Assembly (NCBI GenBank): GCA_965248435.1
Contig: OZ252100.1
Coordinates: forward strand, 608,001-672,000
DNA: 64,000 nt
Origin: Candidatus Latescibacterota bacterium
Lineage (GTDB): Bacteria; Latescibacterota; UBA2968; GCA-2709665
Direction of reading: 5' to 3'
Part shown: positions 1-64,000 of the stretch, one piece after another
Layout: every line of letters starts with the position of its first letter
Numbering within the stretch: the first letter of the stretch is position 1
Translations under genes and position numbers: made by a program
The notes under the pieces: model-generated
What the model was told of the DNA's origin: nothing
Database searches by the model: none
What the model saw: only the letters and a program-made list of their open reading frames with translations

Positions 1-828
1 AGGCTGGAGTTCGAGTGGAGGGAGGCGAGGGGCGATGATGAGTTGGGACGGCTCGTGGACCGCTACATCGAGGGCCTGGCCAAGAAGGCTCAAAAGGCGG
101 GAAAGTCCCTGAATGTGGAACGACATCCTGAATCCCTCGGCCTCAATCTCCCAGACATGCGCTCAGTCGAGGCATTCAGCTGGGAATCTGAATTCCGGGT
201 CACCACCCTGGCCTGCTACAGCCAAAAAAGCGACCGGGTGTTCTTCCTTCGAGCAATGGGGCATCCAGAAGAAGATCTCAGCGAACTCCTGCAGAAGCTC
301 TTTAATTCGCTCCTCGATACTGCTCCTGAGGCCCCCAAACTTTGGGCACTCTACGATCTTGAGTTCACTTCCCCTTCAGGATACGATCTGGAGGGCTACG
401 ACCTCAAGTCGGGTCATATCAAACTTAGTTTCCGGAAAGGTCGGAATCTGCTTCAGCTGGACCGGGTCAGCCTCGCAGAAATCCTGCTTCGGACACAGGC
501 GCTTTCGAATTGGTACCGAGAGTTCTTCAAGAAAGACCTTCGTCACTACGACTTTGAAATAGGAGACGGTTCGGTCAGGGGGCATTCGGCACTGTCTGTC
601 AAGGGTAGACCCAAAAGCCGAATTCGAGGCCTGCTTCGACCGCTGCCCGTCTGGAACGTACAGCCCCGATTCAACCTCGATGGCCGGGCCTGGTCCTGCG
701 AGACATCGAACAAGATCTTTGTCCTGCACGCGTTTTGGAAAGATCAGGAGTCAGTGACGGACCTCTGTGACAGCTGCAGCGCGCTCCTCTGCCACCTGGA
801 AGATGGCCGGTCCATTCGATCAGGATAA
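1..828 (+). CDS. Hypothetical protein, 5'-truncated by the window edge
   Basis: Frame 1 is open from base 1 (RLEFEWREARGDDELGRLVDRY...) to TAA at 826-828; the next ATG is at 830. Confidence 0.7.
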   Translation, partial: RLEFEWREARGDDELGRLVDRYIEGLAKKAQKAGKSLNVERHPESLGLNLPDMRSVEAFSWESEFRVTTLACYSQKSDRVFFLRAMGHPEEDLSELLQKLFNSLLDTAPEAPKLWALYDLEFTSPSGYDLEGYDLKSGHIKLSFRKGRNLLQLDRVSLAEILLRTQALSNWYREFFKKDLRHYDFEIGDGSVRGHSALSVKGRPKSRIRGLLRPLPVWNVQPRFNLDGRAWSCETSNKIFVLHAFWKDQESVTDLCDSCSALLCHLEDGRSIRSG

Positions 829-829
829 C

Positions 830-1630
830 ATGCCTTTCAAATTTGCTTACAGCACGATCAGGTGGAGAGAGCCGGACCTGGAAGCGGCCCTCGCGGAGGT
901 GAAAAAGGCCGGGTGGGATGGCTGGGAAGGCCGCCTGCCGCTGGATCACCTCGGCACCTCCACTCACCTCCGCCGGATCTGTCAGAACATCGGCTTGCCG
1001 CTTGTCGTACTAAGCTCAGACGGGCCTCCCGAAAGGCGTGAGGCCGAACACGTGGAGCGCAACAAGCGCCGCATTGATTACGCTGCAGAGATGGAAGTCG
1101 ACTGCTTCATGACCATAGGCGGCTCGAGGTCAAAAGGCGTGAGAGTAACGGAGGAGGACCTCAGGCGGGTCGCTGAGGGTGCCGAAGTATGGGCGGACTA
1201 CGCGTCTCAGTATGCGCTTGAGGTCTGTTATCACATCCACACCAATACGCTGGTGGATTCAAGGGCCGACCTGGCATTTTTTATGCAGCAGGTGGAGAAG
1301 ACCAGGCTTTGTATCGATGTCTCCCACGCAGAGCTCTGGGGCTACGATCCCTCCAATGCCATCCGTGATTATCGCAACGCGCTGAATTACGTTCACCTGC
1401 AGGACTTCGCGTCCAGTTCGCGCGAGGAAGATGGCACCTACATCGTGACCTGGGCCGACGTGGGTGAGGCACAGAACGTAGATTTTCCAGTCGTTTTGTC
1501 GACGCTGGAAGAGATTGGATTCAAGAGGTGGATCACCTGCTGTCCCGGTGAGCCTCTCCTTGACGATCCCTGCAGCGATGCGAGGCGAAGCAAAGGTATG
1601 CGGGAATATCTCAGAAAACTCGGATACTGA
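830..1630 (+). CDS. Sugar phosphate isomerase/epimerase (xylose isomerase-like TIM barrel)
   Basis: AGWDGWE, YHIH, LCIDVSHA and YVHLQD motifs; ATG at 830 after AGGA. Confidence 0.8.
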   Translation: MPFKFAYSTIRWREPDLEAALAEVKKAGWDGWEGRLPLDHLGTSTHLRRICQNIGLPLVVLSSDGPPERREAEHVERNKRRIDYAAEMEVDCFMTIGGSRSKGVRVTEEDLRRVAEGAEVWADYASQYALEVCYHIHTNTLVDSRADLAFFMQQVEKTRLCIDVSHAELWGYDPSNAIRDYRNALNYVHLQDFASSSREEDGTYIVTWADVGEAQNVDFPVVLSTLEEIGFKRWITCCPGEPLLDDPCSDARRSKGMREYLRKLGY

Positions 1631-1642
1631 ATCAGGCACACA

Positions 1643-2065
1643 ATGCTCAAACGACAACCCAAGATCAGCCGTGAGGCGATGTTCGAATCCAAGCCCACGC
1701 GAAACGATCTTCTGGAATGGGAAAAGACAGACGACGACGAGGTAACCATCACGATGACGCGGGGAGACAACTGGAAGGTTCGGGTCCTGAGCAAGGTCTT
1801 CTGGATTCCGAAGCAAAAAACCCTCGTGCTGGACCAGATCGGAACGCAGGTTTGGGAAATGTGTGACGGCCGCACGACCGTGGAAGCGATGATACGCCGT
1901 CTGAGCGAAAGCCACAAACTTAACGAGAAAGAGGCCGAGATCTCGCTGTTGGCCTATCTGAAAAGGTTGGCGCAGAAGCGTCTGGTGGGATTCCTCGTGG
2001 ACAAGGAGGACCTTGCACGAAGGAAGAAGCCTCGACGGGATCCGAGCGGGAAGGCCTGGGGATAG
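1643..2065 (+). CDS. PqqD/RRE-family protein
   Basis: LDQIGTQVWEMCDGRTTVEAMIRRL...LAYLKRLAQKRLV is the PqqD winged-helix pattern. Confidence 0.8.
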   Translation: MLKRQPKISREAMFESKPTRNDLLEWEKTDDDEVTITMTRGDNWKVRVLSKVFWIPKQKTLVLDQIGTQVWEMCDGRTTVEAMIRRLSESHKLNEKEAEISLLAYLKRLAQKRLVGFLVDKEDLARRKKPRRDPSGKAWG

Positions 2066-2091
2066 GTGGCTTTTAGCGAATGCTAAAAGAG

Positions 2092-2132
2092 AGAAGGCCC
2101 CGTGGACTGATGTCCGCGGGGCCTTCTTTTTT
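2092..2132. terminator. Intrinsic terminator, probably bidirectional
   Basis: AGAAGGCCCCGTGGAC-TGAT-GTCCGCGGGGCCTTCT followed by a T tract, with an A-rich 5' flank; lies between convergent genes. Confidence 0.85.
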
Positions 2133-2145
2133 AAAAGGCATTCAG

Positions 2146-3675
2146 TTATTCGATCTGGGCCTGAACGGCCCCGGCGTTCGCTTGAAACAGGGTTGTTGAA
2201 CGGGCGGTCAGGTCTGCGAGCGGGGCCCAATAGACACCCAGCAGGATCGTGCCCGCGAACAGAAAGGCCAAGGTCACGGTAGCGAAGCGAGGAATCACAA
2301 CAGGGTCCTCCACAACAGGCCGCTCCAGGTACATCGCCCGGATGATCCTGGCATAGTAATACAGCGAAACCGCGCTGTTCAGAACGCCAACGACGGCCAG
2401 CCAGTAGAGTCCTCCATCGATCACGGACGCAAAGAGATAGACCTTCCCGATGAACCCTGCTGTCGGGGGCAAGCCCGTCAACGAGAAGAGAAAAGCCGTC
2501 ATGGCAAGCGCGATCCAGGGAGAACGCCATCCCAACCCGTTGTAGTCCTCGATATCTTCGCTCTCGATCTTCACGGCCAGTACCAGCACGACCAGAAAGG
2601 CCCCGAGATTCATGAAGAGATAGGCGGCCGTATAGAACATCACGGCCTGGAGCCCGGATGCGGACAGCATCACGATCCCCATCATCATGTAGCCCGCGTG
2701 CGCGATGCTCGAATAGGCCAGAAGCCGCTTGAGGTTGCGTTGCCAGATCGCCGTCAGGTTGCCCAGCGTCATCGTACAGGCAGAGATGACGGCCAGCAGT
2801 TGGGGCCAATCTATACCGATCGCACTTCCGGATGTTCCATCATACTCGGATAGCCCCAGGTAGAAGAACCTGGCCAGCAGCGCAAAGCCTGCGGCTTTCG
2901 GCGCAACGGAAAGGAACGCAGTGACCGGGGTGGGCGCCCCTTCATAGACATCCGGACACCAGAAGTGAAACGGCACGGACGCCACCTTGTAGCCGAATCC
3001 CGCCATCGCCAGCGCCGCGCCGAGAAAGAGGGCAAGGCTGTGCGGGGCAGACGCACCGAGCGACGCAGCAATCTCATAAATATCCAATGTACCCGTCAGG
3101 CCATAGATCAGAGAAAACCCGAACAGCATAATCCCGGAGGAGACTCCCCCATAGATGACGTACTTGAGGGCTGCTTCGTTCGAGCGCTGCACCCGCTTTT
3201 GGTAGCCGACAAGGATAAAGGACGACAGGCTGACAAGCTCCAATGCAAGGTACATCATCAACAGGTTCGTCGCCGACGCCATGAAGAAGCCGCCCAGGAC
3301 GACCGAAAGGAAGATCGCATAAAACTCCCCGATGCGGGCCTCCTCGATGTCGGGCGACTGCAGGCCGAACAGGACGACGAGTATCGTCGTCACAACGAAC
3401 AGAATCTTGAAAAAGAGGGCAAATCCGTCCAGCGCGGCCATGCCCAGGAACAAGGACCGCGGCGCCTCATCGTAAAGGTCGGCGACGGCAATCAGGCAAA
3501 CGACGAGCGATGCGAGCGTCATCGCCGTCATCAGCCCCTTCTTTCCCCCGCCAACGATCAGGTCAACCACAATGATGATCATGATCGAGGCCGTCAGAAC
3601 CACCTCGGGCCAGATATATCCCAAGCTGCTCAGGTTGACGGCAACGGCGTTTTCTATCGTTTTGTCCAGCAACAC
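2146..3675 (-). CDS. nuoN: NADH-quinone oxidoreductase subunit N
   Basis: EAALKY, GYKVASVPFHFWCPDVYEGAPTP and KRLLAYSSIAHAGY; GTG start at 3675 after GGGAGG. Confidence 0.95.
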   Translation of the reverse strand: MLLDKTIENAVAVNLSSLGYIWPEVVLTASIMIIIVVDLIVGGGKKGLMTAMTLASLVVCLIAVADLYDEAPRSLFLGMAALDGFALFFKILFVVTTILVVLFGLQSPDIEEARIGEFYAIFLSVVLGGFFMASATNLLMMYLALELVSLSSFILVGYQKRVQRSNEAALKYVIYGGVSSGIMLFGFSLIYGLTGTLDIYEIAASLGASAPHSLALFLGAALAMAGFGYKVASVPFHFWCPDVYEGAPTPVTAFLSVAPKAAGFALLARFFYLGLSEYDGTSGSAIGIDWPQLLAVISACTMTLGNLTAIWQRNLKRLLAYSSIAHAGYMMMGIVMLSASGLQAVMFYTAAYLFMNLGAFLVVLVLAVKIESEDIEDYNGLGWRSPWIALAMTAFLFSLTGLPPTAGFIGKVYLFASVIDGGLYWLAVVGVLNSAVSLYYYARIIRAMYLERPVVEDPVVIPRFATVTLAFLFAGTILLGVYWAPLADLTARSTTLFQANAGAVQAQIE

Positions 3676-3691
3676 CGACCCTCCCAAGACC

Positions 3692-5272
3692 CTAGAATCC
3701 CGCGAGTGCGGCCGGGGCGCCCAGAACCCGGACGAGTTCACCCAGCGAGGCCCCAATCAGGTTCAGCACCGGCATCGGATAGAACCCGAGTAGCACCACG
3801 ATCGCGCCCAGCGGGGCCAGCGTGAAGATCTCACGGCTGTTGATTTCGGGCAGGTCACGACATCGTTCGTTAAGCGGCCCCATAAACAGTCGTTGAAAGG
3901 CCCAGAGCATGTAGGCGGCCCCAAGCAGCACGCCCAGAGTTCCGAGAATCGTGAGCGTCCTGTGGACCGGAAACGCCCCCAGGAAGCAAAGGGCTTCGCT
4001 GATGAATCCGGACAGCCCCGGTAGGCCGAGCGCCGCAAAATAGGCGAGCATCGTGATGCTTCCATAGACCGGCATTTGCGACCAGAGGCCACCGAAGCCC
4101 AGCTTACCCTGGAGCTCCGGGTCTTCATAATCCCTTGGAAATACGATGTAGCGGTGGTGTGCACGGTCATAAATCACACCCACAAGCAGGAAGAGCATCG
4201 CAGTGATCGTCCCGTGGTTAAACATCTGGAACACCGCGCCATTGATCCCGTGAGGTGTGAACGACGACATGCCCAGCATCACAAACCCCATGTGGCTGAT
4301 GCTGGAATAGGCCACCAGTCTCTTCAGATCGGTCTGTGCCATGGCGACCAGCGCCCCGTAGACGATGTTGATCACACCGAACACGGCGATCATCGTGCTC
4401 ACCCACTGTTCTGTCGTCGTCTCCGGAAGCATCGGGTAGTTGAACCTGAGTATCCCGTAGGTCCCCATCTTCAGCAGCACGCCGGCCAGGATGACGCTGA
4501 CGGGCGTAGGAGCCTCCACGTGTGCATCGGGTAGCCAGGTGTGAAACGGGAACATGGGAATCTTGATCGCGAACGCGATGAACATCGCCATCCAGACCAT
4601 CACTGGCGCGGACTGCCCGAAGACGATCCCGGCGCGGAGCCACTCAGAATGATTCGCCTGCTCCATCATCACGAGCATGTTGAAGGTGTGCTCGCCCGTG
4701 GTCGGATCGGTCACGTTGAAGTAGAAGGCCAGCATCGCCAGAAGGAGGAGGACACTCCCGAACAGCGTGTAGAGGAAGAATTTGATCGCCGCGTATTCCT
4801 TCCGGGGTCCGCCCCATATCCCGATCAGGAAGTACATGGGAAGCAGCATGATCTCCCAGAAGACGTAAAAGAGGAAGAAATCAAGGGAGACAAACACACC
4901 CTGCATTCCGGTTTCCAAGAGCAGGAAGAGGGCAAAGTAGCCCTTCACTCCCCTTTCAACGCCCCACGAGGCCGACATGCACAGAAAGGACAGCAGCGCC
5001 GTCAGCAGGACCATGGTCACGCTCAACCCGTCGATCCCCACGTGATAGTCGATGTTGAATGAAGGGATCCACGGGATCTGCACCCTGTACTGCATGCCTG
5101 ACTCAGCTCGATCGAACGACATAAACAGCCAGATCGCCAGTAGCACACAAACCGCCGTTGTGACCACAGAGATCCAGCGGATCAGGTTCGCCTTCTGACC
5201 CGGCATAAGAAGAATGACAGTTGCGCCAAGCAGAGGCACAAACGTCAAGAGCGTTAAAATCCACTGGTCCAT
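3692..5272 (-). CDS. nuoM: NADH-quinone oxidoreductase subunit M
   Basis: IDGLS, FWEIMLLPMY and KIPMFPFHTWLPDAHVEAP; ATG at 5272 after AGGAGG. Confidence 0.95.
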   Translation of the reverse strand: MDQWILTLLTFVPLLGATVILLMPGQKANLIRWISVVTTAVCVLLAIWLFMSFDRAESGMQYRVQIPWIPSFNIDYHVGIDGLSVTMVLLTALLSFLCMSASWGVERGVKGYFALFLLLETGMQGVFVSLDFFLFYVFWEIMLLPMYFLIGIWGGPRKEYAAIKFFLYTLFGSVLLLLAMLAFYFNVTDPTTGEHTFNMLVMMEQANHSEWLRAGIVFGQSAPVMVWMAMFIAFAIKIPMFPFHTWLPDAHVEAPTPVSVILAGVLLKMGTYGILRFNYPMLPETTTEQWVSTMIAVFGVINIVYGALVAMAQTDLKRLVAYSSISHMGFVMLGMSSFTPHGINGAVFQMFNHGTITAMLFLLVGVIYDRAHHRYIVFPRDYEDPELQGKLGFGGLWSQMPVYGSITMLAYFAALGLPGLSGFISEALCFLGAFPVHRTLTILGTLGVLLGAAYMLWAFQRLFMGPLNERCRDLPEINSREIFTLAPLGAIVVLLGFYPMPVLNLIGASLGELVRVLGAPAALAGF

Positions 5273-5324
5273 CCGCAACGTCCTCCTTCAGGATTTAGCC
5301 GAATCCACGATCTGAAACGGTTCG

Positions 5325-7397
5325 TCAGATGATCCGAATGGCCATAATCACCAGGATCCCGGCCAACACGAGCAACACGTAAGTCTGAAGCCGACCCGTC
5401 TGAATCCGCCGCAGTCTAGCCCCTGCCCAGGTAATGATATCGCCAACCAGATTCACGGCCCCGTCCACCACCAGGCTGTCGAACAGCCCCTCCAAGACCG
5501 AGACCGCTCTCGTGATGTAGGCCACACCGTTCACGAGTCCGTCGACCACCCAGGTGTCGAACCAATCGAGCGCCACCCGGAGGGCCAGCGTCGCTCTGAT
5601 GACCGTCGCGTCGTAGATCTCATCGAAATACCACTTGTTGTGAAGCGCTCGGAACAGCCTGTTGCGGCCGATTTCGGCCTCCTCCCAGGCCATCATTTCG
5701 GCCTGTCGGCCGTAGTATCGTCGGTAGGCCAGGTAGATTCCCCCTCCTGCGATCAGGATTGACAGAGCCATCGCGGGGTAATGGGCCCGATGTGCTGAAT
5801 CGGTGTGCGTCTCCCCGTGAGCCGTTCCAGCAACCGTCTGGATTTGCTCAACCGAATCGGATTCCCCCATCATCGCGATACTCTGAGGTTCCTGAATGAG
5901 CGTGTGGAACCAACCCTCGCCAATTGGATTGGGGCTATACCAGAACCAGAGGCTCAGGGTCGCAAGCACGATCAGGGGAACGGTCATCACCCGCGGAGAC
6001 TCGTGGGCGAACTCAACCACCTTTCGATCCTTGGGCGACCCATAGAAGGTCATAAAGATCAGTCGGAACATGTAGAAGGCTGTCAGACCCGCTGCAGCGA
6101 ACCCGGAAAGCGGGATCAGAATGTGTCTGGGGTGGTCGAAAAAACCGAACCCAAGGGCCCCCGCCAGAATCGCGTCTTTACTCAGAAACCCGGACGTGAA
6201 CGGGACGCCTGCCAGGGCGACCGTCGCAATCGCAAAGGTCCAGAATGTAATCGGCATCTTGTCCTTCAGGCCCCCCATGTTCCGCATGTCCTGTGGATCT
6301 TCCTTAGACCCGGTGTGGCGGAAGACATGATGCATCGCGTGGATCACGCTCCCCGAACCGAGGAATAGGCAAGCCTTGAATGCGGCGTGCGTCATCAAAT
6401 GGAAGAATCCGGCCGCGTAGGCCCCCACGCCCAACCCCATGATCATGTATCCAAGCTGGCTCACCGTCGAGTAGGCCAGCACGCGCTTGATGTCATACTG
6501 TGCGACTGCAATCGTCGCGCCCAGCATCGCTGTAATCGCGCCGATGTAGGCGATCACCACGAGCGCATCCGGCGTCAAAATCGGAAACATCCGCGTCACC
6601 ATGTAGACTCCCGCCGCCACCATCGTCGCCGCGTGGATCAAGGCGCTCACCGGCGTCGGGCCCTCCATCGCGTCCGGCAGCCAGACGTGCAGCGGAAACT
6701 GGGCCGATTTCCCGACCGCCCCACAGAACAGGCAGAGCCCGGCAGCGGTCAGAAGCGATCCCCCGAGTTTCCCCTGGGCGATGCCTGAAAAAACGCCGTC
6801 GAAATCGAGAACGCCCAACTTCCAGAACAGGATCAGAATCCCGACGAAAAAGCCCAGGTCGCCGACCCTGTTGACCAGAAAGGCTTTCTTGCAAGCGGCC
6901 GCGGCAGACGGCTTTTCATACCAGAAACCGATAAGCAGATAGGAACTCAGACCGACCAGCTCCCAGAACACGTAAAGCAGGAGAAAGTTGTCACAGAGGA
7001 TAAGTCCCAGCATCGAAAAGGAAAAGAGGGAGAGAAATCCGAAGAACCGAGAGTAGCGCGGATCCCCGTGCATATACCCGACCGAGTAGAAATGCACGAG
7101 TCCGCTCACCAGCGTCACCACCATCAGCATGATGACCGTGATGTTGTCAACGAGCAACCCGACCGCGATCTGGGTCGTACCCAGATCCAGCCAGGTCCAG
7201 CGTCCAAACGAAATCCTGAAATCGGGATGGGCGGCTGAAAGAGCCTGAGTGAAGAACGGCAGAGAAAAGAAAAAAGCGAGAACGATCGCGGAAAGAGATA
7301 CCCAGTCGCCGCCACGCGGAAGCCTGCGCCCAAAGAAGACCTGGATAACGAAGGCGGCAAGAGGAACCGCCGGAATAAGCAAGGCGTATGGAAGCAT
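5325..7397 (-). CDS. nuoL: NADH-quinone oxidoreductase subunit L
   Basis: GKSAQFPLHVWLPDAMEGPTPVSALIHAATMV and KRVLAYSTVSQLG. Confidence 0.95.
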   Translation of the reverse strand: MLPYALLIPAVPLAAFVIQVFFGRRLPRGGDWVSLSAIVLAFFFSLPFFTQALSAAHPDFRISFGRWTWLDLGTTQIAVGLLVDNITVIMLMVVTLVSGLVHFYSVGYMHGDPRYSRFFGFLSLFSFSMLGLILCDNFLLLYVFWELVGLSSYLLIGFWYEKPSAAAACKKAFLVNRVGDLGFFVGILILFWKLGVLDFDGVFSGIAQGKLGGSLLTAAGLCLFCGAVGKSAQFPLHVWLPDAMEGPTPVSALIHAATMVAAGVYMVTRMFPILTPDALVVIAYIGAITAMLGATIAVAQYDIKRVLAYSTVSQLGYMIMGLGVGAYAAGFFHLMTHAAFKACLFLGSGSVIHAMHHVFRHTGSKEDPQDMRNMGGLKDKMPITFWTFAIATVALAGVPFTSGFLSKDAILAGALGFGFFDHPRHILIPLSGFAAAGLTAFYMFRLIFMTFYGSPKDRKVVEFAHESPRVMTVPLIVLATLSLWFWYSPNPIGEGWFHTLIQEPQSIAMMGESDSVEQIQTVAGTAHGETHTDSAHRAHYPAMALSILIAGGGIYLAYRRYYGRQAEMMAWEEAEIGRNRLFRALHNKWYFDEIYDATVIRATLALRVALDWFDTWVVDGLVNGVAYITRAVSVLEGLFDSLVVDGAVNLVGDIITWAGARLRRIQTGRLQTYVLLVLAGILVIMAIRII

Positions 7398-7406
7398 CGC
7401 TCTCCT

Positions 7407-7712
7407 TTAACCGCTCAGCGAATCCAGCCGGTCTACGCTCACCATCTCGTAGTTTCTGTAGATGTTCAACACGATAGCCAGAGCCACTGCGGCCTCGGCC
7501 GCTGCCAGGATAATCACGAATATGGCGAAGATCTGGCCGTCGATCCCCGCATCTGAAAACCGGGAGAATGCGACCAGATTCACGTTCGCGGCGTTCAGAA
7601 TCAACTCTACTCCCATCAGTACAGCGATGGCATTTCGCCGGGTCACGACGGCAAGAATGCCCAGACAGAAGAGGATCGCACCTATGACCAGGAAATGCTC
7701 CAGTCCGATCAT
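7407..7712 (-). CDS. nuoK: NADH-quinone oxidoreductase subunit K
   Basis: RRNAIAVLMGVELILNAAN and AAAEAAVALA. Confidence 0.95.
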   Translation of the reverse strand: MIGLEHFLVIGAILFCLGILAVVTRRNAIAVLMGVELILNAANVNLVAFSRFSDAGIDGQIFAIFVIILAAAEAAVALAIVLNIYRNYEMVSVDRLDSLSG

Positions 7713-8217
7713 AGTTCCTCGCCTTCTTCGTCCTTGCTTGCCAGCACAGCGGCGCCGATCAGTGCAGCCAGAAGCAGGACAGAAACCACCTCGAAGGGCA
7801 AAAGGTAGTCCGTCATCAGAAGCCTTCCGATCTCGGTCGTCGTGTCAGAGGACGACTTGGCTTCGGTCACCCGCCACGGTGTGTCATAGATAACAGCAAC
7901 CAGCAGGGCGAATCCGGCACCCACAACGATAACGCTCGGAACGAACTGAACGCGCTCGGCCAGGAGCCTGAGGTCATAGATCCGATTGGTCAGCATCACG
8001 CCGAAGAGAAGCAGGATGAGGATTCCGCCGACATAAATCAGCACCTGCGCGGCGGCCAGGAACTCCGCATCCAGAAAAATATAAAGCCCCGCGACACCGA
8101 AAAAGGTGAACAGCAGGGCGAATACCGCATAAACCAGACGACTGGTCAAGACGACTAGGGAGGCGGAGCGACGGTAATTGCGGCAAAGACGTAAAAGACG
8201 TAGGTCGAAAGCTCCAT
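7709..8217 (-). CDS. nuoJ: NADH-quinone oxidoreductase subunit J, with an apparent 1-nt deletion frameshift near 8170
   Basis: ATG at 8217 gives MELSTYVFYVFAAITV, then the frame shifts into SASLVVLTSRLVYAVF...QVLIYVGGILIL...LLPFEVVSVLLL; the span is 509 nt, one short of a codon multiple. Confidence 0.9.
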
Positions 8218-8224
8218 AGGCCTA

Positions 8225-8725
8225 TCAGGCAGTCACCTTCGACGGAGTGGCTTCTTTCTGAGGCGTTTTTTCGTAGTCCTCAGGGCGAGCGTACCGATAG
8301 ACCAGGTCTGTGCGGTCATAGACCGAAGATTCGTAGCTTGGCGTCATCACAAGGCACTCGGTCGGACAGGGATAAGTGCACAGACCGCAGTAACAACAGA
8401 GCCCCATGTCGATGTCAAACCTGAGAAGTTTGAGACGCTTTTTCGTTCCCTTTGAAGTCAACCCCAGGTCTTCATCAGGGCCCGCCTTTTCCGTCTCGAT
8501 GTAGATACAGTCTACAGGACAGACCCGCGCACACTGGTCGCACCCGATACAATCATCGATGTCGTTGTAGAGCTGATTGCGCGCCCGTTCGGGCATCTCC
8601 CACTTCTCTTCCGGGTATTGAAGCGTGATGGAGGGCGTAAACAGGTGTTTCAGCGTGACGTTCATCCCAACCCAAATCGAGAAGACGGAATCATAGATGT
8701 TTCGGAAGTATCGACTCATCGACAT
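8225..8725 (-). CDS. nuoI: NADH-quinone oxidoreductase subunit I
   Basis: TLQYPEE; two [4Fe-4S] motifs, CIGCDQCARVCP and CCYCGLCTYPCP. Confidence 0.95.
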   Translation of the reverse strand: MSMSRYFRNIYDSVFSIWVGMNVTLKHLFTPSITLQYPEEKWEMPERARNQLYNDIDDCIGCDQCARVCPVDCIYIETEKAGPDEDLGLTSKGTKKRLKLLRFDIDMGLCCYCGLCTYPCPTECLVMTPSYESSVYDRTDLVYRYARPEDYEKTPQKEATPSKVTA

Positions 8726-8734
8726 CCCCTTTAA

Positions 8735-9910
8735 CTACTGAGCAATTCCTGTCTGCTGATGCCTTCCTTCCAGGAGACCCCGTGCGGCAGAACGCAGCAG
8801 AAGAATCAAGAGTCCGGCCATCAACACGATCAATACCGTGGTACCTGCGAGCTTCAACCACCCCGGAGCCGCAAAGGCCCAGACAACCGAACCCACCATA
8901 CAGAGGAAGGCTGCGGGGGTCAACACCTTCCACCCGATATACATCAATTGATCCACGCGAAGCCGCGGCAGGGTCCAGCGAAGCCACATTTGAACGAAAA
9001 CCAAAAAGATCGCCTTTCCCATCACCCAGAAGAATCCGCCCGGGAACGACCCTCCCCAGGGGGCCTGCCAGCCTCCCAGAAAGAGCGTGGCCGCGACGAT
9101 GCAGACCGCGGTCATGGCTGCGTATTCGGCGATGAAGAAAAACGAAAATCGCATCCCGCTGTACTCCGTGTGATATCCGGCCACGAGCTCAGACTCCGCC
9201 TCCGGGATGTCGAAAGGCGTCCGGTTTACTTCGGCCAGCACCGCGATGAAGGAAAGGAAGAAGGCCAGAAACGTAAACGGATTCCGAAAGACAAACCAGT
9301 GCTGGAATCCGCCGTCCTGTGCCGCGATGATCTCCTGCATGCTCAGAGATCCAACGAGCGGAACGACGCTCAGCAGCGCGAGCGCAACGGGGATCTCGTA
9401 GCTCACGACCTGCGCCGCAGAGCGCATGGCGCCCAAAAGCGCCCATTTGTTGTTCGAGGCCCAGCCTGCCATCAAGATTCCGACCACACCCAGAGAAGAG
9501 ACGGCAAGGATGTAAAAAAGACCGATGTTCAAATCGCTGACGATCAACTCTTCACCGAATGGGAGCGTCACAAAGATGGCAAACGCTCCAGCGAACACGA
9601 TAGCTGGGGCCAGCTTGAACAGGAGACGATCGGCGGCGGTCGGAATGATGTCCTCCTTCAACAACAGCTTGATTCCATCCGCGAGGGTTTGAGACCAGCC
9701 GTGCCATCCCCCGACTCTCATCGGGCCGAGACGGTCCTGCATGTGGGCTGACACCTTTCGCTCCAGCCAGACCAGGACCATTCCCAGGACGGCGACGAGG
9801 GTCAAAATGGTCACTCCCGCCACGAAGCCCAGGGCCAGTGACACCCAGGAGGCCTCCACGCCTTCCAGAATCGGGACCCACTCGATCAGCTTTTTCGCAA
9901 TCTCCTGCAT
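8735..9910 (-). CDS. nuoH: NADH-quinone oxidoreductase subunit H
   Basis: [14 protein letters not shown] and [24 protein letters not shown]. Confidence 0.95.
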
Positions 9911-9925
9911 TCCAGTTCGCCCACC

Positions 9926-11128
9926 TTAGCGATCGATCTCACCCAGGACGATATCCAGACTCCCGATGATGGCCACGATGTCTGCAATCATGTGACCCCG
10001 GCTAATCTCGTTAAAGACGCTCATGGCCGTAAAACAGGGGGACTTCACCCGAACCCTGTATGGCACATTCGATCCGTCACTGATCAGATACACGCCGAGT
10101 TCGCCTCTCGGGTTCTCGGTTCTGAAATAACATTCGGCGTCCTTTGGGGGCCGCACGTTCTTGGGCACTGCCTGGAGTACGTCACCCTCGGGGAGTTGAT
10201 CCAGTGCGTCGCTCACGATCCTGGCGCTTTCCGTCATCTCTCGGATCCGAACCATGTATCGATCCCAACAGTCTCCTACCGTACCCATCTCCCCCTTCCC
10301 GATTGGGACTTCGAACTCAAACCGATCATATATCGAATAGGGGTCATCCCGCCGAAGGTCCCAATCGACTCCCGACCCGCGTAGGTTCGGACCGGTAATA
10401 TTGTAGCTGTATGCCTTATCCACCGGGAGCACACCCACGTTGGCCGTTCGTTCGACGAAAATCTTGTTGTAAGAAAGCAGGTCATTGTACTCCTGGATCT
10501 TCGAGTCGAATTTTCTCAGGAAGGCACGCGTACGCTCGATGAACCCCGGTGGCAGGTCGTGGGATACGCCGCCGACCCAAATATAATTGTATAGCATTCG
10601 GGCACCGCAGGTCATCTCGAACAGGTCAAAAATCTCTTCCCGCTCCCTGAACGCGAACAGAAACGGCGTGAACGCCCCGATGTCCATGCCGTAAGTGCCG
10701 AAAGAGACCAGATGACTGGCAATCCGATTCAGTTCGGCCATAATGACCCGAATGTACTCTACCCGCTCCGGTATCTTGAGGTCGAGTAGCTTTTCTACCG
10801 CAACCACATACCCCAGGTTGTTGTTCATCGAAGCGAGGTAATCCATCCGGTCCGTGAACGGAATCACCTGCTGATAGGGCAGATTCTCCGCGTGTTTCTC
10901 GAAACAGCGATGCAGGTATCCAATGTGCGGCCGCACCTCTTCTACGATCTCGCCATCCGTTTTGAGTTCCAGGCGCAGAACGCCGTGTGTGCTCGGATGC
11001 TGAGGCCCCATGTTGATCGTCATCATATCGCTCTTGAGTGAATCGTCCTCAAGCTCCACAACAGGAGGGAGCCCGGGGTGCTCGACTGTGATTTCGGCCC
11101 CTGGTAGACCTGGTTTGACTTCTGCCAT
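9926..11128 (-). CDS. nuoD: NADH-quinone oxidoreductase subunit D
   Basis: NMGPQHPSTHGVLRL, GYLHR and C-terminal DIVLGEIDR; ATG at 11128. Confidence 0.95.
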   Translation of the reverse strand: MAEVKPGLPGAEITVEHPGLPPVVELEDDSLKSDMMTINMGPQHPSTHGVLRLELKTDGEIVEEVRPHIGYLHRCFEKHAENLPYQQVIPFTDRMDYLASMNNNLGYVVAVEKLLDLKIPERVEYIRVIMAELNRIASHLVSFGTYGMDIGAFTPFLFAFREREEIFDLFEMTCGARMLYNYIWVGGVSHDLPPGFIERTRAFLRKFDSKIQEYNDLLSYNKIFVERTANVGVLPVDKAYSYNITGPNLRGSGVDWDLRRDDPYSIYDRFEFEVPIGKGEMGTVGDCWDRYMVRIREMTESARIVSDALDQLPEGDVLQAVPKNVRPPKDAECYFRTENPRGELGVYLISDGSNVPYRVRVKSPCFTAMSVFNEISRGHMIADIVAIIGSLDIVLGEIDR

Positions 11129-11129
11129 C

Positions 11130-11600
11130 CTACACCTCAACCTTGATGCCGCGGTAAAACTCCTGGACTTCGTAGTCCTTGCGCAATGGAAAGCCTTCCC
11201 AATCTTCTGGACACAGAATACGGCGGAGATCGCTGTGCCCATCGAACACGATTCCGTACATATCGTAGGTCTCTCGTTCGTGCCAGTTGGCCACGCGCCA
11301 GATGTGCTCCACTGTGGGCACGTGAGGATCCTCACGTCCAACATCGGCCTTCAGGACGATCTTGTGTCGATGAGCTGTCGAGAACAGGTGATAAACCACA
11401 GTAAGGTGATCCGGGAAATCGACTCCGCTCAGACACATCAGAGATTCAAACTTCAGGTCATCGGCGTCACTCATAAGCCGGGCGATGGCCGCGATGGCCT
11501 CCGCCTTCACGTGAATGGAGGGATCCAGACCGTCCACCAGGTCACCAACCTGGTCTCCGAACTCTCCCTTTAGCCGGTCCAGAATCTCTTGTGGCTCCAT
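11130..11600 (-). CDS. nuoC: NADH-quinone oxidoreductase subunit C
   Basis: ANWHERETYDMYGIVFDGH and WEGFPLRKDY. Confidence 0.95.
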   Translation of the reverse strand: MEPQEILDRLKGEFGDQVGDLVDGLDPSIHVKAEAIAAIARLMSDADDLKFESLMCLSGVDFPDHLTVVYHLFSTAHRHKIVLKADVGREDPHVPTVEHIWRVANWHERETYDMYGIVFDGHSDLRRILCPEDWEGFPLRKDYEVQEFYRGIKVEV

Positions 11601-11604
11601 ACCC

Positions 11605-12090
11605 TTACCCAACCTTCGCGATCGACTGGTGGCGGATCTTCTCCTGGAGTTTCAGGACCCCTTCCAGGAGCGACTCGGGACGCGGAGGACAACCTGGAAC
11701 GTAGACATCCACGGGGATGACCCGGTCCACACCTTTTAGCACGTGATATCCGTGCTGCCAGTAGGGCCCTCCAGAAGTGGCACAGCACCCCATAGAGATC
11801 ACATACCGGGGCTCGGCCATCTGGTCGAAGAGTTTCTTCACGCGCGTGGCCATCTTGAGCGTGACCGTACCGGCCACGATCATCAAATCTGACTGCCGGG
11901 GTGTTGCCCTTGGAATAAGCCCAAAGCGGTCCCAATCGTAGCGGGAAGCCCCCGTCGCCATCATCTCGATCGCGCAGCAGGCAAGCCCGAACGTCATCGG
12001 CCACAGGGAAGAAAGCCTGGCCCAGTTGATGAAGTAATCCAGCGACGTTACGATTACGTTGTCGTTAAAACGGCCTTCAACGACGCCCAA
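11605..12090 (-). CDS. nuoB: NADH-quinone oxidoreductase subunit B
   Basis: [16 protein letters not shown] and [10 protein letters not shown]; TTG start after AGGAGG. Confidence 0.95.
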
Positions 12091-12191
12091 AGATAGTCAC
12101 CTCCTGAGGATTAAGGAACCTAAGGTTATTGCCGGAGTAATGGGGGGATTCAGGATCGTGGTGCCGATACCGCTGATGAGGGCTGGGCCAA

Positions 12192-12596
12192 TCACGCAGC
12201 CCGCTCCTCGCTCTGATCGGGAATCTGCGCAACCACCCACTCCAGTGCGCCCCTTTTCCAAGCGTAGGCCAGTCCCACGAGGAGGATCGCCACAAAGATC
12301 ATCATCTCCACAAAGGCAAACCACCCGTACTGCATCAGGTCTTTGACGACCACGGCCCAGGGGTAAAGGAAAACGATCTCCACGTCGAAGATAATAAAAA
12401 CGAGAGCGACCACGTAGAAACGGATGTTGAACTGGATCCAGGACCCGCCCACCGGCTCTTCACCACACTCATACGTACTCAGCTTTTCGGCCGAGGGGTT
12501 CTTTGGACGGATAAGGCTCCCTAAAAACAGGTTGAAGATGATGAAGAAAGTACCTATACCTAGAAAAATCAATACATTAGCATAATCGATCAGCAT
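12192..12596 (-). CDS. nuoA: NADH-quinone oxidoreductase subunit A
   Basis: [26 protein letters not shown] and GALEW. Confidence 0.95.
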
Positions 12597-12680
12597 TCTC
12601 GGGAATCCCTGCGCTAAGACGCGAAAGATGTGAACATCGGTAAAAACAAAAGGTTATGAAGATTTCCTGTTCGGAAATTT

Positions 12681-12710
12681 AAAATACCTAATAATACGTG
12701 CCCCTGTCAA
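12681..12710 (-). promoter_or_regulatory. Putative sigma70 promoter of the nuo operon
   Basis: Minus strand TTGACA-N18-TATTTT, about 85 nt upstream of nuoA. Confidence 0.5.
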
Positions 12711-12833
12711 GTGGAAAACGCTTTCTTGATGTTTTCCGTTTGGACCCCGGCCATCCCTCGGACCAGCAGGCTTATATCCAATCATAACATTGGGTTATGC
12801 TCAACATTAGTAAAGGATGACGCTTCGACTTTA

Positions 12834-12865
12834 AACTTGACAATAAAGTATAGTTAAGTTATGTT
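12834..12865 (+). promoter_or_regulatory. Putative sigma70 promoter of the suf operon, overlapped by a candidate Rrf2/IscR-type operator
   Basis: TTGACA(12837)-N17-TATGTT(12860); imperfect palindrome AACTTGAC-N11-GTTAAGTT at 12834-12860. Confidence 0.6.
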
Positions 12866-12954
12866 TGGAGCTTGGAGGAGGGGCTTATTCACACGCTAAA
12901 CGTAAGAAAAGTTCCGCTTCTTCGCCACACATACTTTGCAGAAAGGGCCACTTG

Positions 12955-14421
12955 ATGAGCGGCGAAGTGAAACAACTGGAAGAACTCGCGGAGAGCGACT
13001 ACAAATACGGGTTCGTAACCAATATCGAGCAAGATTCGGCGCCGCCTGGGCTGAACGAAGACACCATCCGATTCATCTCCGCAAAGAAGAATGAGCCGGA
13101 ATGGCTCGTGGAATGGCGCCTTAAGGCCTATCACCACTGGCTCAAGATGGACGATCCGACGCGACGGCCCAAGAGCCGGCAGTGGGCCAGGGTCACCTAT
13201 CCCGACATCGACTATCAGGACATCATCTACTATTCCGCACCGAAAAAGGGGGGTGGACCGAGCAGCCTGGACGAGGTGGACCCGGAGCTCCTCTTGACTT
13301 ACGAGAAGCTGGGCATCCCACTCGAAGAACAGAAAATGCTGTCCGGCGTTGCGGTAGACGCCGTCTTCGACTCCGTTTCCGTGGCCACAACGTTCCAGGG
13401 AAAACTGGCCGAGGAGGGCATCATCTTCGGTCCCTTCTCCGAAGCCGTCCAGGAACATCCCGACCTTGTGCGGAAATACCTCGGGTCCGTGGTTCCCTAC
13501 AACGACAACTTTTTCGCTGCATTGAACTCCGCGGTGTTCACCGACGGTTCATTCTGCTACATCCCCAAAGGGGTGCGTTGCCCGATGGAGCTTTCCACCT
13601 ATTTTCGGATCAACGCATCCAAGACGGGCCAGTTCGAGCGGACCCTCATCATCGCCGACGAAGGCAGCTACGTCAGCTACCTCGAGGGATGTACCGCGCC
13701 GATGCGGGACGAAAACCAGCTCCACGCCGCCGTCGTCGAGCTGGTGACCCACGACGACGCGCAGATAAAGTATTCCACCATCCAGAACTGGTATCCCGGC
13801 AATGCAGAGGGTAAGGGTGGTATCTATAACTTCGTGACCAAGCGAGGCGCGTGCCGGGGTGCAAACTCCAAGATCTCCTGGACACAGGTCGAAACCGGCT
13901 CGGCCATCACCTGGAAGTATCCCAGCTGTATCCTTCAAGGCGATAACTCTGTCGGCGAATTTTATTCGATAGCCGTAACCACCGGGCATCAACAGGCCGA
14001 CACCGGGACCAAGATGATCCACATCGGCAAGAACACCAGAAGCACGGTCATATCGAAGGGGATTTCCGGCATCTACGGCCAGAATACCTACCGGGGCGGC
14101 GTAAAAGTCCTCAAGGGCGCAGACCGGGCAAGGAACTTTACACAGTGTGACTCGCTGCTCATCGGCGATCGCTGCGGAGCGCACACCTTCCCTTACATCG
14201 AGGTCAAGAATCCGACGGCGCAGGTGGAGCACGAGGCCTCCACATCCAAGATCGGCGAGGATCAGATCTTCTACTGTAACCAGCGAGGAATCCCGACCGA
14301 AGACGCCGTTTCTATGATCGTCAACGGCTTCTGCAAGGAGGTCCTTGCAGAGCTGCCCATGGAGTTCGCGGTCGAAGCCCAGAAACTGCTCGGCATCAGT
14401 CTCGAGGGCAGCGTCGGCTAA
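12955..14421 (+). CDS. sufB: Fe-S cluster assembly protein SufB
   Basis: [24 protein letters not shown] and C-terminal LEGSVG. Confidence 0.97.
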
Positions 14422-14438
14422 AACGAGTGGAGGAACGG

Positions 14439-15212
14439 ATGCTCGAAGTCAAGAATCTGCACGCAAGCGTCGAGGGCAATGAGATCCTTCGCGGCGTTAA
14501 CCTCAGCGTCGGCCGAGGCGAAATCCACGCGATTATGGGCCCGAACGGGTCAGGCAAGTCTACCCTGGCGCAGGTCCTGGCAGGACACGAGGCGTATGAA
14601 GTCACTGAAGGCGAGGTCATCTATCAGGGCGAAAACCTGCTGGAGCTTAACGCCGACGAGCGAGCACGGAAGGGGATCTTCATGGCCTTCCAGTACCCCG
14701 TGGAGATCCCGGGCGTCAACAGCGCCTATTTCCTCAAGGCGGCCCTGAACGAGGTCCGAAAAGCGCGGGGTGAGGAGGAACTGGATGCCCTCGATTTCCT
14801 GTCGCTGTCCAGGGAAAGGCTCAAACTGGTCGACATGGACGAAAGCCTTCTTAAGCGCTCCCTCAACGAGGGTTTTTCTGGGGGTGAAAAGAAGCGCAAC
14901 GAGATCTTTCAGATGGCGGTCCTGGAGCCCAAACTTGCGATTATGGACGAAACCGACTCCGGACTCGACATCGATGCGCTCAAGATCGTCGCGAACGGGG
15001 TGAACACCCTTCACGCACAGCAACCCAAAAGTTCGGTCGTCGTGGTGACCCACTATCAGAGACTGCTCGACTACATCGTTCCCGACCAGGTTCACGTCTT
15101 ACTCAACGGCCGAATCGTCAGATCGGGCGGGAAGGACCTGGCTCTGCAGCTGGAGGAAAAAGGTTACGATTGGATTCGGGAAGCGCACGAGGCAGAAGCC
15201 GTCACCGTATAG
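14439..15212 (+). CDS. sufC: Fe-S cluster assembly ATPase SufC
   Basis: [19 protein letters not shown] and [12 protein letters not shown]. Confidence 0.97.
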
Positions 15213-15227
15213 GGGAACAGCCTAACC

Positions 15228-16568
15228 ATGGCACAGCCCGCACCGGACGCAAAGGATGCCTACCTTTCTGCCTACAGGGAATTCGAGAAGGGTCTGAACG
15301 GAGCCAGCCGCTCGCCCATCGACAGACTGCGCAGGCAGGCTGTCGATCGGTTTGAAAGCCTCGAATTTCCGACGACGGCGGATGAGGCTTGGCGATACAC
15401 GAACGTGGCTCCGATTGTAAGCACCTCGTTCAAGCAGGTGATGAGCGGCACTCCGCCTCGGCTGTCTGCGAAGCAGATCAAGCCCTTCACGTTCAACGGG
15501 ACCCAATTGGTCTTCGTGAACGGCCAGTACGCTCCGGAGCTTTCTTCGCTCGAAAATCTGCCCCGTGGAGCCAAGGCTGTTTGCCTAAAGGCGGCTATCG
15601 ACTCCGACGATGACCTCCTGTCAAGGCACCTCGGTCAACACGCGGACTATGAAGCGCAGCCCTTTACCGCGCTCAACACTGCATTCGTCCACGACGGGGC
15701 GCTTATCCATGTTCCAGGCAACACGGTCGTCGAAGCACCGATCAACGTCCTCTTTGTTTCGACCGCGAACGGACAACCGACCGTCTCCCACCCGCGCTGC
15801 CTCGTTCTTGCCGAATCCCACAGCCAGGTTTCGATCGTCGAAACCTACGCGGGACTTGGGACAACCCCCTACTTCACGAATGCGGTTACCGAGATCGTAG
15901 CGGGTGAAAACGCGGTTGTCGACCACTATAAGCTCGTCCTGGAAGGCGACGAGGCCTTCCACGTCGCCACAACACAAACCTGCCAGGAGCACGCCGCCAA
16001 CGTCTCCACTCACACGATCTCCCTGGGGGGACGTCTCGTCCGCAACGACGTTAACGCCCGCCTGTCCGGCGAGGGAGGCGAGGCCACAGTGAATGGTTTC
16101 TACCTGCTCGACGGGGCGCAGCACGTGGATAATCACACGTTGATCGAGCACGTCGAACCTCACTGCACCAGCCACGAGCTCTTCAAGGGCATCCTGGACG
16201 GAAAATCCAAAGGGGTTTTTCGCGGAAAGATTTTCGTCCATCAGAAGGCACAAAAGACAGACGCCTACCAGACCAACCAGAACCTGCTCCTCTCCGGGGA
16301 TGCCGGAGTCACCGCCAAGCCGCAGCTCGAAATCTACGCAGACGACGTCAAGTGTTCTCACGGGGCCACGATCGGCCAGATGGATGAAAATGCCATCTTC
16401 TATCTCAGGTCTCGAGGTCTCGGCCCGGAAGCTGCCCGACAGATCCTGATCCAGGCATTTGCGGACGAAATACTCGACAGGATTCGTGTGGCTCCGGTCA
16501 GGGCGCGTCTAGGCGGTTGGGTCAGAGAAAAATTCGAACGCCTCCCGGGGCTGAGAAAGAAGCAGTGA
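15228..16568 (+). CDS. sufD: Fe-S cluster assembly protein SufD
   Basis: EAWRYT and PQLEIYADDVKCSHGAT. Confidence 0.95.
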   Translation: MAQPAPDAKDAYLSAYREFEKGLNGASRSPIDRLRRQAVDRFESLEFPTTADEAWRYTNVAPIVSTSFKQVMSGTPPRLSAKQIKPFTFNGTQLVFVNGQYAPELSSLENLPRGAKAVCLKAAIDSDDDLLSRHLGQHADYEAQPFTALNTAFVHDGALIHVPGNTVVEAPINVLFVSTANGQPTVSHPRCLVLAESHSQVSIVETYAGLGTTPYFTNAVTEIVAGENAVVDHYKLVLEGDEAFHVATTQTCQEHAANVSTHTISLGGRLVRNDVNARLSGEGGEATVNGFYLLDGAQHVDNHTLIEHVEPHCTSHELFKGILDGKSKGVFRGKIFVHQKAQKTDAYQTNQNLLLSGDAGVTAKPQLEIYADDVKCSHGATIGQMDENAIFYLRSRGLGPEAARQILIQAFADEILDRIRVAPVRARLGGWVREKFERLPGLRKKQ

Positions 16569-16572
16569 TGCG

Positions 16573-17850
16573 ATGAGCCTACCTTCCTACATCCTTACTG
16601 AAGATCCTTCCTGTCCGCTCGTCGAAAGGGCGGGGCCGTTCGACCCGGAAGCAGTCCGTTCTGATTTTCCAGTCCTGAAGCAGATCGTGAACGGCAAACC
16701 GCTCGTCTACCTGGACAATGCGGCGACGGCCCAGAAGCCGCGTCTCGTCATCGATGCACTCCAAAGCTACTACTCGTCTGAAAACGCCAACGTCCATCGG
16801 GGGGTTCACCACCTGAGCCAGGTCGCGACCGATTCCTACGAAGGCGCGCGACACAAAGTTCGACAGTTCCTGAATGCCGCACACGACAAAGAAATCGTCT
16901 TCGTGCGGGGAACGACCGAAGGAATCAATCTCGTGGCACAGACCTTCGGCAGGCAGAACGTGGGGCGGGGGGATGAAATCCTCATCTCCGAAATGGAGCA
17001 CCATTCCAACATCGTTCCCTGGCAGATTCTCTGTGAAGAAAATGGGGCGACCCTGCGCGTCATTCCCATTAATGATCGTGGGGAATTGCTGATGGAGGAG
17101 TACGAGAAGCTGCTCACCCCACGGACGAAGCTCGTTTCGGTCGCACACGTTTCAAATGTCCTCGGCACCCTCAATCCCGTTTACGACATCGTGAACCTCG
17201 CCCATGAGTGCGGTATCCCAGTGCTCTTTGACGGCGCGCAGGCCGTTCCCCATCTGGAGGTGGACGTCCAGGACCTGGATTGCGATTTCTACGTCTTCTC
17301 GAGCCACAAACTTTACGGCCCTACGGGAATCGGCGTACTCTATGGAAAGGCCGAACACCTTGAGGCCATGCCCCCCTATCAAGGTGGGGGAAGCATGATT
17401 CGATCTGTTACGTTCGAAAAAACAACCTATGCCGACCCCCCTAACAAGTTCGAGGCCGGCACGCCTCCAATCTCGGGCGGAATCGGGCTTGGGGCGGCCA
17501 TCGATTACCTGGCACAGATCGGTTTGGACCACGCCGCAGCCCATGAAGCGGACCTCCTGTCCTACGCCACGCAGGTCCTCTCAGAGATACCGGGCCTCAG
17601 ACTCATCGGTACGGCACGGGAAAAAGTGAGCGTGCTTTCGTTCGTACTCGAGGGAGTGCACCCCCACGATATCGGGACTATTCTTGATCAGCAAGGCGTC
17701 GCTGTCCGTGCCGGTCATCACTGCGCGCAGCCTTTGATGCGGCGCTACGGGATTGACGCGACAACCCGCGCAGCCATCGCGTGCTACAACACCAAAAGTG
17801 ACATCGATGCCATGGTCCGCGGTCTCTACAAAGTGCTGGAGATATTCTGA
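16573..17850 (+). CDS. sufS: Cysteine desulfurase SufS
   Basis: YLDNAATAQKP, SSHKLYGPTG and RAGHHCAQP. Confidence 0.95.
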   Translation: MSLPSYILTEDPSCPLVERAGPFDPEAVRSDFPVLKQIVNGKPLVYLDNAATAQKPRLVIDALQSYYSSENANVHRGVHHLSQVATDSYEGARHKVRQFLNAAHDKEIVFVRGTTEGINLVAQTFGRQNVGRGDEILISEMEHHSNIVPWQILCEENGATLRVIPINDRGELLMEEYEKLLTPRTKLVSVAHVSNVLGTLNPVYDIVNLAHECGIPVLFDGAQAVPHLEVDVQDLDCDFYVFSSHKLYGPTGIGVLYGKAEHLEAMPPYQGGGSMIRSVTFEKTTYADPPNKFEAGTPPISGGIGLGAAIDYLAQIGLDHAAAHEADLLSYATQVLSEIPGLRLIGTAREKVSVLSFVLEGVHPHDIGTILDQQGVAVRAGHHCAQPLMRRYGIDATTRAAIACYNTKSDIDAMVRGLYKVLEIF

Positions 17851-17851
17851 C

Positions 17852-18298
17852 ATGCTAGACTTGCGTGAGCTCTACCAACAGGTGATCCTGGATCACAACA
17901 AGAGCCCTCGCAACTTTAGAGAGCTTGTGGATGCCAATCGGTCGGCGGAGGGGTATAACCCCCTCTGTGGCGACAAATTTAGCGTCTATTTAAAGCTTGG
18001 AGATGGCCGGATCGACGATATTACGTTTCAAGGCTCGGGCTGTGCGATCTCGAAGGCCTCCGCCTCGATGATGACTTCCCTCTTAAAGGGACAGAGCGTG
18101 GAGGAAGCCGAAGCGCTCTTCGGAAAATTTCACGACCTGGTGGCGGGGGATACCTCCCCCGACCTCGAGGAGGTAGGCAAGCTTGCCGTGTTTGCAGGTG
18201 TGAAAGAATTCCCGACTCGCATCAAATGTGCAACCCTGGCGTGGCACACGCTGAAAGCAGCGCTCCGGGGAAAAGGGGATCACGTCACGACTGAATAG
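17852..18298 (+). CDS. sufU: SUF-system NifU-like sulfur transfer protein SufU
   Basis: LYQQVILDH, NPLCGD, GCAISKASAS and RIKCATL. Confidence 0.92.
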   Translation: MLDLRELYQQVILDHNKSPRNFRELVDANRSAEGYNPLCGDKFSVYLKLGDGRIDDITFQGSGCAISKASASMMTSLLKGQSVEEAEALFGKFHDLVAGDTSPDLEEVGKLAVFAGVKEFPTRIKCATLAWHTLKAALRGKGDHVTTE

Positions 18299-18316
18299 AA
18301 ATAGGAGGCAATCCTG

Positions 18317-18856
18317 GTGCTTAGAAGATTCCTAAATCGAGCCTTTCAGAGTACGATGAACCGACTATTCAATCTTCCGGCCGAGGCTCCGAAGCAGACC
18401 GAAACACCTCAAGCGGCGGATCCGAAAACGAAAGAGGAAGAGACGAGTCCGGTTAACGTCCAGGCCCTGACCTCCTACGGGGACCAGAAGTCGGAGGAGG
18501 TTGTAGAGCGCACGGCACAGCTAGAAGCCTCAGCTGAGCCGGGCGTGGACGCCACCGACGTGGAAAAGAAGATTGTGGAGATTATTGGCACGGTCTACGA
18601 CCCCGAGATTCCAGTAAACATCTATGAACTCGGACTGATCTACGAAACCCGTATCGAGCCATCTGGAATGGCGCACGTCAAGATGACCCTTACCTCTCCG
18701 AACTGCCCGGCCGCGGCCACACTCCCCGCGGAGGTAGAGAGCAAGGTTCGCAGCGTTCCTGGCGTCAGAGATGTCGTTCTGGACCTGGTCTTCGATCCAC
18801 CCTGGAATCCCGATATGATGTCCGAGGCCGCGAAACTCGAACTTGGCATGCTGTAA
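18317..18856 (+). CDS. sufT: SufT/DUF59 Fe-S maturation protein with an N-terminal extension
   Basis: DPEIPVNIYELGLIY, MTLTSPNCP and FDPPW. Confidence 0.88.
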   Translation: MLRRFLNRAFQSTMNRLFNLPAEAPKQTETPQAADPKTKEEETSPVNVQALTSYGDQKSEEVVERTAQLEASAEPGVDATDVEKKIVEIIGTVYDPEIPVNIYELGLIYETRIEPSGMAHVKMTLTSPNCPAAATLPAEVESKVRSVPGVRDVVLDLVFDPPWNPDMMSEAAKLELGML

Positions 18857-18889
18857 CAACCCGATTTTGGCACAGAACGGGGGCGGGAA

Positions 18890-19375
18890 ATGAAGCTGAG
18901 TGCTCAGGAAGAATACGGACTGCGGTGCCTCATTCAGATTGGTCGGAACGAACTCGAGGTCGGTGGTGACCTCACGATTGCGGAAATCAGCCAGGCGGAG
19001 GGGCTTTCCATCCCGAACGTGGCGAAGCTGATGCGCATCTTACGGCTAGGAGGCTTCGTGGATAGCGCCAGGGGCCAGGCCGGTGGCTACAGGCTTTCAA
19101 GACCCGCCGATCAGATCGTCGTGGGTGACGTCCTTGCGGTTCTGGGAGGACGTCTCTTTGGCCCGAACTTCTGCGATGAGCACACCGGAGTCGCCGAGCT
19201 CTGCACGCATTCTGTAGACTGCTCCGTCCGCTCGCTTTGGAACGCCGTGCAGTCCGTAATCGACCAAATGCTCGGCCGCGTTACACTCAAAGATCTGCTG
19301 GTTCGCGAGGAAGATGAACTGAGCGGATGCTTTCGGGATATGGCCGACGATGTTCTCCGGGTCGTTCCCAATTGA
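18890..19375 (+). CDS. Rrf2-family transcriptional regulator (three Cys, Fe-S type)
   Basis: EEYGLRCL, SARGQAGGYRL and C-x9-C-x5-C. Confidence 0.9.
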   Translation: MKLSAQEEYGLRCLIQIGRNELEVGGDLTIAEISQAEGLSIPNVAKLMRILRLGGFVDSARGQAGGYRLSRPADQIVVGDVLAVLGGRLFGPNFCDEHTGVAELCTHSVDCSVRSLWNAVQSVIDQMLGRVTLKDLLVREEDELSGCFRDMADDVLRVVPN

Positions 19376-19436
19376 CGCACTGCCTGATTCTTCGTATCAT
19401 ACTTACACTGCGATGATTCGATAACTGGAGATCGAA

Positions 19437-19958
19437 ATGGGCTTGGAGACGAACCTAGGCGAGAACGTAATTACCACCACGCTGGACAAGATGATCAATT
19501 GGGCTCGGAAGAGCTCGCTCTGGCCGATGCCCTTCGGCACAGCGTGCTGTGCCATCGAAATGATGGCTACGCTTTCTGGACGCTTCGACATGGCGCGTTT
19601 CGGGGCCGAGGCTGTCCGCTTCTCGCCGAGACAGTCGGATCTTCTGATCGTGTCAGGCCGAGTCTGTATCAAAATGATGCCTGTGCTGAAAAAGATCTAC
19701 GACCAGATGCCCGATCCAAAGTGGGTGATTTCGATGGGGGCCTGCGCCTCTTCCGGGGGGGTCTTCAACACATATACGATGGTTCAGGGTGTGGATCAAT
19801 TTCTTCCCGTCGATGTCTACGTCCCGGGTTGCCCACCTCGGCCGGAAGATCTGCTGTACGCGCTGATGAAAATTCAAGATAAGATAGACCGAGAACATCC
19901 AACTAAAAGTGTCGAACAGGGCAGTCAGGGCAAAGCTGCCTTACACGCCGGAGGATAA
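19437..19958 (+). CDS. nuoB: Orphan second NuoB-family [4Fe-4S] subunit
   Basis: [25 protein letters not shown] and GCPPRPE. Confidence 0.9.
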
Positions 19959-19960
19959 CA

Positions 19961-20542
19961 ATGGTAACCGTTACCGAGGTTGCACAGAAAGAAGTCGTCA
20001 GGCTCATGGAAGACCAGGAGGCCAAGTTGAACGGTGTCAGGGTGAAGGCCGAGGCCACGTCTCCGCTCCAGGCGAACTACCGGCTGTCTTTCCTCGGTGA
20101 GGGCCAGGAAACCCCCGAGGACGAGGTCATCCCGTTCGAGGGCTTCAATGTTTACATCGATTCAGAAAGCTCACCCTTCTGTCAGGACATCACGCTCGAC
20201 TTCGTGGACGGCTTGACCGGAAAGGGTTTCAAAATTGACAACCCGAACCGGGTGCCACCCCACTTGAAGGGCACGGCGGCCGAAAAGGTTCAGCAGATCA
20301 TCGACGACAAAATTAATCCAAGCGTGGCCTCCCACGGAGGGTTCGTGTCTTTGATAGACGTGAAGGACAACGTGGCTTATGTCCAGTTCGGAGGGGGCTG
20401 CCAGGGGTGTGGTATGGTCGACGTCACCCTCAAGCAAGGGGTTGAAGTCCTGATCAAAGAGGCCATACCGGAGATAGAGCAAATCATGGACATCACCGAC
20501 CACGCAGACGGAACAAATCCCTATTACCAGCCTTCGAAGTAA
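19961..20542 (+). CDS. nfuA: NfuA-like Fe-S carrier (degenerate A-type domain plus NifU C-terminal domain)
   Basis: GFKIDNPN, INPSVASHGG, GGGCQGC and DHADGTNPYY. Confidence 0.85.
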   Translation: MVTVTEVAQKEVVRLMEDQEAKLNGVRVKAEATSPLQANYRLSFLGEGQETPEDEVIPFEGFNVYIDSESSPFCQDITLDFVDGLTGKGFKIDNPNRVPPHLKGTAAEKVQQIIDDKINPSVASHGGFVSLIDVKDNVAYVQFGGGCQGCGMVDVTLKQGVEVLIKEAIPEIEQIMDITDHADGTNPYYQPSK

Positions 20543-20545
20543 GGG

Positions 20546-21982
20546 ATGCACACCAGAATCCGGAACAACGACGGCCCAGCTCTGAAAGTCGTTCTCATTT
20601 CGACTTACGAGTTGGGCCGTCAGCCTTTTGGCCTGGCCTCCCCCGCTGCCTGGCTGAGGCGTGCGGGGATGGAGGTCGCCACCGCCGACCTCTCAGTTGG
20701 AGATCTGCCCGAAGCAGCAGTAATCGCAGCTGATCTTGTTGCGTTCTACATCCCCATGTACACCGCAACCCGCCTTGCCGTGCCGGTCGTGGAACGCGTA
20801 AAGGCTGCAAACCCCCATACGCACATCTGCTTTTATGGTCTTTACGCCTCCGTAAACGAAATCTATCTACGAAATCTGGGCGCCCAAACCATCCTCGGGG
20901 GAGAGTTCGAAGCAGGTCTGCTCCACCTCGCCAACTCACTTCAGGAATCGCGAGTCATCCACGAAAGGCAGACGGGGCCGGTCGTCTCTCTAGAGCGGCA
21001 GGATTTCCTGATCCCCGACAGAAGCGATCTTCCCCCGCTCTCCAGGTATGCCCGGCTCAAGGACGTGGACGATTCAGAGAAACAGGTCGGCTATGTAGAG
21101 GCCAGCCGAGGCTGCAAACACCTCTGCCGACATTGTCCGGTCGTACCGGTTTACGCTGGGAAATTCAGGATCGTCCAGCCTGAAATCGTGTTGGAGGACA
21201 TCCGCCGGCAGGTGTCCGCGGGGGCAGAGCACATCACGTTCGGAGATCCCGACTTTTTTAACGGGATCGGTCACGCCCTTCCTCTGGTCGAGACCCTTCA
21301 AAGGGAATTCCCAGATCTGACCTACGATGTGACGATCAAGGTCGAGCACCTCCTCCAGCACGCGAAGCATATCCCAACCCTTCGGGAAACCGGATGCAAA
21401 ATCATCACGACGGCCGTGGAATCGCTCGACGATACCGTCCTTTTCAAGTTGAACAAAGGCCACACCCGCGCAGACTTTATCCAGGCGCTCCAGATCTGCC
21501 GAGAGCATCTCATCACTTTGAATCCCACATTCATTCCGTTTTCTCCGTGGACCACGGCTGAGGGATATGCAGATCTCCTGGAAACCCTCAGCGATCTGGA
21601 ACTGATCGAAGAGGTCGCACCCGTCCAGTTGGCCATTCGCCTCCTGATACCTGAAGGGTCTCTGCTCCTGGAGCTAGCTGACATTCAGGAAGTGATTGCG
21701 CCTTTCCATCCGCAAAGCCTGAGTTACCCCTGGAAGCACGCAGAGCCGCGCGTCGACCAGCTTCAGGAAGTCATCAGCGGGATCATCAAAAGAGGTTTAG
21801 CCGAAAAGGCGTCCAGGAAAGAGATCTTCGGAGCGGTCTGGGAAGAGGCAAACACTTTGGCGGACCGCGCTCCGCCCGTTTATGACCCGGCGCCCCAACC
21901 GTCCCTTGCTACAATCCCCTACCTGACCGAGCCATGGTATTGCTGAGCGGAACCGACCGAAGAGCAGTTTGCTCTTACGTAG
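20546..21982 (+). CDS. CUAEP-tail radical SAM selenoprotein (Sec at TGA 21944-21946), 478 aa
   Basis: ASRGCKHLCRHC radical SAM motif and an N-terminal B12-binding-like domain; the frame continues through TGA as WYC-U-AEPTEEQFALT to TAG at 21980-21982. Confidence 0.88.
21958..21979 (+). promoter_or_regulatory. Candidate bacterial SECIS hairpin
   Basis: CG-AAGAGCA-GTT-TGCTCTT-A-CG stem-loop; the loop G lies 21 nt after the in-frame UGA. Confidence 0.7.
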
Positions 21983-22020
21983 ATGTGCAGGCGATGTTGT
22001 GATTCATAGAAAGGCAACCG

Positions 22021-22359
22021 ATGACGATTCAAGAATTGGCAGCAAGGTTTCCAGAGATCCCGGAAGACCTGCACGACGAACCTCAGCTCGCTCGATTTGG
22101 AGAGGCCTTTGGCGAACAGCTTCAGGTCGCGCAGAACCCGGGCGCCTGCTCTTCCGAATACTCGGCAGGCAATCATTATTATCTCAAACTGATCGGGCCG
22201 CTCAGGATCTACATGTACGGTCTGTCGAGTCGCGAAAGGGCACTCTCGCAACTCCAGGAACTGCTCGACCAGTATCAGACTGACCCGGATGGCTTTCTTG
22301 CCGGACTGGTCCCGCAGGACGCCGCCGAACAAGAGCTCAGAGGTCCGGGCTGCCAATGA
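22021..22359 (+). CDS. Small hypothetical protein (112 aa; GAC motif and C-terminal GPGCQ)
   Basis: ATG after GAAAGG, 38 nt downstream of the extended radical SAM stop. Confidence 0.75.
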   Translation: MTIQELAARFPEIPEDLHDEPQLARFGEAFGEQLQVAQNPGACSSEYSAGNHYYLKLIGPLRIYMYGLSSRERALSQLQELLDQYQTDPDGFLAGLVPQDAAEQELRGPGCQ

Positions 22360-22366
22360 CAACGAC

Positions 22367-23608
22367 TCACCGGTCTGAAATACCGATTCCGAGCATCCCA
22401 TAGGACTTCCTCAATGCGACCTCCACCCGCTCGGGCGAACCCTCCCGTGCGAAGATAAACCCGAGGTATTTCGATCCTTCGGGCAGGGGTTCGACCCGCT
22501 CGCCGATCGGGATCGTCACGGCGAGATCTTCGATCCCCGGAACCGCTCTCGCTGACTCCAGTCCCGTCACTTTTTCGAGCCGCCCCTTCGCTGGAACAGG
22601 GATCATCATCACGCCGGACGCGTCCGAACGGGACTGCACGGCGCTTTCGATCTCCAGCCCCAATGCGTGTCGAATGATCAACGTCTCCAGCGACATCCCC
22701 GCCCCGAACTTCAAGGTCCTCGAGCACAGCCCACCGATTGAACGGCCTGCGACCTCCAAGATCCACACACCCTTTGAGTTGACTCTGAGTTCCGCGTGGA
22801 CTGGTCCCTCTTCGAGGCCCAGCGCCGAAGAGGCCTCTACAGTCGCTTCCCGTATGTCCTCCTGAAGGCCGGCGTCCAGCCGGGACGGTGTAATGTAGAA
22901 GGTTTCCTCGAAGTAGGGACCTTCGAGCGGGTCTGGTTTGTCAAACAGGGCAAGGACGTGGAGCTCCCCCCGGATCAACAATCCCTCGAGCGCGACCTCG
23001 CTCCCCGGGATAAAATCTTCAACCAGGATTTCATTCGCTGGCAATTCACCTTTTCCCTTCACATCATCTCTTCGAAGAAACGCCGTGATCCGCTCAAAGG
23101 CCGACACAAAAGAACCCGGATCATCCGCTCGAATCACGCCGCGGCTGGCGCTGAGGAAGATCGGCTTCAAGACACACGGGAATCGAATCTCCTCGGCGAC
23201 TTCGTCCGGATTAGTCTCAATTGAAAAAGGCCTGAACCCAGGAGAGGGCAGGCCTTTCGCCGCGAATTTCTGTCTCATCAGAAGCTTGTTTCGCGATGCC
23301 TGAACGGAGGAAGCGGAATTGTGGCGCAACCCCAGGGCCTCGTTCGCGACGGACGCGAGCACGACCGAGTCGTCATCCACACCCAGGACTGCGTCGAGCT
23401 GATATCGTTCGGCGAACTCCAGAATCTCCTGGGCTGCTACCCCGGGTCTCGAAAAATCCAACGCGATCGTCTTCCCCGGAGTCAGGTCGGCCAGGGCCTG
23501 GCGGCGGTCGGATCCCACGACCACCTCGACTTCAAGCGCCTCCGCCGCCTTCATGAAATCGGGCGCTCGATACGTGGTTGTAGGCAGTAGGAGCAGGACG
23601 CGGCCCAT
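22367..23608 (-). CDS. ATP-grasp domain protein (L-amino-acid ligase-like)
   Basis: RNKLLMRQ, FPCVLKP, SASRGVIRAD, EDFIPGSEVALE, HAELRV and LEVAGRSIGG. Confidence 0.9.
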   Translation of the reverse strand: MGRVLLLLPTTTYRAPDFMKAAEALEVEVVVGSDRRQALADLTPGKTIALDFSRPGVAAQEILEFAERYQLDAVLGVDDDSVVLASVANEALGLRHNSASSVQASRNKLLMRQKFAAKGLPSPGFRPFSIETNPDEVAEEIRFPCVLKPIFLSASRGVIRADDPGSFVSAFERITAFLRRDDVKGKGELPANEILVEDFIPGSEVALEGLLIRGELHVLALFDKPDPLEGPYFEETFYITPSRLDAGLQEDIREATVEASSALGLEEGPVHAELRVNSKGVWILEVAGRSIGGLCSRTLKFGAGMSLETLIIRHALGLEIESAVQSRSDASGVMMIPVPAKGRLEKVTGLESARAVPGIEDLAVTIPIGERVEPLPEGSKYLGFIFAREGSPERVEVALRKSYGMLGIGISDR

Positions 23609-23622
23609 TGAGGTCGATCCGC

Positions 23623-23997
23623 CTATCCTCGATCAACTCCGGCCGGTTCCTCTGTCTTCTTCTTTTCCCGTTTCTCTCGAAACTCTCTGACCTTTTTGAT
23701 CACATCGGGGGCCAGTTCCAGGAGCTTTCGAAAGGACATATCACCCTCCTGAAGCGGAAGGAGCTGCGCCTTACCGTCGCGAATCACGATAAAGGCGACC
23801 GGTTCGACTGAGCCGCCTCCCCCGGTTCCGCTCCCCCGGTCCCCTCTGTTCCCCCCGGCACCAAAACCGAAGGAAATCTTGGAAACGGGAACGATCACCG
23901 TCTCCCCGACAACCATCGGTTCTCCGATCACGGTTTCCGTCTTAACGATCTGCCGAAACTCCTGCATCATCGTCTTGATCAAGTCCTCGACCGACAT
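23623..23997 (-). CDS. GerW/YtfJ-family protein
   Basis: TVIGEP...IVPVSKISFGFGAGG...GGGGSVEPVAFIVI. Confidence 0.85.
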   Translation of the reverse strand: MSVEDLIKTMMQEFRQIVKTETVIGEPMVVGETVIVPVSKISFGFGAGGNRGDRGSGTGGGGSVEPVAFIVIRDGKAQLLPLQEGDMSFRKLLELAPDVIKKVREFREKREKKKTEEPAGVDRG

Positions 23998-24019
23998 GCC
24001 ACCTCCTTCTTAACGGCTG

Positions 24020-24718
24020 TCAATTCGTTCTGCCGATCCTTTTATGTCTCCATCGATTCCAGTAGTAGGATAAGCCGACCCCGCCCGCTTGACAAGCCAG
24101 ACAGGCCACTGCCCACAAGATTCTGTGCAAATAAACGGCCAGCTCCACTTCGGCTTCCCCTTCCAGCCGTTCCTGATCGAAATCGGGGGCCAGAGCCAAA
24201 TCTACTCCGGGTCCCGTCGCGCCTGAGATCGCCAACGAGTAGCCGAATACTTGACCCGTGGTGACCGGATCTGAAGCCCCGAACACGACATCACACGACA
24301 GCCTGCGGACTCGAAATCCGCCGATCAGGCGCATCAGGAACCGCAAGACAGATCTTCTGAGTCTCTTGAAAAAGTACCAAATCGGACCCGCGGCGAACAG
24401 CCTCTGTTTCAGACCGGGTGTCTCCTGCTCTGGCTCGATCTCGGCCGGTTCAGCGGTTTCAACGGGCTCAACCGGCTCGGGAACCGGCTTCTTTCCACGC
24501 TTCAGATGGAAATTCCAGGGCGCCCAACGCCAAACCATCGGGCCCAAACGTAGTCTCTTCTCCTCATAGATGACCTGGATTCCGCAGAGTCCGTTCCACG
24601 GCCGCACCCATCCTCGAAGCAGACCGGCCTCCGGTGAGTATTGCCCCCATCCTCCCAAGCGGACCGGGAGGAAGAGCAGCAGGAGAATCGCGATAAAGAG
24701 GAGAAGAATCACTGTCAC
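24020..24718 (-). CDS. DUF2953 (YtfI-like) membrane-anchored protein
   Basis: FGASDPVTTGQVFG...PDF motif; N-terminal hydrophobic segment; usual partner of ytfJ. Confidence 0.7.
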   Translation of the reverse strand: MTVILLLFIAILLLLFLPVRLGGWGQYSPEAGLLRGWVRPWNGLCGIQVIYEEKRLRLGPMVWRWAPWNFHLKRGKKPVPEPVEPVETAEPAEIEPEQETPGLKQRLFAAGPIWYFFKRLRRSVLRFLMRLIGGFRVRRLSCDVVFGASDPVTTGQVFGYSLAISGATGPGVDLALAPDFDQERLEGEAEVELAVYLHRILWAVACLACQAGGVGLSYYWNRWRHKRIGRTN

Positions 24719-24811
24719 GCGGCCAACTCCTTATTTGGCTCTCGGTTGCGCAACAATACAGAAAAGACGCGAACAAAGTCAAGCCTTTTCTATGTTTGGA
24801 ACCAGGCTTTC

Positions 24812-24840
24812 TTGACTTGACTAACACTTTGATTTAATAT
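24812..24840 (+). promoter_or_regulatory. Putative sigma70 promoter
   Basis: TTGACT-N17-TAATAT upstream of the phosphomutase gene. Confidence 0.45.
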
Positions 24841-24877
24841 GTGGATGGCTTGATTTCAGCTCCCAGGAGATAGGCAC

Positions 24878-26716
24878 ATGCTCAGGCAGGTTGACACCTG
24901 GATCAGCAGCGGAAGGCTCTCCAGTGAAGCAGGCGTAGAACTCGAGCGCTGGTTGTCCGAATCGAAGTTTGGGGAATTCCAGCCGGAAATCGCTTCTCTG
25001 ATCGACTTAAAGGACCTGCAAGAGCTCGAGGACGCCTTTCGCAAACGCATCGAGTTTGGCACGGGTGGGATTCGTGGGAAGATGGGCCCTGGACCCAACC
25101 GAATCAACCTCCGCACCGTGGGTGAGGCCGCACAGGGCCTGGCGCAATACGTCATCAACACGCTGGGCAAGGACGGAGCCGAGCGAGGGATTGTGATCGC
25201 CTGCGACACGAGGAAAAATTCCGAACGGTTTGCCCGCGAGGCGGCATCCATATTCGCCGCAAACGGCATCCAATCACTCTTGTTTGACGGGTTTCGCTCG
25301 ACGCCCGAGCTTTCATTTGCCGTCAGGGCAAAGGAGGCTGCTGCCGGTGTGGTCATCAGCGCCAGCCACAATCCGCCATCCGACAATGGCTTCAAGGCCT
25401 ATGGATCGGACGGCGGCCAGGTGGTTCCCCCCCAGGACCGAGAGATCATCTCCGAGGTGAATGCCGTAACCGAAATCAAGAGGCTCGACTTCGACCTGGG
25501 TGTTGAACGCGGCCTGATCGAAACGGTAGGCAGCGAGATTGACTCGGAATACCTCCACAAATCAGTGACGACCTTCGCGGATACACGTGCCGTCAGGATC
25601 GTCTACACTCCTCTACACGGTGTCGGTATGACATCGGTGGCCCCGGCCCTTCGCAACCTCGGTTTCCAGGACCTTCATCTCGTTGCAGAGCAAACTGAAC
25701 CGGATGGAAACTTTCCGACGGTCCGCAATGGTATCGCCAATCCCGAGGACCCCCACGCACTCACGCTCGCGATCCAGAAGGCGTTGGAGGTCGATGCCGA
25801 TATCGTCCTGGCGAGCGATCCGGACGCCGACCGGCTTGGGTGTGCGCTGCCCGATCCCGACAGAGGATGGAACGCCCCGCCCGAAGACCTTTCTCTGAAC
25901 GGCAACCAGATCGGCGTGATCCTGTGCCGGTATATACTCGGTCAGAGAAAGAAACTCGGATCACTACCTCAAAAAGGCGTCGTCGCCAAGACGATCGTCA
26001 CCACAGACCTCATCGCCCTCATCGCGCGCGCCTTCGGCGTCCGCGTCGTCGACAATCTTCTCATCGGCTTCAAATACATCGGTGATGTAATCAAGACGCT
26101 CCCTCCCGAGACCGAATTCATCTACGGCGCGGAAGAGAGCCACGGCTATCTGGCAGGATCTTCGGTCAGGGACAAGGACGCTGCATCAGCCGCCATCCTT
26201 CTAGCCGAATGCGCAGCGAATCTCAAAGAACAGGACCGCTCGCTTCGCGCCTATCTCGACGAGATCTACGCGGAATATGGTTACTTTCAGGAAGTTCAGA
26301 AATCGGTCGATCGAGTGGGGGCAAGGGGAAGTCGCGAAATCGACCGCATCATGGCAGCCCTGCGAACAGACCCACCCGAACAGATCGGAGGATATCCGGT
26401 CTTTGAGATCATCGACCGGAAAATCGGCAAAGCCGCAAATTCCAAAGCTGGATCGGTTAGGGACGTGGCTGGGGCAAAAGGGGACGTCATCGCCTTTACG
26501 TTTTCCAATCCAGGACACTCAAGGATCTCGGCCCGGCCATCAGGCACCGAGCCCAAGATCAAATACTACGTCTCCGTCACGTCAGCGGACCAACCCAAGA
26601 CTTCGGGCGGGAGTCTGAACGAGGTGAAAGCCAAGCTCGACGAGATGGCTGCCGACATTATGGAGGGGATGCTCGCCCTGTCAGAACAAATCCTTCAAGA
26701 GGAGCCGAGCGCCTAG
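24878..26716 (+). CDS. Phospho-sugar mutase (PGM/PMM family)
   Basis: FGTGGIRG, SASHNP, DPDADR, EESHG and RPSGTEPKIK. Confidence 0.93.
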   Translation: MLRQVDTWISSGRLSSEAGVELERWLSESKFGEFQPEIASLIDLKDLQELEDAFRKRIEFGTGGIRGKMGPGPNRINLRTVGEAAQGLAQYVINTLGKDGAERGIVIACDTRKNSERFAREAASIFAANGIQSLLFDGFRSTPELSFAVRAKEAAAGVVISASHNPPSDNGFKAYGSDGGQVVPPQDREIISEVNAVTEIKRLDFDLGVERGLIETVGSEIDSEYLHKSVTTFADTRAVRIVYTPLHGVGMTSVAPALRNLGFQDLHLVAEQTEPDGNFPTVRNGIANPEDPHALTLAIQKALEVDADIVLASDPDADRLGCALPDPDRGWNAPPEDLSLNGNQIGVILCRYILGQRKKLGSLPQKGVVAKTIVTTDLIALIARAFGVRVVDNLLIGFKYIGDVIKTLPPETEFIYGAEESHGYLAGSSVRDKDAASAAILLAECAANLKEQDRSLRAYLDEIYAEYGYFQEVQKSVDRVGARGSREIDRIMAALRTDPPEQIGGYPVFEIIDRKIGKAANSKAGSVRDVAGAKGDVIAFTFSNPGHSRISARPSGTEPKIKYYVSVTSADQPKTSGGSLNEVKAKLDEMAADIMEGMLALSEQILQEEPSA

Positions 26717-26748
26717 GAACCGTGTTCGTCGGAGCGACAGCAAATCGA

Positions 26749-28464
26749 ATGGAAAACAAACCCTTGGGCATCAATCGAAATCTTGCCTCCTACGGCGACA
26801 CCGAGTTCAGCAAATACATCCGGCGCGCCTTCCTGGCCTCCGCCGGGTTCGACGAGACAGATCTGGATCGACCTGTCGTTGGGATCGCGAATACTGCCTC
26901 CGACTACAATACGTGTCACCGGCAGATGCCCGAACTGATCGAGGCCGCTAAACGGGGTGTGTTGGAGGCCGGAGGGCTCCCCTTCGTTTTCCCGACCATC
27001 TCCCTCCACGAAATCCTCTTCTCTCCAACGACCATGATCTACCGGAACCTCCTCGCCATGGAGACCGAAGAGATGATCAGGGCACAGCCAATGGACGCCG
27101 TCCTCCTCCTCGGGGGATGCGACAAAACGGTCCCCGCCCAGCTCATGGCCGCGGTCTCTGCGAACATCCCGGCCATCCTCGTCGTGACGGGACCAATGAG
27201 GTCTGGAAGTTGGCGCGGCGAGCCGCTCGGGGCGTGTACAGACTGCCGCCGATACTGGGGCCAATACCGAGCCGGTGAGATCGAAGCTTCCGACATCCGG
27301 GAACTCGAGCAGGCGCTCTGCCCGACGGGTGGGACGTGCATGGTCATGGGCTCGGCCTCATCCATTGCGTGTACGACAGAGGCTCTGGGCATGATGCTCT
27401 CCGGCGGGGCGACACCGCCGTCGGGCACCGGGGACCGCCTGCGGAACGCCTCGGCCTCGGGGCGATGCGCGGTCGACCTCGCGCGGAAGGGCCACAAACC
27501 CTCGGACATCCTGCAGAGGGCTTCCTTTATCAATGCGCTTACGCTCCTCGTGGCACTCGGCGGGTCTACAAACACGATCATCCACCTCCAGGCCATCGCG
27601 CGACGCGCCGGAGTGACCCTGTCTCTGGAAGACCTCGACGAAGTTTCCAGACGTGTCCCGTTGCTCGTCGACTGCAAACCGACCGGAGAAGGATACGTTG
27701 AGACTCTTCACCACGCGGGAGGCGTCCCGGCCGTCCTGAAGACGCTCGAGCCTTTCCTCGATCTCTCGACCCGTACCCTCTCCGGGCAGACCACTGGGGA
27801 AATCCTCGAAACCGTTTCCCCACCCGGGGACTGGCAGCAGACGATAAGGTCACTCGAAGATCCCCTGGGCCCAACCGGCTCACTTGCGGTCCTCCACGGT
27901 TCCCTCGCTCCTGACGGCGCCGTGATCAAGACCGCCTCGGCCAGCGCCTCGCTCGTAGAGCACCGCGGGCCGGCCGTCGTGTTCGAATCGCCCGAAGATG
28001 CGATTACACGAATCGACGACCCCGGACTCAACCTCACCCCGGAGCACGTCCTCATTCTCCGAAACGCCGGACCCGTAGGCGCCGGCATGCCGGAGGCCGG
28101 CTCTTTGCCCATCCCGAAACCGCTTGCTGAGTCAGGGGTCAAGGACATGGTGCGGGTCTCAGACGCCCGGATGAGCGGGACGGCGTATGGGACAGTGGTC
28201 CTACATTGCTCACCGGAGGCGGCTACGGGGGGACCGCTTGCACTGGTTCGAGACGGGGATCTGGTTGAGTTGAACGTCTCGGAGCGCCGAATCGATCTGC
28301 TTGTGAATGGAGAGGAACTGGCGCGTCGGCGCGAATCGTTCACTCCCCGCCCACTCCCCCACCGGGGCTGGCGCCGCCTCTACGCAGAGCACGTGCTCCC
28401 CGCGCACCTCGGAGCCGATCTGGATTTCCTTGCAGAGCCGTCGAAGGACTCCGAACACCCCTAA
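26749..28464 (+). CDS. IlvD/Edd-family dehydratase (probably sugar-acid type)
   Basis: NTCH, GCDKT, GTCMVMG, GGSTN and DARMSGT. Confidence 0.9.
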   Translation: MENKPLGINRNLASYGDTEFSKYIRRAFLASAGFDETDLDRPVVGIANTASDYNTCHRQMPELIEAAKRGVLEAGGLPFVFPTISLHEILFSPTTMIYRNLLAMETEEMIRAQPMDAVLLLGGCDKTVPAQLMAAVSANIPAILVVTGPMRSGSWRGEPLGACTDCRRYWGQYRAGEIEASDIRELEQALCPTGGTCMVMGSASSIACTTEALGMMLSGGATPPSGTGDRLRNASASGRCAVDLARKGHKPSDILQRASFINALTLLVALGGSTNTIIHLQAIARRAGVTLSLEDLDEVSRRVPLLVDCKPTGEGYVETLHHAGGVPAVLKTLEPFLDLSTRTLSGQTTGEILETVSPPGDWQQTIRSLEDPLGPTGSLAVLHGSLAPDGAVIKTASASASLVEHRGPAVVFESPEDAITRIDDPGLNLTPEHVLILRNAGPVGAGMPEAGSLPIPKPLAESGVKDMVRVSDARMSGTAYGTVVLHCSPEAATGGPLALVRDGDLVELNVSERRIDLLVNGEELARRRESFTPRPLPHRGWRRLYAEHVLPAHLGADLDFLAEPSKDSEHP

Positions 28465-28486
28465 TCCTATTTGAGGCCGTCAACAG

Positions 28487-30796
28487 GTGCCCAGAGAACC
28501 GAAAAGGAAGTCATCAAAGGCCAAAGAGGCCAATCTCGATCAGATCCACGAAGAGATTGACAAGTTTCTGGAAAACGGCCTGGACGAAACGACGGCTTCC
28601 CGGACGCGGGGGATGCAAGTGGGTCCCTTAAGGCAGGCCGCGCCGTCGAAGGAAGCGGAAACCGCCCCGGAAGATGACGTGCCTGAGTCGCAGTCCGACG
28701 AAGCGAAGGTGGCCAAAAGCAAAGCAGAAGGTCCGGAACTGGCCCTGGACATCTCAGAGGACGGCCTTCAGGCGATCGTGCGCATCATCTACCCGACCAC
28801 AACGGAAGAGGACATCCTGGAGCTCATGAAGGCGAACGGCGTCACTGCCGAGATGTCGAAAAACGCCGTCAAAAAGGCCCTGGAAACGTCTGGAGACTCG
28901 AACCAGCCCGTACGGGATACGTTGGTCGCGGAGGGAGAACCCCCAAAACCTCCGGGCAAACCCAGCCTCAGTCATCGCCCCCCGGAGGGGGTGGACTCAC
29001 TGCCCGGTCTCGACGCCGTCGGTGCTCTGCTTAAGTCCGAGGACCCCGACGGGATCCCGGAAGTCGCAGCCTCTCTTGAGGCACTCACAGTCCACCCCGG
29101 GGACCCGCTCGCCACGCTTGAGCTTGAAGAAGGAGAACCGGGCTCGAACGTCAAGGGAGAGCCGATCCCGCCCCCGACTACCGACAAAGCCAGCATGGAT
29201 GACAGCCTCAAGCCCGGAAAGGGCGTGGATGTCGCGGAGAACGGCGTCGACTACCATGCTCAGATCTATGGTTACGCAGGCCTGCTGGCCGGCCAGGTCT
29301 CCGTCCTGACGCCTATCCGGATCTCACCCGACGGGAGTGAGGCCTCACTCCTCAACCTCGCCCAGGTGGCCGATCTCCCGCCTCCCGGTCCAGATGAACT
29401 CATAGCGGCGCTTTCCGCTGCCGGTGTGACCGTCGGCGTGGACGACAAGGCCGTGGAAGCGGCGTGCAGTGGGCTTGTAAAGGGAGATCTGAAGGACCCC
29501 CTGATCCCTCTTGCGCGCGGTATATCCCCTGTACCGCCCAAAGATGCGGGCGTGGAGTTCATGTTCGACTTTGAAGAACAGATCGGTCGTATCCTGCCCG
29601 ACGGTTCCATCGACTTCAGAGAGCGCAACCTCTTCCCGACGGTCACGGAGGGCGCCCTTCTGGCGGAAGGGACCGCGCCGGAACCCGGAACGCCTGGCCA
29701 GACGGTAAAAGGGAAGGAAGTTGAGGTCCCGACACCGGTCGGTATCGAATTCGTCGCGGGAGAGAACGTCCGCTTGGAGGAAACAGGACAGATCCAGAAG
29801 GTCTATTCAGAGATCGAAGGTGGGGCGAGCGTCCAGGTTACAGAGGTGACCTCCCAGGCAGGCAGCCTCAAACGCTACAACATCTCTGTTCGCCCGGTCG
29901 CGCAGATATCGGGTGACGTCGATTACGAAACGGGAAATGTCGACTTCAAGGGGAACGTGGAGATCAAGGGATCCATCGACAGTGGATTCAGCGTCGTGGC
30001 GACTGGAGATGTCGTAGTCTCTGGGAGCGTAGAGCCGGGCGCGAAGGTGGATGCGGGCGGAAACTTTACGGTCAAGCAGGGAATCGTCGGTGAAGAGACG
30101 TTGATCAAGTCTGCCACCACAGTAACGGCCAAGTTCGTCCAGGACGCCACAATCGAGGCCGGAGCCGACGTCGTCGTAGGAAGCTATATCCACAACGCCC
30201 ACATCCGGGCAGGCGGGCAGGTGAAGATGGAGGGCAAGGGCGGTTCCGGGGGCAGCATTGTCGGGGGGGAAACCTGGGCGACAGGCGGTATCATATCACG
30301 ATCTGTCGGTTCGGTAAGAAGCACGACGACCTCGTTGACGATTGGCCTCGACCCGGATGTGGCCAAGAAACTCGGAGCGCTTTCCGAGGCCGTCCGACGC
30401 GCCTCCGCTCTGCTCCAGAAGCTGCTCACAGCGCTCGGCCTCTCGACGCTGGAGGCCGAGGAAGTCAAGAAGCTGATCGCCGCTAATCCGCAGCGGCAGA
30501 AACAGATAATGGAGTACATCCAGAAGGCAAACGAGCTGGCAAAGGTGGAGGAAAAGCGGCTTCAGGAACAGGAGGAACTCCGAGTGCAGGTGACCGAGGG
30601 GGCTAAGAAGGCCACGCTAGACGTGAAGGAAGTTGCATTTGCCCGAACCCGACTCAGAATTGGAGATGCCGAAACCGCACTGCACGAGGACCTGAAGGGC
30701 GTCCGTTTTGGAATGAATCCTGAAGGGATTATCGTCCCGAAAGACCTTTCAGAGTCCTCGGACAAGGATTCTGCTCAAGAAGGTGCTGAAGAATGA
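28487..30796 (+). CDS. DUF342/FapA-family protein
   Basis: DGSIDFRE, PGTPGQTVKG, GDVDYETGNVDFKGNVEIKG beta-helix and a C-terminal coiled coil. Confidence 0.8.
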   Translation: MPREPKRKSSKAKEANLDQIHEEIDKFLENGLDETTASRTRGMQVGPLRQAAPSKEAETAPEDDVPESQSDEAKVAKSKAEGPELALDISEDGLQAIVRIIYPTTTEEDILELMKANGVTAEMSKNAVKKALETSGDSNQPVRDTLVAEGEPPKPPGKPSLSHRPPEGVDSLPGLDAVGALLKSEDPDGIPEVAASLEALTVHPGDPLATLELEEGEPGSNVKGEPIPPPTTDKASMDDSLKPGKGVDVAENGVDYHAQIYGYAGLLAGQVSVLTPIRISPDGSEASLLNLAQVADLPPPGPDELIAALSAAGVTVGVDDKAVEAACSGLVKGDLKDPLIPLARGISPVPPKDAGVEFMFDFEEQIGRILPDGSIDFRERNLFPTVTEGALLAEGTAPEPGTPGQTVKGKEVEVPTPVGIEFVAGENVRLEETGQIQKVYSEIEGGASVQVTEVTSQAGSLKRYNISVRPVAQISGDVDYETGNVDFKGNVEIKGSIDSGFSVVATGDVVVSGSVEPGAKVDAGGNFTVKQGIVGEETLIKSATTVTAKFVQDATIEAGADVVVGSYIHNAHIRAGGQVKMEGKGGSGGSIVGGETWATGGIISRSVGSVRSTTTSLTIGLDPDVAKKLGALSEAVRRASALLQKLLTALGLSTLEAEEVKKLIAANPQRQKQIMEYIQKANELAKVEEKRLQEQEELRVQVTEGAKKATLDVKEVAFARTRLRIGDAETALHEDLKGVRFGMNPEGIIVPKDLSESSDKDSAQEGAEE

Positions 30797-30816
30797 AAAC
30801 AGGTGAGACCAATCCC

Positions 30817-31878
30817 TCAAAAGACATCGCTGCTCCAGTAGAAAGCCTCCTCGCATTCCGGCAGGCCCTTCATCCAACGGGCAAACGACCAACCTGTGTC
30901 GATCTGCGTCAGCCCCAGAAAGGCGTGCCAGAACTCAGAGTCGGACTTGGGTCTTGCAGGCTTCTCCCCCCCTCCGAATCGTTCTGTCAGGGATTCCCAG
31001 TCGATCGTTCGGACCATCATCTTGCTGTGAAGACCCCACGCGGGTGGCGCCTGGGCAACCGCAGCCAGAGAATCCACCAAGACGTGACCTTTCGGAAGAC
31101 TCCCTCCCACCCGTTCAATCCCCCGATCCATTGCCTCCGCCAGCATCGCGCTACCCAACCCTAAGAAGGCCTTTTCGGATCCTGGCCGCGCGCACGCCTC
31201 TTTCACCCAAATTCGGTTCGGCTCCACCTCGAAGTTAAGGTAGGCAAGCAGCTGCCCCCCCGCTTCGTACCCCCAGCCGGGAAAAACACCCCGGTACCTG
31301 GATGGCCCCGATGTCCAGTAGCCTCTGGATCTGACTTCAGGTCCCGTCATCCCTTCACAGTAGTGTGCGTAGATCTCCATGACCGCCTCCAGATCCTTTT
31401 CGATCCGGACTCTCCTCACGCCCTTCCTAGGCACGGAAATGTGCAAGCCTTTTCCCAGTGCAAGCTCAAACGTCGGCAGAGGAATCGCCGACCACCCGAG
31501 CCTCTCGTAGAAGGCGGGTCCCATGACTGTAAAGAGCAGCCCCAGGTCGTAGCCCTCTCTGGCCATATAACTGACGGTTTCTCGCATCAATGCGCTCGCG
31601 TGTCCCAGCCCCCGCGACTCGGGACGCGTCAACAAACTCCCAATCCCACCCGCGCGAAGGGCTACTCCGCGTACGCGGATCTTTCGGTCCCATATCCTCA
31701 GATGGGACACGATGCGTCCCTGATCAATCACAACGCGGGATTGATCAGGGCGATATCCCGGATCCTCTCTGAAGTAGGACCAGTAGCGTGCCTCGGCCCG
31801 CTCCTTCGGCCGAAAGACCCGACATTGAAGCTCGATAAGTTCGTTAAGTTCGGATGGTTTGGCGGCTCGAATCTTCAT
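30817..31878 (-). CDS. GNAT acetyltransferase (Eis-like)
   Basis: GGIGSLLTRPESRGLGHASALM and FYERLGW. Confidence 0.85.
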   Translation of the reverse strand: MKIRAAKPSELNELIELQCRVFRPKERAEARYWSYFREDPGYRPDQSRVVIDQGRIVSHLRIWDRKIRVRGVALRAGGIGSLLTRPESRGLGHASALMRETVSYMAREGYDLGLLFTVMGPAFYERLGWSAIPLPTFELALGKGLHISVPRKGVRRVRIEKDLEAVMEIYAHYCEGMTGPEVRSRGYWTSGPSRYRGVFPGWGYEAGGQLLAYLNFEVEPNRIWVKEACARPGSEKAFLGLGSAMLAEAMDRGIERVGGSLPKGHVLVDSLAAVAQAPPAWGLHSKMMVRTIDWESLTERFGGGEKPARPKSDSEFWHAFLGLTQIDTGWSFARWMKGLPECEEAFYWSSDVF

Positions 31879-32118
31879 TCCCGTGCCATTAAGAGACTGG
31901 AACCCCTTAACCTAGATTGATGTGCGTCGAATATACGCCTGGCTTGGACGCCTGCTGAAGAAACTTGCATGACGAAGACTGCACCCGCTGCGCCAGGCCA
32001 ATGTTGGTAGAATCGTTGGATTCGGTTGGCCCAAAGCTACCCACACCATATATTTCAATACTTGGGTTCTTTTCGTTTTGTTCCGCCTGCCGCGAACTCT
32101 TAGTGAGAGAGAACAACC

Positions 32119-32940
32119 TTGGAAATTTCTCTAGCCGGATGGAGCCTCAACAGGAGGTTTCGCCACCAGGAAAATCCCCTATCCCTCCTCGAATTCCCTC
32201 GAACTGCTTCTAACGAGTTCGGAATCCACGCGATCGAGTTGAACAGCCCCTTCTTCGTCTACAACAACCCAAGCGACCCCGTCACAAGCGGTATCCCAGA
32301 ACCTTATTTGACGGATCTCCGTCGCGGTGCGGATGATCACGGCGTACGCATCCTCAGTGTCGCGGTTGACGGCCACGGAGACCTCGCTGCCCTAAGGGAA
32401 GCTGACCGAAAGCGAGCAGTGGATAATCACAAAAAGTGGGTGGACGTTTGCCTTGCATTGGGAGGCGATGCGTTCCGTGCGAACAGCGGCGGGGACCTCG
32501 AGGGGGAAGAGGTTGACGGGCAGGTTCAACAATGCATCGAGAGCTTCGGAGAACTGTCCGATTTCGCCAGGCAGGCAGACGTCCGGGTGATGATGGAAAA
32601 TCACGGGGGCATCTCGGCCTCGGCCGAAAATATCGTCCGGGTGATGGAGACGATCGACAGCGAATATTGCAGAGTCTTGGCCGATTTTCTCAACTGGCCC
32701 TCTGAAGACGACCCGCTCGAAAATCTTGAAAGGGTTGCGCCCTTTGCGTGGGCGACCCACGCAAAATTCCTCGCCTTCGATCCGGATGGCGAATCCCCCG
32801 ACATCGATTGCGGGGCCGCCCTGCGCATCCTCGATGAAGCCGGCTACCAGAATCACTACGGAATCGAGTACGAAGGCGAGCCTGACGACCACGAGGGTAT
32901 TCTCAAGAGTCGCGATCTAATCGAAAGGCACGGGACCTGA
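32119..32940 (+). CDS. Sugar phosphate isomerase/epimerase (TIM barrel)
   Basis: MENHGG, HAK and GIEYEG. Confidence 0.85.
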   Translation: MEISLAGWSLNRRFRHQENPLSLLEFPRTASNEFGIHAIELNSPFFVYNNPSDPVTSGIPEPYLTDLRRGADDHGVRILSVAVDGHGDLAALREADRKRAVDNHKKWVDVCLALGGDAFRANSGGDLEGEEVDGQVQQCIESFGELSDFARQADVRVMMENHGGISASAENIVRVMETIDSEYCRVLADFLNWPSEDDPLENLERVAPFAWATHAKFLAFDPDGESPDIDCGAALRILDEAGYQNHYGIEYEGEPDDHEGILKSRDLIERHGT

Positions 32941-32989
32941 GAGGATTGCGACTGGAAAGAAAGACCATGCGACTCCGAGCGTGGGAGTA

Positions 32990-33460
32990 ATGAAGAGGAA
33001 AATATACCTGGCGAGTCCTTACGGCTTCTCCACGCAGCAGAGAGAAGTCCTTCTGCCGCATTTCGTCCAGACTCTGGAATCCCTCGGAGCGGAAGTGTGG
33101 GAACCCTTCGAGAGAAACAACCAGATCGACAGGACGGAGGGAGGCTGGGCATATCAGGTGGGTCAGAGCGACCTCCGAGACGTCACCGAGTCAGATGCAA
33201 TCTTTGCCATCGTCAACGGCACGCCGCCAGACGAGGGTGTGATGGTCGAACTGGGTGTGGCCATCGCGCTGAAGAAGAAGACCTTCCTGTTCAGGGACGA
33301 TTTCAGAAGGTGCACGGATTCCGAGAACTACCCGCTGAATCTGATGCTGTTCACCGGCTTGCCGGAAACGGGTTGGGAAGACTATTTCTATACGTCGCTC
33401 GACGAAATCAAATCCCCACAGAAGGATTTGGTAAAATGGCTCAACGGAGATCTGTGTTGA
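32990..33460 (+). CDS. Nucleoside 2-deoxyribosyltransferase-family protein
   Basis: IYLASPYGF, DEGVMVELGVA and NLML. Confidence 0.85.
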   Translation: MKRKIYLASPYGFSTQQREVLLPHFVQTLESLGAEVWEPFERNNQIDRTEGGWAYQVGQSDLRDVTESDAIFAIVNGTPPDEGVMVELGVAIALKKKTFLFRDDFRRCTDSENYPLNLMLFTGLPETGWEDYFYTSLDEIKSPQKDLVKWLNGDLC

Positions 33461-33686
33461 TGCCTCAGCCTTTCTCTATAGCATAGTCAACATCGTCCAC
33501 TCCAGCCTCACCCTGCCGCCCTTCCAGATGCATCCTCGCACCTACCTCATCCATCAGATCGAGTGCGCGCTGCCAGAACCCGACCTGACTTCCCGGTGCA
33601 GCCGAAAAACTCATAACAGTCACCGTATTGGGGGCGTATGGCCACCCATCAACCTAAAAGAAGTATGCTGATTTGCTAATCAAACT

Positions 33687-34741
33687 CCCGAGTTCAATAA
33701 GGAAGTGCAACACTTAGGGTAGCAACTGTCCTATCCTAAGTGTATGGGAAACAATTACAAGCATCTTACGATAGACGAACGCGAGCTGATTGCGCTTTGT
33801 CGAGCCGCTGGTGCAAGCCTTAGAGATATTGCCAAGGCCCTTGACCGGAGCGCCAGCACGATTCCAAGAGAGTTGAAACGTAATCCGTCCCCGATAGCTG
33901 AGAGTTACTCGGGCCTCCAGGCTCACAGAAGGGCTGAGAAACGTAAGCGGGAGGCCGGCAAGCGGAAACGGCTGAAGAATCCGGTTATCCGGCGATATGT
34001 CGAGACCAAACTCAAGCAAGGATGGTCTCCCGAGTTGATCGCTGGGAGGCTTCCCGAGGAGCGTCCGAGCGCGGGTATCAGCCACGAAGCCATCTATCAG
34101 TATATCTACGATCCAAAGGTGCGCAAGCAGCGGGATCTGGTTGCTTGCTTATCCCGAGCTCACAAAAAACGAAAGCCGCGGTGGCATACCCGAAAACACC
34201 GGGAAAGCCACATTCCAGGCCGTATTTCGATCGATCGACGTCCCCGTTACATCGAAAAACGGAAACAACCTGGCCACTGGGAATCCGACACCATCATCTC
34301 TCGAGAGAGCAAACAGGCCGTTGGCGCTTGTCTTGAGCGATCGTCGAGATACCTACACCTGGCTAAGCTGGCAAAGAACGGACCCTCGGAGGTCGCCGAA
34401 GCGATTAATCGACGCCTTGGGCGACATCCTCCCCACATGAGGAAGAGCATCACATATGACAACGGATCCGAAAACGGCCAACATCAACGGGTCAACGAGG
34501 CCCTTGGCACCAAATCCTATTTCTGCAAACCGTTTCACAGCTGGGAGCGAGGCGCTGTGGAAAACGCTATCGGTCTGGTCCGCAGATACCTCCTCAAGAA
34601 GACAGACTTCTCAAAGGTCAGCAAACACGAGTTAAAGAAAATTCAGAACCGGATCAACAACCGACCAAGAAAATGTCTTAACTTCAAAACACCAGCTGAA
34701 GTCTTCAAGTCCAAGTGTTGCACTTAGTCATTGAATCCAGC
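33687..34741 (+). mobile_element. IS30-family insertion sequence
   Basis: Imperfect terminal inverted repeats at 33688-33715 and 34713-34740 (22/28 match, core AAGTGTTGCACTT); ACT on both flanks is a possible 3-bp target duplication. Confidence 0.88.
33744..34727 (+). CDS. IS30-family transposase
   Basis: GHWESDT, TYDNGSE, WERGAVEN and NNRPRKCL. Confidence 0.93.
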   Translation: MGNNYKHLTIDERELIALCRAAGASLRDIAKALDRSASTIPRELKRNPSPIAESYSGLQAHRRAEKRKREAGKRKRLKNPVIRRYVETKLKQGWSPELIAGRLPEERPSAGISHEAIYQYIYDPKVRKQRDLVACLSRAHKKRKPRWHTRKHRESHIPGRISIDRRPRYIEKRKQPGHWESDTIISRESKQAVGACLERSSRYLHLAKLAKNGPSEVAEAINRRLGRHPPHMRKSITYDNGSENGQHQRVNEALGTKSYFCKPFHSWERGAVENAIGLVRRYLLKKTDFSKVSKHELKKIQNRINNRPRKCLNFKTPAEVFKSKCCT

Positions 34742-34811
34742 ACTACGATACTGCGCAAAAAAAACAGCCCCTTGCGGGACTGCCTTATTCCTCCCAACTT
34801 CTTGGCCAAAC

Positions 34812-36185
34812 TCAGGATGCTTCCTTTCTCGCCATTTCCAACACTTCATCGATCATCTGTTTGCGGGAAACAGGATCCATCCAACGCTCTTGCGCTTCCT
34901 CGCTCAAACAATCGATCGGATCGAAGTAGAGGAAATACGCACCCGGCCGGATGGGGGGACTCTTGAACACGGCGATTCCGTTCTCCTTGTTGTAGACCTC
35001 GAAAGAATGGGCATCCCGTTTGCCACCTCCGTCCAGGGTGTCGACGATAAAAATCGGTGTGTTGAATCCGGCGGTCACCCCTCGAAGCTCTTTCTCAAGT
35101 TCGAGTCCGGACCCGAGCGTCGTCCTGAGATCCTCCACGCCTTGGACGAGGTCGTGAAAAAAAACGTAATACGGTTGGACATTTATATAACTAAGGCGCT
35201 TAGCCAGCAGCTTCATCGTCTCTGAATCATCATTCACACCGCGCTGCAGCACCGTCTGATTGCGCACCGTGATTCCTCGCTCCACCAGGACGTTCATCGC
35301 GTCCTGTGTGATCCCAGTAATCTCAGCAGGGTGATTGAAATGCGTGTGCACAACAACCTCCTTGTGCATCCTCCTGCCCATCTCGGCAATCCGTATAAGG
35401 GCGTCGACCCACTCCGTATCCGTCAAGAATTTACCGGGCATAACCGCCGGCCCTTTCGTCGCGAACCGGAAGCGACGAATATGCTCGATGTTCAGCAGTG
35501 ACTCGCCGATATACTGGAGCTGATCAGCCTTCAAATTGTAAACGTCTCCGCCGCTCACCACGATGTCTTCCAATTCCGGCTTGGACGCGATGTATGAGAA
35601 GGTTTCCTCCCACCGTCCCCGGTCGGCGTTCATTCGGACTTTTTCCACCTCTTCCGTGTCGAGACCGACGGCGTAGCTGCGCGTGCAGAACCGGCAGTAG
35701 ACGGGGCACGTGTCAAGGGCGAGGAAAAGGGCTCGATCAGGATACCGATGGGTCAGTCCGGGGACAGGCGAGTCGACTTGCTCATTCAGGGAATCCAACC
35801 TCAGTTCTGGATGGTCGGGCAGCTGCTGCGAGGCCAGCGGTAGGAATTGTCTTACGAGCGGATCTACGTACGGGTCATCCCAGTTGATCAGACTGAGAAC
35901 GTAGGGGGAGATGCGCAGGCTCATCGGGGCACGCCGGAGGCCCTCGCTCACATCTCCCATGAAATCCTCAGGAACGAGGTTCTTCACAGCTTGCCTCAGC
36001 TTCTTCAGACTGGTTATGGAGTTTCTGGTCTGGAAGGTGTGTGAGTGAAAAATCGAAGACTCCACTTTTTCATAAGCAGGCACGCTCCTCCAGAATTCAT
36101 CCCGGCGCAGTCTTCGGTGCTCAAGTTCTTGAGGATCTGCCGTGAGCTTCACACCGTGCATTTGATCGATTTCGACCGTGCTCAT
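34812..36185 (-). CDS. KamA-family radical SAM/PLP enzyme (lysine 2,3-aminomutase-like)
   Basis: LTHRYPD, CPVYCRFCTR, SGGD, HFNHP, NQTVL and GGGK. Confidence 0.9.
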   Translation of the reverse strand: MSTVEIDQMHGVKLTADPQELEHRRLRRDEFWRSVPAYEKVESSIFHSHTFQTRNSITSLKKLRQAVKNLVPEDFMGDVSEGLRRAPMSLRISPYVLSLINWDDPYVDPLVRQFLPLASQQLPDHPELRLDSLNEQVDSPVPGLTHRYPDRALFLALDTCPVYCRFCTRSYAVGLDTEEVEKVRMNADRGRWEETFSYIASKPELEDIVVSGGDVYNLKADQLQYIGESLLNIEHIRRFRFATKGPAVMPGKFLTDTEWVDALIRIAEMGRRMHKEVVVHTHFNHPAEITGITQDAMNVLVERGITVRNQTVLQRGVNDDSETMKLLAKRLSYINVQPYYVFFHDLVQGVEDLRTTLGSGLELEKELRGVTAGFNTPIFIVDTLDGGGKRDAHSFEVYNKENGIAVFKSPPIRPGAYFLYFDPIDCLSEEAQERWMDPVSRKQMIDEVLEMARKEAS

Positions 36186-36395
36186 GTCAAGAAAGTCCAA
36201 TCCTGTAGGTCAGAGACTAGGAATTCGATCTATGATAATTGAATCGAGCAAAATGTCAAGACATCATCAGTCAACGAGGAACCGGATTTCTGGAATTGTC
36301 CTTGTTCCCCCACCTTCTCCTGTTTATTTTGAGATAGCTACTATTCATCGATTACTGGAATAGCGTCGCCACAAACAATTTCCGGAGCTTTGCGA

Positions 36396-39155
36396 ATGCG
36401 ATTCGCTGCCTTTCGATGGCTTTTCCTGGTGCTGGGGCTCATCCTGGCCTTCGTGGTGCTCCGGCTCCTCAGTTTTCTCTACACAGACTGGCTCTGGTTC
36501 GACCATCTCGGATACCGCTCGGTCTTTCGTACGATTGCCCTCACGAAATTCCTCTCCTTTGTTCTGTTCTGGATCGTCTCCACCCTGATTGCCGGATCTA
36601 ATCTCTGGATCGCGAGAGGCTTTGGCAGGCGGACCCGGGAAATGCCCCTTGAAGTGATCGTCGGCGACTCAGTCCCGATGCTGCACGATCGTTCGAGGTG
36701 GCAAAACCTGGTCTGGGGTTTGGTCTTAGGTAGCCTCGGCGTCATTTTGGGCTTGATCGCCATCCCCATCTGGGCGCCCGTGTTGCGCTTCTTGAATTCA
36801 GTTGACTTCGGAGTCGCGGAGCCGATCTTCGGCCGTGAAATCGGCTTCTATGTGTTCGACCTCCCGCTCTACAACTTTATCCAGGGTTGGTTGATTGCTT
36901 CAATCCTTGTCTCATCGATCCTCGTCTTCGTCTCCTACTACCAGGATCGTTCTATCCGCAACGACCGGGGATCCTGGTTTTCAACGCCCTACGTCCGAGC
37001 TCACCTCTCCGTTCTTGGTGCCGCACTCGCCCTTTTGTTGGCCTGGGGCTACTGGCTGAAGGAGTTCGAGCTCCTTTATTCCTTCCGGAAGGGCACCTTC
37101 TTCGGCGCGGGATATACCGACCTTCACGCCCAAATCTTTGCCTACCGCTTGATGCTGGTTCTGTCAATCCTGCTCGCCGGGCTCCTCCTCTTCAATCTCC
37201 GCTCCCGTGGATGGCGCCTCCCATCCATCGGCGGAATGGGCTACCTGGGAGCACTTGCGATCTTTTCGTGGCTGGGTCCGATGCTCTTCGAACAGTTTGT
37301 CGTAAAACCGAACGAGCTCACCCTCGAGGCCCCGTACATCCAACATTCCATCCGGCATACGCGAGAAGCTTACGGACTGGACAAAATAGAGGAAGTGCCG
37401 TTTCCTGCTGAATCCAATCTCACGCTCGAAGCGATAGAAAGAAATCGAGCCACCACCCAGAACATCCCGCTTTGGGATCGGCGGCCGCTGATGGACACTT
37501 ACAGCCAGTTGCAGGAGATCCGGTCCTACTATCGATTCGGGAGCGTCGATATAGACAGATACCGGGTTGGTGATGACTATCGGCAGGTCTTGCTTGCCGG
37601 CCGCGAATTTTCACGCGAGCAACTCGCGATGCGCGGGGAAACCTGGGTCAACAGACACCTCGTGTATACCCACGGTTACGGCATCTGTATGAGCCCTGCC
37701 AACGAAATCGGTTCAGAGGGCCTGCCGAAATTTTACCTGAAGGATATTCCCCCGGTCTCACCCGTCGGCCTCGCCGTAGATAGGCCGGAGATCTATTATG
37801 GTGAAAACATGCGGGACTATGTGGTCGTACGGAGCAAGACCCAGGAATTTGACTATCCAAGTGGAGATGAGAACGTCTATGGCAGATATGGCGGCACGGG
37901 CGGAGTGGTCCTGAATTCCTTCTTCCTCCGAATCGTATTTTCGCTCCGAATGGCCGACCCTTACCTTCTGGTTACCGACAATCTCACGCCGGAAAGCCGC
38001 ATCCTCTTCAATCGCCATATCGGCCGTCGTTTCAGGGAGGATGCACCCCAGCGATTTCAAAAGTTAGCTCCCTTCCTGCGTTTCGACGAAGACCCATACC
38101 TGGTCCTTGCCGAAGGACGACTCGTCTGGATTCAAGATGCCTATACCATGACCAACATGTATCCCTATTCCGAACCTTATGGAAGGCCCTACATCAGAAA
38201 CATGAACTACATCCGGAATTCGGTCAAGATTACCATGGATGCCTATGACGGATCTGTAAAATTCTATGTCTGGGATTCCGACGATCCCTTGATCAGATCT
38301 TACGCGAAGATCTTTCCAGATCTCTTCAAACCGAAAGAGGCCATGCCGGAGGCCATTCGGTCACACGTCAGGTACCCCGTAGATCTCTTTAAGATTCAGT
38401 CAGAGCTATACAATACCTATCACATGGTTTCCCCTCAGGTGTTTTACAACAGAGAGGATGTGTGGGAGCCCGCTAATGAAATCTACGGAGTTTCAGAACG
38501 TCCGCAGGTGATGAGTCCATACTACGTAATCGTTAAGCTTCCCGACTCGGACCGGGAGGAATTCGTGCTTATGTTGCCCGCGACGCCCGTCCGGAAGGCG
38601 AACATGATTGCCTGGCTCTTCGCGAGGTGCGACGATCCAAATTATGGACGCTTGACGGTCTACAAGCTCCCGAAGGAAAAGATGATATACGGACCCATGC
38701 TCATCGAACGTCGTATCGACCAGAACACAGAGATTTCCAGAGAAATCACGCTCTGGAGTCAGCGGGGGTCGGACGTCATCCGCGGGAACCTGCTCGTCAT
38801 TCCGATCGAAGACTCCTTCATTTATGTTGAACCGCTCTACCTGCGAGCAACACACGGAGGCATGCCGGAACTGAAGCGGGTTCTCGTTGTGCACGGTGAA
38901 AAACTCGCAATGGCAGAAACCCTCGACCAGGCGCTAATAAAGGTCTTTAGTTCCACGGAAAGCGTCCCCACACCCATCGCACGCGATGACGGAACCCTTG
39001 ACCTGAAAGGGCTGGCGAAAGAGGCCATGGAACATCTTGAGATCGCTCAACAGCAGCTTCGGGTCGGAAACTTCGCCGAATACGGAGTGTCGATCCAAAA
39101 ACTCAAACAGACGATACAGAGACTCAACGAACGGGCAAACCTCCGTGGAAACTGA
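36396..39155 (+). CDS. UPF0182 membrane protein
   Basis: TDWLWF, GAGYTD, HLVYTHGYG and NYIRNSVK. Confidence 0.92.
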   Translation: MRFAAFRWLFLVLGLILAFVVLRLLSFLYTDWLWFDHLGYRSVFRTIALTKFLSFVLFWIVSTLIAGSNLWIARGFGRRTREMPLEVIVGDSVPMLHDRSRWQNLVWGLVLGSLGVILGLIAIPIWAPVLRFLNSVDFGVAEPIFGREIGFYVFDLPLYNFIQGWLIASILVSSILVFVSYYQDRSIRNDRGSWFSTPYVRAHLSVLGAALALLLAWGYWLKEFELLYSFRKGTFFGAGYTDLHAQIFAYRLMLVLSILLAGLLLFNLRSRGWRLPSIGGMGYLGALAIFSWLGPMLFEQFVVKPNELTLEAPYIQHSIRHTREAYGLDKIEEVPFPAESNLTLEAIERNRATTQNIPLWDRRPLMDTYSQLQEIRSYYRFGSVDIDRYRVGDDYRQVLLAGREFSREQLAMRGETWVNRHLVYTHGYGICMSPANEIGSEGLPKFYLKDIPPVSPVGLAVDRPEIYYGENMRDYVVVRSKTQEFDYPSGDENVYGRYGGTGGVVLNSFFLRIVFSLRMADPYLLVTDNLTPESRILFNRHIGRRFREDAPQRFQKLAPFLRFDEDPYLVLAEGRLVWIQDAYTMTNMYPYSEPYGRPYIRNMNYIRNSVKITMDAYDGSVKFYVWDSDDPLIRSYAKIFPDLFKPKEAMPEAIRSHVRYPVDLFKIQSELYNTYHMVSPQVFYNREDVWEPANEIYGVSERPQVMSPYYVIVKLPDSDREEFVLMLPATPVRKANMIAWLFARCDDPNYGRLTVYKLPKEKMIYGPMLIERRIDQNTEISREITLWSQRGSDVIRGNLLVIPIEDSFIYVEPLYLRATHGGMPELKRVLVVHGEKLAMAETLDQALIKVFSSTESVPTPIARDDGTLDLKGLAKEAMEHLEIAQQQLRVGNFAEYGVSIQKLKQTIQRLNERANLRGN

Positions 39156-40071
39156 ACGCGAATCTTCGAAGTGGGCAGATCTCTTGACGGAACAGTCAAA
39201 CCCTGCGTCCGCCAACATCGATGAGTTGCCCACATTGGAGATCGTTCGTGTCATGAATTCGGAAGATCAAGGCGTAGCGGAGGCGGTTTCGACCGTTCTG
39301 GAAGACATCGCAAGCGCTGTCGATCTGGTCGTGGAATCCTTCCGAAAGGGAGGACGGCTCTTTTATGTTGGTGCCGGGTCAAGCGGCAGGCTCGGCGTCC
39401 TTGACGCAGCGGAGTGTCCGCCGACTTTCGGAACAGACCCGGGGTTGGTACAGGGGCTCATTGCCGGAGGCCCCGAGGCCCTTCTACACTCTCAGGAAGG
39501 TGCGGAGGATCAACTTGAGGAAGGAGGGGCGGAACTCCACGCGAGGAATGTGTCAGGAGATGATGTGATTGTCGGAATTGCTGCGAGCGGCGTCACACCC
39601 TTCGTACTGGGCGCGCTTTCCTGGGCTCGGGCGAGGGGCGCGTCCACGATATTCCTCACCTGCAGTCCGGAACCCGCTGAAACAATCGAGGTGGACGTCA
39701 CGATCGTTCCGGCCGTAGGCCCGGAAGTGATCACCGGATCGACACGCCTGAAGGCCGGAACGGCGACCAAGCTCGTCCTGAACATGCTGACGACTGCGGC
39801 CATGGTGCGAATGGGAAAGGTCTACGAGAATATGATGGTCGATCTGAAACCGACTTCCCGGAAACTGAGAGACAGGGCGACGCGTATTCTGGCTCACGTG
39901 TCCGGACTCTCTCAGGGAGAGAGCCAGAAGGCGCTGACCGACGCAGATCACGATCTAAAGACCGCCATTGTCATGACAAAACGGGCCGTTTCACTCGAAA
40001 CGGCCCGCGATCTACTCAACCGCCACGACGGCGTCGTGAAGAAGGCCCTCGTCGACGCCGGTCTCGACTAG
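39145..40071 (+). CDS. murQ: N-acetylmuramic acid 6-phosphate etherase
   Basis: GAGSSGRLGVLDAAECPPTF and GPEVITGSTRLKAGTA. Confidence 0.93.
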   Translation: METERESSKWADLLTEQSNPASANIDELPTLEIVRVMNSEDQGVAEAVSTVLEDIASAVDLVVESFRKGGRLFYVGAGSSGRLGVLDAAECPPTFGTDPGLVQGLIAGGPEALLHSQEGAEDQLEEGGAELHARNVSGDDVIVGIAASGVTPFVLGALSWARARGASTIFLTCSPEPAETIEVDVTIVPAVGPEVITGSTRLKAGTATKLVLNMLTTAAMVRMGKVYENMMVDLKPTSRKLRDRATRILAHVSGLSQGESQKALTDADHDLKTAIVMTKRAVSLETARDLLNRHDGVVKKALVDAGLD

Positions 40072-40077
40072 CCTGAA

Positions 40078-41607
40078 TCAGGCAGTTCCACGATTATAAT
40101 GCAGTTTGATGAGCTGGTCCAGATGCTGCTTCGCGCTCCTAGCGGCCTGTTCATCAATCACGAATTCCGTCTTCCCGAGCAGTTTCAGGCCGTGCCCGAA
40201 GTCGTCGAACTTCGAGCGACAAAGCTCCGTCACCGACTGCCCTTTCGAGGTAGCTTCCTGGCCAAGGTATGCCGCGGCGCCGGGATCGAACCTCAGGTTT
40301 ATACCGTACGCCTTCTTGAAGTGCTCCGTGTACGAGGCGACACTTCGGTCGGCCAGCAGCCTTTCGAGTTCCACCTCCGGGCTCTCAACCACCTCTGGGG
40401 TCACCGTAAATGAGCGGATATCGGTAGAGGGCACGGTCTTTTCAAACTTGAGAAGAATCCGCTCGGCGACGCGTACCAGGGCCCTGGCCCCGGTACGTTC
40501 TGTGGCAGCCAGCTCAGCCATCTTCCGAAGAGCCTCGTTTTCGAAGCTCAGCTCGATTCCGTAGGCTTCGAAATCTCGCTTCTTTCCCAATGTCACCGAG
40601 TTGTTCGAATTTTTCAGGATCTCATAGAGATCATCTACGACCAAAGGCTCAAGCACGGCGACGACCGGCAACCGACCGATAAACTCGGATTCGAACCCGT
40701 ATTCGATCAAATCTTCCGAGGCGACCTGCTTCACATATGCCGTACGGTCGAATTCCCGTTCTGTGAATCGCTCCGACTCGGCTTTGAATCCCATGCTTCC
40801 CAAGTTAAGACGCTTTCTCACGATCTCCTCCAGGTCATTAAAAGCGCCGCTCACGATAAAAAGGATGTTTCGCGTGTTGATCTTTTGGTGCTCCATCTTG
40901 CCGCTTTGTTGAAACTTCATCATGGACTCCATCTGCGACGCGAGGTCATGAGGAGCCTTCAAGTCGACCTCCGTCTCCTCCATGAGTTTCAAAAGATTAC
41001 GCTGGACGCCTGTTCGTGATACGTCCGGTCCGACGAGATTCGAAGCCGATGCGATCTTGTCGATCTCATCCACATATATGATCCCGTTCTCTGCCTTTTG
41101 TATGCTCCCACCCGCTTCCCTTACCAACTCTCGGACGAGATCTTCGACATCCCCACCCACGTAGCCGGTCTCGCTGAATTTCGTCGCGTCTCCTTTGACG
41201 AATGGTACCCCGATCCGGTCTGCGATCAGCTTAATCAGATAGGTCTTACCCACTCCGGTGGGTCCGATGAGCAGAATGTTGTTCTTGATGCGTCCAACAA
41301 GTCGGCTCGACCCCTCGCGGTCTTCCCGATCCAGCTTCATGCGGTTAAAGTGTGTACAGATCTTGGTGGCGAGAATCTCCTTGGCCTGTTCCTGCTTGAT
41401 CACATATTCGTTCAAATACGCCTCGAGTTCCTCCGGCTTGAGGTCGAAATCAATCTCCTCATCCACAGGCTGGGTCGTATGCGGCCCTTCCTTGCTCCCG
41501 GCCGCTTCAGCCTGGGGGAAGACCACCTGGGCGCCATATTTTTTCTCGATAAAGTCTTTCAGGTCTTTTTGAATCTCTGCGGGGTTTACGGGACGCTGTT
41601 CGGACAT
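40078..41607 (-). CDS. ClpX-like AAA+ ATPase lacking the zinc-binding domain
   Basis: GPTGVGKT, ETGYVGGDVE, DEIDKIA, EFIGRLP and TGARAL; no N-terminal C4 zinc finger. Confidence 0.85.
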   Translation of the reverse strand: MSEQRPVNPAEIQKDLKDFIEKKYGAQVVFPQAEAAGSKEGPHTTQPVDEEIDFDLKPEELEAYLNEYVIKQEQAKEILATKICTHFNRMKLDREDREGSSRLVGRIKNNILLIGPTGVGKTYLIKLIADRIGVPFVKGDATKFSETGYVGGDVEDLVRELVREAGGSIQKAENGIIYVDEIDKIASASNLVGPDVSRTGVQRNLLKLMEETEVDLKAPHDLASQMESMMKFQQSGKMEHQKINTRNILFIVSGAFNDLEEIVRKRLNLGSMGFKAESERFTEREFDRTAYVKQVASEDLIEYGFESEFIGRLPVVAVLEPLVVDDLYEILKNSNNSVTLGKKRDFEAYGIELSFENEALRKMAELAATERTGARALVRVAERILLKFEKTVPSTDIRSFTVTPEVVESPEVELERLLADRSVASYTEHFKKAYGINLRFDPGAAAYLGQEATSKGQSVTELCRSKFDDFGHGLKLLGKTEFVIDEQAARSAKQHLDQLIKLHYNRGTA

Positions 41608-41735
41608 CGGCCTCTCCTGAACTTGTAGGGAAGTCTGTTTTTTGCTTATACTTAAGGATACGAGGTGAAGCGATTCGTGTCAAGACGATTGACGGTAATC
41701 CACCAAACTAAACCATTTTGACTCTGGAGAGGAAT

Positions 41736-42215
41736 ATGGAGCCTAAAGAGATCGCCGAAATTCTTCGTAGGGTTCCCATCTTTTACGAGTTTGACCCTGG
41801 GCAGGTAGAACGTATTCTGAAGATCTCCAAAGAGGTCACATACGAGGCGGAGCAGTTTGTTTTCCACGAAGGCGAGCCCAGTACGGAGATGCTGTTCCTC
41901 ATTTCGGGGAAATTTCGAGTGCAGGCCGCGTCAGGCGCTGAGATCGCGACGATAGGCGAAGCGGGGATCGTGGGCGAAATGGGCGTCTTGACGGGTCAAC
42001 CCCGTTCGGCCGGTGTCGTAGCAACTGAGCCGTGCGTCGCTCTGTCGGTCTCAGTAGAAGACCTCTTTAGACTGATCGCAGAGGACAAGGACGTGGGCTA
42101 CAAGATTTACCGAATTGTCACGCATCTCCTCTCGGATCGTCTGCGAGAAAGCAACATCATACTCGAGCAGCAGTATCTCCTCCTTGATGACATCGCCTCG
42201 GAAGACTCACCCTGA
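41736..42215 (+). CDS. Cyclic nucleotide-binding domain protein (no HTH)
   Basis: VFHEGEP and GEMGVLTGQPRSA. Confidence 0.85.
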   Translation: MEPKEIAEILRRVPIFYEFDPGQVERILKISKEVTYEAEQFVFHEGEPSTEMLFLISGKFRVQAASGAEIATIGEAGIVGEMGVLTGQPRSAGVVATEPCVALSVSVEDLFRLIAEDKDVGYKIYRIVTHLLSDRLRESNIILEQQYLLLDDIASEDSP

Positions 42216-43936
42216 TGCATCTGACTTATTTCACGGTTCGGAAACTGGTCGACGAATTACAAGCTTCCTTGGTGAAACGTCGGATCTCGAATGCCTTTAC
42301 CGCCGAGTCAACCGACCTGGTTCTTCAGGTGGAAGGGCGTGGATATCTCTTGCTTTCTGCATCCCCTCAAGACGGGCGCGTTACGATGCTGGAACAGCCG
42401 CCGGAGGTAAAATCTGCCCCTCCCGACTGGGCGGAGCGGTACCTCGAAAAGGGGCAGATTGAGGCGGTGCATCAGGTGCCGATGGACAGGATCATCGAAT
42501 TTGCGCTGACGAAACGCGATCGTTTGGGCGGCGTAACGCGTGCGCGTCTCATTGCTGAATTGACCGGACGCTATGCGAACGTGATTCTGACTGGAGAACC
42601 AGACGGTCGAGTACTGGGCTGCATGCGCAACGTGACCTCAAACATGAGTCGCGCTCGGGAAATCTTGCCAGGAAAACCGTATCGTCCACCCCCACCTTCC
42701 CGCAAGAAGCACGTGGAAGACGTCGATTCAACCTTCGTGGATGAGGTCCTGAAAGGCAGCGACGACTCGCCGGAAGTCGCCTTGATGCGATCGATTTGTT
42801 CGCTGGACACCCTCACGGCGAGAGAGCTGCTCTACCGTGCCGGAGGCCCAAACGCGGATGCGGGGCTGCTTTCGAGAGAATTGAAACAGATGTTCGACAC
42901 ACCCGACTTTCTGGACGGCGCCATTGGCTTCAGGGATCCGGCGGAGAATACCTTCAAGGTTTCTCCGATTCCCCTTAGGCACATCGAACTTGAAAGTCAG
43001 CGTAGCTTTCCGTCGGCCAGCGAAGCCATAGAATGGGCCTCCACAGAAGAATGGCGCCTCAGAACTGGGGAGCAAAAACAGACTCGGATGGAAAAGTCTC
43101 TGGTTGCACAAAAGGCATCGCTTGAAAAGAAGATGGAATTCTTGGAACGGGCTTATGCAGATGCGCAGGAGGCAGATCAATATGAGAAGTTCGGCAACCT
43201 CCTGATGAACAATCTCCACAAGATAACCCCAGGGGCCGATTCGATAACCCTGGAAGACCTGTTTCACCCAGACAGTCCTCCCGTGAGCATCCCCCTTCAG
43301 TCACACCGGATCCCGCTAGAAAATGCCCGCGACTACATGAAGCGGGCACGGAAGGCAAGGAGGGCCGAGCCAATCCTGACTCGGCGGCTAGAGGCCCTGA
43401 GAAGGAAAGGGACTGAGCTGACTTCCTATTTCGAGCGGTTGCGAAGTCTGAACGACGAAGGCGATCTCGACAGACTGTGGGATGAGGCTCAGCAGGCGGG
43501 TTGGCTTCATGCAGACACACAGGGGAAAAAGGGCAAAAAGAGGCCCTCTATGGGCGGTATCCATCCACGTCGCTATCTGACGTCGGAGGGCTGGCTTGTG
43601 CTCATCGGAAGGAACAATAACGAGAATGATCGATTGACGAAGGGGTCTGCGAAGGAGGATATCTTCCTTCACGCCAGGGGTTGTCCGGGGTCCCACGCGA
43701 TCTTGAAAAGCGATGGTAGGACGGAGTCCCCTTCAAAATCGACGCTCCAGGAGGCGGCAAGCGTTGCGGCTTACTGGAGCAAAGCCAGGAGTTCCAAAAC
43801 AGTACCTGTGGACTACACGAAGGTCAGGTTCGTAGGGAAACCCAGAGGATCGCCGCCTGGCCTCGTCAGTATTCGAAACGAGAAGACGCTCTTCGTCCAA
43901 CCGAGAGAAATCAGGAGGGCCGACGAGCCGGTCTGA
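42215..43936 (+). CDS. rqcH: NFACT/RqcH (FbpA-like) ribosome quality control protein
   Basis: DRII, ELTGRYANVIL, GRNNNEND, HARGCPGSH and VPVDYT. Confidence 0.85.
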   Translation: MHLTYFTVRKLVDELQASLVKRRISNAFTAESTDLVLQVEGRGYLLLSASPQDGRVTMLEQPPEVKSAPPDWAERYLEKGQIEAVHQVPMDRIIEFALTKRDRLGGVTRARLIAELTGRYANVILTGEPDGRVLGCMRNVTSNMSRAREILPGKPYRPPPPSRKKHVEDVDSTFVDEVLKGSDDSPEVALMRSICSLDTLTARELLYRAGGPNADAGLLSRELKQMFDTPDFLDGAIGFRDPAENTFKVSPIPLRHIELESQRSFPSASEAIEWASTEEWRLRTGEQKQTRMEKSLVAQKASLEKKMEFLERAYADAQEADQYEKFGNLLMNNLHKITPGADSITLEDLFHPDSPPVSIPLQSHRIPLENARDYMKRARKARRAEPILTRRLEALRRKGTELTSYFERLRSLNDEGDLDRLWDEAQQAGWLHADTQGKKGKKRPSMGGIHPRRYLTSEGWLVLIGRNNNENDRLTKGSAKEDIFLHARGCPGSHAILKSDGRTESPSKSTLQEAASVAAYWSKARSSKTVPVDYTKVRFVGKPRGSPPGLVSIRNEKTLFVQPREIRRADEPV

Positions 43937-43938
43937 GT

Positions 43939-44592
43939 TCAAGCTTGAAACAAAGGCAGCAGCTCCAAAAATCGCGATCCGCTCAGCCTGGAGAATTCGA
44001 TCAATCCTGCCTTCACATCCGCCTCTATCCGTTTATCCACGTTTTTGACCGTCTGCCTAATCGCAATCGTGTGCTTTGGGTCTTCCAAGGCGTGTGTTTG
44101 AACGAACGTCGACGGATACGACACCTCGTCAACTTTGGGAAAGAGGATCCCCGACGCGGTCTCGAACAGGAACGAATGTCCAAGGATGTTGTGTGGTCTT
44201 TGCGCGGCCTCTTGCTGCAGGAGACTCGCATATTCAGAGATCTTTGGGGATGAGAACGGAAATACGCTCTCGACTCCCAGGTCCCTCAAATCGGCCAACG
44301 CCATCTCGGCGTGCCCCTGCTCCCCATCTGCACAGAGCTGAAATCTCTTGGACAGGTAGGCGTCTCTTCGGTGCAGGATACTCTGTGCAGCAGTAACGGC
44401 CAGGCGGCTCTGATGTTCGATAAAATAGAATGCGGTCAGAAGCGCGGCATAGTCCGTTCTGGAGATCGACCCACTCAGTAGCGACTTCACTCTCTCAACT
44501 TCGCACAGCTTCTGCTCAAAGTCATGAGCTTCCTTGTCGAGCGCCTGAGCCAGATTCATCATCGCTACCGTCCTGCAGATCTCCTTTAGCAT
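43939..44592 (-). CDS. Heme-oxygenase-like / iron-containing redox enzyme family protein
   Basis: EQGH, FLFE and HALEDPKH spacing typical of HO-like diiron ligands; TGATG coupling to the upstream gene. Confidence 0.6.
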   Translation of the reverse strand: MLKEICRTVAMMNLAQALDKEAHDFEQKLCEVERVKSLLSGSISRTDYAALLTAFYFIEHQSRLAVTAAQSILHRRDAYLSKRFQLCADGEQGHAEMALADLRDLGVESVFPFSSPKISEYASLLQQEAAQRPHNILGHSFLFETASGILFPKVDEVSYPSTFVQTHALEDPKHTIAIRQTVKNVDKRIEADVKAGLIEFSRLSGSRFLELLPLFQA

Positions 44593-45356
44593 CAAAACTT
44601 CTCGAAGTAGACCAGACGTAACTCTCTATCGGGTCTGGGACTCTGGCGGCCGTTCTGAAAAATATTCTTAATGTCGAATTCCAGCGCAAGTTGACTCGAC
44701 AGGTTCCATCGTGTACCCAGGTTGAAGAGTCCCCGCCCAGATCCGAGCGAATTCCCCTCGTTATCATTCAGGGCGAAGTCGTACTCCATCAAGATCATGA
44801 TCATCCGCCCGAACAGCTTCTCGATTCCGATAAATCCTGAAATGTCGTTATCCCCATCCTTGTTCTCAAAACTTCGATTCAAACCGCCATGGAGTCCGAT
44901 ATCGCCATAGGAAGAACCAAAGTTCTTGCTCATGACTGCATAGAATCCTTTCGACTTTGCGGCGTACCGTTTTAAATCATCGTCGTAGGAACCGTAACCC
45001 TGGGATTGGTAGCCGACGGCCAAGGCAGGAAAGCGATACCCCTCTTCGATAAGCCGCAGCCTTCCGGTGAATTCAACGCCTGGATTCCACTCTACGCCCT
45101 GTCTCCCCACCAAATGCTGTCCCCCGAATGAAATTCCAAGCCCTGCCCTGCTGAGCACGCCCACCTCCACCTGAACCAGGATTCCATTTTGTTCATAGAA
45201 TCTGAAATCCACGGCAAGGCTGCGCCGCGGAAGGAGGCCGGCCGTTGGACTGTCGATAAGCCACCTCGGCTGCAGATCGCCCTGGGCATGTAGAGGAGCC
45301 GACGTGAGACTAAAGGCGATCACCAGAAAAATACAAAACGCTGCGCTTGGTCTCAT
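44592..45356 (-). CDS. Secreted/outer-membrane protein (YjbH-like)
   Basis: Signal peptide, LIDSPTAGLL motif, alternating beta-strand pattern and C-terminal Phe. Confidence 0.6.
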   Translation of the reverse strand: MRPSAAFCIFLVIAFSLTSAPLHAQGDLQPRWLIDSPTAGLLPRRSLAVDFRFYEQNGILVQVEVGVLSRAGLGISFGGQHLVGRQGVEWNPGVEFTGRLRLIEEGYRFPALAVGYQSQGYGSYDDDLKRYAAKSKGFYAVMSKNFGSSYGDIGLHGGLNRSFENKDGDNDISGFIGIEKLFGRMIMILMEYDFALNDNEGNSLGSGRGLFNLGTRWNLSSQLALEFDIKNIFQNGRQSPRPDRELRLVYFEKF

Positions 45357-45829
45357 GGGTTTGCTCCATTCTTGGGGTTCTGTTCTCCGTCCGAAAGCTT
45401 AAGGATCCGCTCCAGGGAGTTCTGCGCCTCGATACGAATAGTAATCGTTCCTGCCGGCAGCAAGTCGCCCGCTCGATCTGCCCACTCGATCAGGCAGATC
45501 CCCCTACGGGCCAAATAGTCGTCCCAACCCAAGTCGACCAGGTCTCCCGGAGACCGAAGTCGGTAGAGGTCGAAGTGATAAATCGGAGTTCGAGAGCCAC
45601 CGCAATCCCGGCCTTCGTACTCCTGGATCAGGATGAAAGTCGGGCTGGTTACCTGCTCCCTTACTCCAAGCCCCTCGCAGATTCCCTGAATCAGACACGT
45701 CTTACCGCTTCCCAGGTCGCCGATAAGCGCCACGGTTTGGCCACGGTAGAGGCGGGCAGCCAGGTTCCTGCCAATTGTGAATGTTTCTTCAGGGGAACGT
45801 GAGTGCAGGACAGCGTCCGTGTTGGCCAT
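45353..45829 (-). CDS. tsaE: t6A biosynthesis ATPase TsaE
   Basis: GDLGSGKT, VTSPTF, HFDLYRL and IEWAD. Confidence 0.95.
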   Translation of the reverse strand: MANTDAVLHSRSPEETFTIGRNLAARLYRGQTVALIGDLGSGKTCLIQGICEGLGVREQVTSPTFILIQEYEGRDCGGSRTPIYHFDLYRLRSPGDLVDLGWDDYLARRGICLIEWADRAGDLLPAGTITIRIEAQNSLERILKLSDGEQNPKNGANP

Positions 45830-45902
45830 CAGATTAGTAGGGGGGAGACCGGTGTGTGGGGCCGTGGGGGGACGCCAACAGGAAGGTCCGGAAGAATTAC
45901 TT

Positions 45903-47459
45903 CTATTTGCTTCTCAAGATCGAAACGGGTAGGATGACCTCCTCCAGAGAGATGCCCCCGTGCTGGAAGCTGTTGGCGTACTGCCGCTGGTATTCGTGGA
46001 ACTTCGTGGGATACACGAAATAGTAATCTTCCTTGGCAAGGATATAATTTGTCCCGAGCCCCAGCGAGGGCAGGCCGTATGCTTCCGGATCCTTGATGAA
46101 CATAGCCTGGCGCAAATCACAGCGGAGATTCTTCCCGTATTTGAATCTGAGATTCGTGGAAGTCTCGCGATTTCCGTGCGCGAGGGTTGCGCGGGCACTA
46201 AACATACACCCATGATCGGTCGTAATAACCACAGTCGAATCCGTTTCGGCCAGCTTTCGCAGCATCTCAAAAAGGGCCGAGTGCAAAAACCAGGATCGCG
46301 TCAATGAACGGAAGGCGGATTCTGTTGGAGCCATTTCCAGCAGGAGTTCGGACTCCGAGCGCCCGTGTGTCAACATATCCAGAAAGTTGAACACGACCGA
46401 CATCAATGGGAAAGAACGGTAGGAGTGGACTCTCTTAACGAGATTGTTGCCTTCGGCAATATCCAAGACCTTTACATAACGCGTCTCGGATGCCAGGGTG
46501 GGATCGATATCCTGGAGTTGACGATCAAGCAGCTGATGTTCGTGCCGATTCCTGCTCATTTCGTCGTCTCTGGCCGTACGCCACTCGTCTGGATAGAGTT
46601 TGGCGACATCTCCAGGGAACAGGCCGCTGAAGATCGCATTCCTGGAAAAAGGCGTTGCTGTTGGCAATATGGAGTAATAGTAATGCGGCTCGATGCTGAA
46701 CAAGTCTGCCAGAAGAGGTGTAATTGAAAGCCAGTGATCGAGCCGCAGGCAATCTAAGACGATGAAGAACACCTGTTTCCCTTCCCGAAGGAGAGGCACG
46801 ACAAATTCCGGAACAATGTCCACTGAGAGAAGTGGCGAGTTCTCCTCGTCATTCACCCACTGGCGATAGTTGCGGTCAACGAATTTTCCGAAATTGAGAT
46901 TGCAGTTTCGGCGTAGGTCCTCGTGCATCTTTCGAAGGCCCGGATCAAAAAAGTGATCAAGCTCCACATCCCAGTCAGAAAGCTTCAAGTGGATGTCGAT
47001 CCAGTCATCCCCAGTGGCCGCAGTCGACATCGACTCCCGTATACGGTTCGATGCGGCAACGTAATCCAGTCCCATCCGGTCCTTCAGAATCTGCCTAGTA
47101 TCCAGCTGCTTCTTGCAGGCAGAAAGGATCTGACTTGGGTTCACGGGTTTCGTCAGGTAATCGTCGATACGCTGTCCCAAGGCCTCCTCCATGAGGCGCT
47201 CTTCCTCATTCTTTGTAATCATGATGACGGGTACGTGGGGGCTGATATCCTTGATGACAGAAAGCGTCGAAAGCCCGTCCCGCCCGGCCATCATCTCATC
47301 CAGCAATACGATGTCAAACTCCTGCTTTTGTATCCTGGCAATGGCATCATCCCCGTTGGTCACCGGGGTGACTTCGTAACCCCGGTCATTCAAGAAGATG
47401 ATGTGGGGCTTGAGCAGATCAATCTCGTCATCCGCCCAGAGTATCCGTTTCTTATCCAA
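45903..47459 (-). CDS. PorX-like response regulator with a PglZ/alkaline-phosphatase domain
   Basis: ILWADDEIDLLKPH, LPTATPFSRN, TTDHG and FQHGGISLEE. Confidence 0.88.
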   Translation of the reverse strand: MDKKRILWADDEIDLLKPHIIFLNDRGYEVTPVTNGDDAIARIQKQEFDIVLLDEMMAGRDGLSTLSVIKDISPHVPVIMITKNEEERLMEEALGQRIDDYLTKPVNPSQILSACKKQLDTRQILKDRMGLDYVAASNRIRESMSTAATGDDWIDIHLKLSDWDVELDHFFDPGLRKMHEDLRRNCNLNFGKFVDRNYRQWVNDEENSPLLSVDIVPEFVVPLLREGKQVFFIVLDCLRLDHWLSITPLLADLFSIEPHYYYSILPTATPFSRNAIFSGLFPGDVAKLYPDEWRTARDDEMSRNRHEHQLLDRQLQDIDPTLASETRYVKVLDIAEGNNLVKRVHSYRSFPLMSVVFNFLDMLTHGRSESELLLEMAPTESAFRSLTRSWFLHSALFEMLRKLAETDSTVVITTDHGCMFSARATLAHGNRETSTNLRFKYGKNLRCDLRQAMFIKDPEAYGLPSLGLGTNYILAKEDYYFVYPTKFHEYQRQYANSFQHGGISLEEVILPVSILRSK

Positions 47460-47474
47460 TTCTAGAGTGACCTC

Positions 47475-48806
47475 TCAACCATCTTTTGACGTTTCCCGTT
47501 GTGCAATCGGAAGCGAAACCAGGAAGGTCGTCCCGACCTCGGGAATGCTTTCCAGCACCAATATCTTTCCCAGATGATAGTCCTCTACGATTCGTTTGAC
47601 AAACGCCAACCCCAGACCCCATCCACGCTTCTTTGTGCTGTAGCCCGGCAGAAAAATCTGTTTGACCCGATTGGGTTGGATCCCTTTGCCGTTGTCGCGG
47701 AATCGCACGTCCACCGACCTGCTGTCCTGGCGAACCTGCGCAGAGATCTCAATGCGACCTCCCCTGCCTTCCATCGCATCGGCCGCATTCTTGAGGAGGT
47801 TTTCGAACGCCCACCCGAGCAGCTCCCGGTTCATAGGCACTCGGGGAATATCGTTCTCCGTATGAAAAATTTGAATATCTTCAGGCAACCGATCCCGCAG
47901 GTAGGACGCGGTATCGGAAAGCACTTCGTTCAGGTTGTCTACGTGGAGCTCGGGGACCGACCCGATCTGGTTGAACCGTGAGGCGATCTTGTCCAGACGG
48001 CTCGTATCCTTGCTCATCTCGTCCACGATCTGATTGAATCGCCGTGTCGTTTCCTCACGATCTTCCGACGGTACATTCTGAAGCTCTGACTTCATCAACT
48101 CAATCCAACCATAGAGCGATGAAAGAGGCGTTCCGAGTTGATGAGCAGCCTCTCTCGCCAGGCCGACCCAAATCGAGCGCTGCTCGCTGTTGCGGATGTT
48201 TTGAAAACCCACATAGCCCACGCCGATGAACAGGGCCACGACGCCCAATGCCACCCATGGCAGCAGCAACAAACGCCTGACGATCGGCGGATCCCCATAG
48301 TAAAGCACTCGCGCTCCGATGTGCGGAATATCGAAGTGATGGGAAGGATTGCTCAGCTTTAGCCGGCTGACGATCTCCCTGACTTGCGCGAGCGCTTCGG
48401 GGCTGTAGTCGTCAGGGGGGATCCCGATCGCCTTCCAGAGTTGGGGCTCGCCCCGTTCGTCGGTAATAACAACTGGGAAGTCCGTCTTTCTTATCGTCTC
48501 GAAGATAATGTTCAGATCGGGTCCCGGCTTCACCACAATCGTGTCTCGCGTGGCAACGCTGTAGAAAAACGCATAGCGCTTGACCATCTCAAGCGTGTCT
48601 TGCCTCAAGGTGCCCACGACGAAAATCTGCGTATAGACCAGGAAGGCGAGGATGATGATCATCGCCGAAAGGAAGAAGTAGGCCCCGAATCGACTCCGGC
48701 CCGAAGGTGTGCCCCCACCGCTCCTCCACCCTCCCCGGACCCTGGACGAAGGAAGGTCCGGCCGGGACGACCTCGGACCTGTCTTCTCACCGACTGCCGT
48801 GCTCAT
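47475..48806 (-). CDS. Sensor histidine kinase
   Basis: Two TM segments; WVGLAREAAHQLGTPLSSL, ENLLKNA, DNGKG and GWGLGL. Confidence 0.92.
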   Translation of the reverse strand: MSTAVGEKTGPRSSRPDLPSSRVRGGWRSGGGTPSGRSRFGAYFFLSAMIIILAFLVYTQIFVVGTLRQDTLEMVKRYAFFYSVATRDTIVVKPGPDLNIIFETIRKTDFPVVITDERGEPQLWKAIGIPPDDYSPEALAQVREIVSRLKLSNPSHHFDIPHIGARVLYYGDPPIVRRLLLLPWVALGVVALFIGVGYVGFQNIRNSEQRSIWVGLAREAAHQLGTPLSSLYGWIELMKSELQNVPSEDREETTRRFNQIVDEMSKDTSRLDKIASRFNQIGSVPELHVDNLNEVLSDTASYLRDRLPEDIQIFHTENDIPRVPMNRELLGWAFENLLKNAADAMEGRGGRIEISAQVRQDSRSVDVRFRDNGKGIQPNRVKQIFLPGYSTKKRGWGLGLAFVKRIVEDYHLGKILVLESIPEVGTTFLVSLPIAQRETSKDG

Positions 48807-48842
48807 AAACCCTTCCTGTTCGCGCGGAAAATTCTCAGTCGA

Positions 48843-49829
48843 CTAGGTCTCGATTCTTGAACGCGGCTCTGCTTCAGGAGTTGCGGCCTCCGGTTCCACA
48901 TCGAGCTGTCCGTGGTATCGCAGGACTACACCTGCGCCCAGTGCGACGGCAAACCACAGCGTGCAGGCCCGAATGACCAGCGTCGCGCCTACCGCGTCCG
49001 GAAGCTGGACACCCCGAAGGACCAAAAGCCCCGCCATGCTTCCCTCTGTCGAACCCAGCCCACCGGGAAGCATGGTGAGGGCCCCGAGGAGCGTCGAAAG
49101 GCTGTAGATAGATGCTGATCTGATGGGCCCGATATCGACCCCAAACCCCAAGAGGACCGCGTAAAGACCGACACATTCTGCAAACCAGGCCACAACCCCA
49201 AAACCCAAGCCGAGGGTGAGGTTGGCTGGCTTGACGAGCAAGTGTATGCCATCGAGGATTTGGTCGAGGGGATTGTTCAGTCGCCTGAAAAAGGGCAGCC
49301 GATTCAGTGCGCGGAGACACGCGGAAACTGCCCCGGGTCGACCCAGAAGCAGGATGAGGAGAGAAATCCCGGCCAGCGCGAAAACCAACAAGTGCGTGCT
49401 CTTCTCTTCTGAAAGAATACCAAGAAGTGCTAGTAAAATCAAGGATATAAAGTCAGTCACCCGCTCCATAAAGACAGCGGGCGCACTCCGGGAGACGGGC
49501 GTTCCGACGCGGCGTCGAACCAGGTACGTCTTGAGGAATTCCCCCACTTTCCCCGGAGTGACGGAAAGCACGAGACCCGTCATAAAGATGATCAGGCTGT
49601 CGTTCCACTCGAGAGGGACCTCCAGGATTCGCAAGTAGCCGTGCCATCTGAGAAAACGCAGGAAGTAATTCAACAGTGCGAGCCCGAGCGCAATCGGCAC
49701 CATTTTCCACGCAAAGCTACCGAAGGCGTCCAAAAGGCCTCCGATATCTGCATAGATGCTGAAGCCGAGAAACAGGAGGGCCCCAGCGCCGAAAAACAGC
49801 AGAAGTCGCCGTCTTAATCCCGCCCACAT
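48843..49829 (-). CDS. Flippase-like (lysylphosphatidylglycerol synthase TM/UPF0104) protein
   Basis: RFLRW, TPGKVGE, ERVTD and PGGLGSTEG. Confidence 0.85.
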   Translation of the reverse strand: MWAGLRRRLLLFFGAGALLFLGFSIYADIGGLLDAFGSFAWKMVPIALGLALLNYFLRFLRWHGYLRILEVPLEWNDSLIIFMTGLVLSVTPGKVGEFLKTYLVRRRVGTPVSRSAPAVFMERVTDFISLILLALLGILSEEKSTHLLVFALAGISLLILLLGRPGAVSACLRALNRLPFFRRLNNPLDQILDGIHLLVKPANLTLGLGFGVVAWFAECVGLYAVLLGFGVDIGPIRSASIYSLSTLLGALTMLPGGLGSTEGSMAGLLVLRGVQLPDAVGATLVIRACTLWFAVALGAGVVLRYHGQLDVEPEAATPEAEPRSRIET

Positions 49830-50145
49830 ATGTGTGCACCACTCACGACAGGGGGATTCCTGCAGAATTGTCCCGGCCGCGACTCCCCTTTCCTCAAGGA
49901 ATTATAAGGCTTTCCGCCGCGGTGGCGGAAAAATTGTTTGCCAAATACCGTTCATTTTTATATATTTACATCGCTTGGGGAAATAGCCCACCGGACGAGA
50001 GCCGTCAGTTTTGTACTATATTGTGTATATTAGTATGAAGTATTACTTACGTTCGATTTGTGGTCGTGGGCTCGAAGGATCTGAAAGGGTGAAGAGACGG
50101 TAAATACTCAGAATTCCTGTCGAGAAAGGAGGGGACAAACCGGCT

Positions 50146-50343
50146 ATGGCTGGTGTCTTGGTCCGAGAAGACGAGCCGTTCGAAAAGGCATTGAGGCGCT
50201 TCAAAAAGACGTGCGAAAAAGCTGGAATCATGACTGAGATGAAGAAACATCAGCATTTCGAGAAACCGAGTGAGCGACGAAAACGAAAAATCGCGGCGGC
50301 AAAGCGAAAACGGATAAAGCTGGAGTCCAAATTCGGTGGTTGA
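50146..50343 (+). CDS. rpsU: 30S ribosomal protein S21
   Basis: EPFEKALRRFKK and FEKPSERRK; GGAGG upstream. Confidence 0.96.
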   Translation: MAGVLVREDEPFEKALRRFKKTCEKAGIMTEMKKHQHFEKPSERRKRKIAAAKRKRIKLESKFGG

Positions 50344-50381
50344 TCAGATCTAAGCGCTTTCCCGATTTGAAGTTTCGAAGC

Positions 50382-50422
50382 TAACCGCACCGGATTCTTA
50401 CCCGGTGCGGTTATCGTTTTTT
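50382..50422 (+). terminator. Intrinsic terminator after rpsU
   Basis: TAACCGCACCGG-N8-CCGGTGCGGTTA followed by a T tract. Confidence 0.8.
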
Positions 50423-50504
50423 AACGTGGGGAATCAGGGCGTCCCAACAGCCTGTGTGGTCCATCTCTCCCCCGCGATCGCAGCAATCCTCCCGTCGTCG
50501 TGCT

Positions 50505-51137
50505 ATGAATATCGCCGACATTGTCTTTGGAATCGTGCTCTTCTGGGCCGCTTTAAGGGGTTGGCGGATGGGACTGGTCCGCAGTCTCACCGGCTTGGCC
50601 GGACTGCTGCTGGCCTACTTGTTCTCCGTGACCTACGGTGCTCTGGCCGCAGGCTGGGTACTTGGGAGACCCGCAGAGGAGGGAGACAATGCGCTTCTAG
50701 TGGGGTTCATCGCGGTCTTCCTGGCAACGCTGATCGCGGCCCATTTCGCCGGTCGCATCCTTCAGAAGGCGATCAGGATTCTTCCCCTGGGTCTATTCGA
50801 CTCCCTCGGCGGGTCTGCGGCCGGATTGGCAAAGGGGATCCTTCTGTTGGGCCTTGCAACCCTCCTGCTCCTTTCCCATCCACCCCATCAAGACATTCCT
50901 GAAGTCGTCCACGAATCCACGCTTGGACGCCCTGTACAGCAGGGGGCCCTTCTACTCCTGGATGCCATCAAGAGTGGTATTCCGACTGCAGCCGCCTTCT
51001 ACGATCGGCTAGGGTTCCGAATGCACGACACGCCCCAACCCCCCATCGTCGAGGAGATCACCCAGAAAGCGGACGCGGCCACAGCACAGCTGGATAGCCT
51101 GGTCGAAGAGTCGCGAAAACGATTGGAGGCGGACTAG
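50505..51137 (+). CDS. cvpA: CvpA-family membrane protein
   Basis: MNIADIV...GWRMGLV...DSLGGSAAGLAKG; sits directly upstream of mutS2. Confidence 0.8.
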   Translation: MNIADIVFGIVLFWAALRGWRMGLVRSLTGLAGLLLAYLFSVTYGALAAGWVLGRPAEEGDNALLVGFIAVFLATLIAAHFAGRILQKAIRILPLGLFDSLGGSAAGLAKGILLLGLATLLLLSHPPHQDIPEVVHESTLGRPVQQGALLLLDAIKSGIPTAAAFYDRLGFRMHDTPQPPIVEEITQKADAATAQLDSLVEESRKRLEAD

Positions 51138-51149
51138 CCCGTTTGAACG

Positions 51150-53528
51150 ATGGAATGTTCGGCAAGCACAATGAAGGCCCTCGAGTTCGACCGGGTCAAA
51201 GAGTGCATTCTTGAAAGGGCCGTCTCTTCACTCGGACGGGAAGCGCTAGAGTCCCTGGTCCCTTCCGACGATCCGAACGAGGTTCAATCCGGGCTTCGTC
51301 AGGTGCTGGAAGCCGTCGACCTGATCGCCTTCGGCGACCCGATTTCGGTTCCTGAGGTCCCGGATATCCGTCGTTCGCTCCAGACTTCTCGAACACCGGG
51401 TTCGGTGCTTGGGATCGCGACCCTGCTCGAAGTGGGTTCGATCATCGAGTCGTCCGGACGCCTCTTTGCCTTCTTCTCTGACCGGAGAGATCAGTACCCT
51501 TTGATCTTCGATCTCCTCTCGCGCCTCCACCCTCATCCCGATATCCTGCGCGCCCTCCAGACAGCACTCGACCCGGCAACGGAATCGGTGAAAGATTCCG
51601 CCAGCCCTCAGCTCAAGCGCCTTCGTCGAGACATCGATAAGCTTCGGTCGGATATCCGGGATCGGGTCGAGTCCATCCTGTCAAAACTCCCCGATCAGGT
51701 TCCACAGGAGCGGTTGGTTACGATTCGCTCCGGGCGATTCGTGATCCCCATCAAAGACGGCCAAAAGGGTCGCGTAGACGGAATCGTTCACGACCAATCC
51801 GCCAGCGGAGCCACGCTATTTGTAGAGCCGCTGGCCACAGTTGAATCAAACAATCAACTCCGGCAGCTGGAACTGGCCGAACGGCGGGAAGTCGAGCGTA
51901 TTCTACGGGAGCTCACCTGCACCATCGCAGAGGTCGCTCCTGAACTCGCTGAGAACGTGGAGGTGCTGGGCCGATTCGATGCGGTCTATGCCAAGGCCTC
52001 GTTCTCGAGGGACCTAGGTGCAACCGAGCCTGTATTTAACGACCAGGGCACGATCCTGCTCAGGGGCGCGCGACACCCCCTGCTCCTTTACCGACTGAGG
52101 GAGGAAAGTCTAACCGAGGAACTCGTGCCTCTCGAATTGACGCTGGGGGATGAGGAGTTCTGGACCCTCATCCTGACCGGCCCTAATGCAGGCGGCAAGA
52201 CCGTGTCCCTGAAAACCGTCGGGCTGCTCGCGCTGCTGGCACAATCAGGCCTTCCCATCCCCGCAGAACCCCAATCCGAGCTCCCGATCTTTTCCAGCAT
52301 ATTCGCAGACATCGGAGATAGCCAATCGATCGAAAACGATCTCAGCAGCTTCTCCTCTCACGTAAGGCATCTGGCAGAGATCTGCGAGAAGGCCGACACA
52401 CGATCGCTCGTCCTGCTCGACGAGATCGGCTCCAGCACCGAACCGGACCAGGGATCCGCCCTGTCCATGGCGTTGCTGCTGGACCTGACACGCAGAGGCT
52501 GCCGCACCATCGCTACGACCCACCACGCTGCGCTCAAGGCCCTTGCCCACGACTCAGACGGTATGGCCAACGGCTCTATGGCTTTCGATGCAGGCACGCT
52601 CCGCCCGACCTTCCACCTCAGGCTCAGGATTCCCGGAAGCAGCTACGCCTTTGAGATCGCTAGGCGCCTTGGTTTACCGGACGAAATCGTAGACGAGGCC
52701 CTCAGGATCGCCGGAAGCGACATTGGTCGAGTGGAGTCCCTCATCGCCGGGCTGGATGATGCGTACCAGCGTTATAATGAGAGACTAGAACAGATGGAGG
52801 CCGATCGGGAAAAGTTAGAGACCCTGAAGGAAGACTATGAAACCCGGATGGGTGAGCTGGAGCGCGAACGACGAGCGTTCAAGCAGACCGCCAAGGGGGA
52901 GGCTGAGCGCATCCTGAACGAGGCGAACGCCCTTATCGAGAAAACGGTGTGGGAGCTTAGGCAGCAGCAGGCCGACAAGGCCTCGATTCGCAGCGCACAT
53001 TCTGGGATTCAGAAAGCCAAAGCGGCCCTGAGAAAGGATTTGGAAGAAGAGGGCTCCTCGGGCACGCTTCACGCGCTGAGCGCAGGAGATCGCGTCTGGA
53101 TCCCAAGACTGGAAAGAGAAGGAAGAGTTCTCTCCAACAGCGACGATAAGGAACGCGTACGCGTCGAAGTAGGTAACCTGAAGATGGAACTCTCTCTGAG
53201 GGAGCTGGAGCCCGCCGGGGAGATCGCAGAGTCGAAGGGACACTCCGGACCGGACCGATTGCATTTGGAGGGTGGGGTGTCGCTGGAAGTGGACCTTCGT
53301 GGGATGACCTTCGATGAAGCCACGGAAGTCGTTGACAAATACCTGGACGACCTCCAGTTGGCGCGTGTGCCGCGCGCGACGATCATTCACGGAAAGGGCA
53401 CCGGGGTGCTGAGAAAGAAGGTTGGAGAATTCCTGAAGCGCCACGCGCTCGTAAAGTCCCAGCGGCTTGGAGCTGCAAATGAAGGGGGCAATGGAGTAAC
53501 GATTGTCGAGCTTGACACCGATGCGTGA
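51150..53528 (+). CDS. mutS2: Endonuclease MutS2
   Basis: HDQSASGATLF, TGPNAGGKT, DEIGSST and Smr motif IIHGKGTG. Confidence 0.95.
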   Translation: MECSASTMKALEFDRVKECILERAVSSLGREALESLVPSDDPNEVQSGLRQVLEAVDLIAFGDPISVPEVPDIRRSLQTSRTPGSVLGIATLLEVGSIIESSGRLFAFFSDRRDQYPLIFDLLSRLHPHPDILRALQTALDPATESVKDSASPQLKRLRRDIDKLRSDIRDRVESILSKLPDQVPQERLVTIRSGRFVIPIKDGQKGRVDGIVHDQSASGATLFVEPLATVESNNQLRQLELAERREVERILRELTCTIAEVAPELAENVEVLGRFDAVYAKASFSRDLGATEPVFNDQGTILLRGARHPLLLYRLREESLTEELVPLELTLGDEEFWTLILTGPNAGGKTVSLKTVGLLALLAQSGLPIPAEPQSELPIFSSIFADIGDSQSIENDLSSFSSHVRHLAEICEKADTRSLVLLDEIGSSTEPDQGSALSMALLLDLTRRGCRTIATTHHAALKALAHDSDGMANGSMAFDAGTLRPTFHLRLRIPGSSYAFEIARRLGLPDEIVDEALRIAGSDIGRVESLIAGLDDAYQRYNERLEQMEADREKLETLKEDYETRMGELERERRAFKQTAKGEAERILNEANALIEKTVWELRQQQADKASIRSAHSGIQKAKAALRKDLEEEGSSGTLHALSAGDRVWIPRLEREGRVLSNSDDKERVRVEVGNLKMELSLRELEPAGEIAESKGHSGPDRLHLEGGVSLEVDLRGMTFDEATEVVDKYLDDLQLARVPRATIIHGKGTGVLRKKVGEFLKRHALVKSQRLGAANEGGNGVTIVELDTDA

Positions 53529-53545
53529 TCTTCTCTATAATACTT

Positions 53546-53625
53546 CAGACCGCAGGCGACCAACGGCGGACCGCAAGATGAATAACGTGAGAATTTTTGT
53601 GGTCTGTGGTCCGCGGTCTGGGGTC
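53546..53625. repeat. Heptamer-repeat inverted element upstream of ispG
   Basis: GACCGCA units on the left; TGTGGTC TGTGGTC CGCGGTC TGGGGTC on the right. Confidence 0.55.
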
Positions 53626-53654
53626 CTTAATAGTTTGTTCTTACCTAACGGCCT

Positions 53655-55619
53655 ATGACCACGATCACCGAAATCGAGACACCCGCGCCCCAGAATCCCC
53701 CGCAGGGCTACTGCGACTCGCTGACCGCCTACTCGAGATATCAGACCCGTGAGGTCCAGATTGGCGACGTGGCGCTCGGCGCACAACACCCGATTCGAGT
53801 CCAATCCATGACGACGACCGACACTATGGATACGCTTGCAACGGTCGAGCAATCGGTTCGCATCATCGAGGCCGGGGCAGATTACGTGCGAATCACGGCG
53901 CCGAGTCTGAACGAGGCCCGGAATCTAGAACCCATCAAGGCAGAGCTCAGGCGACGGGGCTACGATGCCCCGCTCATTGCAGACATCCACTACACGCCCA
54001 ATGCCGCTGAGCTCGCGGCCCGAATCGTCGAAAAAGTGAGGGTGAATCCGGGTAACTACGTAGACAAGAAGCGCTTTCAGATCTTCGAGTATTCCGACGA
54101 GGAATACGCTGAAGAACTGGACCGAATTCGCGAGCGTTTCACGCCGCTCGTGAACGTCTGCAAGGAATACGGAACCGCTCTCAGGATCGGCACGAACCAC
54201 GGCTCCCTCTCGGACAGAATCATGAACCGATTCGGGGACACGCCGCTCGGGATGGTCGAATCCGCCCTCGAGTTCGTCAGGATCTGCGAAGACCTGGGCT
54301 ATTACAGCATCGTCCTCTCGATGAAGGCTAGCAACACACGGGTCATGGTACAGGCCTATCGCCTCCTCGTCCAGATGATGGAAGCGGAGGACATGAATTA
54401 TCCGATTCATCTCGGAGTCACCGAAGCCGGAGATGGAGAGGACGGCAGGACCAAATCGGCCGTCGGGATCGGCGCCCTGCTCGAAGACGGGATCGGCGAT
54501 ACGATCCGCGTCTCTCTCACCGAAGAACCGGAAGCCGAAGTGCCTGTGGCCATCGAACTCGTGCAGCGCGTCGAACAGCGGCCTGAATACAACCCGATCC
54601 CTCCGATGGCTGATTACCCTGTAGACCCCTTCTTCTACACCAGGCGGAAGACCGTCCAGGTCGAGAACATCGGGAAGGACAATGTCCCGGTGATCGTCCT
54701 CACGGCAAACGCCGACATGATTCAAACACCCGAAGCGCTGTCGACGATTGGCTATGAGTATGACCCTTCGCTCGACAAATGGAACATCGGCGACGCGGCC
54801 GCAGATTTTATCGCCCTCGGCAAAAGGGAGCTGAGCTACGCACTCCCGGGCACGCTCAAGAAGATCTGCGACCACGCTGCCTGGCTTGATCTGGGGAGGC
54901 CCTCCGACGCCTTTCCACTGTTCGATATGGAGGCCTACGTCGCAGCCGATTTGCGGTCCGACAGAATCAACTTCGTTGAGGCGGATCTCGGCCAGTTGAA
55001 TCAGGAGGCCCTCCGCCTCCTTTCCCGGGACGCCCGTGCCGTGCTCGTCCTCAGGACCACCAATACCCTTGCGATGGCCGAGCTGCGTCGGGCGTTCGTC
55101 ACGCTGATTGAAGATCGAATCGACTGTCCCGTCATTATCAAGCGGATATATCCCGAGCTGGGCGCCGACGAGTTCCTGCTGCACGCCGCCGCCGATGTCG
55201 GCGGCCTCCTCACAGACGGAATGGGAGACGGTGTATGGTTCGAGGCCCCCAGAGTCACCGCCGAAGCGATCAACCGCATCGGCTTCGGCGTCTTGCAGGC
55301 CACGCGCACACGTATCTCCAGGACGGAATACATCTCCTGCCCCTCCTGTGGCCGGACGCTCTTCGACCTGCAGAAAACGACCGCTGTGATCCGCAACCGG
55401 ACCGATCACCTCAAAGGCGTGAAAATCGGAATCATGGGGTGTATCGTCAACGGCCCCGGAGAAATGGCCGACGCCGACTACGGCTACGTGGGCTCCGGCC
55501 CCGGACAGATCACGCTTTATCGGGGCCAGGAAATCGTCAAACGAAACATCTCGACGGAAATCGCCGTAGACGAACTGATCAACCTGGTCAAAGAAGACGA
55601 TCGCTGGGTGGAACCGTGA
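53655..55619 (+). CDS. ispG: HMBPP synthase, long form with an insertion domain
   Basis: QSMTTTDT, RVNPGN, GTNHGSLS, SCPSCGR and MGCIVNGPGE. Confidence 0.95.
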   Translation: MTTITEIETPAPQNPPQGYCDSLTAYSRYQTREVQIGDVALGAQHPIRVQSMTTTDTMDTLATVEQSVRIIEAGADYVRITAPSLNEARNLEPIKAELRRRGYDAPLIADIHYTPNAAELAARIVEKVRVNPGNYVDKKRFQIFEYSDEEYAEELDRIRERFTPLVNVCKEYGTALRIGTNHGSLSDRIMNRFGDTPLGMVESALEFVRICEDLGYYSIVLSMKASNTRVMVQAYRLLVQMMEAEDMNYPIHLGVTEAGDGEDGRTKSAVGIGALLEDGIGDTIRVSLTEEPEAEVPVAIELVQRVEQRPEYNPIPPMADYPVDPFFYTRRKTVQVENIGKDNVPVIVLTANADMIQTPEALSTIGYEYDPSLDKWNIGDAAADFIALGKRELSYALPGTLKKICDHAAWLDLGRPSDAFPLFDMEAYVAADLRSDRINFVEADLGQLNQEALRLLSRDARAVLVLRTTNTLAMAELRRAFVTLIEDRIDCPVIIKRIYPELGADEFLLHAAADVGGLLTDGMGDGVWFEAPRVTAEAINRIGFGVLQATRTRISRTEYISCPSCGRTLFDLQKTTAVIRNRTDHLKGVKIGIMGCIVNGPGEMADADYGYVGSGPGQITLYRGQEIVKRNISTEIAVDELINLVKEDDRWVEP

Positions 55620-55623
55620 ACCA

Positions 55624-55714
55624 AGTTTCTGGTTTCGAATTTCTAGTTGATATTGTGTCAGCCCTGAAATCCTCCACACCGATGCCTTTAACTCGAAACT
55701 CGTAACCAGAAACT
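55624..55714. repeat. 25-bp inverted repeat built from heptamers, downstream of ispG
   Basis: AGTTTCTGGTTTCGAATTTCTAGTT (55624-55648) versus AACTCGAAACTCGTAACCAGAAACT (55690-55714), 22/25 complementary. Confidence 0.75.
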
Positions 55715-55802
55715 GATTCTTTCTCTCCTCCGGTTTGTTTTGTAGCGTCCCTTTCGTTTCTTCATCACCTTTCCCACATTTATATACCCTTGAAGGCCCC
55801 TT

Positions 55803-57614
55803 ATGCCTCGCATTCCCGAGGACTTGATCGAACAGGTTCGCGAGTCCAACGACATCGTGGAAGTCGTCTCCGACCACGTCACGCTGACCAGACGAGGTAA
55901 GAGCTTCCTCGGCCTTTGTCCATTTCACGAAGACAAGCACCCCTCACTCAACGTCTCACAGGACAAACAGATCTACAAATGCTTCGCCTGCGGTGTCGGC
56001 GGCAACGTCTTCACCTTTCTGATGGAAATGGAGCGGGTCAGCTTTATCGAGGCCGTGAAGGAGCTGGCCGATCGTGCAGGCATTTCCTTACCGGAGACGC
56101 CCTCCGACAGTCCTGAAACCGAGCGAGTCTTGGACGCGCTCTACAAAGCGAACGAACTCGCTCGGAAATACTATCACCACATGCTGCTTGAGGATCCAGC
56201 GGGCAAGGAAGCGGGCAGCTACCTCCAGCGCCGGGGCATTTCACAGGACGCTGTAGAAAACTTCTATCTGGGATTTGCACCCAAGGCCTGGGATGGCCTG
56301 ATTAACGTGGCGGGGCGCCGCGGCATCGACCCCCAGGCCCTGCACCGCGCCGGACTGGTCCTTCCCCGAAACGACGGAAGGGGCTTCTACGATCGCTTCC
56401 GAAACCGCCTCATCTTCCCCATCCAATCTCACACCGGGCGCACAGTCGCGTTTGGAGCCCGCGCCCTGGATCCGGATGAACCGTCCAAATACCTCAACTC
56501 GCCCGAGACCCCGGTCTACCAGAAGAGTCGCCTCCTCTATGGACTTTGGCAGGCGCGAGGTCAAATTCGAGACAAGGGCGAGGCCGTCGTCGTAGAAGGC
56601 TACACCGATCTCATCGCTATGGTCGAAGCCGGCATCGCGAACGTGGTCGCCTCGTCAGGGACAGCCCTCACACGAGAGCACGCCCGGCTTCTGGGTCGCT
56701 ACGCCACGCGCGCCGTTCTCGTCTTCGACGGAGACGCCGCCGGCACAGCAGCTGCGGTGAGGGGGATAGAGTCCCTGCTGGAAGCAGGATTGGATATCCG
56801 GATCGTCTCCCTTCCGGAGGGTCAGGATCCGGACAGCACGGTGCGGGAACGAGGAAAGGAAGAAGTGGAGTCCCTGATCCAGGGCGCGGACAGTACGCTG
56901 GACTACCTCTTCGCCAGGCTCGCCGACAAGGAAGACCTCTCGACCGTGGACGGAAGGACCCGTGCGACCCACGCGATGGCGGGATGGATCGCCCTCGTAA
57001 AGGACGAGACACGGCGTCGGCTTTTCACACAGGAGGCCGCCGAACGGATTGGGATCGACGAAGCGACGATTCTGAATCTGGTACGCGCTCAGAGTAGACG
57101 ATCCAGAACTGGCAGGCAGGTCGCCGAGAGCAGGCCGGAGGAATTCGACCCGAGGCCCCGCTCGGAGCGGGAGCTTGTGATGTGGATGATGACCGACGAT
57201 CAGAAGGCCGACGCCGTCCTGAATCAGATCGATCCCGGCGACTTTTCCAACGGCGTCTATCGGCGCATCGCGTCACTGGTCACCCGCTGTCGGCAAGATC
57301 GACAGGCGATTTCCCCCGCCTTCCTGGTCGACGCGTCTGAGGATCCGCAGGTCGCCCAGGCCATCTCGTCGATTACGCTGGAATTAGAAATGATGGATCC
57401 GGAACTGGTGGATATGCCGTTGGAAGACTATATCCATTCGATCAAGCTCAAGGAGCTCAACACCAAAATCGAGGCAATACAGGCAGAGCTTCGCTCCACC
57501 GATTCGGGTTCCGACCTCACAGGACTACTGCAGAAACACAAAGACCTCACCCTTGCGCGCAAGAACCTACTCGAGGCCCGTCGATCCTCCGAGCAGGCTG
57601 GCGCTGTGTCCTGA
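55803..57614 (+). CDS. dnaG: DNA primase
   Basis: CPFH...CFAC zinc finger, DRFRNR, KYLNSPET, VEGYTD and FDGDAAG. Confidence 0.96.
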   Translation: MPRIPEDLIEQVRESNDIVEVVSDHVTLTRRGKSFLGLCPFHEDKHPSLNVSQDKQIYKCFACGVGGNVFTFLMEMERVSFIEAVKELADRAGISLPETPSDSPETERVLDALYKANELARKYYHHMLLEDPAGKEAGSYLQRRGISQDAVENFYLGFAPKAWDGLINVAGRRGIDPQALHRAGLVLPRNDGRGFYDRFRNRLIFPIQSHTGRTVAFGARALDPDEPSKYLNSPETPVYQKSRLLYGLWQARGQIRDKGEAVVVEGYTDLIAMVEAGIANVVASSGTALTREHARLLGRYATRAVLVFDGDAAGTAAAVRGIESLLEAGLDIRIVSLPEGQDPDSTVRERGKEEVESLIQGADSTLDYLFARLADKEDLSTVDGRTRATHAMAGWIALVKDETRRRLFTQEAAERIGIDEATILNLVRAQSRRSRTGRQVAESRPEEFDPRPRSERELVMWMMTDDQKADAVLNQIDPGDFSNGVYRRIASLVTRCRQDRQAISPAFLVDASEDPQVAQAISSITLELEMMDPELVDMPLEDYIHSIKLKELNTKIEAIQAELRSTDSGSDLTGLLQKHKDLTLARKNLLEARRSSEQAGAVS

Positions 57615-57660
57615 AAGGACTTGCCCTCTGTTCGCAATTTGATAGATTAATCTCTTGCAT

Positions 57661-57737
<77 letters not shown>

Positions 57738-57763
57738 TTATTTTCTGCGTAAGGATTAGTTTC

Positions 57764-57789
57764 AGGCTCTCTTTTCGAGGGAGCCTTTT
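57764..57789 (+). terminator. Terminator-like hairpin after the tRNA
   Basis: AGGCTCTCT-TTTCG-AGGGAGCCT-TTT. Confidence 0.6.
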
Positions 57790-57897
57790 CTTTATTAACA
57801 AGCTTCGGTCCACATTTGTCTATAGAGAGTCTACCTGCAGGATCAAACAGATCTGCGTGATGCACAAGAGCTGAATTCGTCCAAAAGTGTCAAATCT

Positions 57898-59940
57898 ATG
57901 AACGTTTATTTAGGCACATTTCTGATCGCGTTTTCAACGCTTGCATTCGAGATTACACTCACCCGATTGTTGAGCGTGAGCACATGGTATCATTTTGCCT
58001 TCTTTGCGGTCTCAACGGCGATGCTGGGCATGACGGCAGGTGCAACAACAGTGTATATGAAGTCAAGCTGGTTTACTCGTGAGAAGCTGAATGATATCGT
58101 AGCTGTGTGGACCAATTGGAGTCTTAGCCACATTTAGCTTTGCCTGGCAGAGTACGTCATTCACACTTCGTCGCACGGGCTGTTGGATTCTCATAGTTCT
58201 GACAATTTCGGCATTAATCAATTCCTCTACGGACTACGGCATACGTCCCGTGACCGTAAAGGGCTACATCGAGAACGCGGGTAACCACCTCATTGAGAGA
58301 TGGAACTCCTATTCTCGCGTTGTTGTAAAGAAGCCCACATTAGGCCCGCCACAATTCTTCGGCGCCAGCCCATCGAGACCCCATGAAAGGGTTTATCAGT
58401 ATGAAATGAACATAGATGGAGGCGCAGCGACGACGCTTCGAAGGTTCAATTCCAGGGAAGATATAAATCATCTGTACTATGCATTGACTAACGTGGCCTA
58501 TTTTCTGCGCCCACGAGGAGGAGCGTGTATCATCGGCGTTGGGGGAGGCAGAGACATACAAAGTGCTATTCTCTTTGGCCATGAAAATATTGTTGGTATC
58601 GAAGTAAATCCTATTTTCATCGATTTGATCCAAAACGATTTCAGAAAATTCGCTGGAATTGCGGACCACGAAGGGGTGACCCTCATTGTTGATGAGGCAA
58701 GAAGCTTTTTATCCAGGACAGAACAAAAGTATGCAGTTATTCAGATGTCACTCATAGATACGTGGGCAGCGACGGGTGCTGGAGCCTATTCACTCTCCGA
58801 GAATGCACTCTACACGCTCGAAGCGTGGCAAGCTTTCTTCGGTCGGCTGACCGACGATGGGATTTTTACAGTATCAAGGTGGTATAGTCCGAGCAATCTT
58901 GGCGAAACGGAACGTGTTGTGAGCCTTGGTGTTAGACCACTTCGCATTTGTCTACCTTTCTGCTTAGCAGGAAGCCATTTGACGAACAAGATATCGCGAA
59001 ACTGAGGAAAGTAGCTTCTGATTTACAGTATAATCTCGTCATCGTTCCGGGCACTCCTCCCGAAAATGACGTTCTAATGGACATCCTTTCTGCCGGCTCA
59101 ATAGAAGAATTGAATCTTGCGATAGCAGACAAACCGTTTAATTACGAGCCACCAACAGATGAGAACCCATACTTCTTTAACATGCTCCGCCTGAACCACC
59201 TAACCCCCCTCTTCTATGCAGATTCGGGTGTTGGACATGGAAACCTGGTCGCGACAGTCACCCTGATGGGACTCATCCTATCTTTGTTTTTCGTATCCCT
59301 AGTCGCTATCATTCTCCCGTTGATAATCAAAGCACGAAACGCGGATCCAGTCCAGGACACAACGAAAGTCCTTTGGTCAGGAGCGCTCTATTTTTGTTTG
59401 ATCGGTGCAGGATTCATGAGTGTAGAAATTGCACTCATTCAAAGACTATCTGTTTTCCTGGGACACCCCACGTACGCGCTAGGTATTTTGCTCTTCACGA
59501 TTATCCTTAGCACTGGGTTGGGGAGTTTCCTGAGCGAGTATTTACCCTTAACGCGCCCTCCGTGGGTGTTTGTGTATCCCATCATTACTGCCCTGGCCAT
59601 ACTCCTCGTGCGATTCGTGCTCCTGTTTGTTCTATCAAGCATGATAACCTCACCGATGTTGAACAAGATCCTGGTTTCAATCCTCGTCATTTTTCCAATG
59701 GGCGTGCTCATGGGCTTCTTCTTCCCAATGGGCATGCGGCTGGTCAGGTCTGCCGCGGCGACCGAGACACCGTGGTATTGGGCTCTCAACGGCATTTTTG
59801 GTGTTCTATTTTCAGCACTCGCCGTCTTTTTTTCGATCTATTTTGGCATCGCCACGAATTTCTATATTGGGGTCGCTTGCTACACGATCCTTCTTACTTG
59901 CCTTCCTAAAATGTACCGCGCAGCTCAGGTTAATCAGTGA
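57898..59940 (+). pseudogene. Disrupted membrane-bound spermidine-synthase-like SAM-dependent transferase
   Basis: Three fragments in different frames: FEITLTRL...YHFAF; WNSYSRV, IGVGGGRD, VEVN-like, DEARS, LYTLEA; TDENPYFF, GFFFPMG, WALNG. Confidence 0.75.
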
Positions 59941-60554
59941 CACAAGTAACTAAGAAGGAGGGGCACGTGATCTGGGAATTCGACAACCTGGAACGTATCG
60001 GCGGACACGCGGTGACTGTTATCGGAGCACCGCAGGTGATTGACACATCGGACGGAAAGGCGATCGAGTTCGACGGCGAGGATGACGGTATTCTGCTTCC
60101 CGTTCATCCTTTGGCCGGAATGGACCAGTTCACCGCAGAGGTGATCTTCAATCCCTATCCGAACGGCCGTAAGGCACAACGATTCTTCCACATGGAGGAG
60201 GCTGGTGAAACGGAGGACCGCGTGATGTTCGAAACACGGCTCACAGATGACGGGCTTTGGTTCCTGGACACTTACGCAAAGTCAGGAGAGAACAGCTATC
60301 CCCACCTGGCCGAGGATTATAAGCATCCACTCGGACCCTGGTGGCACGCGGCCATGGTGATGGACGGTTCTACATTCAGCCATTTCGTGAATGGGGAGCT
60401 CGAAATGTCTTCGCCAGTGATTTTTGGGCCCCAGGAACCAGGACAGACGTCGGTGGGTATGAGGCTAAATCAAGTCCACTGGTACAAGGGCGCGTTCCGT
60501 ATCGCCCGGTTCACGCCGGAGCCGCTGAAACCTGAAGCGTTCCTTGGGCATTGA
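59937..60554 (+). CDS. LamG/concanavalin-like domain protein
   Basis: AIEFDGEDD and WWHAAMVMDG...FVNG. Confidence 0.7.
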   Translation: MTQVTKKEGHVIWEFDNLERIGGHAVTVIGAPQVIDTSDGKAIEFDGEDDGILLPVHPLAGMDQFTAEVIFNPYPNGRKAQRFFHMEEAGETEDRVMFETRLTDDGLWFLDTYAKSGENSYPHLAEDYKHPLGPWWHAAMVMDGSTFSHFVNGELEMSSPVIFGPQEPGQTSVGMRLNQVHWYKGAFRIARFTPEPLKPEAFLGH

Positions 60555-60590
60555 ACGTCTAGTTCTACTCTGACCCGGACCAGGCCCCAA

Positions 60591-60974
60591 TCACGGCAGC
60601 GCCGACCAGATCGCCTTTCCCTGGGTGTCTGAGAGAACCAGCTCAGGACTCCCGTCCGGGCTCAGGTCGAATCTCGCGCGAACCCTTCCCGAACGATCCA
60701 GAAGGTTGACGCTGGGCGCGCCCTCCGCGCCCAGCCCCAGCGTGAAGCGCGTCTTCCCGTCTGCATCCATCATCGCCAGGCCGGGCTCTCCGTGAAGCCC
60801 CAGAACGAGCCTGGCTCTCGTACGGTTTTCGCTGTCCACGAGTCGGAGTTCCTCCGCGTGATAGGTCTTTGCCCTGACCTCTTCCCTCAGAACGAGCCAG
60901 CTTGTGAACGATCCGCCCACCAGCGCGGCACACACCATCAGCCCAACAAGAAGCCAGCGATCTTTACCGGTCAT
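60591..60974 (-). CDS. Membrane-anchored hypothetical protein with ~23-aa internal repeats
   Basis: N-terminal hydrophobic segment; repeated LxDxxGxxRxxLxLxxxGxP units; GAGG RBS. Confidence 0.7.
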   Translation of the reverse strand: MTGKDRWLLVGLMVCAALVGGSFTSWLVLREEVRAKTYHAEELRLVDSENRTRARLVLGLHGEPGLAMMDADGKTRFTLGLGAEGAPSVNLLDRSGRVRARFDLSPDGSPELVLSDTQGKAIWSALP

Positions 60975-60990
60975 TTCATCACCTCTTTGG

Positions 60991-61110
60991 AAATCCCCCT
61001 TAATCCCCTCCCCCGACTCGCGGGCTCGCTCGGGACAGGCTTTTCGAAGGGGGAAGGTTCGTCTCTTTTCTTACGGTACCCGGTACCCGAACCCCGGTAC
61101 CCGGACCAGC
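60991..61110. repeat. Nested palindromic repeat plus a GGTACCC heptamer array
   Basis: AAATCCCCCTTAATCCCCT...TTTTCGAAGGGGGAA interrupted by CCCGA...TCGGGACAGGC; GGTACCC-type heptamers at about 61075-61109. Confidence 0.55.
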
Positions 61111-62049
61111 GATTTTCCGAAAGCCCTGATTCAGTCGACGCATGTTCTGAATCGCGTTCAGCACGGCCTGAATCTGGTAATGATTGTTGTAGACCACTGC
61201 AACGTTGCTCGCCTTCTGACTCAACTCGATCTGCCCCTCCACCCGCTCCTCCATTTCCGATTCTGAGTAGAGGTAATCATACCGGGCATTCCGGGCCTCG
61301 ATCCGCGCCTTCGAGGTCGTCTGCTTCCCCTTGGGGTACCAGTTCTGAAGATTGCGGCCGCTGTAGCGGACATATCCCTTTTCCGTCGTCGCGTACGCCT
61401 TCAGGGGAAAGGCGTGTTTTACCGGCGGAATCTCCGTGTTACAGATCCCGATCCCGCTGTCCTTCAACGCCTGGAGCGGATACACATTGTGCCAGCTGTT
61501 GTGTCTGAACTCGATGTGTACATCCAGCTTCATCCTCACCGCTTCTGAAGCCACGGCCAGAAAATAGTCGAGCCGCTCCTGATTCCGAATCGTCCGATCC
61601 TCCAGCTGAATCAGAAAGCTGTAGAATCTCCCTGTCTCCACCAGGGGACTGACCGCCGTGATGTGATTGCGCATCAGCGCCTTGCCGGTTTCGACCTCCC
61701 AGCGCTTCGTATGCGAGATGTCCCGGTAGACTTTGACGACATATTTCGTGGCCGGCCCGCTCCTCCGCTCGATATCCACAAAATTCGTGACCATGGGTTC
61801 GCGGTAGAACGTGTTGTTGATCTCGACCAGGGGGAAGTACTTCTGGTAGAACCTGAGCCGGTCCTGATCGGCCCTCGCTTCATCCGAAAGGCCCGCCAGC
61901 CGCTTACCGGTAACCTTTGGCGGGTTGAACCGCCCGAGCCAGTCCTCGAAATAATAACCCGAGGTCCCGACGTAGAAACCGGTTCCGGTGATGTCGGGAG
62001 GAGGCTCGAGGGGCTTCCAGGATTCGGGTTCGGGTTTGAATAAATCCAT
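61000..62049 (-). CDS. DUF72-family protein
   Basis: VGTSGYYFEDW, VEINNTFY, EFRHNSW, YDYLYS and YNNH. Confidence 0.88.
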   Translation of the reverse strand: MDLFKPEPESWKPLEPPPDITGTGFYVGTSGYYFEDWLGRFNPPKVTGKRLAGLSDEARADQDRLRFYQKYFPLVEINNTFYREPMVTNFVDIERRSGPATKYVVKVYRDISHTKRWEVETGKALMRNHITAVSPLVETGRFYSFLIQLEDRTIRNQERLDYFLAVASEAVRMKLDVHIEFRHNSWHNVYPLQALKDSGIGICNTEIPPVKHAFPLKAYATTEKGYVRYSGRNLQNWYPKGKQTTSKARIEARNARYDYLYSESEMEERVEGQIELSQKASNVAVVYNNHYQIQAVLNAIQNMRRLNQGFRKIAGPGTGVRVPGTVRKETNLPPSKSLSRASPRVGGGD

Positions 62050-62076
62050 GAATGCCGTCGTTCGTGAATCGTCTCA

Positions 62077-62235
62077 GGTCGTGTCCTAAGGGACACGACC
62101 GACTCATCGTTCGCGGCGAGAAACAGGGCTTTGAACTTGTTCGGGCGATCACAAGGATCGCCCCTACGGTGATGCACCGACCCCTCTCCTGCGTGCGGGA
62201 GAGGGGTGCCGAGCGGCAGCGAGGCGGGGTGAGGG
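62077..62235. repeat. Cluster of three different REP-like palindromes
   Basis: GGTCGTGTCC-TAAG-GGACACGACC; GGGCGATC-ACAAG-GATCGCCC-CTAC; CCCCTCTCC-N8-GGAGAGGGG...GGGGTGAGGG. Confidence 0.7.
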
Positions 62236-62236
62236 C

Positions 62237-63433
62237 TCAGCGGTGATTCAAATGCGACGCACTCACGACCGTATCAAATCCCATCCGCTTCCGAATCTCC
62301 GTGATCGCCCCACTGACCTGCCTCTGTTTTTTCTCCCAGTCGGTCTCGAAAAGGCCCAGCTGGGCTTTCTCTTTTTTCGGCCGGGTCACCATCAGTTTCA
62401 TGGATTTGACGGCGACCCGCCTCTGATAAAGGTCCTTGAACAGCTTTGTCGCGACCTGAGAGAGGGTGAGGAAATCGTTCGTAGGAGAAACCCACGCAGC
62501 CGTCTTCTGCGCCGTCCTGTTGTCTGCATATCTCAACACAAACGTCATCCTGTTCGTCCACGCGGTGTTGACCTTCAGCTCGTGACAAAGTTTGTCGGCT
62601 GCGTAGCGGACGTTCTGAATCAAATGACCCAGGTCGTTGATGTCCCATTCCAGAACGTGCTCCGCGTGCAAAGCGTTTTTGGGGCCCACAGCAGTTTTTG
62701 TATCGACCCCGTTCGCCATACTGTATAACTTCTCGCCCTCCTTCCCGAACCGGGCGACCAGGGCGTCTTTCCCCAGGCGTTGAATCTGGCCGATGCGCTT
62801 GATCCCGTACTTCTTCAACTTCTCCCGGCACTGGCCAGACAGATCCGGCATCATGCGGGTGCTGAATTCAGTCAAAACGATCTCTTCCGCTTCCGTCTCA
62901 CAGGTCTGAATGCCGTCCGGTCTCGCCGTCTTCGCCAGGAGCCTGGCCAGGAGCCTGGACTGGGAAACGCCGATCGCGACCTCCTCCAGACCGATCTTGT
63001 AGTGGATCTCCCGTTTCATCTCTTCGGCAATCTGTCCGTCGGTCATGTGCCTCTGAACCGGTGTTTCGGAAAGGTTGACGAGACCATCGCCCCGTTCGCG
63101 CACCTCGTATTCCGGCGAGTAGTGACAGACGATCCAGGACAGCTCTTCGCAAACGGTCTTTTCCAAGGCCTCGTCACGGGGAACGACCTCGAGGCTCGGG
63201 TGCCGTTTTTGAGCGACGCGGACCGACATGCCCTGCTTGAGGCCGATGGCCTTCGCCCGCGTGGAACACGCCCAGATACCGCTTTTGTGGCTGTCGGTAT
63301 TCTGACGGACGACGACAAAAGGACGGTTCTGGAGAGACGGGGTGTAGGCCGAGATCGCCTGAGCCGGAAATTGATCGATGTCCAGGGCGAGGTATAAGGA
63401 CTCAGGCGGCGATTGTGGGTCGAATGTCTGCAT
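62237..63433 (-). CDS. Y-family polymerase homolog, probably catalytically inactive (ImuB-like)
   Basis: LDIDQF, AKAIGLKQGM and AIGVSQSRLLARL; the SIDE catalytic motif appears as RGDG; QLGLF clamp-binding motif near the C-terminus. Confidence 0.8.
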   Translation of the reverse strand: MQTFDPQSPPESLYLALDIDQFPAQAISAYTPSLQNRPFVVVRQNTDSHKSGIWACSTRAKAIGLKQGMSVRVAQKRHPSLEVVPRDEALEKTVCEELSWIVCHYSPEYEVRERGDGLVNLSETPVQRHMTDGQIAEEMKREIHYKIGLEEVAIGVSQSRLLARLLAKTARPDGIQTCETEAEEIVLTEFSTRMMPDLSGQCREKLKKYGIKRIGQIQRLGKDALVARFGKEGEKLYSMANGVDTKTAVGPKNALHAEHVLEWDINDLGHLIQNVRYAADKLCHELKVNTAWTNRMTFVLRYADNRTAQKTAAWVSPTNDFLTLSQVATKLFKDLYQRRVAVKSMKLMVTRPKKEKAQLGLFETDWEKKQRQVSGAITEIRKRMGFDTVVSASHLNHR

Positions 63434-64000
63434 AAGTGTAACTCACCTTGAAAGAGGTTTCGAGCCGCTTCGAGGCCAGGTCAAAATCTACGAGGTTGGG
63501 CGACCACGCGACCGACCGGATCGACTCGGCTTCGACGGAATAGGTTCCCCAATCCTCCGTCACCGTCCCCCAGATCTCGAAAGGCCCGGTTTCGACGAGG
63601 AGATCAGAAAACCGATGATAGATCCTGGGCCAGAAAATGATGTCCAGTGTCTCGGTTTTGTCCTCGAGCGTGAGAAACATCATCGGCTCGCCCGAATGGG
63701 CGACCGGGTGAACGCGTTCGGTGACCGGCCATCCGAACACCTTGATCTTCTTTCCCACATGATGATGTACCTGATTGGCCGGGACGGCATCTTTCGACGC
63801 GGGATGCAGGTCGAGAATGTCCAGAATGTCTCCGGACAGCATAAAGCCGAGCAAGTGGAGCTCGTTCAGGCACCTCTCCACGAGCGTATAATCGCTGAGC
63901 CCCGGATGGAGTTCCTGACGCCGATCATCGCACGGCAGCAGCATCGGCTGCTCGGGCCGCCGCTTGCCATATATGCCTTCCAGCAGATAGAGCGATTCGG
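63402..64000 (-). CDS. C-terminal part of a DNA polymerase III alpha-type (DnaE2-like) gene, truncated by the window edge
   Basis: ELHLLGF and MMFLTLEDKT OB-fold motif; overlaps the start of the ImuB-like gene. Confidence 0.75.
   Translation of the reverse strand, partial: ESLYLLEGIYGKRRPEQPMLLPCDDRRQELHPGLSDYTLVERCLNELHLLGFMLSGDILDILDLHPASKDAVPANQVHHHVGKKIKVFGWPVTERVHPVAHSGEPMMFLTLEDKTETLDIIFWPRIYHRFSDLLVETGPFEIWGTVTEDWGTYSVEAESIRSVAWSPNLVDFDLASKRLETSFKVSYTYADIRPTIAA

Follow-up and report, generated by a model that had tools for sequence, protein, structure and literature searches.

Does a radical SAM gene from a Candidatus Latescibacterota bacterium encode a selenoprotein whose last residues lie beyond an in-frame TGA, and what reaction might the resulting Cys-Sec end serve? 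The gene is located in a window of 64,000 nucleotides (contig OZ252100.1, positions 608,001 to 672,000), which is the whole stretch of DNA analyzed here and whose features are collected in Table 1. A sequence-only reading of this window had proposed that the frame runs through the TGA to a TAG at 21980-21982 as a 478-aa protein, that standard gene callers truncate this protein, and that a SECIS-like hairpin at 21960-21976 begins 13 nt past the UGA. It also pointed to a protein family named after a CUAEP/CCAEP tail, and it called for an alignment of homologues across the TGA and a search of the genome for selenocysteine (Sec) genes.

Table 1. Positions in the window of the radical SAM gene, its sequence elements and the neighboring genes.
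Feature	Position	Strand	Basis and remarks
sufB, sufC, sufD, sufS, sufU, SufT-like gene, Rrf2 regulator	12865..19375	+	NCBIfam matches; directly upstream
Lone NuoB-like (Oxidored_q6) Fe-S protein gene	19437..19958	+	Ends 2 nt before nfuA
NfuA-like Fe-S carrier gene	19961..20542	+	TIGR03341 NfuA, E 1.7e-46, below its cut-off; ends 3 nt before radical SAM start
Predicted CUAEP-tail radical SAM selenoprotein gene	20546..21982	+	Translation with TGA as U, 478 aa with Sec467; NF040546; Pfam Radical_SAM; AlphaFold2 model
CxxxCxxC motif for radical SAM [4Fe-4S] cluster	21113..21136	+	Cys190, Cys194, Cys197
Cys284 codon	21395..21397	+	Family-specific conserved Cys; candidate third ligand
TGC-TGA, predicted vicinal Cys466-Sec467 dyad	21941..21946	+	TGC 21941-21943, TGA 21944-21946; tail alignment
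SECIS-type hairpin	21958..21979	+	Folds, register, covariation; overlaps codons 472-478
L-amino-acid-ligase-type ATP-grasp gene	22367..23608	-	Convergent with radical SAM gene; Pfam domains

Decoding of the in-frame TGA

The conventional open reading frame starts at the ATG at 20546 and occupies 20546..21946, encoding 466 aa with the C-terminus PYLTEPWYC. As the ORF listing ends at 21946, a standard gene caller truncates the protein, just as had been anticipated. Past the TGA the frame encodes AEPTEEQFALT before it reaches the TAG at 21980-21982, and the ORF together with its translation bears out the proposed 478-aa protein. Contigs from two runs of one sample, possibly the window's own source, are identical to the window, and about 30 more contigs per run match positions 21912-21976 only, with synonymous differences at 21940 and 21943 among those listed.

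Scanning a single genome for each species confirmed at least 569 relatives in several phyla, from which we kept 80 loci. We read 80 tails, those of the window and of 79 loci; locus L055 runs off its contig. The homologue alignment called for by the sequence-only reading places Cys at the TGA position in 50 of the 80 tails, with AEP kept after it: the dyad is Cys-Cys in these 50, Cys-Sec in 24 (window included) and Sec-Sec in 6. Chloroflexus islandicus (L049) is one of the Cys-Cys carriers. All 80 tails continue after the dyad with (A/S/T)EP and then a near-invariant Gln, and the homologues show little or no variation at A468, E469, P470 and Q474 (AEPxxxQ). Nucleotide changes 3′ of the TGA in the alignment of tails are mostly at wobble positions. 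The TGA is kept in all 18 searched genomes of the same bacterial family: in each, the gene scores above the cut-off and has a single TGA. The order's other bacterial family was represented by 12 genomes, and no such gene was found in any of them. On a tree of 76 sequences, parsimony yields 13 changes of dyad state, a pattern of repeated Sec/Cys switching.

The genome that contains the window encodes all the Sec genes sought. The genes selA (568.6 bits), selB (370.8 bits), selD (371.7 bits) and tRNA-Sec (74.3 bits) are clustered at G000:C1:1062487-1067069 and score above their cut-offs, and ARAGORN calls the tRNA as tRNA-SeC with anticodon tca. We also observed an in-frame TGA in the selD gene of this genome. 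Since tRNA-Sec was present in four of the five Cys-form genomes tested, the Cys forms are not simply due to loss of the Sec machinery, and such loss was ruled out as their cause.

Bacterial SECIS elements are stem-loops positioned shortly 3′ of the UGA with a G in the apical loop. The core of the hairpin in the window (AAGAGCA-GUU-UGCUCUU, 21960-21976) is a perfect 7-bp helix closed by the loop GUU and beginning 13 nt past the UGA; with a bulge and two extra C-G/G-C pairs the hairpin covers 21958-21979 and starts 11 nt past the UGA. Folded alone, an 81-nt stretch is no better than its shuffles (z = -0.86), and the case for hairpin function therefore rests on comparison between sequences. A hairpin in the same register is found in all 30 TGA forms (the window and 29 loci), with a median energy of -9.05 kcal/mol, compared with -3.75 kcal/mol in the 50 Cys-Cys forms (Mann-Whitney p = 1e-11, relatedness ignored). 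Across the alignment of these 30 sequences, 84.8% of the cells of the 7-bp helix are paired; the share is 77.6% in shuffled alignments, none of 500 of which attains 84.8%, and 40-53% when the pairing partner is slid. Double-change cells in the helix number 17 against 5.6 expected, and again none of 500 shuffles reaches 17. The hairpin lies where it was first proposed, and its presence in every TGA form and its covariation speak for it. The loop G is invariant in the hairpins of the TGA forms, although the loop letters fall in the codon of the conserved Gln474, so that part of this conservation is at the protein level. Some Cys-Cys forms retain a hairpin (L097, L100). Positions 21800-22100 matched no SECIS family in Rfam even at E up to 10, the two matches returned being at chance level.

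Based on the tail alignment, the hairpin comparison and the Sec genes, 20546-21982 very probably encodes a 478-aa radical SAM enzyme of the family NF040546 in which the UGA at 21944-21946 is read as selenocysteine via the hairpin 11-13 nt downstream. It is highly improbable that the TGA is a true stop, a sequencing error or a pseudogene lesion, with a protein ending at Cys466 and a hairpin that serves otherwise: the unexceptional single-sequence fold and the missing Rfam family match would suit such a stop, but it is opposed by the amino-acid-level conservation past the TGA, where nucleotides vary at wobble positions, the Cys residues at the TGA position in 50 of 80 tails, the retention of the TGA in the 18 same-family genomes, the identical contigs from two runs and the Sec machinery encoded in the genome.

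A catalogued family and its kinship with ArsL

The 478-aa protein matches the NCBIfam equivalog model NF040546, "CUAEP/CCAEP-tail radical SAM (seleno)protein", at 628.5 bits (cut-off 500), with residues 15-476 aligned to profile positions 1-467 of 468. Both the CxxxCxxC motif (CKHLCRHC, residues 190-197) and the C-(U/C)-AEP tail (WYCUAEP, residues 464-470) of the family are present, and nothing notable differs. Judged by this match, the protein is an ordinary member of an already catalogued family. The family named in the sequence-only reading therefore exists, but the novelty attached to the finding had been overrated, as the family and its selenoprotein status were already on record. The annotation aspect is likewise routine: gene callers end the protein at Cys466, and the family model repairs this. 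Our literature search on CUAEP and NF040546 found a single relevant source, a 2022 preprint (10.1101/2022.07.06.499078), the available text of which calls the family uncharacterised and points out the rare CU motif.

The Pfam Radical_SAM domain is recognized at 53 bits, and the B12-binding domain (PF02310) reaches 20.4 bits, below its cut-off of 32.1, which leaves the protein outside the class of cobalamin-dependent radical SAM enzymes as defined by this domain. An AlphaFold2 model of the 478-aa protein has a pLDDT of 93.7 and a pTM of 0.92, with pLDDT values of 84-86 in the tail. The best fold matches are 6fd2 (AprD4, TMq 0.64), 6wte, 5ul3 and 9ccb; MiaB and RimO are also among the matches, and no ArsL structure is. 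A sequence search of the PDB matched only 9ccb (E 4e-5). The protein has the same two-domain layout as AprD4, TsrM, OxsB and MgmA, with an N-terminal B12-binding-like domain, at 14-18% identity, whereas the Cys-Sec tail is found in none of these four enzymes. AprD4 itself is cobalamin-independent.

The second-best family model is that of ArsL (NF040542), which matches residues 16-406 at 282.6 bits, below its cut-off of 450. In sequence comparison, plasmid-borne proteins with an RCCLKC tail show 33-35% identity over 85-92% of the query. To our knowledge, ArsL is the only radical SAM enzyme of canonical fold that makes a 3-amino-3-carboxypropyl (ACP) radical. According to the available parts of the two reports, ArsL generates the ACP radical and not the 5′-deoxyadenosyl radical (10.1101/2024.02.01.577332), and its arsenite is bound by all three tail cysteines (10.64898/2026.04.29.721666).

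Homology to ArsL extends over the N-terminal Rossmann-like domain and the radical SAM core. In our alignment of 23 ArsL-type sequences and 76 members of the CUAEP family, Cys occupies the positions of Cys190, Cys194 and Cys197 in 76, 76 and 75 of the family sequences and in all 23 of the ArsL type. The vicinal C-terminal pair is aligned as well, the CC within RCCLKC of ArsL standing opposite Cys466-Sec467. Unlike the three-Cys RCCLKC tail of ArsL, the window tail reads C-U-AEP after an extra linker of about 45 residues and uses Sec. Opposite the third tail Cys, which 21 of the 23 ArsL-type sequences have, Pro470 stands in all 76 family members. The CUAEP family instead has Cys284 in the core: all but one of its 76 members have Cys at position 284, compared with Val in 18, Leu in 3 and Cys in 2 of the 23 ArsL-type sequences. 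One of these two ArsL-type sequences with Cys at 284 (L135) lacks the third tail Cys. From this reciprocal pattern we infer that both families may retain a three-ligand soft site in which one ligand has moved. The reaction of the CUAEP family is probably related to the arsenic-carbon bond formation of ArsL, and it is probably an unusual one. This large, multi-phylum family comprises the nearest kin of ArsL, and its interest lies in its reaction.

An ATP-grasp ligase and other neighboring genes

The convergent gene downstream of the radical SAM gene was assigned as a ligase by its Pfam domains, ATP-grasp_4 (PF13535, 105.9 bits), LAL_C2 (PF18603, 53.9 bits) and ATPgrasp_N (PF18130, 34 bits), all three of which it has in common with the L-amino acid ligases BL00235 and BacD; it reached no NCBIfam model. 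Among its solved relatives the best is 3vot (BL00235, 129.5 bits), and BacD scores 69 bits. Methionine is itself an amino acid composed of an ACP group on a heteroatom. The products of BL00235 include Met-Gly and Met-Met in the available part of a review (PMC6920838).

The ligase is the sole partner that crosses phyla among the 80 loci, usually encoded on the same strand and directly 3′ of the radical SAM gene. Of the 72 loci with at least 1500 nt of downstream sequence, 48 contain it, a lower bound because a spurious antisense ORF masked the ligase in L094. By form of the dyad, the ligase accompanies 35 of 45 Cys-Cys and 13 of 21 Cys-Sec loci and none of the 6 Sec-Sec loci. The 24 loci with no ligase beside the gene include all six Sec-Sec loci as well as that of Thermomicrobium roseum.

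A BL00235-like ATP-grasp ligase recurs near the genes of both families. All four ArsL-type plasmid loci that we opened (Priestia, Pantoea, Alicyclobacillus, Bacillus cereus) contain an ATP-grasp gene, as do 14 of 19 ArsL-type genome loci, which are mostly from Bacillota and therefore not independent. The ligase of the Priestia ArsL-type locus is likewise closest to BL00235 (90.2 bits). When the ATP-grasp protein of the Alicyclobacillus ArsL-type locus was searched against the genome containing our window, the best match was the ligase of this cassette (E 2.5e-20) and the next had an E of 8e-6. The literature search found no paper tying an ATP-grasp ligase to arsinothricin clusters.

Arsenic genes mark a difference between the two families: arsM, arsR, aquaporin and ArsN genes are absent near the window gene, in contrast to the ArsL-type loci, in which arsenic genes are present. 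Among the 80 neighborhoods, none of arsM, arsR, aquaporin and ACR3 is recurrent.

Upstream, an NfuA-like gene precedes the radical SAM gene in 6 of the 80 loci and sufS is found in 5, and on these counts linkage to SUF genes was ruled out as a general feature of the family. A YggX (Fe(2+)-trafficking) gene occurs in 24 of the 80 loci. The NuoB-like gene occupies its position only in the window and in L024 among the 80 loci; its product is a possible electron carrier. A promoter-like site was noted at 19372-19400 by consensus match alone. We rejected the 112-aa ORF at 22021-22359 as a member of the cassette, as it adjoins the radical SAM gene only in this genome and in one other (G001) and loci L022-L024 have no room for it. 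This ORF is nonetheless a real gene of the bacterial family, conserved in 17 of 18 same-family genomes.

Candidate reactions of the Cys-Sec site

By analogy with ArsL, the enzyme could work by way of a SAM-derived ACP radical that is captured by a soft atom held on Cys284, Cys466 and Sec467, with the product passed to the adjacent ligase. The sequence-only reading had put forward metal(loid) binding or redox chemistry as candidate roles of the tail, and kinship with ArsL gives that proposal a more concrete form. A reduced [4Fe-4S] cluster on Cys190, Cys194 and Cys197 would cleave the Cγ-S bond of SAM, and the ACP radical so produced would add to As, Se or S, a soft heteroatom held by Cys466-Sec467 together with Cys284. 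The cluster would come from the NfuA-like carrier and the SUF system encoded immediately upstream. Replacing Cys with Sec would make the ligand softer and more nucleophilic. The BL00235-type L-amino-acid ligase would then take up the product, a methionine- or glutamate-like amino acid, and join it into a dipeptide. As ars genes do not recur around the 80 loci, arsenic is not indicated; we therefore regard the ArsL-like reading as tentative, a possibility short of a probable one, and leave the heteroatom unspecified.

C-terminal Cys-Sec and Cys-Cys ends also serve in redox chemistry, as in the Cys-Sec end of thioredoxin reductase and the C-terminal Cys pair of ribonucleotide reductase. The enzyme might accordingly use the canonical 5′-deoxyadenosyl radical to take hydrogen from a ligase-linked substrate, either an amino acid or a dipeptide, with the flexible Cys-Sec end donating a hydrogen atom or electron and closing to a selenenylsulfide. 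The closest folds belong to enzymes that use the 5′-deoxyadenosyl radical (AprD4, 6fd2, TMq 0.64; OxsB; MiaB), the free switching between Cys-Sec and Cys-Cys is typical of redox-active selenoprotein sites, and metalloid genes are absent nearby, all of which are consistent with a redox tail. We nevertheless consider it rather unlikely, since ArsL, the sole characterised close relative, works without the 5′-deoxyadenosyl radical and its aligned CC pair holds the substrate atom, as far as the available text of its reports goes, and the reciprocal pattern of Cys284 and the third tail Cys would be left unexplained.

Cys284, Cys466 and Sec467 could alternatively ligate an auxiliary Fe-S cluster that is consumed as a sulfur donor, in the style of LipA, BioB and MiaB, and rebuilt by the Nfu-type carrier; NfuA is known to serve LipA in cluster supply. 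Three conserved Cys/Sec residues outside the CxxxCxxC motif would suit such a cluster, as would the NfuA-like gene 3 nt upstream with the SUF operon and its sufS before it, the presence of MiaB and RimO among the fold matches, and the YggX gene in 24 of 80 loci. However, one cluster is rarely bound by two neighboring residues, and the aligned cysteines of ArsL hold arsenic and no cluster in the available text of the report on arsenite binding. Only 6 of the 80 loci, moreover, have the Nfu gene alongside, and every radical SAM enzyme needs cluster delivery. We regard an auxiliary cluster at this site as distinctly unlikely.

Extending the ArsL-like reading from the enzyme to its partner, the radical SAM enzyme and the ligase, a pair found in hundreds of soil and sediment species, may make an unseen ACP-derived amino acid with a C-Se, C-S or C-As bond on Cys284, Cys466 and Sec467 and convert it to a dipeptide. 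We put this forward as a conjecture that is more doubtful than not. If it holds, the noncanonical SAM cleavage of the ArsL type would be widespread chemistry and not an arsenic curiosity. The Sec-Sec subclade, with two adjacent selenocysteines, would in addition offer a rare natural vicinal diselenol site, and among the literature titles listed on adjacent or tandem selenocysteines none concerned a bacterial Sec-Sec site.

The question of the reaction is testable through the reciprocal occurrence of Cys284 and the third tail Cys, through the ligase partner common to both families, and in a cultured carrier of the Cys-Sec form, T. roseum DSM 5159. The T. roseum member is cut at its Cys in the PLSDB gene table.

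Double-UGA tails and a cultured homologue

Reading of 80 family tails, including that of the window, revealed two adjacent TGA codons in six Anaerolineae-type homologues (L030, L032, L034, L037, L039 and L053), followed by a conserved tail and hairpin as in the other TGA forms. In a 76-sequence tree these Sec-Sec homologues form a single clade inside the Cys-Sec forms, and tRNA-Sec is present in all five of the Sec-Sec genomes tested. None of the Sec-Sec loci (n = 6) has an adjacent L-amino-acid-ligase-type ATP-grasp gene; their neighbours are CBS, tyrosine-phosphatase, MFS, VKOR, methyltransferase and OsmC genes. Among the titles listed by a literature search, none dealt with a bacterial Sec-Sec site.

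The listed CDS of the Thermomicrobium roseum CUAEP/CCAEP-tail protein terminates at TGA, and reading through this codon yields SWFC-U-AEPLED... Neighbouring genes encode a PLP aminotransferase and an MFS transporter, and the neighbourhood contains no ligase. As the organism is cultured, T. roseum is a candidate for experiments.

Coordinates of features in the window, its genome and the homologous loci
Feature	Location	Strand	Remark
Sec-Sec tail, example	L030:7363-7413		WY-U-U-AEPF.EQFASDLV
CUAEP/CCAEP-tail protein gene	L112:5935-7371		T. roseum DSM 5159 megaplasmid NC_011961.1
Promoter-like site	window 19372-19400		upstream of NuoB-like gene
Lone NuoB-like (Oxidored_q6) gene	window 19437-19958	+	between Rrf2 regulator and nfuA
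Conserved tail segment	window 21912-21976		radical SAM gene
112-aa ORF	window 22021-22359	+	conserved in family genomes
GerW/YtfJ-like "sporulation" family gene and weak DUF2953 gene	window 23623-24718	-	adjoin ligase
selD	G000:C1:1062705-1063625	-	locus L018, one in-frame TGA
Pedobacter ArsL-like protein	L135:389-1636		tail KCCIKG

Tail conservation and selenocysteine machinery

The conserved tail segment is an island of nucleotide conservation: in each of three metagenome runs, about 30 contigs of other organisms align with the window at ≥85% identity over this segment and nowhere else, and the 60-nt segment that these contigs match is the tail and hairpin of the radical SAM gene. The window's own genome carries selA, selB, selD and tRNA-Sec in a single cluster. 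The in-frame TGA of selD indicates that SelD is itself a selenoprotein in this genome.

ArsL-type loci

A BL00235-like ATP-grasp gene lies near the RCCLKC-tail (ArsL family) genes at 4/4 plasmid loci (L113-L116) and 14/19 genome loci (L117-L135), where genes for a CMD-family protein, a CobW-type GTPase, an MFS transporter, ArsM and aquaporin are also frequent. Our literature search found no paper tying an ATP-grasp ligase to arsinothricin. The Pedobacter ArsL-like protein lacks the third tail Cys and, when aligned with the CUAEP family, has a Cys at the position of Cys284; it looks like an intermediate between the ArsL-type and CUAEP tails.

Other genes around the radical SAM gene

The NuoB-like gene, preceded by a promoter-like site (consensus match only), has no other nuo genes beside it and occupies this same position in a second family locus (L024). 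The 112-aa ORF, which has zero Pfam or NCBIfam matches, is kept in 17 of the 18 same-family genomes at 53-77% identity, with two copies in one of them (G004). The GerW/YtfJ-like gene, of a "sporulation" family, and the weak DUF2953 gene belong here to a genome most closely related to Latescibacterota MAGs.

Follow-up and report, generated by a model that had tools for sequence, protein, structure and literature searches.

A selenocysteine-tailed radical SAM family related to ArsL and its linked ATP-grasp ligase

We analyzed a stretch of 64,000 nucleotides (the window) from a Candidatus Latescibacterota genome, which encodes a radical SAM selenoprotein close to an ATP-grasp ligase. These two proteins seem, with a probability slightly better than even, to be the two halves of one widely conserved, uncharacterized pathway, in which an ArsL-type transfer would be followed by ligation. 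Together, they probably produce an amino acid and build a dipeptide from it: a radical SAM family that appears to be the sister of ArsL travels with one type of ligase, and with an iron-sulfur helper, across phyla.

The radical SAM selenoprotein and its relation to ArsL

The radical SAM gene (20546..21982, plus strand) encodes 478 amino acids, including a selenocysteine (Sec) at position 467, and matches Pfam Radical_SAM as well as NF040546, which describes selenoproteins with a CUAEP or CCAEP tail. ORF calling ended the reading frame (20546-21946) at a TGA codon. If this TGA is read as Sec, then 11 further codons precede the TAG at 21980-21982, and the protein ends with TEPWYC-U-AEPTEEQFALT. 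The match to NF040546 spans positions 1-467 of the model's 468 and scores 628.5 bits (621.9 bits in a genome-wide search), which is above the cut-off of 500. The cluster-binding motif is the canonical CX3CX2C (C190/C194/C197), and the tail motif EPWYC-U-AEP corresponds to residues 462-470, with C466-U467 as the Cys-Sec pair. More broadly, the motif [E/D]PW[Y/F]C[U/C] is present in 79 of 81 radical SAM loci. NF040546 matches at least 597 species-representative genomes, and among the matches listed, identity across phyla is 55-78%. The sole paper we found that names the family terms it uncharacterized.

It is credible that the TGA (21944..21946, plus strand) is decoded as Sec. The genome contains selA (568.6 bits), selB (370.8 bits), selD (371.7 bits, with a TGA of its own), and tRNA-Sec (74.3 bits), which are all above their cut-offs and are clustered at G000:C1:1062487-1067069. 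Across the 81 loci, the codon at the Sec position is TGA in 58 and TGC or TGT in 21, while 2 loci have no motif. Within the tail codons, 14-36 nt past the UGA, there is a putative SECIS-type hairpin (21958..21979, plus strand) with stem GAAGAGC/GCUCUU and apical loop AGUUU. No Rfam model matched the region at its gathering score, and the fold of the single sequence was not significant alone (z = -1.35), so the support for this element is comparative. Sec-type relatives retain the hairpin and show compensatory changes in it, whereas it is weak in Cys-type relatives: the median minimum free energy was -10.1 kcal/mol for 53 distinct Sec-type sequences versus -4.7 kcal/mol for 21 Cys-type sequences, and a stem of at least 5 bp was found in 44/53 versus 7/21.

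Judging by profile scores, ArsL is by far the nearest characterized relative of the radical SAM protein. The ArsL model (NF040542) gives 282.6 bits over residues 16-406, which does not reach its cut-off of 450, but the next-best family model gives just 57.8 bits, and the margin over every methylase family is above 220 bits. Reciprocally, ArsL from Priestia scores 366 bits against NF040546. The NF040546 family appears to be the sister of ArsL. A first-pass annotation, made from the sequence alone, had suggested a resemblance to ArsL at the N-terminus and had pointed to the Cys-rich tail of ArsL. Alignment with four ArsL proteins (29-35% identity over about 410 residues) supports the relationship: the N-termini are homologous and the vicinal cysteine pairs align.

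The two proteins share one architecture: a Rossmann-like domain at the N-terminus precedes the radical SAM core with its CX3CX2C motif, and the C-terminus forms a tail that bears a vicinal cysteine pair. In our protein, this pair is C466-U467, which aligns with the CC of RCCLKC in ArsL. In ArsL, these cysteines bind arsenite and are required for activity (10.1101/2024.02.01.577332; 10.64898/2026.04.29.721666). The tails differ in that C-U-A-E-P replaces C-C-L-K-C: the second cysteine is usually Sec in the NF040546 family, and the third cysteine is lost, as it aligns with Pro470. Our protein also carries about 45 additional linker residues, and its family has two extra cysteines, Cys95 and Cys284, that are family-specific and near-invariant in the alignment. 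Finally, the neighbors are NfuA or YggX, and the ars context of ArsL was not seen among the annotated neighbors. Because the score is below the cut-off, the third cysteine is replaced by proline, and the linker is longer, the acceptor and the mode of SAM cleavage may differ from those of ArsL.

The predicted fold, modeled from a Cys-type ortholog, is nearest to radical SAM enzymes with B12-binding domains (AprD4, OxsB, MgmA, TsrM, CysS, and TokK; E = 1e-13 to 1e-5). With the methylthiotransferases MiaB and RimO included, the nearest solved folds have TM scores of 0.50-0.64 (E = 1e-13 to 1e-4). AprD4 is a cobalamin-free member of this fold class. The relation in sequence is marginal (only 9ccb, E = 1.4e-4), and the conserved Cys-Sec tail is in none of AprD4, OxsB, TsrM, MgmA, or MiaB/RimO.

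Conserved gene neighbors

The ATP-grasp gene (22367..23608, minus strand; 413 amino acids, starting with MGRVLLLLPTTTYRA) is convergent to the radical SAM gene. It is the last gene of a row that begins with DUF2953 (24020-24718, minus strand) and a YtfJ/GerW-like gene (23623-23997, minus strand), and this row recurs in three other loci (L005-L007). The protein matches Pfam ATP-grasp_4, LAL_C2, and ATPgrasp_N (PF13535, 105.9 bits; PF18603, 53.9 bits; PF18130, 34 bits; all above threshold). These domains are shared with its best solved relative, the L-amino acid ligase BL00235 (3vot, E = 1.3e-36), and with BacD (3wo1 and 3vmm, E = 2e-18), which places it among the L-amino-acid ligases by similarity. 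It falls far short of the cut-offs for the BacD equivalog (70 bits versus 850) and the DdaF equivalog (59.8 versus 840). Rather, it belongs to a clade of its own, with 40-58% identity across phyla, that is tied to the CUAEP radical SAM proteins. ArsL also adjoins an ATP-grasp protein of the L-amino-acid-ligase type, and each of the four ArsL arsenic islands that we examined encodes one, but the partners of ArsL form a different clade (22-25% identity and 80-128 bits on our ligase profile).

The ligase gene adjoins the radical SAM gene in 50 of the 81 loci. Three arrangements occur: the ligase gene follows the radical SAM gene on its strand in 40 loci, is convergent to it in 8, and lies upstream of it in 2. 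The record titles of the adjacent loci include Acidobacteriota, Methylomirabilota, Latescibacterota, Gemmatimonadota, and Verrucomicrobiia. The first-pass annotation had proposed checking whether these two genes co-occur, and they do so strongly. In a sample of 151 genomes from the window's phylum, the radical SAM gene is present in 29, and ligase-profile scores of 376 bits or more were found in exactly the same 29 genomes, with the threshold set, after the scores were seen, in the gap between 181 and 352-376 bits. Another 15 genomes contain only paralogs of the ligase (181 bits or less). Among 201 Acidobacteriota genomes, 28 have both genes, 1 has the radical SAM gene alone (that is, 28 of 29 radical SAM genomes carry the ligase), and 7 have the ligase alone; these counts, like those for the window's phylum, include related genomes that are not independent of each other. 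Some of the exceptions could reflect incomplete assemblies, both for the 7 genomes with the ligase alone (including an unpublished genome, G179) and for the 6 radical SAM genomes in which no ligase was found (G004, G357, G359, G363, G364, and G189).

In 15 genomes, the two genes are not adjacent; in 10 of these, a ligase that scores at ortholog level is encoded at another site. The megaplasmid of Thermomicrobium roseum yielded no ligase ortholog. Loci without the ligase combine the radical SAM gene with DUF169, a methyltransferase, a corrinoid-protein-like ferredoxin, and a second B12-type radical SAM gene. We also looked for fusions of the radical SAM and ligase genes, and there were none in the 50 adjacent pairs: in many Acidobacteriota, the tail continues for 25-29 residues beyond the Sec or Cys, yet in every case it stops before the ligase. 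A complex prediction for a Cys-type radical SAM protein with its ligase (the pair from locus L040) scored 0.00 with the verdict "no answer," which is evidence neither for nor against an interaction. As to whether the module replaces glutathione, GshB (TIGR01380) was found in 0 of the 151 genomes, with or without the module, so this test does not discriminate.

The third recurring neighbor of the pair is YggX or NfuA. YggX is adjacent in 40 of the 81 loci, NfuA is directly upstream of the radical SAM gene in 11 (including the window), and the two were never found together. In the window, the NfuA-type iron-sulfur carrier (19961..20542, plus strand; Pfam NifU and Fe-S_biosyn; TIGR03341 E = 1.7e-46, below the cut-off) ends 3 nt ahead of the radical SAM start. 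Upstream of both is a sufB-sufC-sufD-sufS-sufU-sufT(DUF59)-Rrf2-nuoB-like row (12865..19958, plus strand; NCBIfam matches), so the radical SAM gene sits among iron-sulfur assembly genes; the genes annotated at 12.2-26.7 kb of the window include no ars genes. The suf row is lineage-specific context: it is repeated only in loci L004-L007, and loci L024 and L069 have a separate suf cluster.

Aconitase, glucose-6-phosphate dehydrogenase, and glucokinase genes are also neighbors, chiefly where the record title is Acidobacteriota, Terriglobia, or Acidiferrales; inherited synteny may explain their presence. An ORF cluster that resembled another conserved neighbor (c9) proved to be yggX read in the antisense frame.

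A proposed pathway and its alternatives

If the transfer resembles that of ArsL, then the radical SAM protein would cleave SAM at the C-gamma-S bond, as suggested by the homology. The 3-amino-3-carboxypropyl group would pass to a soft nucleophile on the mobile C-terminal Cys-Sec pair, and one of the family-specific cysteines (Cys95 or Cys284) would perhaps complete the site that holds this nucleophile. The product would be an amino acid shaped like methionine or arsinothricin, and the ligase would then couple it to another amino acid. The role of NfuA or YggX would be to keep the radical SAM cluster loaded, which fits with the Fe-C intermediate that has been reported for ArsL.

We also considered a more specific version, which we regard as quite unlikely: a persulfide or selenopersulfide on the Cys-Sec tail would take the aminocarboxypropyl group. 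This persulfide or selenopersulfide would be supplied by the cysteine desulfurase system of the same gene row. The adjacent Sec or Cys would release the product, either (seleno)homocysteine or another amino acid of the thioether type, from which the ligase would make a dipeptide thiol or selenol with a role in protecting or servicing iron-sulfur clusters. The loci without a ligase suggest a variant in which transfer would be followed by methylation of the atom, as in arsinothricin.

Alternatively, the order might be reversed, or the chemistry might be ordinary: the ligase would make a dipeptide or modify an amino acid, and the radical SAM protein would then methylate or otherwise alter that product, using 5'-deoxyadenosyl chemistry and/or cobalamin, with the Cys-Sec pair as a redox or resolving pair. 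We view this as unlikely. In its favor, the fold is nearest to the class with B12-binding domains, CX3CX2C is canonical, and the sequence of the two reactions cannot be read from gene order alone. There is also a match to Pfam's B12-binding domain (PF02310, residues 16-123), but it is weak and below the threshold (20.4 versus 32.1 bits), and the ArsL model outscores all of the methylase families by the wide margin given above. Also, ArsL shares this architecture and likewise has a canonical motif, but it yields MTA and aminocarboxypropyl species (10.1101/2024.02.01.577332). A pathway for arsenic (or antimony) that resembles arsinothricin synthesis, in which the tail would bind As(III) and the ligase would incorporate an arsenical amino acid into a peptide, seems very unlikely. 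The homology of the tail to the arsenite-binding CC of ArsL and the ligases in all four ArsL islands are consistent with this idea, and Haft's preprint ties CU motifs to organometallic biochemistry. However, the third arsenite ligand of ArsL is absent, and arsM, arsQ/MFS, arsR, ACR3, aquaporin, and ArsN genes were found neither near the radical SAM gene here nor among the recurring neighbors of the 81 loci. The high identity across phyla (among the matches listed) and the housekeeping iron-sulfur neighbors fit better with a core cellular role than with a niche arsenical.

The first-pass annotation had proposed a pathway of three proteins that might form a carbon-metalloid bond: the radical SAM protein, the ligase, and a small cysteine-containing protein acting as a carrier or chaperone. 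The layout that it described, a Sec-tailed radical SAM gene followed by a 112-amino-acid ORF (22021..22359, plus strand) and a convergent ATP-grasp gene, is correct: the small ORF starts 38 nt after the TAG, and its stop is 7 nt from the end of the ATP-grasp ORF. The three genes are tightly packed here and also in a sister genome (L004/G062). The small protein contains NPGAC and ends with GPGCQ; it has 115 homologs (52-95% identity), in which Cys43 is near-invariant and the C terminus carries GPGC. Neither Pfam nor NCBIfam matched it, and none of the homologs has a Pfam domain. Its structural model is confident (pLDDT of 95.2), and no PDB fold neighbor was found at E <= 0.001 (the best was E = 1.6). 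The distribution of the small protein contradicts the proposed role, which we consider highly improbable. Its gene adjoins the radical SAM gene only within the window's genus (1 of 80 related loci); in the 17 remaining genomes of that family, the two genes are about 1 Mb apart. Of the 29 genomes that carry the radical SAM gene, 21 also have the small protein; no homolog was found in the other 8, which belong to two other families (f3 and f4). Nine further genomes have the small protein but not the radical SAM gene. Elsewhere, it is flanked by unrelated genes, such as an MBL-fold hydrolase and an SDR in one genome, or a GFO/IDH/MocA oxidoreductase, DUF2203, and an amidase in another. Thus, it is a real conserved family and a local neighbor that lies outside the conserved module.

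Implications

[quoted passage not shown] The NF040546 family is far more common than ArsL, is highly conserved, is usually a selenoprotein, and is locked to one ligase clade and to iron-sulfur helpers. If the persulfide proposal were true, radical SAM enzymes would have a new way of making C-S or C-Se bonds, and soil phyla would contain a new low-molecular-weight thiol; the YggX, NfuA, suf, and aconitase neighbors would be accounted for as well. As for ArsL itself, its islands have ligases of their own, which hints that arsinothricin-type compounds may also occur as peptides; literature that mentions both "arsinothricin" and "ATP-grasp" described no such link. More broadly, identifying the product of the radical SAM protein and its ligase would show whether ArsL-type chemistry has a mainstream cellular function and would define the role of the rare Cys-Sec motif. 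The outcome could be a new amino acid or dipeptide from abundant soil and sediment bacteria.

A selenoprotein radical SAM enzyme and its relation to ArsL

The radical SAM gene lies on the + strand, with an open reading frame (20546-21946) that stops at a TGA. If this TGA encodes selenocysteine, then the frame gains 11 codons, runs to the TAG at 21980-21982, and is translated at its C-terminus as ...IPYLTEPWYC-U-AEPTEEQFALT. A 112-aa open reading frame on the same strand (22021-22359) starts 38 nt past the TAG, and a 413-aa ATP-grasp ligase (22367-23608, - strand) converges on it, so that their 3' ends are 7 nt apart. These coordinates match exactly the layout in the first-pass annotation.

The radical SAM protein scores 628.5 bits against NF040546, the CUAEP/CCAEP-tail radical SAM (seleno)protein family (cut-off, 500 bits). 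Our literature search found this family named in a single paper, Haft's 2022 preprint, which terms it uncharacterised. It is a large family with strong conservation: across species-representative genomes, we found at least 598 matching stretches, of which 597 encode a relative, and the best 80 of these at least 597 relatives are 54-78% identical and come from many phyla. Among the matches listed, the closest carry Latescibacterota titles. A Sec-type member is also encoded on the megaplasmid of a cultured bacterium, Thermomicrobium roseum DSM 5159 (L096:6935-8410); its annotation ends at the Cys before the TGA, and the frame runs on as U-AEPLEDP. It is adjoined by a PLP aminotransferase and an MFS transporter, and a search of the megaplasmid did not find a ligase ortholog.

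A kinship with ArsL, the radical SAM of arsinothricin synthesis, had been proposed partly from a likeness of the N-termini, and both the kinship and the likeness were borne out. ArsL (NF040542) is the second-best family, at 282.6 bits, which is under its cut-off of 450; the third-ranked family scores just 57.8 bits. In an alignment of 80 members of the family and four ArsL proteins from plasmid records, the ArsL proteins were 29-35% identical to the window's radical SAM, whose N-terminal LISTYELGRQP was homologous to LVSNFEGGFQP of ArsL. The vicinal CC of ArsL's RCCLKC tail aligns with C466-U467 of the window's protein, and ArsL's third tail cysteine aligns with Pro470. The CUAEP family also differs from ArsL by about 45 extra linker residues ahead of the tail and by two near-invariant cysteines, C95 (95%) and C284 (99%), where the four ArsL proteins have Asn/Thr/Thr/Cys and Val, respectively. 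The structure predicted for a Cys-type ortholog (L040) has a mean pLDDT of 82.5, with the tail segment at 74-79 and a disordered linker; the nearest solved folds are AprD4, OxsB, MgmA, TsrM, MiaB, CysS, TokK, and RimO. A sequence search for solved relatives of the radical SAM found no ArsL structure.

The window's genome (5.67 Mb in 2 contigs) encodes selA (568.6 bits), selB (370.8 bits), selD (371.7 bits, with one in-frame TGA of its own), and tRNA-Sec (74.3 bits), all over their cut-offs and in a single cluster (G000:C1:1062487-1067069). Across the window and its 80 best-matching related loci, the codon at the Sec position is TGA in 58 of the 81 and TGC or TGT in 21; the tail motif search had no match in the other 2. 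Sec-type loci have a hairpin 14-36 nt 3' of the UGA, and its stem shows compensatory changes (GAAGAGC/GCUCUU, GGGGACC/GGUCCCC, and CCGGCC/GGCCGG). The median folding energy was -10.1 kcal/mol for 53 distinct Sec-type sequences versus -4.7 for 21 Cys-type sequences, and stems of at least 5 bp were present in 44/53 versus 7/21, but the relatedness of these sequences inflates the test statistic.

Linkage of the ligase and the small protein to the radical SAM

The ligase contains the domains ATP-grasp_4, LAL_C2, and ATPgrasp_N. Among proteins of solved structure, it is most closely related to the L-amino acid ligase BL00235 (3vot; E = 1.3e-36) and next to BacD, and a family search matched it to no named equivalog at cut-off. 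A tblastn search with the window's ligase placed it beside the radical SAM in 49 of the 80 related loci. Counting the window, this makes 50 of 81: 40 directly downstream on the same strand (mostly with intergenic gaps of 12-250 nt), 8 convergent, and 2 upstream on the same strand. None of the adjacent pairs is fused. In 10 of the 31 loci without the ligase, the sequence ends within 1.5 kb downstream.

The two genes also co-occur across genomes, as the first-pass annotation had expected for this ATP-grasp clade. The radical SAM, each time with one TGA, is present in 29 of 151 genomes sampled from the window's phylum, and a ligase profile (A2, built from 14 ligases) reaches 376 bits or more in those 29 and in no others; a further 15 genomes contain only weaker paralogs (156-181 bits). 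Among 201 Acidobacteriota, 29 have the radical SAM and 35 have the ligase (at least 352 bits): 28 have both, 1 has only the radical SAM, 7 have only the ligase (including G179, which is marked unpublished), and 3 have only weak paralogs. In reading these counts, the genomes are related rather than independent, and the score threshold was chosen after the gap in scores was visible. In 15 genomes, the radical SAM lacks a ligase next to it; an ortholog-level ligase is encoded at another site in 10 of them, including the sister genome G001/G062 (76% identity), and none was found in the other 5, including a Nonomuraea isolate. A search of the 151 phylum genomes for glutathione synthetase GshB (TIGR01380) had no hits. 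The second contig of the window's genome opens with a partial copy of the ligase (G000:C2:9-440; profile positions 263-407, 155 bits), which may stem from contamination or from duplication during assembly.

The 112-aa protein, which had been cast as a carrier or chaperone for the module, does not belong to it. It is a real gene family, with 115 homologs (52-95% identity, 85-139 residues, none with a Pfam domain), a near-invariant Cys43, and a C-terminal GPGC in the 112-aa forms. It adjoins the radical SAM in just 1 of the 80 related loci (L004). It is found in 30 of the 151 phylum genomes: 21 of the 29 that carry the radical SAM and 9 that lack it. The 8 carriers in families f3 and f4 gave no match, and in the remaining genomes of the window's family the two genes are about 1 Mb apart. 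Its structure is confidently predicted to be all-helical (pLDDT 95.2), with no PDB neighbour at E ≤ 0.001.

Iron-sulfur genes in the neighbourhood

Upstream of the radical SAM, on the + strand, is a row of sufB, sufC, sufD, sufS, sufU, DUF59/SufT, an Rrf2 regulator, a nuoB-like gene, and an NfuA-type carrier, which stops 3 nt ahead of the radical SAM start. On the - strand, domain and family matches place the ligase last in a DUF2953-YtfJ-ligase row. The lone nuoB-like gene within the suf-Rrf2-nfuA row (19437-19958) is 89-93% identical to its counterparts in L004-L007, and is better conserved than the adjoining genes; nuoA (12192-12596) is on the opposite strand from this row.

We surveyed neighbours by clustering ORFs called de novo from the 81 loci and checking the clusters by tblastn. 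YggX (PF04362, Fe(2+) trafficking) is beside the radical SAM-ligase pair in 40 of the 81, and NfuA is directly upstream in 11; no locus has both, and they recur across differing gene orders and phyla. Other neighbours are aconitase (31 loci), G6PD (16), and DUF169 (9), and 54 loci have at least one of YggX, NfuA, and aconitase. The aconitase-G6PD-glucokinase block, which is mostly in loci titled Acidobacteriota, Terriglobia, or Acidiferrales (and under one Verrucomicrobiia and one Dormiibacterota title), may be inherited synteny. Two loci without the ligase (L045:8761-14675 and L079:9643-13903) have other genes after the radical SAM: first DUF169, then a UbiE-type methyltransferase, and then a 2x[4Fe-4S] ferredoxin joined to a CdhD-like domain. 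In L045, a second radical SAM, of the B12 type, comes next.

Proposed function

According to two reports (10.1101/2024.02.01.577332; 10.64898/2026.04.29.721666), ArsL splits SAM into MTA and an aminocarboxypropyl species; its tail cysteines are required and bind arsenite. We argue that the substrate of the CUAEP radical SAM is not simply arsenite, because the third tail cysteine is missing, the core has extra cysteines, and the context is Fe-S rather than arsenic.

All four of the ArsL loci that we opened have an ATP-grasp gene within the arsenic island: Priestia (L097:1656-2879), Bacillus cereus (L098:1453-2676), Alicyclobacillus (L099:2436-3668), and Pantoea plasmids (L100:7470-8786). In the Pantoea and Alicyclobacillus islands, it belongs to the gene row that also holds ArsL, ArsM, and an MFS transporter. 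The four island ligases are orthologous to each other (35-54% identity) but share just 22-25% identity with the ligase of the window (80-128 bits on the window-type profile), so each of the sister radical SAM families has its own ligase clade. The single paper found to mention both arsinothricin and ATP-grasp does not link the two; the island ligases hint at peptide forms of arsinothricin-type compounds.

Overall, the radical SAM and the ligase form a conserved two-enzyme unit with an Fe-S helper. Homology points to an ArsL-type aminocarboxypropyl transfer and then ligation of the resulting amino acid: the radical SAM would transfer the group onto a soft atom held by its Cys-Sec tail, and the ligase would join the product after this step. 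We infer the mode of SAM cleavage and the order of the steps, as well as the atom, which might be S, Se, As, or another.
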